From the IMG/VR virus record IMGVR_UViG_2675903606_000017, positions 1 through 4,907 of that record: a stretch of DNA of 4,907 bases. One strand, 5' to 3'. This stretch comes from a virus. Its lineage: Duplodnaviria; Heunggongvirae; Uroviricota; Caudoviricetes. The position numbers and the translations under genes were made by a program. Under the pieces are notes generated by a model that made no database searches, was not told where the DNA came from, and saw only the letters and a program-made list of their open reading frames with translations. Numbering within the stretch: the stretch's first letter is position 1; every line of letters begins with the position of its first letter. Shown in pieces: positions 1 to 4,907 of the stretch.

Positions 1-342
1 CTGCATTACCGGCTGCACTTTCTGCCGTCTTTCTTGACAATTCAGCTTCTGCTGCACTTTGTGATGACTCACTGGCTTTTTGAGCGGCCGCAGAAGCCGA
101 GGACGAGGACGCATCCTCTGACTTCTTTGCTGAGGCTGCACTTTCTGCCGCCTGCCGGGCTGACTCCGATGCCTCCCCTGCTGAAGTGTCAGCATTTGCC
201 GCGCTCGCTTCCGCCTGACTGACTGATATGCCGGCATTCCTCGCGGACGTCTCTGCTTCTCCGGCATTCTTCTTCGCCTCCTCTGCGTGACGCGCCACCT
301 CTTCCACCATCAGTTCAAAACGACGCAGTGCCTCCGGACGGA
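1..342 (-). pseudogene. Internal fragment of a lambdoid-type side tail fibre protein (Stf-like); the ORF continues past the left edge of the window and its 5' part is missing, apparently cut off by the Mu-like insertion at about 343
   Basis: Hand translation of the minus strand from 358 down to 1 gives one open frame with no stop: DSPGYIRPEALRRFELMVEEVARHAEEAKKNAGEAETSARNAGISVSQAEASAANADTSAGEASESARQAAESAASAKKSEDASSSSASAAAQKASESSQSAAEAELSRKTAESAAGNA. The RPEALRRFELMVEEVAR block followed by an Ala/Ser/Glu/Lys-rich repetitive shaft matches, from memory, the conserved N-terminal region of phage lambda Stf-type side tail fibres (lambda has ...DDARPEVLRRLELMVEEVARNA...). The conserved block is preceded in frame by unrelated residues and then a stop about 19 codons upstream (around 398-400). 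The only in-frame ATG (309-311) falls inside the conserved block (the M of ELMVEE). The ORF is absent from the six-frame track, presumably because it has no stop inside the window. Confidence 0.65.
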
Positions 343-357
343 TGTAACCAGGTGAAT

Positions 358-371
358 CATTTGATACCGAC
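358..371 (+). repeat. Putative terminal transposase-binding site L1 (CATTTGATACCGAC)
   Basis: TTTGATACCGAC at 360-371 is repeated exactly at 455-466 and as TTTGATACTGC at 507-517. Extended, L1 (358-371, CATTTGATACCGAC) matches the third copy (505-518, CATTTGATACTGCT) at 12 of 14 positions. The three copies start about 16, 111 and 163 bp from the proposed end, similar to the L1/L2/L3 arrangement I recall for Mu attL. Confidence 0.45.
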
Positions 372-452
372 AAGGGTTTTAGTGAAAGGAGGTGAAATCA
401 CCTGTAAGATGCTGAAATAAAACAGGTGATGTATACTTCGGACGGAAAACTC

Positions 453-466
453 TTTTTGATACCGAC
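453..466 (+). repeat. Putative terminal transposase-binding site L2 (TTTTTGATACCGAC)
   Basis: Exact 12-bp repeat of the L1 core (TTTGATACCGAC, 455-466), same orientation. Confidence 0.45.
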
Positions 467-504
467 TGCTCAACAAATAGTCAAAAGATCAAAAAACGGC
501 GACA

Positions 505-518
505 CATTTGATACTGCT
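505..518 (+). repeat. Putative terminal transposase-binding site L3 (CATTTGATACTGCT)
   Basis: 12 of 14 match to the L1 copy at 358-371, same orientation, about 40 bp downstream of L2. Confidence 0.4.
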
Positions 519-698
519 AATTTACCCTTAAAATCTTCTTCAAAACATCTTCAAACTGCCAAAATGCTCACATAATCGATCTAACTATAATCAGTATGAT
601 AATCATCATGAATTACTATTCAATAGCGTGATTATCTTGGGATGAGTCATATGATCTCTATATGTATTTACAGCACCACCTCATGATAGCGATGGCGC

Positions 699-1310
699 TT
701 AACCAACAACATTTTTCTTTACTGTCACTGCCCCTGATTCCTGGGTGGCGTTATTGCTCGAGTTGTACTTCTCAATAACGCGCAAAATCTCTTTGTCTGT
801 TTCTTCACTTCCCGCCATTCCTATCTTTATTGCATTTTTTAGTACGGGACGTAATGGCAAGGCATCAATGATGCTTTCTACCGCATCCTGGCTGATTGTA
901 GATGTATTCATTGCTGCCAGCCTGACAAGGTTGTTAGTACCTTCTCGCCTGATGAATGTAAGGATTAATTGCTTCTCTTGGGGGCTTAGAGAGCTAAGCG
1001 CCTGATCAATACCCGAACCCGAATCGCAATTTTTTTCGATTTTTCCGCATTCATCTTCGTTCTTGCCTGTGGCCAACCATTCGAGTGAACAATTACAGGC
1101 TTTAGCTATTAAGGCCAGTTTATCCAAAGGAGGGAAGTTTTTCCCCTTCCTGTAATTTCTTACTGTGGCTTCAGATAGTCCACAAAGGGTCGCCAGTTCG
1201 ACGTTTGTCATGTTTCCCATAGCCATAGCTAAGCGTTCTGAAAATCGGTTTATTCCTTCCATATCAATAAACCGTTCCGCACTGGATACGGTTTTTTCTG
1301 CCTTATCCAT
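699..1310 (-). CDS. Prophage repressor with an XRE/Cro-CI-type helix-turn-helix (functional analogue of Mu c)
   Basis: 203-aa ORF divergent from ner-A-B, in the position of Mu c. Residues about 30-85 (MTNVELATLCGLSEATVRNYRKGKNFPPLDKLALIAKACNCSLEWLATG) look like a typical XRE-family HTH. Good Shine-Dalgarno on the minus strand (AGGGGG, 4 nt, ATG at 1310). No obvious LexA-like Ser/Lys autocleavage motif. The C-terminal tail (...ESGAVTVKKNVVG) loosely resembles the Mu repressor C-terminus as I recall it. Confidence 0.75.
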   Translation of the reverse strand: MDKAEKTVSSAERFIDMEGINRFSERLAMAMGNMTNVELATLCGLSEATVRNYRKGKNFPPLDKLALIAKACNCSLEWLATGKNEDECGKIEKNCDSGSGIDQALSSLSPQEKQLILTFIRREGTNNLVRLAAMNTSTISQDAVESIIDALPLRPVLKNAIKIGMAGSEETDKEILRVIEKYNSSNNATQESGAVTVKKNVVG

Positions 1311-1466
1311 ATAACCCCCTATAAAACAAAGAAATTATCGGCATCGCATTTAATTTCGATATGCTCGCAAAAAACTGTTGATATCGAATTATTTTGCGAT
1401 TATGATTTACCTAAATCGATAACCGGTTTTGATTATCGGTTCAGGTAAACATGAGAGGATCACACA
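1311..1466. promoter_or_regulatory. Divergent operator/promoter region between repressor and ner; likely also the transposition enhancer equivalent
   Basis: AT-rich 156-bp intergenic region between divergent genes. The pentamer TATCG or its complement CGATA occurs five times (1336-1340, 1357-1361, 1382-1386, 1417-1421, 1434-1438). These include an inverted repeat CGATAA(1417-1422)-N10-TTATCG(1433-1438) centred on the palindrome ACCGGT (1422-1427). The region lies about 970-1120 bp from the proposed left end, comparable to the Mu operator/enhancer position. Confidence 0.5.
1378..1406 (+). promoter_or_regulatory. Candidate early promoter (Pe-like) for ner-A-B: -35 TTGATA (1378-1383), 17-bp spacer, -10 TATGAT (1401-1406)
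   Basis: Near-consensus sigma70 hexamers with the optimal 17-bp spacer, about 60 bp upstream of the ner start. Predicted transcription start near 1413, just upstream of the CGATAA-N10-TTATCG inverted repeat. Confidence 0.5.
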
Positions 1467-1733
1467 ATGAGGGTATCCAGACAAGCATCGAATAATTTGT
1501 TTGTTCGAGAGGGGTGTGACTGGTCTGCTAAAGCGGTATATGCAGCCCTTGAAAACAAAGGCACAGACCTCCCTGAACTGGAAAGGGAGTTAGGATTAAA
1601 AAGCGGATCAATGCGCAATGTGTTTTACCGCCAGTGCCGTAAATACGAAGCCGCCATCGCCGAAAAAATAGGGGTTGAACCTGCTGTAATCTGGCCCAGC
1701 AGATACCAGGTGGACGCCAGAGAAGTGGCTTGA
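1467..1733 (+). CDS. ner: Ner-like DNA-binding protein (Mu Ner / Nlp family)
   Basis: 88-aa ORF immediately upstream of the transposase gene. Residues DW...LS...PEVIWPSRYQ match Mu Ner as recalled (DWHRADVIAGL...ETKPEVIWPSRYQ); this window has DWSAKAVYAAL...GVEPAVIWPSRYQ. Shine-Dalgarno GAGAGGA about 8 nt upstream of the ATG at 1467. The N-terminus is about 10 residues longer than Mu Ner, so the true start could differ. Confidence 0.85.
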   Translation: MRVSRQASNNLFVREGCDWSAKAVYAALENKGTDLPELERELGLKSGSMRNVFYRQCRKYEAAIAEKIGVEPAVIWPSRYQVDAREVA

Positions 1734-1743
1734 TGGGGGATGT

Positions 1744-3834
1744 ATGTGGGTAACAGCAAAAGAATGTGTTGGTCTTCCTGATTTACCAATGATGGAACAT
1801 AACATTCGCCATCGACTCACAAAAGCAGCTGCGGGAAATGCAGCCATGTTACGCAAACGTAAGGGGACAAAAGCAATCGAATTTAATATCGATTGTTTGC
1901 CTTCTGGCGCGCAACAAGTATTGCGTGAACGTTATGCCCTTCAACTGATGACGCAAAAAGCTGATGAATCACCGGCTCCGGTGGTGACAAAGGCCAGACG
2001 CTCATCTGCCGTGGTTGATGCGGTGGAGGCATATCGCGGATCACCACAACTGATGCTCGAACGCCTCAATGCCCTGACTGAAAACCAGCGCCAGGTGGCT
2101 GATGCACGAATCGCGATCGTCAGCGAAGTTCTGAAAGTCGCGCAACAACCTGGTTTCAGCTGTGCGAAGGCTATCCGGTTTATCGTTGACAACCTGGCAC
2201 GTTCGCAACTGGACGAGCGCATTGTGGCAATGGTTGAGACGGCGAACGCCAAAAAGGGAAACAGCCGTGCGTTGAGTGAAATCACGCTGAAACGCTGGAT
2301 TGCAGCCTTTAACAAGGCGCAGAACGCCGCTGAACGCCTGCTTTTGCTGGCACCTGGTAAGCGCCAGGAAATAAAAGCCGAAGATATTAACTGGCTGCCC
2401 GAATTTCTGGCGCAGTATCGCCAGTCAAACGGCCGACCAATGACCGAGGCTTACGAGGATTTTGTCGCTGAATGGCAGCACCGGCACGCTGATGAGCCTT
2501 ATATGCTCGATATCATGCCGTCTTATGACACCATTCGCCGCGCAATGAAGAAACTGCCGGAAGTGGTGAAACAAAAAGGCCGGGTGACCGGCAGTGAATA
2601 CCGCCAGCTTGAGGGATTCACGCGCCGCGACTGGTCCAGAATGCCGGTGAATTATGTCTGGATTGGTGACGGTCACGGCATGAAGCTGAAATGCGCACAC
2701 CCGGTTCACGGTCGGCCATTTGCACCGGAAGTGACCTTTGTTATCGACGGTGGCACGCGCTTTGTGGTGGGCTGGAGCCTTGACCTGGCTGAAAATGTTT
2801 TCGCCGTAGCCGGTGCCATACAGCACGGCATTCGCCATCACGGCAAACCGTTTCTGTATTACTCGGATAACGGCTCCGGGGAAACCGCCGACATCCTGGA
2901 TAAGGAGGTTGTGGGGATACTGCCGCGACTGGGGATTAATCACCCGACCGGGATTGCCGGTAATCCGCAGGGACGAGGCATTATCGAACGGCTTAACCGC
3001 ACATTACCGATGCGCATAGCCCGTAAATACCGCACCTATTTCGGGAAAGGTGCAGATCGCGAGACGTTACGCAAAACCAACCGCGATTTACGCTCGGCAT
3101 TTACTGCCCTGCAACAGGGCAAACGGCTGAACGCCCGGCAGCAGTCAGCGATGCGTGATTTACCGTCCTGGTCTGAACTGATTGATGCCATTCGTGACGG
3201 TGTTGAGTGGTACAACAACCGGCCGCACGATGAATTACCGGTGAAGCCGAACGGCAAGCATTACAGCCCGGCGGAGTTCAGAAAAAAACGCCTGGCGGAA
3301 GAGGACACGGAAATTGAATGGCTGTCCGATGTTGAGCTGCGGGATATGTTCCGGCCGATGGTGGAACGCCCTGTAAGACGCTGTGAAATACGCTGGCTGA
3401 ATAATATTTACTACGCGCCCGAGCTGCGTGACGAGCATGGTCGTAAGGTGCTTATCAGCTATGACATTCATGATGCCGAACGAATTACCGTACGTCGCCT
3501 GGATGGCAGCGTGATTTGCGAGGCGGTATGGGACGGCAATAAACGCGAAGCCTTCCCGATCAGCGCGGAATACCACAAACAGCAGCAGCGCCTTAAAGGC
3601 ATGCGTAAACGCGCAGAGGAAAAAATCCGTGATGCCGAGGATGAGATTGTCAACGTGCTGGAGCACAAGCCACAGGAGCCGTGGCTGGAAAATATATACC
3701 GCCCTGTGGGTAATACGGTGATCGTTCAGCAACCGGTCGCTGACGATGAACCTGATGAAGAATACGAGCGTAATTTCCAGCGGGGATTGCAGCTGCTTGA
3801 AGCGAAATTAAAAGAAAATGACCCTCTGGCCTGA
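1744..3834 (+). CDS. A: MuA-like DDE transposase
   Basis: 696-aa ORF. The N-terminus (WVTAKECVGLPDLP...KGTKAIEFNIDCLP) parallels the Mu A enhancer-binding domain (WVSPKECANLPGLP...KGGKAIEYNANSLP). Candidate catalytic DDE residues sit in VWIGDGHG, YYSDNGSG and GIIERLNRTL. The C-terminus (RPVGNT...DEEYERNFQRGLQLLE) resembles the Mu A C-terminal MuB/ClpX-interaction region. Shine-Dalgarno GGGGGA upstream; the start lies 10 nt after the ner stop. Confidence 0.95.
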   Translation: MWVTAKECVGLPDLPMMEHNIRHRLTKAAAGNAAMLRKRKGTKAIEFNIDCLPSGAQQVLRERYALQLMTQKADESPAPVVTKARRSSAVVDAVEAYRGSPQLMLERLNALTENQRQVADARIAIVSEVLKVAQQPGFSCAKAIRFIVDNLARSQLDERIVAMVETANAKKGNSRALSEITLKRWIAAFNKAQNAAERLLLLAPGKRQEIKAEDINWLPEFLAQYRQSNGRPMTEAYEDFVAEWQHRHADEPYMLDIMPSYDTIRRAMKKLPEVVKQKGRVTGSEYRQLEGFTRRDWSRMPVNYVWIGDGHGMKLKCAHPVHGRPFAPEVTFVIDGGTRFVVGWSLDLAENVFAVAGAIQHGIRHHGKPFLYYSDNGSGETADILDKEVVGILPRLGINHPTGIAGNPQGRGIIERLNRTLPMRIARKYRTYFGKGADRETLRKTNRDLRSAFTALQQGKRLNARQQSAMRDLPSWSELIDAIRDGVEWYNNRPHDELPVKPNGKHYSPAEFRKKRLAEEDTEIEWLSDVELRDMFRPMVERPVRRCEIRWLNNIYYAPELRDEHGRKVLISYDIHDAERITVRRLDGSVICEAVWDGNKREAFPISAEYHKQQQRLKGMRKRAEEKIRDAEDEIVNVLEHKPQEPWLENIYRPVGNTVIVQQPVADDEPDEEYERNFQRGLQLLEAKLKENDPLA

Positions 3835-3841
3835 AATAAAA

Positions 3842-3871
3842 AAATAACCCGAGCGGCGACTCAGGTTATTT
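3842..3871 (+). terminator. Stem-loop between the A and B genes; possible partial terminator, attenuator or RNA-stability element
   Basis: AAATAACCCGAG (3842-3853) pairs with CTCAGGTTATTT (3860-3871) at 11 of 12 positions (one C/A mismatch), with loop CGGCGA. An A-rich run lies 5' and the 3' arm is T-rich, followed by GATT. The GC core is short (CCCGAG/CTCAGG), so termination would be weak at best. Confidence 0.35.
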
Positions 3872-3909
3872 GATTAAACAAAGGAACTACACAAACGCGA
3901 GGTAATAAT

Positions 3910-4827
3910 ATGACCGATATAAACGATGTAATCAAGACCATTGATGAACTTATTGATGGCGGCGTGCTGACGCAGTATGCCATCGCCAGAGAGGCGGGAA
4001 TTTCCGACGGCACATTATCGGCTTTCCGCAAGGGGAAATATAAAGGCGATAACGCCGCTGTGGCTGCTTCCCTGCGCTCCTGGTATGAGAACTGGAATAA
4101 ACAAAGCGCACTGCCGGAACCGCCGCAGTTTGTGGAAACTCAGACAGTCCAGGAGCTGCGCGCACTGTTTCAGGCGGTTCGCCTGATGGGCTGTATTAAC
4201 GTTATTGTGGGCGTACCGGGTGTGGGTAAAACGGCCACTGCCCGTAATTACTGCCAGGAGCAACCAAACACCTGGATGATCACCCTGTCACCCGCGCACT
4301 CCAGCGTCACGGAGTGTCTGCTGGAGCTGGCCGATGCGCTGGGGATTGATTACACCCGCGCGAACAAAGGGGCATTATCCCGCGCCATCCGCCGTCGCCT
4401 GATGGGAACGCGTGGACTGGTGATTGTGGATGAGGCGGATCATCTTGGTATTGACGGTCTGGAGCAACTCCGGGCAATTCAGGACGCCACGGGGATCGGG
4501 ATGGTGCTTATTGGTAACCCGCGCGGATTGTTTAAAGGTGGACGCCGCGCCTTTGATGATTTATCGCGCCTGTTCAGCCGTCTTGCCCGTACAAAACAAC
4601 TTCGCAAGGCCAAAAAGGCGGATGTGCTGGCCATTGCCAGGGCATGGGGTATCAGTGGTGAGGCCGAGCTGGCTGTCATGCAGGCTATCGCTGAAAAGCC
4701 GGGAGCGTTACGCGTTCTGACACATACGCTTAACCAGGCGTGGCTCACCGCCAGCGGTGAAGGCGCGGCGCTGACAGAAAAACATATTAATGCGGCCTTT
4801 GGTAATGCTGCCAACTTACTGATTTAG
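3910..4827 (+). CDS. B: MuB-like AAA+ ATPase (transposition target-DNA activator)
   Basis: 305-aa ORF directly downstream of the transposase gene. Walker A GVPGVGKT and Walker B LVIVDEADHL are present. Strong similarity to Mu B as recalled (PEPPQFVETQTV here versus PEPPRFVETQTV; KPGALRVL versus KPGALRIL). Shine-Dalgarno GAGGT about 8 nt upstream of the ATG. Confidence 0.93.
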   Translation: MTDINDVIKTIDELIDGGVLTQYAIAREAGISDGTLSAFRKGKYKGDNAAVAASLRSWYENWNKQSALPEPPQFVETQTVQELRALFQAVRLMGCINVIVGVPGVGKTATARNYCQEQPNTWMITLSPAHSSVTECLLELADALGIDYTRANKGALSRAIRRRLMGTRGLVIVDEADHLGIDGLEQLRAIQDATGIGMVLIGNPRGLFKGGRRAFDDLSRLFSRLARTKQLRKAKKADVLAIARAWGISGEAELAVMQAIAEKPGALRVLTHTLNQAWLTASGEGAALTEKHINAAFGNAANLLI

Positions 4828-4907
4828 TGTATGATGGTGATTTTAAGGTGCTTGCGTGGCTTCCATTTCCATCAGATGTCCTTCCTGCTCCGCTACTGAA
4901 GGCGTGG

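Follow-up and report, generated by a model that had tools for sequence, protein, structure and literature searches.

The 4,907-bp stretch of DNA analysed here (hereafter the window), which is the entire contig CYAZ01000121.1 of the draft isolate assembly GCA_001284505.1, very probably records a DDE transposition event in which a Mu-like transposable phage of the Sp18 type integrated into the gene for the side tail fibre of a resident lambdoid prophage. The exact sequence of the fusion between the MuB-like protein and IS1 retrieved this contig at coordinates 1–4907, and the gene calls recorded for it leave out the truncated gene at the left edge. One junction is visible in the window, and it is the left (repressor-side) junction of the element. 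The assembly stops at the two contig ends because both lie in repeated DNA, the left one in the prophage tail-fibre gene and the right one in an IS1 element. The arrangement would thus comprise three mobile elements, one inside the other, with IS1 lodged in a Mu-like prophage that itself lies within a lambdoid prophage (Table 1). Insertion of a Mu-like prophage into the tail-fibre gene of a lambdoid prophage had been proposed in an initial annotation made from the letters of the window, and the proposal is now supported by 1) an intact allele of the tail-fibre gene and 2) the presence of the same element at other sites.

Table 1. Features located in the 4,907-bp window (contig CYAZ01000121.1)
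Feature	Position	Strand	Remarks
Side tail-fibre gene of lambdoid prophage, 3'-ward fragment	1–342	−	Gene nt 293–634, codons about 99–212 of 437
CGGA, target bases predicted to recur at the right end	339–342		Expected from the 4-bp duplications of relatives and the K-12 empty site
Left end (attL) of the Mu-like element	343–545	+	Terminal TGTAACC and three motif copies; 545 boundary approximate
Tail-fibre frame continued into the Mu-like end	343–400	−	19 codons, then TGA at 398–400
Repressor, 203 aa, CI-type helix-turn-helix	699–1310	−	Pfam Phage_CI_repr 1.6e-9, HTH_3 4.4e-9
Ner-like early regulator, 88 aa	1467–1733	+	Pfam HTH_35 1.7e-20; 38% to Mu Ner, E 5e-14
Transposase A, 696 aa, Mu-type architecture	1744–3834	+	Pfam and MuA alignment
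MuB-like AAA+ transposition protein	3910–4800	+	Directly downstream of the transposase gene; last 13 codons missing
IS1F-type insertion sequence, left end	4801–4907	+	Inserted in the B gene; contig ends inside

Translation of the minus-strand frame of bases 1–409 gave SYR-stop-FHLLSLKPLSVSNDSPGYIRPEALRRFELMVEEVARHAEEAKKNAGEAETS... with ...SNDSPGYIRPEALRRFELMVEEVARHAEE..., followed by an Ala/Ser/Glu-rich repetitive stretch, and the conserved motif RPEALRRFELMVEEVAR was located at 340–290 on this strand; the same RPEALRRFELMVEEVAR segment occurs in the Stf-type side tail fibres of EHEC lambdoid prophages. Alignment of bases 1–342 revealed 100% identity with the tail-fibre gene annotated in the Stx2a-converting phage Stx2_95 (GenBank:LC567838) and 99.7% identity with a gene in a prophage of E. 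coli E2863. The Stf-type motif and repetitive shaft described in the initial annotation for the minus strand of this region were therefore confirmed by both translation and alignment. In the Stx2_95 and E2863 loci the gene is intact: it spans 1,314 nt, encodes 437 aa and is preceded by J and lom, in the order of lambdoid tail modules. Its product has 98 residues preceding RPEALRR, in frame with the fragment in the window. The intact protein carries phage_tail_N (PF08400), collagen repeats and Phage_fiber_C (PF06820) as identified by Pfam, whereas the fragment matched only positions 99–133 of the 134 in PF08400 (E 9.8e-7), so that of the N-terminal domain only the final 35 positions remain, together with an Ala/Ser-rich shaft. 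Compared with intact Stf-type fibres, the fragment is truncated and has no start codon, the first 98 codons being missing from the contig. Since the frame that reads through into the Mu-like end has no start codon either, the remaining fragment is a pseudogene.

A three-way alignment of the window with the two intact tail-fibre genes showed sequences identical through base 342 and unrelated from base 343. The insertion point is between nt 292 and nt 297 of the gene, which is split after codon 98, inside the N-terminal domain. Both the break at 342/343 and the TGA codon closing the read-through frame agree with the earlier observation that homology was lost at about 340 and a stop was reached within about 19 codons. 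Comparison with loci devoid of the insertion, which had been suggested as a check, likewise agreed with an insertion: the uninterrupted allele of Stx2_95 matched over the whole of 1–342 and then continued, in frame, with the missing N-terminal codons. The junction between tail-fibre gene and Mu-like element was shared by none of the 5,426 complete E. coli genomes searched by megablast, and the exact junction 44-mer had no match in species-representative genomes.

The same megablast search located the segment 343–4800 in 36 complete E. coli genomes at 98–99.8% identity, and one IS1-bearing relative was less close (96.3% identity). Nearly all matches started at query base 342 or 343, with a few chance extensions to 329–339. 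Genes adjoining the copies included bglJ, cho, betT, siiEA, yghD, glrR and sugar transporter genes, and other copies adjoined prophage genes; among the best 30 matches, five had entered other prophages, in the structural genes portal, TipJ, terminase small subunit and, in two related strains, head completion. Full-length relatives are 38.8–39.4 kb long and carry gam, mor, lysis genes, Mu-type head genes, contractile-tail genes, a DNA invertase gene, com and mom, together with an invertible tail-fibre segment as in Mu. The window itself stops at IS1, after 4.6 kb of the element.

The left end of the element begins with TGTAACCAGG, bases 343–344 being TG, and contains a presumed transposase-binding motif, TTTGATAC(C/T)G, in three direct copies (bp 360–370, bp 455–465 and bp 507–517). 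By chance, 0.34 copies would be expected, and three or more were reached in 1 of 200 shuffles. The TG and the Mu-like end repeats that had been noticed from 343 onward are thus borne out. The motif does not seem to resemble the MuA-binding consensus. In the relatives, the right end has TTTGATAC(C/T)G three times in inverted orientation and terminates in ...CGCCGCGCTATA, and the first motif copy is located 18 nt from the terminus at both ends. This equal offset establishes that the last A of the right end belongs to the element.

Phage Mu duplicates 5 bp of its target, whereas Sp18-type relatives duplicate 4 bp. A 4-bp flanking duplication was found in all seven relatives examined, namely AGAG (cho), GTAC (bglJ), CCAG (portal), TGCC (terminase), CGTA (TipJ), GATG (Stx2c phage, GenBank:LC727881) and TAAA (Sp18, in sorM); 4-bp repeat regions had also been annotated by the depositors of LC727881 themselves. 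The empty site, uninterrupted bglJ of strain K-12, could be rebuilt only by the 4-bp model. A 5-bp model was rejected, as the fifth base was mismatched in five relatives out of seven (Sp18 among them) and the model did not fit the K-12 empty site. Consequently, the 5-bp duplication ACGGA postulated in the initial annotation has to be replaced by a 4-bp one. It is correct that ACGGA (bp 338–342) fits the Mu target preference N-Y-S-R-N, as had been pointed out, but the pentamer argument carries no weight here because only two of the seven flanking pentamers fitted (counted by eye), near the 1-in-8 chance rate. Moreover, the terminal base of the element is A, and the far junction would therefore still read ...TA-CGGA; a simple search for ACGGA there would succeed, but for a spurious reason. 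The 4-bp duplication and the TA right terminus of Sp18-type elements were stated in no paper that we found; they are annotated in GenBank:LC727881.

In the early region, the repressor gene diverges from the early operon, a position as in Mu. The "canonical Mu early gene set" of the initial annotation holds for the gene order, which is Mu-like, but not for the label canonical: A, B and Ner are 22%, 48% and 38% identical to their Mu counterparts, respectively, and the repressor is of the CI/HTH_3 type and showed no similarity to Mu c (E 2.4). The transposase had Pfam matches above the cut-offs to Mu-transpos_C (PF09299, 1.5e-17) and HTH_Tnp_Mu_1 (PF02316, 3.2e-5), the rve core giving a sub-threshold score only, and aligned end to end with MuA (E 8e-14). 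Its nearest relatives among transposases of named phages were those of a Mannheimia phage (43%) and of the Pseudomonas D3112 type (about 30%). The MuB-like protein contained AAA_22 (PF13401, 4e-18) and Phage-MuB_C (PF09077, 1.4e-24).

It was also noticed that RefSeq annotates the transposase of most relatives as a 680-aa protein with a start 16 codons downstream (loci L005 2450, L006, L007 and L008). Residues 1–16 of the 696-aa frame (MWVTAKECVGLPDLP; bp 1744–1791) align with the MuA N-terminus, and in strain Sakai the protein is annotated as 696 aa. On these grounds, the longer start is probably the right one.

The last segment of the window (bp 4801–4907) matched, at 100% identity, the termini of elements that carry an IS1 family or IS1-like IS1F family transposase annotation in many genomes, and contained the IS1 terminal inverted repeat and the start of insA. 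Homology with the other Mu-like copies ends at 4800. IS1F replaces the last 13 codons of B, the open frame continuing to 4827 and adding GNAANLLI before a stop; an intact 3' end of B is present in one relative (locus L005). The insertion interrupts the early operon, and the Mu-like prophage itself has probably been disabled by it. MuB without its C-terminal 18 residues reportedly (Chaconas and co-workers, 1985) supports integration but not replicative transposition. If this holds for the present protein, the window copy would probably be unable to grow lytically.

A second IS1 was observed near this position in strain HCP4S3_I4 (GenBank:NZ_CM149872; locus L004 10430–10460), in which a related element situated in cho carries IS1A 17 bp upstream of the IS1F site (bp 4784–4800 of the window). 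This element has lost about 29 kb beside IS1A, being 10.0 kb long versus 39 kb. Common descent of the two IS1 insertions in B was considered and rejected, because the other copy is IS1A and is located 17 bp upstream. Two independent IS1 insertions within 17 bp suggest that the AT-rich 3' end of B is a local hot spot for IS1.

A simple insertion predicts that the right junction reads ...CGCCGCGCTATA-CGGA-CGTCATCCTCCGACATGG (also given as ...CGCCGCGCTATA-CGGA-CGTCATCC...). This DNA had no match in the species-representative genome collection, which does not hold the other contigs of GCA_001284505.1. Fusion proteins across the right junction were also predicted for duplications of 0, 3, 4, 5 and 6 bp, and each was looked up by its exact sequence; the 105-aa protein predicted for the junction (...SEDDVRIARRFF; ...DDVRIARRFF) was absent from the protein collection, from which the other contigs of GCA_001284505.1 are likewise missing. 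The only sequence present was the 98-aa "0-bp" one, which was rejected as a junction since its records are labelled partial, i.e., they are contig-end fragments. Hundreds of draft E. coli contigs end within the N-terminal 60–145 codons or so of this tail-fibre gene family, examples being 98-aa partial products on 73 contigs and 102-aa ones on 155 contigs, which shows that the N-terminal region is a routine assembly break point. Because draft contigs routinely break there, the right-junction contig of the source strain is likely to be very short.

Three other explanations were weighed against insertion by transposition. The left junction might be real and yet be the product of a secondary rearrangement, either a deletion or inversion arising from Mu-type replicative transposition or an IS1-mediated deletion or inversion starting from 4801; the N-terminal part of the tail-fibre gene would then not be located beyond the right end, and no CGGA repeat would be found. 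An IS1F copy does sit inside the element, the related element with IS1A 17 bp away did lose about 29 kb beside its IS, and neither the predicted right-junction protein nor the DNA was found in the collections searched. However, those negative searches did not cover the source assembly, and all seven relatives, including the IS1-deleted one, are simple insertions with intact 4-bp repeats. We consider a rearrangement of this kind unlikely.

It is far less probable that the junction is a chimera produced by joining tail-fibre and Mu-like contigs in a short-read draft. The source is indeed fragmented, with repeated sequence at both ends of the contig, but chimeras form at shared repeats and none exists at 342/343; moreover, the break coincides exactly with the base at which more than 30 independent insertions place the end of the element, which would not happen with an artefact, and the same contig was recorded in two samples. 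The proposal that 343–698 is a natural variant of the region upstream of the tail-fibre gene, with Mu-like genes merely adjacent, found no support and is refuted. In the 5,426 genomes, 343–700 was always linked to Mu-like genes and never to the tail-fibre gene, so that no case of 343–698 running on into a tail-fibre gene in the absence of Mu-like genes was encountered; none of the records covered 80% of bases 1–700, and intact tail-fibre genes continue with unrelated coding sequence at this point.

For transposition of an Sp18-type phage into the tail-fibre gene, the following course of events can be proposed. Transposase A would have bound the three repeats at each end and, together with the MuB-like ATPase, joined the ends to the target DNA with a 4-bp stagger, so that CGGA should flank the element on both sides. 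The N-terminal attachment domain of the tail fibre would thereby have been parted from the shaft and the distal part left untranslatable; with the attachment domain separated and the fragment lacking a start codon, no fibre would be made. A full-length insert (about 39 kb in relatives) would also make the host lambdoid prophage too large to package, as 39 kb or so added to a lambdoid prophage of about 46–60 kb exceeds the limit for cos packaging. The sole comparable record, LC727881, is 92,886 bp including its insert. Later, IS1F would have entered the 3' end of B, probably crippling the Mu-like phage.

Among the closest known systems is Sp18 of E. coli O157:H7 Sakai, a Mu-like prophage that is the prototype of the family (PMC2669165). 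Sp18 has the same termini (TGTAACCAGG... / ...CGCCGCGCTATA), a 4-bp duplication and a transposase of the same length, and is 97.3% identical to the window over 1910–4800, a region covering the transposase from about codon 56 and B. In contrast, bases 433–1909 (the inner part of attL, the repressor gene, ner and the first 55 or so codons of A) had no megablast match in Sp18, although both flanks matched at about 97%, and the repressor gene is 531 nt in Sp18 versus 612 nt in the window. Because this segment is unmatched, the copy in the window is one with a different (swapped) immunity module within the Sp18 family. Unlike Sp18, it also carries IS1F in B.

An event of the same kind is represented by Mu_JNE082796 (39,968 bp), an Sp18-type element with a transposase 93% identical to that of the window, which is inserted in the Stx2c-converting phage Stx2c_JNE082796 (GenBank:LC727881). 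It also generated a 4-bp duplication, but at a different position of the host prophage (GATG) and in a different strain.

With phage Mu (GenBank:NC_000929), the element and its relatives have in common 1) the order of a leftward repressor gene followed by rightward ner, A and B, 2) a left-terminal 5'-TG, 3) random insertion sites, 4) three transposase-site repeats at each terminus, widely spaced at the left one and clustered at the right one, and 5) homologues of MuB and Ner, as well as mor, com, mom and gam in the relatives. They differ in the low identity of the transposase, in the CI-type repressor unrelated to Mu c, and in the right terminus, which is TA in the Sp18-type relatives versus CA in Mu. 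The relatives therefore lack two of the features of Mu sensu stricto (Muvirus), the 5-bp duplication and the TG...CA termini, and the window lacks a third, a repressor of the Mu c type, which is related to the N-terminal domain of MuA. Features of the Sp18 lineage of Mu-like phages were found instead, namely Mu-type transposase domains, a MuB-type ATPase gene, occurrence of the same element at many unrelated sites, and TG plus the motifs at the left end in the window, the mirrored right end being seen in the relatives only.

Sp18-type phages are known to occupy strain-specific sites (PMC7430833). Nakamura and colleagues located 6 of 10 Mu-like phages of closed CC119 STEC genomes within mobile elements and reported Mu-like insertions in several Stx phage genomes (PMC10132054). 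These six copies, the five of our best 30 matches that are in prophage structural genes, and the window itself could be read as a sign that Sp18-type phages land or persist in resident prophages more often than by chance, thereby disabling competing prophages; we regard this as doubtful, and the pattern may reflect real targeting or a tolerance of insertions in dispensable DNA, the present data fitting either. Insertion of Mu-like phages into prophages, Stx phages among them, has been reported before, and the window is one more ordinary instance.

Beyond annotation, the importance of the finding is slight. It accounts for the joining of a tail-fibre fragment to Mu-like genes in this contig and identifies both prophages as probably defective. 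For Sp18-type elements in E. coli drafts it provides a boundary rule, i.e., a 4-bp repeat flanking the ends TGTAACC... and ...GCGCTATA; applying the 5-bp rule of Mu to this family would misplace the right boundary by one base.

Follow-up and report, generated by a model that had tools for sequence, protein, structure and literature searches.

A phased repeat array between L1 and L2 of an Sp18-type Mu-like prophage is a probable variant of the Mu packaging site

What reads the cluster of CAGGTGA motifs, with its 14-bp palindrome, at the left terminus of a Mu-like prophage? The question arises from the window, by which we mean the whole stretch of 4,907 bp of viral DNA analysed here. A sequence-only reading of it had noticed the cluster and offered three uses: a site for a host or phage DNA-bending protein needed in transpososome assembly, a second part of an extended transposase site, or a hairpin in the leftward repressor transcript. 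Comparison of the window with related elements suggests another use. The array of short repeats in the spacer between the transposase sites L1 and L2 is probably a variant of the Mu pac site, and the first motif copy belongs to L1.

The insertion and the left end of the element

From position 343 onwards the window is the left end of an Sp18-type prophage, the Mu-like type present in E. coli O157:H7 Sakai. The prophage lies inside the tail-fibre gene of an Stx phage, which is broken at base 343 (Table 1). The terminus, TGTAACC..., is placed at 343 because matching starts at this base in over 25 E. coli insertions, all independent and each in another gene context. At the right end, read in one further locus (L001) and in Sakai Sp18, three adjacent inverted TTTGATAC cores are found.

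The insertion itself has several peculiarities. On the minus strand of positions 1–364 it presents a prophage within a prophage, and an in-frame ATG at 364–362, inside L1, could restart the truncated tail-fibre frame; a similar 'inserted Mu-like phage' is annotated in Stx phages under GenBank LC727881 and LC727895. In both insertions with two junctions read (L001, positions 981–1000 and 20374–20393; L013, positions 51–70 and 38826–38845), the target duplication comprises 4 bases (GTAC and TAAA), one fewer than the usual 5 bp of Mu. At the right the element ends in ...CGCTATA, with TA in place of CA as its last two bases; at the left, some copies begin with TATAACC instead of TGTAACC. Between L3 and the repressor stop codon lies an 11-bp unit, AACATCTTCAA (window 540–560; alignment A1 columns 201–235), which occurs in one, two or three tandem copies among otherwise near-identical E. 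coli lineages. In the head-gene region of a window-type prophage, the RefSeq annotation places a 'tRNA-OTHER' on the minus strand (L052, 17923–18002).

Table 1. Features of the window and, in the last four lines, of related elements (locus handle before the positions)
Feature	Position	Strand	Remarks
Side tail-fibre gene of a lambdoid/Stx phage, 5' part, split by the insertion	1–342	−	1–345 matches Stx-converting phage genes at 97–99.7%
L1, terminal transposase-binding site	343–371	+	TG terminus, outer half AGGTGAAT, core TTTGATACCGAC; assigned from the core repeats and the inverted cores at the right end
Conserved left-terminal block, 88 bp	343–430	+	L1 and proposed pac region; nearly invariant in nine E. 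coli lineages
CAGGTGA copy 1	349–355	+	Outer half of L1; AGGT[GA]A common to L1 of relatives
L1 core TTTGATACCGAC	360	+	Same core at 455
Proposed small-terminase array (pac)	382–417	+	GTGAAA 382–387, GTGAAA 392–397, CTGTAA 402–407, CTGAAA 412–417; exact 10-bp phase
Palindrome AGGTGA-AA-TCACCT	390–403		Copies 2 and 3; overlaps array units 2 and 3
Left arm of 9-bp inverted repeat	397–405		ATCACCTGT
Right arm of 9-bp inverted repeat	422–430		ACAGGTGAT; copy 4; end of conserved block
L2 core	455–466	+	TTTGATACCGAC; core repeat; kept across E. coli lineages
L3 core	507–518	+	TTTGATACTGCT; core repeat; kept across E. coli lineages
Repressor	699–1310	−	CI-type HTH; in variable immunity module
Ner-like regulator	1467–1733	+	HTH_35
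Transposase A	1744–3834	+	696 aa; 94% identical to Sp18 A, 22% to MuA
MuB-like AAA+ transposition protein	3910–4827	+	
65-aa ORF	L119: 19796–19993		RGAVW/GNGAT class
65-aa ORF	L121: 19268–19465		RGAVW/GNGAT class
65-aa ORF	L125: 19292–19489		RGAVW/GNGAT class
65-aa ORF	L126: 20018–20215		RGAVW/GNGAT class

The CAGGTGA cluster and its first copy

The sequence-only reading had located every motif correctly, namely CAGGTGAAT at 349–357, the perfect 14-bp palindrome AGGTGAAATCACCT at 390–403 and CAGGTGAT at 423–430. It was also right to assign the cluster to the left end of a Mu-like element, within and beside L1, and to note that the TTTGATACCG repeats do not account for the CAGGTGA motifs. Other statements need adjustment. 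Of the four heptamer cores counted in both orientations, three are full CAGGTGA (349 on the plus strand, 398–404 on the minus strand and 423 on the plus strand), whereas the fourth is the hexamer AGGTGA at 390, preceded by G and not C. The distal inverted repeat is real, with arms that run to 9 bp. Copies 2–4 lie in the L1–L2 spacer as described, but copy 1 falls within L1. Neither CAGGTGA nor AGGTGA has a further copy on either strand of the whole window, and none of 3,000 dinucleotide-preserving shuffles of the window gave three heptamers or four hexamers within 82 bp. Copy 1, and no other copy, overlaps a Dcm site, CCAGG (window 347–351).

The position of copy 1 is mirrored in relatives of every terminase class, in which AGGT[GA]A precedes the L1 core (L121, AGAGGTGATTTATTCAAG; L125, CCAGGTGATTTATTCAAG; L126, AGAGGTGAATTATTTG). 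Furthermore, by our reading of the sequences, GGYGA-N4-TTTGATAC occurs at both L1 and L3, and R1 is GGCGA-N4-TTTGATAC. Judged from these alignments, copy 1 is part of L1, the terminal site predicted to be bound by transposase.

Four hexamers in phase in the L1–L2 spacer

The spacer contains a second kind of order, in which four hexamers follow one another at exactly 10 bp. In element coordinates the units begin at nt 40, 50, 60 and 70 and the array spans nt 40–75, between L1 and L2. The hexamer patterns were defined after seeing the data, and the pattern derived from the window was then found independently in two relatives from other lineages, L120 and L124. None of 20,000 shuffles of the terminal 100 bp reached four in-phase hexamers; the same was true of L120 and of a third relative, L117. 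Tandem Repeats Finder did not detect the 10-bp array, whose units are too degenerate for it.

Set beside a Mu-type pac site, the array lies where such a site would be expected, between L1 and the L2 core. It is confined to the left end, as the right ends of L001 and Sakai Sp18 contain neither an array nor CAGGTGA. The hexamer class differs from the GGGA[AT] repeats of Mu, and in-phase repeats of the GGGA type (Mu pac-like) are absent from the window; the architecture of four units at 10 bp is the same. Finally, the specificity of the array appears to be matched to the small terminase of its own element, as judged by the co-variation of three classes described below.

Conservation among E. coli lineages

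Nine E. coli lineages with different immunity regions share nt 1–88 of the element almost unchanged. Divergence begins at 431, right after CAGGTGAT, and to the right of the block only the L2 and L3 cores remain conserved. We read the 88-bp block as not matched to the immunity module, because the repressors of the lineages that share it differ (203, 194, 181, 176 and 168 aa) while the block stays constant. An exact-word scan of viral contigs added 21 further left ends of the window family. Since the backbones are closely related (approximately 93–97% identical, with A proteins at approximately 93%), this conservation is weak as proof of constraint and could partly reflect recent common ancestry.

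Beyond E. coli the picture changes. The palindrome is not present in L120, L117 or L124, and together with the 9-bp hairpin it is restricted to the E. coli lineage, the array alone being shared by relatives in Salmonella and Serratia. Conservation of the motifs at the ends of related Mu-like prophages, which the sequence-only reading had proposed to check, is thus seen in the E. coli lineages, where they are near invariant, but not for the palindrome in the relatives that keep the array. In L026, which diverges from the rest of the E. coli family, two substitutions create an extra CAGGTG (GACAGGTGTTTT; ~1257–1262, element nt 29–34); in the same element, unit 3 becomes CTGCAA and the hairpin stem is down to 8 bp.

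Three array classes and a segment of the small terminase

A phased array was always present in the L1–L2 spacer of the approximately 40 related elements compared, and it took one of three forms: GGGAA/T, [GC]TG[AT]AA or GNGAT. The first, at nt 30/40/50/60, is found in Mu, vB_YpM_5, Kp4866-3, Tongde and ten loci (L042–L051) obtained by a transposase profile search of one-genome-per-species contigs. The hosts of these ten loci are Shigella, E. coli, Pluralibacter, Raoultella, Klebsiella, Limnobaculum and Edwardsiella; in L042 and L043 the left end is present, with neither B nor terminase in reach. Because the GGGA array occurs in all ten loci as well as in Kp4866-3 and Tongde, a spacer array with a 10-bp phase is a general feature of these phages. 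Many IMG/VR prophage contigs end approximately 240 bp upstream of the transposase gene, short of the left end. In their place we used contigs from Salmonella and Serratia, reached by way of MuB homologues, in which the left end and the terminase gene stand in one locus.

The small terminase (TerS) of these elements belongs to the Mu gp27 family (DUF3486, PF11985), the Sp18-type homologue being ECs_4968 or WP_000360582. Its alignment reveals a five-residue segment, following an invariant Leu-Ser, that also falls into three classes. R[ST]G-L-N is carried by Mu and all elements with the GGGA array, down to approximately 40% overall identity, on ends of the Mu, TTTGATAC and TTCAAGATAA types. [PSA]A[AG]IS is carried by Sp18, the window type and some Salmonella and Serratia elements, all with the [GC]TG[AT]AA array, on TTTGATAC ends (window, Sp18) and Mu-type ends (L117, L118, L120, L124). 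RGAVW is carried by many Salmonella elements with the GNGAT array, on ends of the Mu type (L119), the TTCAAGATAA type (L086, L121, L122, L125) and the TTTGATAC type (L126). Each array class is accordingly found on two or three transposase end types. An unbiased scan of approximately 2 kb upstream of every transposase gene found no exception to the pairing of array class and TerS segment in any locus with both features, the three classes representing few evolutionary origins, though recombined onto several backbones. The pairs observed are RSGLN with GGGAA/T, [PSA]A[AG]IS with GTGAAA, and RGAVW with GTGAT.

Three natural recombinants illustrate the pairing. L126, the sharpest control for the window, has a window-type L1 (TGTGAAGAGGTGAATTATTTGATACCGA), the TerS segment RGAVW and the spacer CCGTGATCTGGCGTGAGGAGGTAGAATTTAGTGTGAT. 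Conversely, L120 pairs a MuA-type L1, unrelated to that of the window, with an AAIS-type TerS, and its spacer, AAGTGAAGAGAAGTGTAAGGAGGTGAAAGTTACTGAAAT, holds the same four phased hexamers as the window; window-class arrays on a different transposase end type are likewise found in L117 and L124. The third, the Yersinia phage vB_YpM_5 (L010/L015), is a natural chimera. Its ends are of the TTTGATAC type and its transposase is 78% identical to that of the window and 28% to MuA, while B and the small and large terminases are 97.6–99.5% identical to those of Mu. Its L1–L2 spacer, CCGGGAGGAAAGTGGATCAAACGGGATTTGATGGGAT, is not of the CAGGTGA kind and is near the spacer of Mu itself.

Two further observations concern the GNGAT class. 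Its units often hold GATC (GTGATC, GGGATC), which places Dam sites in the putative pac region (L119 ~6660–6700, L121 ~6460–6500, L126 ~6470–6510). The pac site of phage P1 is Dam-controlled, and the GATC in the GNGAT arrays recalls it. In addition, the genes for the small and the large terminase are separated by a 65-aa ORF in the RGAVW/GNGAT class only (Table 1).

What the array class follows

The class of the array tracks the TerS segment, and it does not track transposase end type, MuB, immunity region, gp25/gp26 or host species. L119 and L120 encode an identical B protein and are approximately 97% identical in DNA across the A–B regions, yet their array classes differ. L092 combines an Sp18-like B (70%) with a Mu-like TerS and a GGGA array. 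The gp25 and gp26 homologues of L120 and L126 are 100% identical, and these two elements differ in class. The overall TerS sequences of L117 and L124 are nearest to the RGAVW class (89% and 77%, respectively), yet both carry an AAIS-type segment and a GTGAAA array. Since the array in these two elements matches the segment and not the overall similarity of TerS, the association follows the five residues. All three array classes occur within Salmonella enterica; a single species hosting all of them disfavours a host protein as the partner of the array.

Alternative readings of the spacer

Close to the packaging reading stands the possibility that the reader of the array is a late product other than TerS but linked to it (TerL or the 65-aa ORF, for example), or that the array serves another late function. 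TerL and the neighbouring ORFs are inherited along with TerS, and TerL, like the 65-aa ORF in the GNGAT class, is so tightly linked to TerS that the two cannot be told apart as partners. However, gp25 and gp26 are excluded, and the array of L117 and L124 matches the five-residue segment of TerS itself and not overall TerS similarity. Large terminases are, to our knowledge, not known to read pac sequences, which we count against TerL. We regard this reading as unlikely.

Much the same holds for an accessory site of the transpososome, at which a host protein (HU, IHF or Fis) or a phage bending protein would draw the two sites L1 and L2 towards each other, the role that HU has in Mu. HU binds the L1–L2 spacer of Mu in vivo (PMC3145075), and the motifs of the window occupy the equivalent spacer. 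HU is, however, not sequence-specific, so conserved phased hexamers are not predicted, and the motif class varies within one host species and between A/B genes approximately 97% identical in DNA. An IHF site was rejected, as the consensus WATCAANNNNTTR has no match in the spacer (372–454); the sole match with one mismatch (354–366) lies inside L1, and the total in the window equals the chance expectation. The host bending protein of the sequence-only reading is consequently not supported, given the variation of spacer class within one host species and the missing IHF consensus, and an accessory site of any kind is improbable. The other half of that suggestion survives, in that a site for a phage-encoded DNA-binding protein comes close to our best reading. 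Non-specific binding of this spacer by HU could occur all the same, alongside the packaging role and not in its place.

As RNA, the hairpin formed by 397–405 and 422–430 could terminate or stabilise the leftward repressor transcript or block transcription that enters from host DNA; as DNA, it could form a cruciform. Its 9-bp stem is far more stable than shuffled sequences as DNA or RNA and on either strand (z −2.8 to −5.3), and it is invariant in the E. coli lineages save for L026. Against a role in RNA, an intrinsic terminator scan of 343–700 called nothing on either strand; the 16-nt loop exceeds the limit of the scan, and the minus-strand tail, TTTCACCTCC, has no T tract. An Rfam search of 250–750 returned no match at E ≤ 1, and compensatory changes in the stem were not seen. 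A terminator of the repressor transcript was accordingly rejected for want of a T tract and a scanner call, and a known RNA family for want of an Rfam match. Moreover, the block does not vary with the repressor genes, and L120 and L124 keep the array with spacers that fold no better than shuffles (z > 0) and contain no comparable inverted repeat. Of the proposed hairpin in the leftward repressor transcript, the stable fold thus stands; the function does not follow, as the structure has no terminator tail, is invariant across different repressors and is absent from relatives that keep the array. We consider any such function quite improbable. A mini-ORF with a perfect Shine-Dalgarno sequence, AAGGAGGTGA, followed by ATG CTG AAA TAA (408–419), for which control by sequestration of the Shine-Dalgarno sequence was considered, was also rejected, because its ATG is ATA in most lineages and no rightward promoter was found at this position. 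The symmetry is instead an overlay specific to one lineage, because the hairpin has no terminator tail, Rfam match or compensatory change and is absent from L120 and L124; it may supply inverted terminase units or be incidental.

Still less probable is that the spacer copies are extra or extended binding sites of the transposase (A protein). The suggestion of an extended site fits copy 1, which belongs to L1 with its GGYGA-N4-TTTGATAC arrangement shared by L3 and R1, and AACCAGGTGA at 346 resembles AAACAGGTGA at 420. The spacer copies, however, have no TTTGATAC core and no counterpart at the right end. L126 combines the same L1 type with another spacer, L120 and L124 carry the same array on Mu-type ends, and between L119 and L120 the array changes at approximately 97% A/B DNA identity. 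That the cluster is chance or neutral hitch-hiking sequence is hardly credible: the close relationship of the E. coli lineages makes their conservation alone weak evidence, but both sets of shuffles (0/3,000 and 0/20,000) and the same array in Salmonella and Serratia elements with an unrelated L1 stand against it.

A proposed route from the array to packaging

Mu packaging begins at the left end (PMC2837660; PMC5977238). Sp18 DNA is efficiently packaged (PMC2669165), and a functional pac site must therefore lie somewhere in the element. If the L1–L2 spacer array is that site, its repeats, being in phase, would lie along one side of the double helix, where an oligomeric small terminase of the Mu gp27 family would attach late in infection. 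The contact would be made by an N-terminal segment of TerS (...LS-PAAIS-REA in Sp18). Once in place, the small terminase would bring in the large terminase to cut the flanking host DNA on the left, and headful packaging would then run rightwards, as in Mu.

The position of the array, its statistics, its confinement to the left end and the co-variation of motif class and TerS segment across mosaic relatives are observed. We infer from these a DNA-reading role for the TerS segment, with residues 57–62 predicted to contact the DNA, as well as the binding and cutting by terminase set out above. An AlphaFold2 model of TerS, built from a shallow alignment, has a pLDDT of 56, and sequence and profile searches of the PDB for a solved relative gave chance-level matches only. 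The palindrome and the distal CAGGTGAT, both peculiar to the E. coli lineage, may add inverted binding units or be incidental. Neither the palindrome nor copy 4 is explained by the packaging reading, and relatives beyond E. coli show nothing that corresponds to copy 4.

Implications

How small terminases read pac sites is poorly understood, and in Mu the recognising protein is assigned only by position and homology. If the pairing described here is one of site and reader, enterobacterial Mu-like phages offer three naturally swapped site/segment pairs on near-identical backbones. The cis sequence for packaging Sp18-type elements would also be defined. Such elements are common in Shiga-toxin-producing E. 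coli and insert into Stx phages, as in the window, and the packaging sequence bears on the transduction of flanking host or Stx-phage DNA by them. For annotation, the first ~90 bp of such prophages would carry overlapping transposition and packaging functions.

A broader model is speculative. The spacer array and the five-residue TerS segment might form a matched pair that is exchanged independently of the transposition module. Terminase binding and transposition could be mutually exclusive at the left end, because the array shares the spacer that is bent by HU in transpososome assembly, and this exclusion might act as a switch from replication to packaging. The palindrome of the E. coli elements might add an inverted terminase unit or a cruciform. 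We hold this model as a whole to be possible but doubtful.

Comparison with known systems

The papers searched describe neither this pac variant nor the pairing between array class and TerS segment; three known systems invite comparison. The HU-bound L1–L2 spacer of Mu is the same DNA segment, but HU is not sequence-specific and leaves phased, class-specific hexamers unexplained.

In the pacL and pacR boxes of SPP1, the R sites of lambda cosB (bound by gpNu1) and the pac hexamers of P1, an oligomer of the small terminase recognises a set of short repeats, and the DNA is cut some way off. The array resembles them in consisting of several short repeats proposed to be read by the small terminase. 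In contrast, the proteins and sequences are unrelated, and the site in the window lies inside a transposon end, over the transpososome spacer.

The closest parallel is Mu pac, which Groenen and van de Putte reportedly mapped in 1985 to the left end, in the L1–L2 spacer, at coordinates that we take to be approximately nt 32–58. The window type differs in its unit ([GC]TG[AT]AA versus GGGA[AT]), in the placement of the array 10 bp further inward (nt 40–70 versus 30–60) and in the TerS segment (PAAIS versus RSGLN); it also has the 14-bp palindrome and the 9-bp inverted repeat, neither of which occurs in Mu. Both arrays nevertheless occupy the same place in the same genome architecture, are specific to the left end and consist of four short repeats in a phase of ~10 bp. 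The terminases belong to the same gp27/gp28 families, those of Mu being 57% and 73% identical to those of the window type, with headful packaging from the left end in Mu and, as proposed here, in the window type.

Follow-up and report, generated by a model that had tools for sequence, protein, structure and literature searches.

Repeats at the left end of an Sp18-type Mu-like prophage as probable L1–L3 sites of its own transposase

Gene content of the locus

The window, by which we mean the whole 4,907-nucleotide stretch of DNA analysed here, opens within the tail-fibre gene of a lambdoid (Stx-phage-type) prophage, which occupies positions 1–342 and is the insertion target of a Mu-like element. 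Positions 1–345 match Stx-phage records that carry the annotation ‘phage tail fiber protein’, at 97–99.7% identity (99.7% to LC567838); the locus is therefore a prophage-in-prophage insertion. Past the insertion point the intact tail-fibre target reads TGT, which by chance is also how the element begins. The tetranucleotide CGGA at 339–342 is the predicted left copy of a 4-bp target-site duplication, and it is followed by the left terminus of the element with its 17-nt terminal segment, TGTAACCAGGTGAATCA (343–359, + strand), where cleavage and joining would take place at position 343.

Beyond the repeats that form the subject of this study, an immunity repressor gene of the CI/HTH_3 type lies on the − strand at 699–1310 (Pfam Phage_CI_repr 1.6e-9, HTH_3 4.4e-9). 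Its product gave no significant blastp match to Mu c, to which it is unrelated. As the repressor is of the CI type, repressor and transposase do not have a DNA-binding domain in common, unlike those of Mu. Between the repressor gene and ner lies a divergent early control region (1343–1449), which holds two imperfect palindromes, I1 and I2 (ATCGCATTTAATTTCGATAT/ATATCGAATTATTTTGCGAT and TTTACCTAAATCGATAA/TTATCGGTTCAGGTAAA), and a promoter-like site at 1378–1406. The palindromes, whose motif is unrelated to TTTGATAC, the motif of the end repeats, are likely operators and possibly also form a transposition enhancer bound by the Iα domain of the transposase. Three genes follow on the + strand: a Ner-like regulator (1467–1733; Pfam HTH_35 1.7e-20; 37.5% identity to Mu Ner), the 696-residue transposase A (1744–3834), a distant collinear homologue of MuA, and a MuB-like AAA+ target-capture ATPase (3910–4800; 48.5% identity to MuB, E 4e-96; Pfam Phage-MuB_C and AAA_22). 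Judged by the listing of open reading frames and by family scans, this is the gene content of a classic Mu-like phage left end, and in complete copies the phage genome is otherwise Mu-like as well, with mom, com, gam, mor and gpT.

Gene B is broken near its 3′ end by an IS1-family insertion sequence, whose end (GGTAATGCTGCCAACTTACTGAT...) occupies 4801–4907. In megablast searches the Mu-like matches all stop at position 4800, and positions 4795–4907 have matches in 5000 plasmid records or more, where the annotation is IS1 family transposase. The insertion sits about 40 nt ahead of the normal stop of the MuB-like gene, giving a protein of 305 residues with an IS-derived tail, compared with 310 residues in relatives. 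Owing to the IS1 in gene B, the copy in the window may be transposition-defective.

Over positions 343–4800 the window is 97–99.8% identical (megablast) to prophages at scattered E. coli sites, including those of O157:H7 strains, and it also matches the ‘inserted Bacteriophage Mu-like phage’ of Stx-phage records. Genomes of O157:H7 and other STEC hold these close copies, and the nearest described phages are Sp18 of E. coli O157:H7 Sakai and the Sp18-like phages of STEC, from which the window differs by the IS1 in gene B. Sp18 has been reported as an intact Mu-like prophage of O157 Sakai, packaged and not circularised (PMC2669165). The inserted Mu-like phages of the Stx-phage records have been called Sp18-like, and their insertion into other prophages has been documented (PMC10132054). 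In the literature searched, no published account was found of the end repeats, termini, 4-bp duplications or transposase-site specificity of Sp18, nor any binding or transposition experiment on the present element.

Direct repeats at the left end

The initial annotation, made from the sequence by itself, described exact 12-bp direct repeats at 360–371 and 455–466 and a third copy further in, all in one orientation. These are indeed present on the + strand: TTTGATACCGAC occurs exactly at 360–371 and 455–466, the candidate L1 and L2 core repeats, and TTTGATACTG at 507–516 is the conserved part of the candidate L3 core repeat, TTTGATACTGCT (507–518). The extended match at 505–518, which had been given as 12 of 14 positions, came to 11 of 14 when measured against 358–371. 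The repeat consensus is TTTGATACYR, with an exact core of 8–9 bp, or about 11 bp counting weaker flanking positions; outside this stretch of about 11 bp the information content does not exceed about 1 bit per position. The conserved part falls short of a 22-bp bipartite site, and the second half-site that an Iγ-like domain would call for is not evident at the repeats, which weighs against their being sites of a Mu-type transposase.

Within the window the excess of repeat matches is modest, with three matches where 0.6 would be expected, a number attained in 6 of 200 shuffles. In a complete copy of 37,058 bp, the 8-mer core occurs seven times on both strands together, and six of the seven lie within 175 bp of a terminus and point inwards, an end clustering with a binomial P of about 8e-14. 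Elsewhere in the elements of 37–39 kb there are just one or two further copies of the 8-mer. Alignment of related Mu-like left ends, which the initial annotation had suggested, further sets the repeats apart: in a four-way alignment of left ends of type A, the type to which the window belongs, L2 is a fully conserved island (columns 123–133) amid diverged sequence, and L3 is a conserved island as well (columns 171–182).

The L1–L2 spacer (372–454) has its first 55 nt or so kept in the E. coli and Salmonella type-A relatives. The spacer also holds a perfect 9-bp inverted repeat, ATCACCTGT/ACAGGTGAT (397–405/422–430), and, at 390–400, a second copy of AGGTGAAATCA, the L1-proximal AGGTGAA(A)TCA. 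Both are kept in the E. coli type-A copies and not in the Salmonella relatives; the inverted repeat was considered as a functional hairpin (397–430), a reading that was dropped owing to this lack of conservation in Salmonella.

Termini, right end and target-site duplication

In dozens of copies at different chromosomal sites the match to the element starts at window position 343, or rarely at 342 or 339, where the additional letters reflect chance identity with the flank. Since independent insertions share the start at 343, the element begins TGTAACCAGG (TGTAACC...), and the left terminus proposed in the initial annotation is correct, all independent insertions beginning there and not elsewhere. 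With the start fixed at 343, the motifs begin at element positions 18, 113 and 165. They thus have 17, 112 and 164 nt before them, and the distances of about 16, 111 and 163 bp first proposed were close, though slightly short.

The right end of this particular copy lies outside the window, and the evidence on right ends comes from complete copies that are 97–99.8% identical to it (L001, L002, L003, L004 and L006). A search of the other end for the inverted motif had been proposed as a check on the left-end sites, and in these near-identical copies the motif is found there three times, inverted. Read inwards, the right end is TATAGCGCGGCGATTTT-TTTGATACCGA-TTTGCATTTCA-TTTGATACCGC-...-TTTGATACTAA, with the 8-mer at 18, 40 and 75 from the right terminus, each copy inverted relative to those of the left end. 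The three right-end copies share one orientation, which makes R3 a direct repeat, and GTATC was not found on the other strand within 260 bp of the right end. L1 and R1 both lie at position 18 from their own terminus in all types, R1 and R2 are 22 bp apart, and in the relatives a 17-nt segment precedes the first repeat at both ends. One more GATAC occurs at the right end (CCGATACGC, position 62), but it reads GATAA in L004 and is absent from types B and C, and it was therefore rejected as an additional site.

In type A the right terminus reads ...TATA-3′ (...GCGCTATA-3′), in types B and C ...TTTA-3′ (...GCGCTTTA-3′). At the left, types B and C and the Salmonella elements start with TA, and TG is confined to the type-A left end, as in the window (343–344).

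Target-site duplications are 4 bp long in all six clean insertions of relatives, namely GTAC, CGGG, CATC, CGTT, TTAA and TTCA (junctions of L001, L002, L004, L006, L015 and L016), and GenBank record LC727881 independently annotates 4-bp repeats. A reading as 5-bp duplications was rejected, a one-base shift of either boundary failing in every case. Two further elements were left out of the count: L003, whose two flanks carry different genes, a sign of rearrangement, and L005, which has suffered a deletion and is without mom and attR. The unrelated flank genes of L003 come with no duplication, and the loss of mom and attR from L005 extends to deletion of the adjacent host genes. These end rearrangements are consistent with transposition-mediated rearrangement of the Mu type.

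The transposase

Transposase A and MuA are 22% identical by blastp, collinear over residues 1–686 (E 8e-14), and Pfam places the Mu-transpos_C (1.5e-17) and HTH_Tnp_Mu_1 (3e-5) families in A. When a 20-sequence profile was compared with the PDB, the MuA Iα domain was retrieved (1tns, E 8.5e-5), together with weak matches to IIβ and the core; the Iβ and Iγ domains of MuA were not retrieved by PDB sequence-profile searches. A phmmer search of A against the PDB returned retroviral integrase cores only and MuA was absent, so the homology rests on blastp, Pfam and fold comparison. The catalytic core (residues ~360–426, GNPQGRGIIERLNRTL) matches RSV integrase with an E-value of 1.4e-5, a better score than that of the MuA core. 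A nevertheless retains the MuA-type Iα and IIβ domains despite this rve-like core of retroviral/IS type.

An AlphaFold model of full-length A (pLDDT 49.6) gave meaningless Foldseek matches in the PDB and was discarded. Residues 90–295 were modelled separately (pLDDT 70), and the predicted N-terminal fold of A has MuA Iβ as its best match. Recognition of the repeats probably depends on an Iβ-like segment of A.

Relatives and two classes of end motif

A single-protein search of genome contigs gave two loci, and the diversity described here was taken from E. coli genomes and the contigs encoding the relatives. Among elements whose transposase cores are about 90–99% identical, four left-end types with a preserved layout could be distinguished. 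In type A, which comprises the window and other E. coli copies, the motif is TTTGATAC, at left positions 18/113/165 and right positions 18/40/75. The A-like Salmonella elements L019 and L020 carry the same motif at left positions 18/113/164. Type B, found in E. coli (L011–L013, L015) and in Yersinia vB_YpM_5, an isolated, propagating phage, also has TTTGATAC, at left positions 18/122/164 and right positions 18/40/75. Type C, from E. coli and Shigella (L009, L014, L016) and from Salmonella (L018), has instead the motif TTCAAGATA, at left positions 18/89/141; its right positions, 18/40/75, come from one element, L016, which supplies the only right end of this second motif class. The right-end positions were 18/40/75 in every right end examined.

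Between TTCAAGATA and TTTGATAC elements the transposase core is 89–99% identical, and the part aligned with Iγ is 85–98% identical (96–100% when types B and C are compared). The segment aligned with Iβ (residues ~96–200; codons at 2029–2343 of the window, + strand) is only about 50% identical between motif classes and 65–100% identical within a class. Scored over 11 elements, the motif class follows this segment only, and not Iα, Iγ or the type of repressor. Thus L014 has a type-B-like Iα (77%) and the class-2 motif, and Salmonella L018/P0095 has a window-like Iα (77%) and a CI-type repressor, yet again the class-2 motif. For three Salmonella elements the motif was predicted beforehand from the class of the protein, and all three were as predicted. 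This co-segregation suggests that the Iβ-like segment is the end-recognition domain, and the exchange of motif class between elements reads, at the level of sequence, as a natural specificity swap.

Two further features of the relatives were observed. The L1–L2 region of type B contains a stretch of about 45 nt, CCGGGAGG..GGGAT.TGATGGGAT, with some 75% identity to the corresponding region of Mu, nt 24–70 (L011:2727–2810; L017:4733–4815). Its likeness to Mu despite the different transposase-binding motif suggests a separate conserved function, perhaps in packaging or in binding a host factor. In several Sp18-type prophages the RefSeq annotation includes an 80-nt ‘tRNA-OTHER’ that lies between the genes for head morphogenesis and virion morphogenesis (L002:19132–19211, L005:18173–18252, L006:22050–22129).

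Comparison with Mu and other transposable phages

Mu is the reference system for DDE transposition and, to our knowledge, detailed data on end recognition come essentially from Mu alone. Its layout was measured on the Mu sequence AF083977. There the left end has CGAAA cores at 22/127/167, so that its 22-bp sites begin at 6/111/151, and the right end has such cores at 22/44, with an inverted R3 that appears as TTTCG at 57. The initial annotation had placed L1 near the end with L2 and L3 roughly 110 and 150 bp in, which agrees with these values. It had also held that the spacing is conserved, and this is so for L1–L3 overall, 145 bp in Mu and 147 bp in the Sp18-type element, but not for the intervals within, L1–L2 being 105 bp in Mu and 95 bp here and L2–L3 40 bp and 52 bp, respectively. 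At the right end the R1–R2 distance is exactly 22 bp in both. As in Mu, each end has three sites, L1 and R1 lie equally far from their termini, the left sites extend over some 170 bp and the right sites are compact, the gene order is repressor, ner, A, B, and the left terminus is 5′-TGTA.

The motif itself, TTTGATACYR, with its 8-bp exact core and two weaker positions, differs from the 22-bp ...RCGAAAR consensus of Mu, as had been noted at the outset. A diverged site specificity had been suggested from this, and it finds further support in a transposase only 22% identical to MuA and in the co-variation of motif class with one N-terminal segment. The companion suggestion, that transpososome geometry has been kept, holds for the layout of the sites and not for other features: R3 is inverted in Mu and direct here, the right terminus is ...CA-3′ in Mu and ...TATA-3′ here, and the target duplication is 5 bp in Mu and 4 bp here; the repressor, being of the CI type, is also unlike that of Mu. 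The site layout is Mu-like with Tn7-like, all-direct repeats, and the stagger and terminal nucleotides are un-Mu-like. In Mu, the target is cut with a 5-bp spacing and both ends carry CA (PMC3562280).

Duplication length and terminal dinucleotides vary among Mu-like phages, as seen in B3, with 6-bp target duplications compared with 4 bp in the Sp18 type, and in the transposable prophages of Leptospira, among which a ‘TG-CA’ group has been set apart from the others (PMC8705779). The same review of transposable prophages mentions duplications of 5 bp and 6 bp only, and it describes the Iα enhancer-binding domain as Mu-specific so far (PMC8705779). Contrary to that description, the domain is present in the A protein of Sp18-type elements.

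Interpretation of the end repeats

We interpret window positions 343–518 as the attL of an Sp18-type Mu-like prophage and the three TTTGATACYR repeats within it as L1–L3 sites for the prophage’s own DDE transposase, A (1744–3834), and give this reading a probability of about 0.86.

An alternative that we consider improbable accepts the repeats as genuine att sites of a Tn7/TnsB-like kind, at which direct, inward-pointing repeats would load a ‘beads-on-a-string’ filament, with neither an inverted R3 nor an enhancer-dependent six-site complex. TnsB has been described on repeated sites (PMC9308760). The shared orientation of all three right-end copies, unlike Mu with its R3, would suit such a filament, as would a catalytic core for which retroviral-type rve integrases give better scores than the MuA core does. 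Tn7 also has a spaced left array and a compact right one, the same disposition as in the Sp18-type element. The defining marks of Tn7, however, are TnsB with TnsA/TnsC, 5-bp duplications and TGT...ACA ends. What is found here is a MuB homologue in place of TnsC, a 4-bp duplication and a phage genome that is otherwise Mu-like, from mom and com to gam, mor and gpT. Tn7 has neither an Iα enhancer-binding domain nor MuB and is not a phage, whereas the Sp18-type element has all three properties. Full-length collinearity of A with MuA and an R1–R2 spacing at the Mu value likewise speak against this alternative.

It is about equally improbable that the repeats bind another protein, be it the repressor, Ner, a packaging (pac) protein or a host factor such as IHF, HU or Fis. 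The thought arises because the repeats are assigned to the transposase by deduction, and because the left end of Mu also carries pac and a spacer bound by HU, while the L1–L2 spacer is partly conserved here. Repressor or Ner binding is at odds with the operator-like palindromes between c and ner, which have an unrelated motif, and pac is a left-end feature, whereas these repeats stand inverted at both ends at equal distance from the terminus. Moreover, motif class tracks the transposase segment and neither repressor type nor Iα, and a host-factor site would not alternate between TTTGATAC and TTCAAGATA inside one host species. Functionless chance recurrence of an AT-rich word in non-coding DNA, for which the modest excess in the window taken by itself would leave room, is effectively refuted by the inward-pointing clusters at the ends of the 37-kb element and by the identical positions of the repeats, as conserved islands, across diverged relatives.

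If the repeats are transposase sites of the Mu type, a course of events can be proposed by analogy with Mu. We infer physical binding, contacts between transposase domains and bases, and assembly of a transpososome. Transposase monomers would dock on L1–L3 through their Iβ/Iγ-like N-terminal region (residues ~96–290), and likewise on the three inverted right-end copies at 18/40/75. The left array of spaced sites would then synapse with the compact right array, in which R1 and R2 are 22 bp apart, to form a transpososome. In this complex L1 and R1 would each place a subunit 17 nt from a terminus; these two subunits are expected to cleave at the ends, and the cleaved ends would be joined, with a 4-bp stagger, to target DNA captured by the MuB-like ATPase.

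Significance

For the window itself the outcome is chiefly a correct annotation of attL. The Sp18-type family to which it belongs occurs widely in E. coli, Shigella, Salmonella and Yersinia, and its members actively insert into prophages, those of Stx phages among them. The rules that emerge may serve to delimit such prophages, which should start with T(G/A)T, have their first repeat at position 18 and be flanked by a 4-bp duplication.

We offer a wider reading tentatively, at somewhat short of even odds. In this reading the Sp18-type phages, including isolated Yersinia phages that are filed under Muvirus, form a distinct transposition lineage within the Mu-like phages, one that has four features jointly. 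Its transposase would combine an rve-like core with a Mu-type Iα domain and join ends with a 4-bp stagger; 3′-TA termini would be accepted; the sites would form all-direct arrays at fixed positions (18/40/75 on the right); and a swappable Iβ-like module of about 100 residues would give rise to two or more natural end specificities that are apparently orthogonal, TTTGATAC and TTCAAGATA among them.

In these elements the end layout of Mu is kept while the motif, the stagger (4 bp) and the terminal dinucleotide (TA) have changed, and the two motif classes track a single protein segment. This provides testable hypotheses on which module of the transposase reads the ends and on what fixes the length of the stagger. 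If the Sp18-type phages do form a distinct lineage, they would constitute a natural domain-swap series for how transposases of the MuA family read their ends, and could supply orthogonal mini-Mu-like tools.

Follow-up and report, generated by a model that had tools for sequence, protein, structure and literature searches.

In phage Mu, the textbook example, repressor and transposase are equipped with a shared DNA-binding domain and contend for a single operator/enhancer. The locus described here, at the left end of a Mu-like prophage, raises the question of how immunity is arranged when the two proteins have no such domain in common. We analysed 4,907 nucleotides of viral DNA (IMG/VR record IMGVR_UViG_2675903606_000017, positions 1 to 4,907; hereafter the window), for which a first-pass annotation made from the letters alone had proposed an XRE-type helix-turn-helix in the repressor and a Mu-like N-terminus in the transposase. 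We propose, at a probability of roughly 0.7, that ORF 699–1310 encodes the lysogeny/immunity repressor of the prophage, that it joins an XRE/Cro-CI head to a C-terminal domain and tail of the Mu c family, and that it acts through the candidate operators, the oligomerisation and the ClpXP-dependent turnover discussed below. This proposal is built on sequence comparison and predicted structure. These establish the domain assignments, the kinship of the C-terminal domain, the positions of the motif and the limits of the cassette, whereas the roles of the operators, of oligomerisation, of ClpXP and of an enhancer are inferred from them. The features are listed in Table 1.

Table 1. Features of the left end of the prophage (coordinates in the window).
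Feature	Position	Strand	Basis or description
Left end of element, starting with TG	343..520	+	TTTGATAC present three times (at 360, 455 and 507), candidate end-binding sites of the transposase; direct repeats found; Sp18 end sequence identical
Immunity (c-type) repressor gene, 203 aa	699..1310	-	ORF; phrog_3037 'transcriptional repressor', E 6.8e-59 over full length
Disordered C-terminal tail, residues 189–203, ending VKKNVVG; candidate ClpX recognition determinant	702..746	-	pLDDT below 50; family motif
All-helical C-terminal domain, residues 97–188, homologous to that of Mu c; putative oligomerisation/regulation	747..1022	-	Profile searches, hhalign
Candidate operator O3, within repressor gene, linker codons 91–96	1023..1040		Perfect match to O1/O2 pattern
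XRE/Cro-CI five-helix DNA-binding domain, residues 20–85	1056..1253	-	PF07022, PF01381; pLDDT ~90; 434 Cro and P22 c2 matches
Candidate operator O1, ATCGCATTTAATTTCGAT	1343..1360		18-bp palindrome ATCGMA-N6-TKCGAT; in the intergenic part that diverges together with the repressor head
Early promoter candidate for ner-A-B, TTGATA, 17 nt, TATGAT	1378..1406	+	10/12 consensus matches
Candidate operator O2, ATCGAATTATTTTGCGAT	1383..1400		18-bp palindrome exactly filling the early-promoter spacer
17-nt inverted repeat, candidate Ner operator and/or 5'-UTR hairpin	1406..1449		88% complementary; between promoter and ner
ner-like gene, 88 aa	1467..1733	+	PF13693 HTH_35, E 1.7e-20; phrog_769
I-alpha-like winged-helix domain of transposase, residues 1–60	1744..1923	+	Profile matches to 1tns and Mu c family
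Mu-type transposase A, 696 aa	1744..3834	+	PF09299, PF02316, phrog_310 E 3.5e-209; MuA alignment over full length
MuB-type ATPase gene (B)	3910 onward	+	ORF list and profile matches

The element and its repressor gene

Gene order and sequence matches show that the window contains the left end of an E. coli prophage that is transposable and Mu-like, with a leftward repressor gene followed by rightward ner, A and B, the left-end layout of phage Mu. Positions 343–4800 match Mu-like prophages at many different E. coli chromosomal places; the matching copies lie next to flgL, bglJ, betT and siiEA and inside Stx phages, and one is on a plasmid. The match to copies at other chromosomal sites begins at 342/343, with TG as the first bases at 343, and positions 1–342 match a lambdoid/Stx-phage tail-fibre gene. 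At the other end, positions 4801–4907 lie under a feature annotated as IS1A-family IS1 in the sole genome whose match extends to 4907. Gene B is truncated by IS1 at 4800/4801, so that the copy in the window is damaged. The immunity allele of the window was found in 36 of 5426 complete E. coli genomes. As judged from sequence, relatives of the element are Sp18 (E. coli O157 Sakai) and the Yersinia Muvirus vB_YpM_5, with transposase bodies ~99% and ~90% identical to that of the window, respectively. Identification of the element as Sp18 itself was rejected, since Sp18 in the Sakai record has a different immunity allele.

The damage to gene B could point to a reading in which ORF 699–1310 is not the master lysogeny repressor but a regulator with an accessory role, or a gene in decay within a defective prophage. 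We regard this as very improbable. The ORF has the position and orientation of c in Mu, and the immunity region is 98.8–99.7% identical in 34 complete E. coli genomes with many different insertion sites. Related full-length proteins occur in six enterobacterial genera, and those homologues whose neighbourhoods were inspected, from four genera (Salmonella, E. coli, Morganella, and Providencia), lie at the corresponding place in Mu-like prophages and are transcribed away from ner-A-B. An operator-like palindrome also lies inside the early promoter, and a functional Yersinia phage has the same architecture (PMC10434027). An AGGGGG Shine-Dalgarno sequence is placed 4 nt upstream of the repressor ATG. 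From the left end at 343 to the repressor gene there is a single ORF, of 49 aa (426–575).

An XRE/Cro-CI head in place of the Mu-type winged helix

Residues 25–85 of the repressor match two Pfam families, PF07022 (Phage_CI_repr; E 1.6e-9, 38.4 bits with a cutoff of 22) and PF01381 (HTH_3; E 4.4e-9, 36.7 bits with a cutoff of 23). An AlphaFold model built on 23 homologues has head helices at residues 23–31, 36–43, 47–55, 62–71, and 76–81 with pLDDT ~90, a disordered linker (87–96), an all-helical C-terminal half, and a disordered tail (189–203). In a Foldseek search of the PDB, the head matched 434 Cro (2cro; target TM 0.88, rmsd 1.4 Å, 33% identity) and P22 c2 (3jxb; TM 0.89–0.91, rmsd 0.9 Å). 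The fold of residues 20–85 is thus that of the DNA-binding domains of 434 Cro/repressor and P22 c2, while sequence identity to these is 20–33% and the partner domains differ. The XRE-type helix-turn-helix claimed in the first-pass annotation, and the HTH_XRE or HTH_3 match that it expected in the N-terminus of the 203-aa protein, were borne out by both Pfam families at E about 1e-9, by the five-helix model, and by the two structural matches.

The Mu-type head is absent. Pfam returned no PF02316 match in the repressor, so that the profile check for a winged helix of the Mu c/MuA type in this product found an XRE head instead, and BLASTP against Mu c gave a non-significant E of 2.8. Mu c itself carries a winged-helix head, which is a paralogue of I-alpha in MuA (PF02316, E 5e-54) and dissimilar to the XRE/Cro-CI head of the window. 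The lack of an evident LexA-like Ser/Lys autocleavage motif, also claimed at first pass, agrees with the Pfam search, in which Peptidase_S24 (PF00717) had no match even at E<=1, and with the model. The S24 peptidase domain is beta-rich, unlike the entirely helical C-terminal half of this repressor.

A C-terminal domain homologous to that of Mu c

The first-pass annotation had set the repressor apart from the Mu type. This is correct for the head, which is XRE and not PF02316, but does not extend to the C-terminal domain and tail, which are homologous to those of Mu c. In BLASTP, the last 65 residues gave a faint colinear alignment with the end of Mu c, and the repressors of the window, vB_YpM_5 and Salmonella P0042 gave marginal local matches only. 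Because direct BLASTP to Mu c was marginal, profiles and intermediates were needed to establish homology.

A profile of residues 97–203 from 16 homologues, searched against 1.84 billion representative proteins, retrieved 41 relatives only. In a Pfam scan of the heads joined to this domain (33 sequences: the query and 32 relatives), 19 carried HTH_3 and three carried the Mu-type PF02316 (P0071, P0086, and P0094; best E 2e-14). In the Mu-like prophage that has P0071 as its repressor (C-terminal domain match, E 7.5e-19), the transposase N-terminus is 55% identical to the repressor head, the classic Mu arrangement. The alignment of P0094 with Mu c extends over residues 7–191 (E 7e-12) and includes both halves, and the central P0094 segment LSEDEKNIIVNFIQREGLNSLLRL plainly corresponds to LSPQEKQLILTFIRREGTNNLVRL of the window. 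The window-type domain also has an extra segment of ~20 residues (IIDALPLRPVLKNAIKIG...) that is absent from Mu c.

A second link is provided by the repressors of Sp18, vB_YpM_5 and P0042, which have XRE-type heads on a shorter C-terminal domain. With hhalign, the window-type domain matches the Sp18-type domain (Prob 94–96%, E 1.3e-7 to 3.6e-9), and the Sp18-type domain matches the Mu c family (Prob 66–85%, E 6.6e-6 to 5.5e-5). The scores of the real comparisons were 24.7–37.8, and 30 column-shuffled controls scored 8.5–17.7 with E >= 0.03. The alignments are colinear and span the whole domain, the counterpart of Mu c residues ~100–180. In addition, window residues 101–130 and Mu c residues 42–132 fall on the same region of the Pfam YfeC-like model. 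The case for homology to Mu c therefore stands on intermediates and mosaics, the direct match of the window-type profile to Mu c being weak (E 0.002 over 76 columns). A homologue search with the Sp18 C-terminal domain alone found eight mostly fragmentary proteins, the inclusion of which did not strengthen the link to Mu c.

Alternatively, the protein may be an ordinary XRE phage repressor whose helical dimerisation domain is lineage-specific and has no kinship with Mu c. In that case, convergence or low-information matches between helical sequences would account for the similarity and the basic tail, and induction would proceed otherwise, e.g., through an antirepressor encoded elsewhere. Such an origin fits the direct BLASTP result against Mu c and a first profile–profile test that reached E 0.04 only. 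It also fits the lack of any Pfam or NCBIfam family covering the C-terminal domain of the window, and the domain model, which is of moderate confidence (pLDDT ~70, pTM 0.30–0.35), had no structural match at E<=0.001 in the Foldseek search of BFVD. NCBIfam likewise holds no family for the window repressor, the Sp18 repressor, or Mu c. We nevertheless consider an unrelated domain improbable, since some repressors of Mu-like prophages have the same domain behind a winged-helix head of the Mu type, P0094 ties both halves to Mu c, the Sp18-type intermediate matches both sides well above the shuffled controls, the alignments are colinear across the domain, and the tail motif is shared. The repressor is very probably a mosaic in which a Mu c body carries an XRE head, as these comparisons suggest.

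The C-terminal tail and the route of induction

The repressor ends ...TVKKNVVG. In 69 of 72 members of the C-terminal superfamily, with either head type, a basic residue lies 2–5 positions from the end and is followed by a small C-terminal residue; examples are VKKAV in Mu c, ESKAG in Sp18, and KNKVG and HKKSAS in other relatives. The 10–15 residues before the motif are variable and predicted to be disordered. Mu c is described as having a conformationally masked C-terminal ClpX determinant; once this is exposed, the repressor is degraded and repression is lifted (PMC10584840, citing Laachouch 1996 and Defenbaugh & Nakai 2003; PMC3983244). The first-pass annotation had suggested ClpXP recognition by analogy; given the relationship of this C-terminal domain and tail to their Mu c counterparts, the suggestion now rests on homology. 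The tail is a candidate ClpX determinant, and degradation cannot be assumed. VKKNVVG is two residues longer than VKKAV, and recognition of the Mu c tail by ClpX is context dependent.

As the repressor lacks an S24 domain, induction by RecA-stimulated self-cleavage is not expected. ImmR/ImmA-type repressors have an adjacent gene for a partner metalloprotease, which is absent here: ORF and Pfam analysis of the neighbourhood found the 49-aa ORF on the left-end side of the repressor gene, ner, A, and B on its other side, and no ImmA-like gene. Sp18 was reportedly not induced by mitomycin C (PMC2669165), a result that carries over by shared architecture only, the Sp18 repressor being a different allele (26% identity). 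A survey of Mu-like phages linked mitomycin inducibility to an S24 domain in the repressor (PMC8541194). The lack of S24 and of an ImmA-like neighbour, the Sp18 result, and the survey make non-SOS induction the best inference for this prophage. Induction would most likely proceed as in Mu, with the C-terminal tail becoming exposed to ClpXP.

Candidate operators over the early promoter

A repeat finder detected inverted copies of 18–20 nt at 1343–1362 and 1381–1400 and a related copy at 1022–1040. The pattern ATCGMA-N6-TKCGAT is matched perfectly at 1343, 1383, and 1023 and with one mismatch at 1876, four sites in all with 0.07 expected; as the pattern was derived from O1 and O2, only the sites at 1023 and 1876 test it, and O3 is the sole independent perfect match. 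The operator-like sequence at 1876–1893, within the transposase gene, was rejected, since it is identical in L006 (a related E. coli prophage) despite a different repressor head and encodes the conserved motif AIEFNID. Palindromic operators of P22 c2 are 18 bp in length, and the candidate operators here are equally long.

A site related to O2 lies between -35 and -10 in every relative examined. L004, L008, and L011, which have related heads, carry a counterpart of O3 with two mismatches at an identical offset (-290 relative to the ATG), where L006, L009, and L010, which have different heads, show none. When the four O3-position sites were read by eye, the CG of either half-site was kept via wobble positions, with the amino acids changing. 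The early promoter candidate is the only plus-strand promoter-like site that the scan returned in 340–1800. For the repressor promoter, the minus strand of 1311–1466 held nothing convincing by eye, and the scan found none. The inverted repeat downstream of the early promoter is kept wherever Ner is conserved, and its RNA fold has an energy of -20 kcal/mol (z -3.0).

The gene at the left end and the candidate operators over the early promoter, with O2 in its spacer, reproduce the layout of the Mu c family. The operator function proposed here is based on the pattern matches, on the place of O2 inside the promoter, and on the positional conservation of O3. Dimers of the head would bind the 18-bp palindromes, and with O2 and O1, 40 bp upstream, occupied, ner, A, and B would be shut off. 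Oligomers assembled through the Mu-type C-terminal domain could bridge to O3, which is situated within the repressor gene at a distance of 320 bp.

A swappable immunity cassette and the transposase N-terminus

The N-terminus of the transposase is of the Mu type. PF02316 (HTH_Tnp_Mu_1) matches with 24.7 bits (cutoff 23.3), and the BLASTP alignment with MuA begins at residue 1. When seven N-termini from this family of transposases were combined into a profile, it matched 1tns (MuA I-alpha; E 2.6e-7), 1g4d (the DNA-binding domain of Mu c; E 0.026), and a profile of the Mu c family (Prob 97%, E 1e-11). These matches confirm the Mu-like, enhancer-binding type of domain that had been expected for the transposase. 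The repressor head had likewise been said to bear no resemblance to this domain, and neither BLASTP nor profile–profile comparison found significant similarity between the two. A 12-residue likeness between KAIEFNIDCLPS of the transposase and DAVESIIDALPL of the repressor (E 0.056) was treated as chance. Transposase residues 1–60 are therefore homologous to MuA I-alpha, the enhancer-binding winged helix. In Mu, the paralogue of I-alpha is the repressor head, and both read the operator/enhancer, while in the window the repressor contains no paralogue.

Comparison with relatives indicates which parts of the region move together. The DNA of the window is 82–100% identical to that of L006 from the left end to ~950 and from ~1400 on, and 36–62% identical between. 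Within this divergent block (950–1400) lie O1–O3 together with the repressor head, its linker, and the first helix of the C-terminal domain. At the protein level, repressor residues 1–90 are 46% identical, Ner is 99% identical, and transposase residues 1–75 are 97% identical. By these alignments, the repressor head and the 18-bp palindromes at 1343, 1383, and 1023 form a swappable immunity cassette, the exchange of which leaves I-alpha and Ner 97–99% identical in the L006 pair.

The boundaries differ in Sp18, where the divergent block extends from ~500 to ~1920 and ends at about transposase residue 60. The transposase is ~99% identical beyond this point, and residues 1–60 hold most of the divergence of A. 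The same pattern of swapping, including that of I-alpha between sister phages, has been published for Mu and D108, in a reference cited in PMC3820752. Identities of I-alpha and Ner in eight comparisons were 97/99, 76/82, 76/82, 63/78, 47/59, 49/61, 43/44, and 17/23%. The L006 pair and this series suggest that I-alpha acts as a specificity module that varies independently of the repressor head, so that any interference between the two proteins would not act through shared site recognition. Linkage of ner to the 5' end of A may also account for the co-variation of I-alpha and Ner.

The repressor and transposase could still compete on the same DNA, if enhancer sites of I-alpha are interleaved with or overlap O1/O2 as in Mu, two different folds read overlapping sequences, and immunity directly blocks transpososome assembly. 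The operator region is 970–1120 bp from the left end (343 to 1311–1466), which presumably agrees with the operator/enhancer position in Mu. The I-alpha domain is retained and conserved, and in comparison with Sp18 and vB_YpM_5 it diverges with the whole immunity region, as between Mu and D108. We consider direct competition unlikely, however, since head and O1/O2 region are replaced between the window and L006 with I-alpha unchanged at 97% identity, and since I-alpha identity follows that of Ner, not that of the head, in all eight comparisons, although the physical linkage of ner and 5' A could also explain the latter. Different sites are probably recognised by the repressor and the transposase, the enhancer itself being hypothetical here. 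If the repressor interferes with an enhancer, it would do so sterically or via DNA architecture, not through shared site recognition. The first-pass statement that different recognition modes must be used is thus in keeping with the replacement of head and operators in L006, an indirect line of evidence.

A broader model can be put forward only tentatively. The C-terminal domain of Mu c may be a portable non-SOS sensor and oligomerisation module, carried on at least two unrelated DNA-binding folds in transposable phages of Enterobacterales. The XRE-headed versions would then lack the ancestral competition between repressor and transposase, their immunity would be transcriptional only, and I-alpha would recognise a site of its own, co-segregating with Ner (about 1400–1920).

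Relation to known repressors

Mu c (Rep, 196 aa) and its relatives in D108 and SfMu have the same gene position and orientation, at the left end and divergent from ner-A-B. Mu c shares with the repressor of the window the homologous helical C-terminal domain and basic tail and the lack of an S24 domain. The repressors of Sp18 (ECs_4943) and vB_YpM_5 are, like that of the window, combinations of an XRE/CI-type head and a Mu c-type C-terminal domain. They represent a different immunity allele, with 26–36% identity in the head and a shorter C-terminal domain that is closer to that of Mu c. Their operators also differ (a CCAAAAATACC inverted repeat in Sp18), as do their Ner and I-alpha domains. 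The lambda-CI-like repressors of Mu-like phages such as Shewanella MuM16-1 and BcepMu have an XRE-type head, as in the window (PMC8541194). Their C-terminal domain is an S24 autopeptidase, correlated with mitomycin C induction (PMC8541194), whereas that of the window has no S24 and is all-helical.

XRE/lambda-type helix-turn-helix repressors have thus already been documented in Mu-like phages (PMC8541194), and papers on Sp18, SfMu, and the Yersinia phages call the gene simply C-repressor (PMC2669165, PMC4406740, and PMC10434027). In the literature covered, which is incomplete, we found no description of an XRE-head/Mu-c-body mosaic or of an uncoupled cassette. The unusualness implied at first pass accordingly holds for the hybrid and not for the lambda-type head as such, and Sp18 and vB_YpM_5 carry the same kind of hybrid. 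The hybrid architecture is an unusual, modest variation on an established type of repressor, and the system as such is not of a new kind.

The element of the window and its relatives amount to natural experiments that separate functions of Mu, combining the same transposition machinery and a Mu-type repressor body and tail with an unrelated head. They raise the questions of whether direct competition between repressor and enhancer is needed for stable lysogeny of the Mu type, where I-alpha binds when its paralogue is absent from the repressor, and whether ClpXP-controlled turnover is general to repressors with this C-terminal module. Such prophages are found in Shiga-toxin-producing E. coli, can insert into other prophages, and are predicted to be unresponsive to SOS-inducing antibiotics.

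Transposase start sites and resemblance to the repressor

A Shine-Dalgarno sequence (GGGGGA) lies 3 nt 5' of the transposase ATG at window position 1744. In the RefSeq annotation of an intact copy of the prophage (L002 4451–6493, equivalent to window 1792–3834), the transposase has 680 aa and starts at Met17, which cuts off the conserved MWVTAKECVGLPDLP, the opening segment of the I-alpha domain. This segment of the transposase pairs with MuA residues 3–17 in the alignment. In a Mu-type relative (L012, region 4509–4608), the annotated transposase gene also starts too late (VFRQLQGK...); when extended upstream, its frame reads MTLSWITIDNLASLPNIG..., a winged-helix N-terminus that is absent from the gene call.

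Profile–profile comparison of the repressor and transposase families gave a sole match (E = 0.056, 12 columns), which pairs DAVESIIDALPL (repressor residues 142–153, window 852–887) with KAIEFNIDCLPS (transposase residues 43–54, window 1870–1905). The repressor residues fall in a segment of the C-terminal domain that is absent from Mu c, and the resemblance is probably due to chance. An operator-like palindrome within the transposase gene was considered as an operator and rejected. The palindrome codes for the conserved AIEFNID motif, and an E. coli prophage with a different repressor (L006) carries an identical copy; the site is therefore probably a coding coincidence.

MuA is recognized by ClpX via its basic C-terminus RRKKAI, whereas the transposase in the window lacks this sequence. 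If ClpX remodels the transpososome of this element, a determinant other than RRKKAI is required.

Features of the window discussed in this section
Feature	Sequence	Window position	Strand	Remark
Repeat, three copies	TTTGATAC(C/T)G	360–371, 455–466, 507–514		Candidate transposase end-binding sites L1–L3
IHF-consensus match	TATCAACAGTTTT	1371–1383		Consensus match only
17-nt inverted repeat	TTTACCTAAATCGATAA / TTATCGGTTCAGGTAAA	1406–1449		Between promoter -10 and ner
Near-perfect operator-like palindrome	ATCGAATTTAATATCGAT	1876–1893		Within transposase gene
Transposase C-terminal end	...KLKENDPLA	3796–3834	+	Lacks RRKKAI

Candidate sites in the regulatory DNA and at the left end

The candidate IHF site, a consensus match only, lies on the minus strand and agrees with WATCAANNNNTTR except at the final position; it is situated between the candidate repressor operators O1 and O2, sharing bases with the -35 element. 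In phage Mu, an IHF site is located between O1 and O2. The inverted repeat downstream of the promoter is predicted to fold as an RNA hairpin of -20 kcal/mol (z -3.0), and its Salmonella counterpart (L011) carries compensatory changes in both outer arms (TTTATCTAAA / TTTAGATAAA). Candidate roles for the repeat are those of a Ner operator, an I-alpha site or a 5'-UTR hairpin. All three copies of the left-end repeat lie at most 175 bp from the left end, and Sp18, a related prophage of E. coli O157 Sakai, carries them too; they differ from the Mu end-site consensus.

Insertion target and right edge of the window

Positions 1–345 of the window showed 97–99.7% identity to Stx phage records in the DNA comparison, and the element is therefore a prophage within a prophage. 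It sits within the gene for a tail fibre of a lambdoid/Stx-type prophage. A Mu-like element inside an Stx prophage is also annotated in two Stx-phage records (LC727881 and LC727895).

At the other edge, similarity to the intact copies ends at position 4800. The region of genome HCP4S3_I4 that matches window 4801–4907 falls under an annotated IS1A-family IS1, and this stretch appears to be IS1 terminal sequence. Gene B is probably damaged in the window copy, since the predicted MuB-type protein matches the intact 310-aa version exactly through residue 297 and then continues with eight foreign residues and a stop.

Follow-up and report, generated by a model that had tools for sequence, protein, structure and literature searches.

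Genes, promoter and relatives of the element

The window analyzed here, a stretch of 4,907 nucleotides, includes the left end of a transposable prophage of the Mu-like kind. Bases 1 to ~342 match tail-fibre genes of lambdoid and Stx phages. From about position 343 (TGTAACC...) onward, near-identical DNA is present in 34 of 5426 complete E. coli genomes, with different host genes beside the copies (glrR, bglJ, cho, flgK and others), as is expected of a transposing element; the complete prophage measures 38.4 kb. An identification of the element as Sp18 of O157 Sakai was rejected, as Sakai is absent among the 36 E. coli genomes matching the region. Among deposited phages, the closest is Klebsiella phage Kp4866-3, which is unannotated and has a Ner 55% identical to that encoded here.

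Positions 1311–1466 correspond exactly to the interval between the repressor gene and ner, with the two genes diverging on either side, and form the on/off control region of this prophage in E. coli. The genes and early expression signals are as follows.

699–1310, minus strand: repressor gene, an ORF of 203 aa with an N-terminal Cro/CI-type HTH
1378–1406, plus strand: predicted early promoter Pe, with –35 TTGATA (1378–1383), a 17-nt spacer and –10 TATGAT (1401–1406)
1453–1459, plus strand: Shine-Dalgarno sequence of ner, GAGAGGA, nearly invariant in relatives
1467–1733, plus strand: ner-like gene, 88 aa, first in the early operon, matching Pfam HTH_35 (PF13693) at 1.7e-20
1744–3834, downstream of ner: MuA-type transposase gene, with a MuA domain
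3910–4827, downstream of the transposase gene: MuB-type ATPase gene, with a MuB domain

This arrangement, in which a CI/XRE-type repressor gene diverges from a ner-A-B early operon, bears out the original prediction that a lytic/lysogenic switch is located here. The repressor matches Pfam Phage_CI_repr (PF07022, 1.6e-9) and HTH_3 (PF01381, 4.4e-9), as well as PHROG 3037, annotated as “transcriptional repressor” (6.8e-59), and in Salmonella, Morganella and Providencia its homologues have ner and MuA genes as neighbors. An S24 peptidase domain, as would be needed for LexA-like autocleavage, was not found in Pfam at E ≤ 0.01, and a search by sequence returned no relative of solved structure. The ner product matches Mu Ner (PDB 1NER, 8e-8) and EnrR (PDB 7F9H, 6.5e-7), and its recognition helix, G-S/T-M-R-N-V-F-Y-R, is invariant in a close set of 12 relatives. 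The transposase retains a weak match to the Mu DNA-binding domain (PF02316) over residues 6–143.

The –35 hexamer TTGATA is present at 1378–1383 as originally described, and together with its –10 it provides the only sigma-70-like match (10/12) on the plus strand of positions 300–1800, from which an early transcription start is predicted near 1413. The promoter call gains further support from the relatives, where –35-like (TTGAAA, TTTACA, TTGATC, TTGACA) and –10-like (TATGAT, TATCGT, TAGGAT) hexamers hold the same positions while their sequences drift.

The comparisons below draw on ~30 related prophages. These were collected through repressor homologues of 74–47% identity in Salmonella, Morganella and Providencia, from E. 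coli genomes with partial matches, by Ner-based scans of genomes and viral contigs, and from deposited phages. A single Ner protein used as a query against genome contigs gave no match, and a Ner alignment used in the same way gave 13 loci. The close (group-A) alignment consists of the window, its E. coli variants and four Salmonella relatives. For the dyad discussed below, 21 non-redundant relatives were anchored solely on its right unit, and come from Escherichia, Salmonella, Edwardsiella, Morganella, Providencia, Klebsiella, Xenorhabdus, Photorhabdus and one Yersinia phage.

Two classes of dyad-symmetric sites

Five copies of the pentamer TATCG or its complement CGATA lie in the control region at precisely the predicted positions, 1336(+), 1357(–), 1382(+), 1417(–) and 1434(+). 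These copies are split between two unrelated classes of dyad-symmetric sites, most likely those of the repressor and of Ner: copies 1357 and 1382 form outer edges of two 18-bp palindromes (class R), and copies 1417 and 1434 sit within the inner part of a 42-bp element with four half-sites (class N). Both classes contain CGAT/ATCG, which is why TATCG/CGATA is over-represented. The sites are listed below, with a strand where one applies.

1023–1040: distal class-R palindrome, ATCGCA-ATTTTT-TTCGAT, in the inter-domain linker of the repressor gene, encoding IEKNCD
1336–1340, plus strand: first TATCG copy, replaced in Salmonella relatives by TTATG, TTATT or TTTGC
1343–1360: putative class-R upstream operator, ATCGCA-TTTAAT-TTCGAT (repeat I1), which holds the CGAT of copy 1357
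1365–1369, plus strand: lone class-R half-site TCGCA, read in relatives as CCGMA within AATAAACCGMA (repeat I4, TCGCAAAA / TTTTGCGA)
1383–1400: probable class-R main operator, ATCGAA-TTATTT-TGCGAT, which holds the ATCG of copy 1382
1407–1422: class-N left unit, TTACC-TAAATC-GATAA, which abuts the –10, covers the predicted +1 and holds copy 1417
1433–1448: class-N right unit, TTATC-GGTTCA-GGTAA, which holds copy 1434
1876–1893 (+410): weak class-R-like palindrome, ATCGAA-TTTAAT-ATCGAT, with one mismatch, in the transposase gene

Class R comprises 18-bp palindromes of the form ATCGMA-N6-TKCGAT, in which N6 is A/T-rich. The window contains three perfect matches to this pattern and one with a single mismatch, and in the 38.4-kb prophage four of the five matches with at most one mismatch fall within 870 bp at the left end. 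The palindrome at 1383–1400 exactly fills the 17-bp spacer of Pe, between the –35 and the –10, and its Salmonella counterpart is conserved as RTCGRATTATTTTGCGAT. Polymorphisms among the E. coli copies flank the palindrome at 1343–1360 on both sides (1340–1342 and 1361–1362), with none inside it.

Relatives with other repressor recognition helices carry other palindromes in the promoter spacer (for example TCGGATTATTGTTCGA, TCGTACTTTAGTGCGA, TCGTGTTTTTGTGCGA and GCGTGTTTTTATACGC), and a table of the helices against these palindromes shows that the operator words of related elements change in step with the repressor. Most such elements repeat their own word 30–40 bp upstream, inside the repressor ORF, or at both places; among the 18 relatives scanned, 7 have a second copy of their own type at a distance of 30–40 bp upstream of the one in the promoter. 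The intragenic palindrome at 1023–1040 occupies the same place in relatives, where it forms an island of conservation (78% of positions invariant, vs 11–33% in the flanking linker). Its codons GAA, AAT and TGC are fixed, synonymous positions included, and its first codon varies in the amino acid encoded and yet always ends in C. Other lineages have their own operator word inside their own repressor ORF, where it encodes quite different peptides. As the spacer words shift with the repressor, and as the intragenic copy is conserved in this manner, we infer that class R represents operators of the CI/XRE-type repressor, with 1023–1040, in the coding sequence of the repressor, as a conserved distal operator. 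The palindrome at 1876–1893 is a possible, weak candidate for a further distal operator; it encodes part of a conserved protein motif, GTKAIEFNIDCLP, such that coding constraint can account for the palindrome at least as well.

Class N is the 42-bp dyad at 1407–1448, TTACC-TAAATC-GATAA-CCGGTTTTGA-TTATC-GGTTCA-GGTAA, the first base of which directly follows the predicted –10 and which spans the predicted start. Its two units together form inverted repeat I2 (1406–1422 / 1433–1449, 17-nt arms with 88% complementarity and a 10-nt gap), the core of which is the shorter inverted repeat highlighted originally, CGATAA at 1417–1422 with TTATCG at 1433–1438; this repeat is both real and strongly conserved. 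Across the 21 relatives, the four pentamers persist with constant spacing and have the highest information content, whereas the N6 and N10 spacers vary in sequence. The left inner position is occupied by GATAA or GATTA, always at the same distance, in every one of them. In three lineages the left unit reads TAATC-N6-GATTA, which is a symmetric change within one unit.

The E. coli element CI5 matches the window only from position 1368 on: its repressor gene is another one (58% identity) and the upstream half of its control region differs, while its ner is identical and its dyad differs by one base. This mosaic indicates that the upstream and downstream halves of the control region assort independently. 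We note that the repressor operators of groups A and B are similar, so that CI5 taken alone argues only weakly against repressor binding at the dyad; the argument against the repressor at this position is carried by comparisons with Photorhabdus and with the loci L002 and L003. Linkage does not separate Ner from MuA, as both lie on one side of the mosaic junction. Furthermore, the dyad words differ, at the same place, where the Ner recognition helix differs most (locus L053 and Mu), and a Stx2c-associated Mu-like phage with a clearly different Ner helix has TTACC/GATAT at the dyad position.

We scanned for the 5-6-5-10-5-6-5 geometry in a sequence-agnostic manner, scoring internal symmetry, and obtained 16/20 for 1407–1448 of the window (P = 0.001–0.008) and 18/20 for positions 1023–1064 of Mu (P = 0.0005–0.004). 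The Mu dyad, TTAGT-AAGCTA-GCTAA-GTTTTTACAC-TTAGT-TAAATT-GCTAA, starts 1 nt after the –10 of Mu Pe (TATCTT, 1016–1021) and covers what we take to be the Ner operator region, with its two footprinted 12-mer Ner boxes. The scan did not find this four-pentamer geometry in the Ner-bearing elements of V. cholerae, Cardiobacteriaceae, Motilimonas and D108/SfMu. EnrR, a Ner-like xenogeneic regulator of Edwardsiella with a solved DNA complex, binds the AT-rich palindrome AATAAATNATTTATT as two monomers (PMC9023278). Based on the linkage to ner, the geometry and position shared with Mu, and the palindrome binding of EnrR, class N would be the operator of the Ner-like protein encoded directly downstream. 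To the combined reading, in which class R holds the repressor operators and class N the Ner operator, we assign a probability of roughly 65% on the strength of these sequence comparisons.

Alternative readings of the dyad and the pentamers

It is conceivable, but in our assessment improbable, that the dyad is bound by a factor other than Ner, for instance the N-terminal enhancer-binding domain of the transposase (with the dyad as part of a transpositional enhancer) or a host factor such as Fur or IHF. The weak PF02316 match of the transposase would fit such a role, as would the equal linkage of the dyad to MuA and to ner; in addition, GATAAT-like words recall Fur boxes, and the dyad words are constant across host genera. 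However, both the position and the geometry of the dyad match the Mu Ner operator rather than the Mu enhancer, which coincides with the operators of the Mu repressor and is not known to overlap that of Ner. The words at the dyad position also change in L053 and Mu, which have the most divergent Ner helices. With regard to the host factors, the best Fur-box match inside the dyad is 11/19, with half-site spacing off by one, and an 8/9 IHF-like match at 1371 (minus strand) lies outside the dyad and is not conserved in relatives. A Fur box, modeled as a 19-bp GATAATGATAATCATTATC-like 9-1-9 dyad, was rejected for the region as well: the best match is 12/19 at 1398–1416, across the –10 and the left outer half-site, and the spacing here is GATAA-N10-TTATC, vs N9 in the Fur box. 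DnaA and LexA boxes were likewise rejected, at 6/8 and 5/7 at best, respectively.

A second alternative is that the dyad at 1406–1449 acts as a nucleic-acid hairpin and not as a protein operator, whether as a stem-loop at the 5′ end of the early transcript, in a leftward leader, or as a cruciform. The long complementary arms invite this reading: the full dyad of the E. coli and Salmonella copies folds at –14.5 to –21.6 kcal mol–1, pairing extends to 82% of cells across 21 sequences, columns 10/45 co-vary, and the outer pentamers co-vary across the dyad (TTACC/GGTAA vs TTATC/GATAA, with 8 C-G and 10 T-A). Against this, the outer arm precedes the predicted +1, and the stability of RNA beginning at the predicted start does not exceed that of its shuffles (–7.9 kcal mol–1, z = +0.72). 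Complementarity of the spacers reaches 5–6/6 in the majority of E. coli and Salmonella copies, with 4/6 for the window itself, but only 1–4/6 in other lineages, and there is no bias toward plus-strand wobble pairs (11 G-T vs 21 A-C). In the loci L016, L025 and L045, moreover, the left unit stays palindromic (TAATC/GATTA) at the cost of its pairing with the right inner half. The fold z-score, the unconserved spacer pairing and the absent wobble bias led us to reject a 5′-leader hairpin specifically, and a search against Rfam gave no match at E ≤ 1; for the hairpin reading as a whole, we consider the chances slim.

The original prediction treated all five pentamer copies as a single kind of half-site, which would make them targets of one regulator, either the repressor or Ner, arranged around the promoter. 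What favors this is the enrichment of the chosen word: dinucleotide-preserving shuffles of the 156 bp contain a mean of 0.80 copies, with P(≥5) = 3.5e-4, and in the 38.4-kb prophage at least five copies per 156-bp window are reached only at the 1311–1466 locus (0.14% of windows). The whole window holds 17 copies vs 8.1 expected, and ATTATCGG is repeated exactly at 1334 and 1432. However, some pentamer family reaches at least five copies in 38% of shuffles of these AT-rich 156 bp. As the word was picked after looking, this control leaves the count only moderately above chance, and the enrichment becomes unremarkable once word choice is corrected for (P = 0.38). The count is suggestive, short of decisive, and the statistically strong signal resides in the longer palindromes that contain the pentamers.

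Conservation also speaks against a single regulator. Among the near-identical E. coli copies, polymorphism between the two genes is confined to positions 1340, 1341, 1342, 1361, 1362 and 1376, and changes at G1340 and A1361 break copies 1336 and 1357, respectively, in some of them. The Salmonella relatives lose all three upstream copies as pentamers, and what is conserved there is TCGMA...TKCGA, with TCGA or TCGR kept. The comparison across related prophages that had been proposed as a check thus retains 1417 and 1434 as TATCG/CGATA and loses 1336, 1357 and 1382, with copy 1336 being unconserved and probably not a binding half-site. The start-to-start spacings of 21, 25, 35 and 17 bp also suit no single dimer geometry, and the upstream and downstream halves assort independently in mosaics, such that we regard the one-regulator reading as very unlikely. 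The earlier interpretation of a switch region is therefore partly supported: its outline holds, but its details do not, since the sites fall into two classes and are not five repeats of a single half-site.

Least probable of all is a swapped assignment, with the repressor on the TTATC/GATAA dyad and Ner on the TCGMA palindromes, since even though the 5-6-5 geometry shared by both classes would suit any HTH dimer, the Ner helix is constant where the class-R words follow the repressor, the class-N words are constant across very different repressors, and a maintenance repressor is expected on the promoter core with Ner just downstream, as in Mu.

Known switches and a proposed mechanism

Mu, with its Ner operator at Pe, is among the closest parallels to the combined reading of repressor and Ner operators. 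Both elements open their early operon with a gene for an HTH protein of the Ner family, here followed by transposase A and B, and in both the dyad lies 0–1 nt after the –10 and over the start (with –10 and start predicted in our case), with four-pentamer geometry and a T-rich center. The half-site cores are related (GCTAA/TTAGT in Mu vs GATAA/TTATC in the window), whereas the recognition helices differ (SMRNVFYR here vs TLANALER in Mu), with the Ner proteins being ~37% identical. The Mu Ner box ANPyTAPuCTAAGT is not matched, with a best score of 9/11 at 1405–1416 that is unconserved outside the E. coli and Salmonella clade, and neither is the Mu repressor consensus CTTTTPyNPuTAAPu (8/11 at best). 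The suggestion that the specificity of these sites is distinct from that of Mu is thus confirmed at the level of the words, which differ from both Mu consensus sequences. The Ner operators of Mu and D108 show overall dyad symmetry, and have reportedly been described by Tolias & DuBow in 1986 and in related papers. D108 and SfMu also resemble the window in having a long inverted repeat between the early promoter and ner; in their case, however, it is a single 11-8-11 dyad (CCGTGAGCTAC-N8-GTAGCTCACGG), presumably the D108 Ner operator, which lacks the four pentamers and has unrelated words.

On the repressor side, operators O1–O3 of Mu c and the associated enhancer lie at the equivalent genomic position, in the repressor–ner interval ~1 kb from the left end, with several operators overlapping Pe. 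The repressor itself is not a homologue of Mu c, being an XRE HTH protein and not a MuA-like winged helix. With the CI/Cro arrays of lambda type, the switch shares an XRE/CI-type repressor gene divergent from the lytic operon and several palindromes, one of them in the lytic promoter core. It departs from lambda CI in the lack of a detected S24 domain and in its 18-bp operators with an A/T-rich N6. Of the repressors from deposited phages, those nearest to it are encoded by D3112-like Pseudomonas transposable phages, namely “CI-like repressors” with 31–44% identity over the HTH, and unlike both lambda-type and D3112-like systems, the present element has one conserved operator copy inside the coding sequence of the repressor itself. 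EnrR shares the Ner-family fold, and its half-site resembles GATAAAC, although it is a global nucleoid-associated regulator rather than a phage switch protein and its half-site spacing differs.

Taking these parallels into account, we propose that in the lysogen, repressor dimers would occupy 1383–1400 and 1343–1360 and block the early promoter: as the former site fills the spacer of Pe, a bound dimer would exclude RNA polymerase and in this way maintain lysogeny. The other class-R copies would provide cooperativity, looping or autoregulation, with 1023–1040 as a possible looping partner. After derepression, transcription would start from near 1413 and Ner would accumulate, until it occupies 1407–1448 across the start and lowers early transcription, and possibly repressor transcription too. 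This is in line with the behavior of Mu, where Ner turns down early transcription.

More tentatively, the repressor sites may constitute a conserved three-site architecture, with one site in the promoter spacer, one 30–40 bp upstream, and one several hundred bp away inside the repressor's own gene, occupancy of which would loop the DNA; we consider this possible rather than probable. The third, intragenic site is retained at the DNA level though the encoded peptide differs between lineages. If the proposal holds, looping through the intragenic site would tighten repression of the transposition operon, the site could serve as a roadblock that caps repressor synthesis, and the cluster of sites might double as a transpositional enhancer in this transposable phage. 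Of the additional findings of the comparison, the putative operator within the repressor gene is the most noteworthy, since it is a candidate for repression over long range in a phage that transposes.

The switch is ordinary in kind, though previously undescribed, and leaves the known logic of phage switches unaltered. The analysis provides testable operator sequences for an uncharacterised immunity type of Mu-like prophages, which transpose in pathogenic E. coli and have relatives across Enterobacterales. It also indicates that the Mu Ner operator shares its four-half-site geometry with distant relatives that use different words, a comparison that aids the reading of the poorly understood DNA recognition by Ner, Nlp/SfsB, EnrR and CdeR.

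Finally, a search for a leftward promoter of the repressor gene found no convincing one. The sole conserved candidate (8/12) consists of a –35 TTTAGG (1415 to 1410) and a –10 AATAAT (1393 to 1388), the conservation of which may be merely that of the operators it overlaps. Weak as it is, this candidate would be hit by both the repressor and Ner.

Exchange modules in the control region

The control region contains a mosaic junction at about positions 1368-1400 of the window, with its counterpart at 2447-2597 of L001, the locus of E. coli CI5, which carries a different repressor gene. Two exchange modules can be distinguished. In the first, the upstream half of the control region is swapped together with the repressor gene; the second comprises ner, the dyad (the putative Ner operator) and the transposase gene.

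Positions 1405-1416 (ATTTACCTAAAT) resemble one Mu Ner box, a 12-mer of the Ner operator of phage Mu, on the opposite strand (ATTTAACTAAGT), with identity at 10 of 12 positions. This likeness is seen only within the E. coli and Salmonella clade and is thus probably coincidental.

The dyad upstream of the ner homologue in the Vibrio cholerae ATCC 14035 element (locus L027) has the form GTGTTACA-N5-GCGCAA-N10-TTGCGC-N5-TGTAACAC, and lies downstream of the -10 element. Its inner halves are similar to the operator word in that element's own promoter spacer, TGCGCA, a hint that the sites are divided up differently in this element.

Operator-like palindromes inside genes

Two operator-like palindromes fall within coding sequences of the window:

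1023-1040: operator-like palindrome ATCGCAATTTTTTTCGAT, within the repressor's own coding sequence
1876-1893: copy of the 1023-1040 palindrome with one mismatch, in the transposase gene, ~465 bp downstream from the predicted start of early transcription

The palindrome in the repressor gene is conserved at the DNA level although the surrounding protein linker varies, and the repressor genes of other lineages likewise contain their own operator word. The copy in the transposase gene shares its bases with a conserved protein motif of that enzyme and may thus be coincidental.

Insertion site, left end and other features

Positions 1-342 match tail-fibre genes of Stx phages at 97.8%. The Mu-like prophage, whose left end starts at ~343 (TGTAACC...), thus interrupts such a gene in a prophage of lambdoid or Stx type. 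The Mu-like prophage within the tail-fibre gene of another prophage is a phage within a phage. Close to this end lie three direct repeats, probably transposase end-binding sites equivalent to L1-L3:

360-371, 455-466 and 508-519: direct copies of TTTGATAC(CGAC), ≤180 bp from the left end

Further downstream, a 17-nt inverted repeat (3837-3876, 82% complementary, 6-nt loop) lies in the 75 nt that separate the transposase gene from the MuB gene; it is followed by no T-run and may represent an intercistronic stem-loop. In the complete prophage of E. coli JE86-ST02 (locus L054), the RefSeq annotation places a "tRNA-OTHER" feature at 22660-22739, in the head-gene region.
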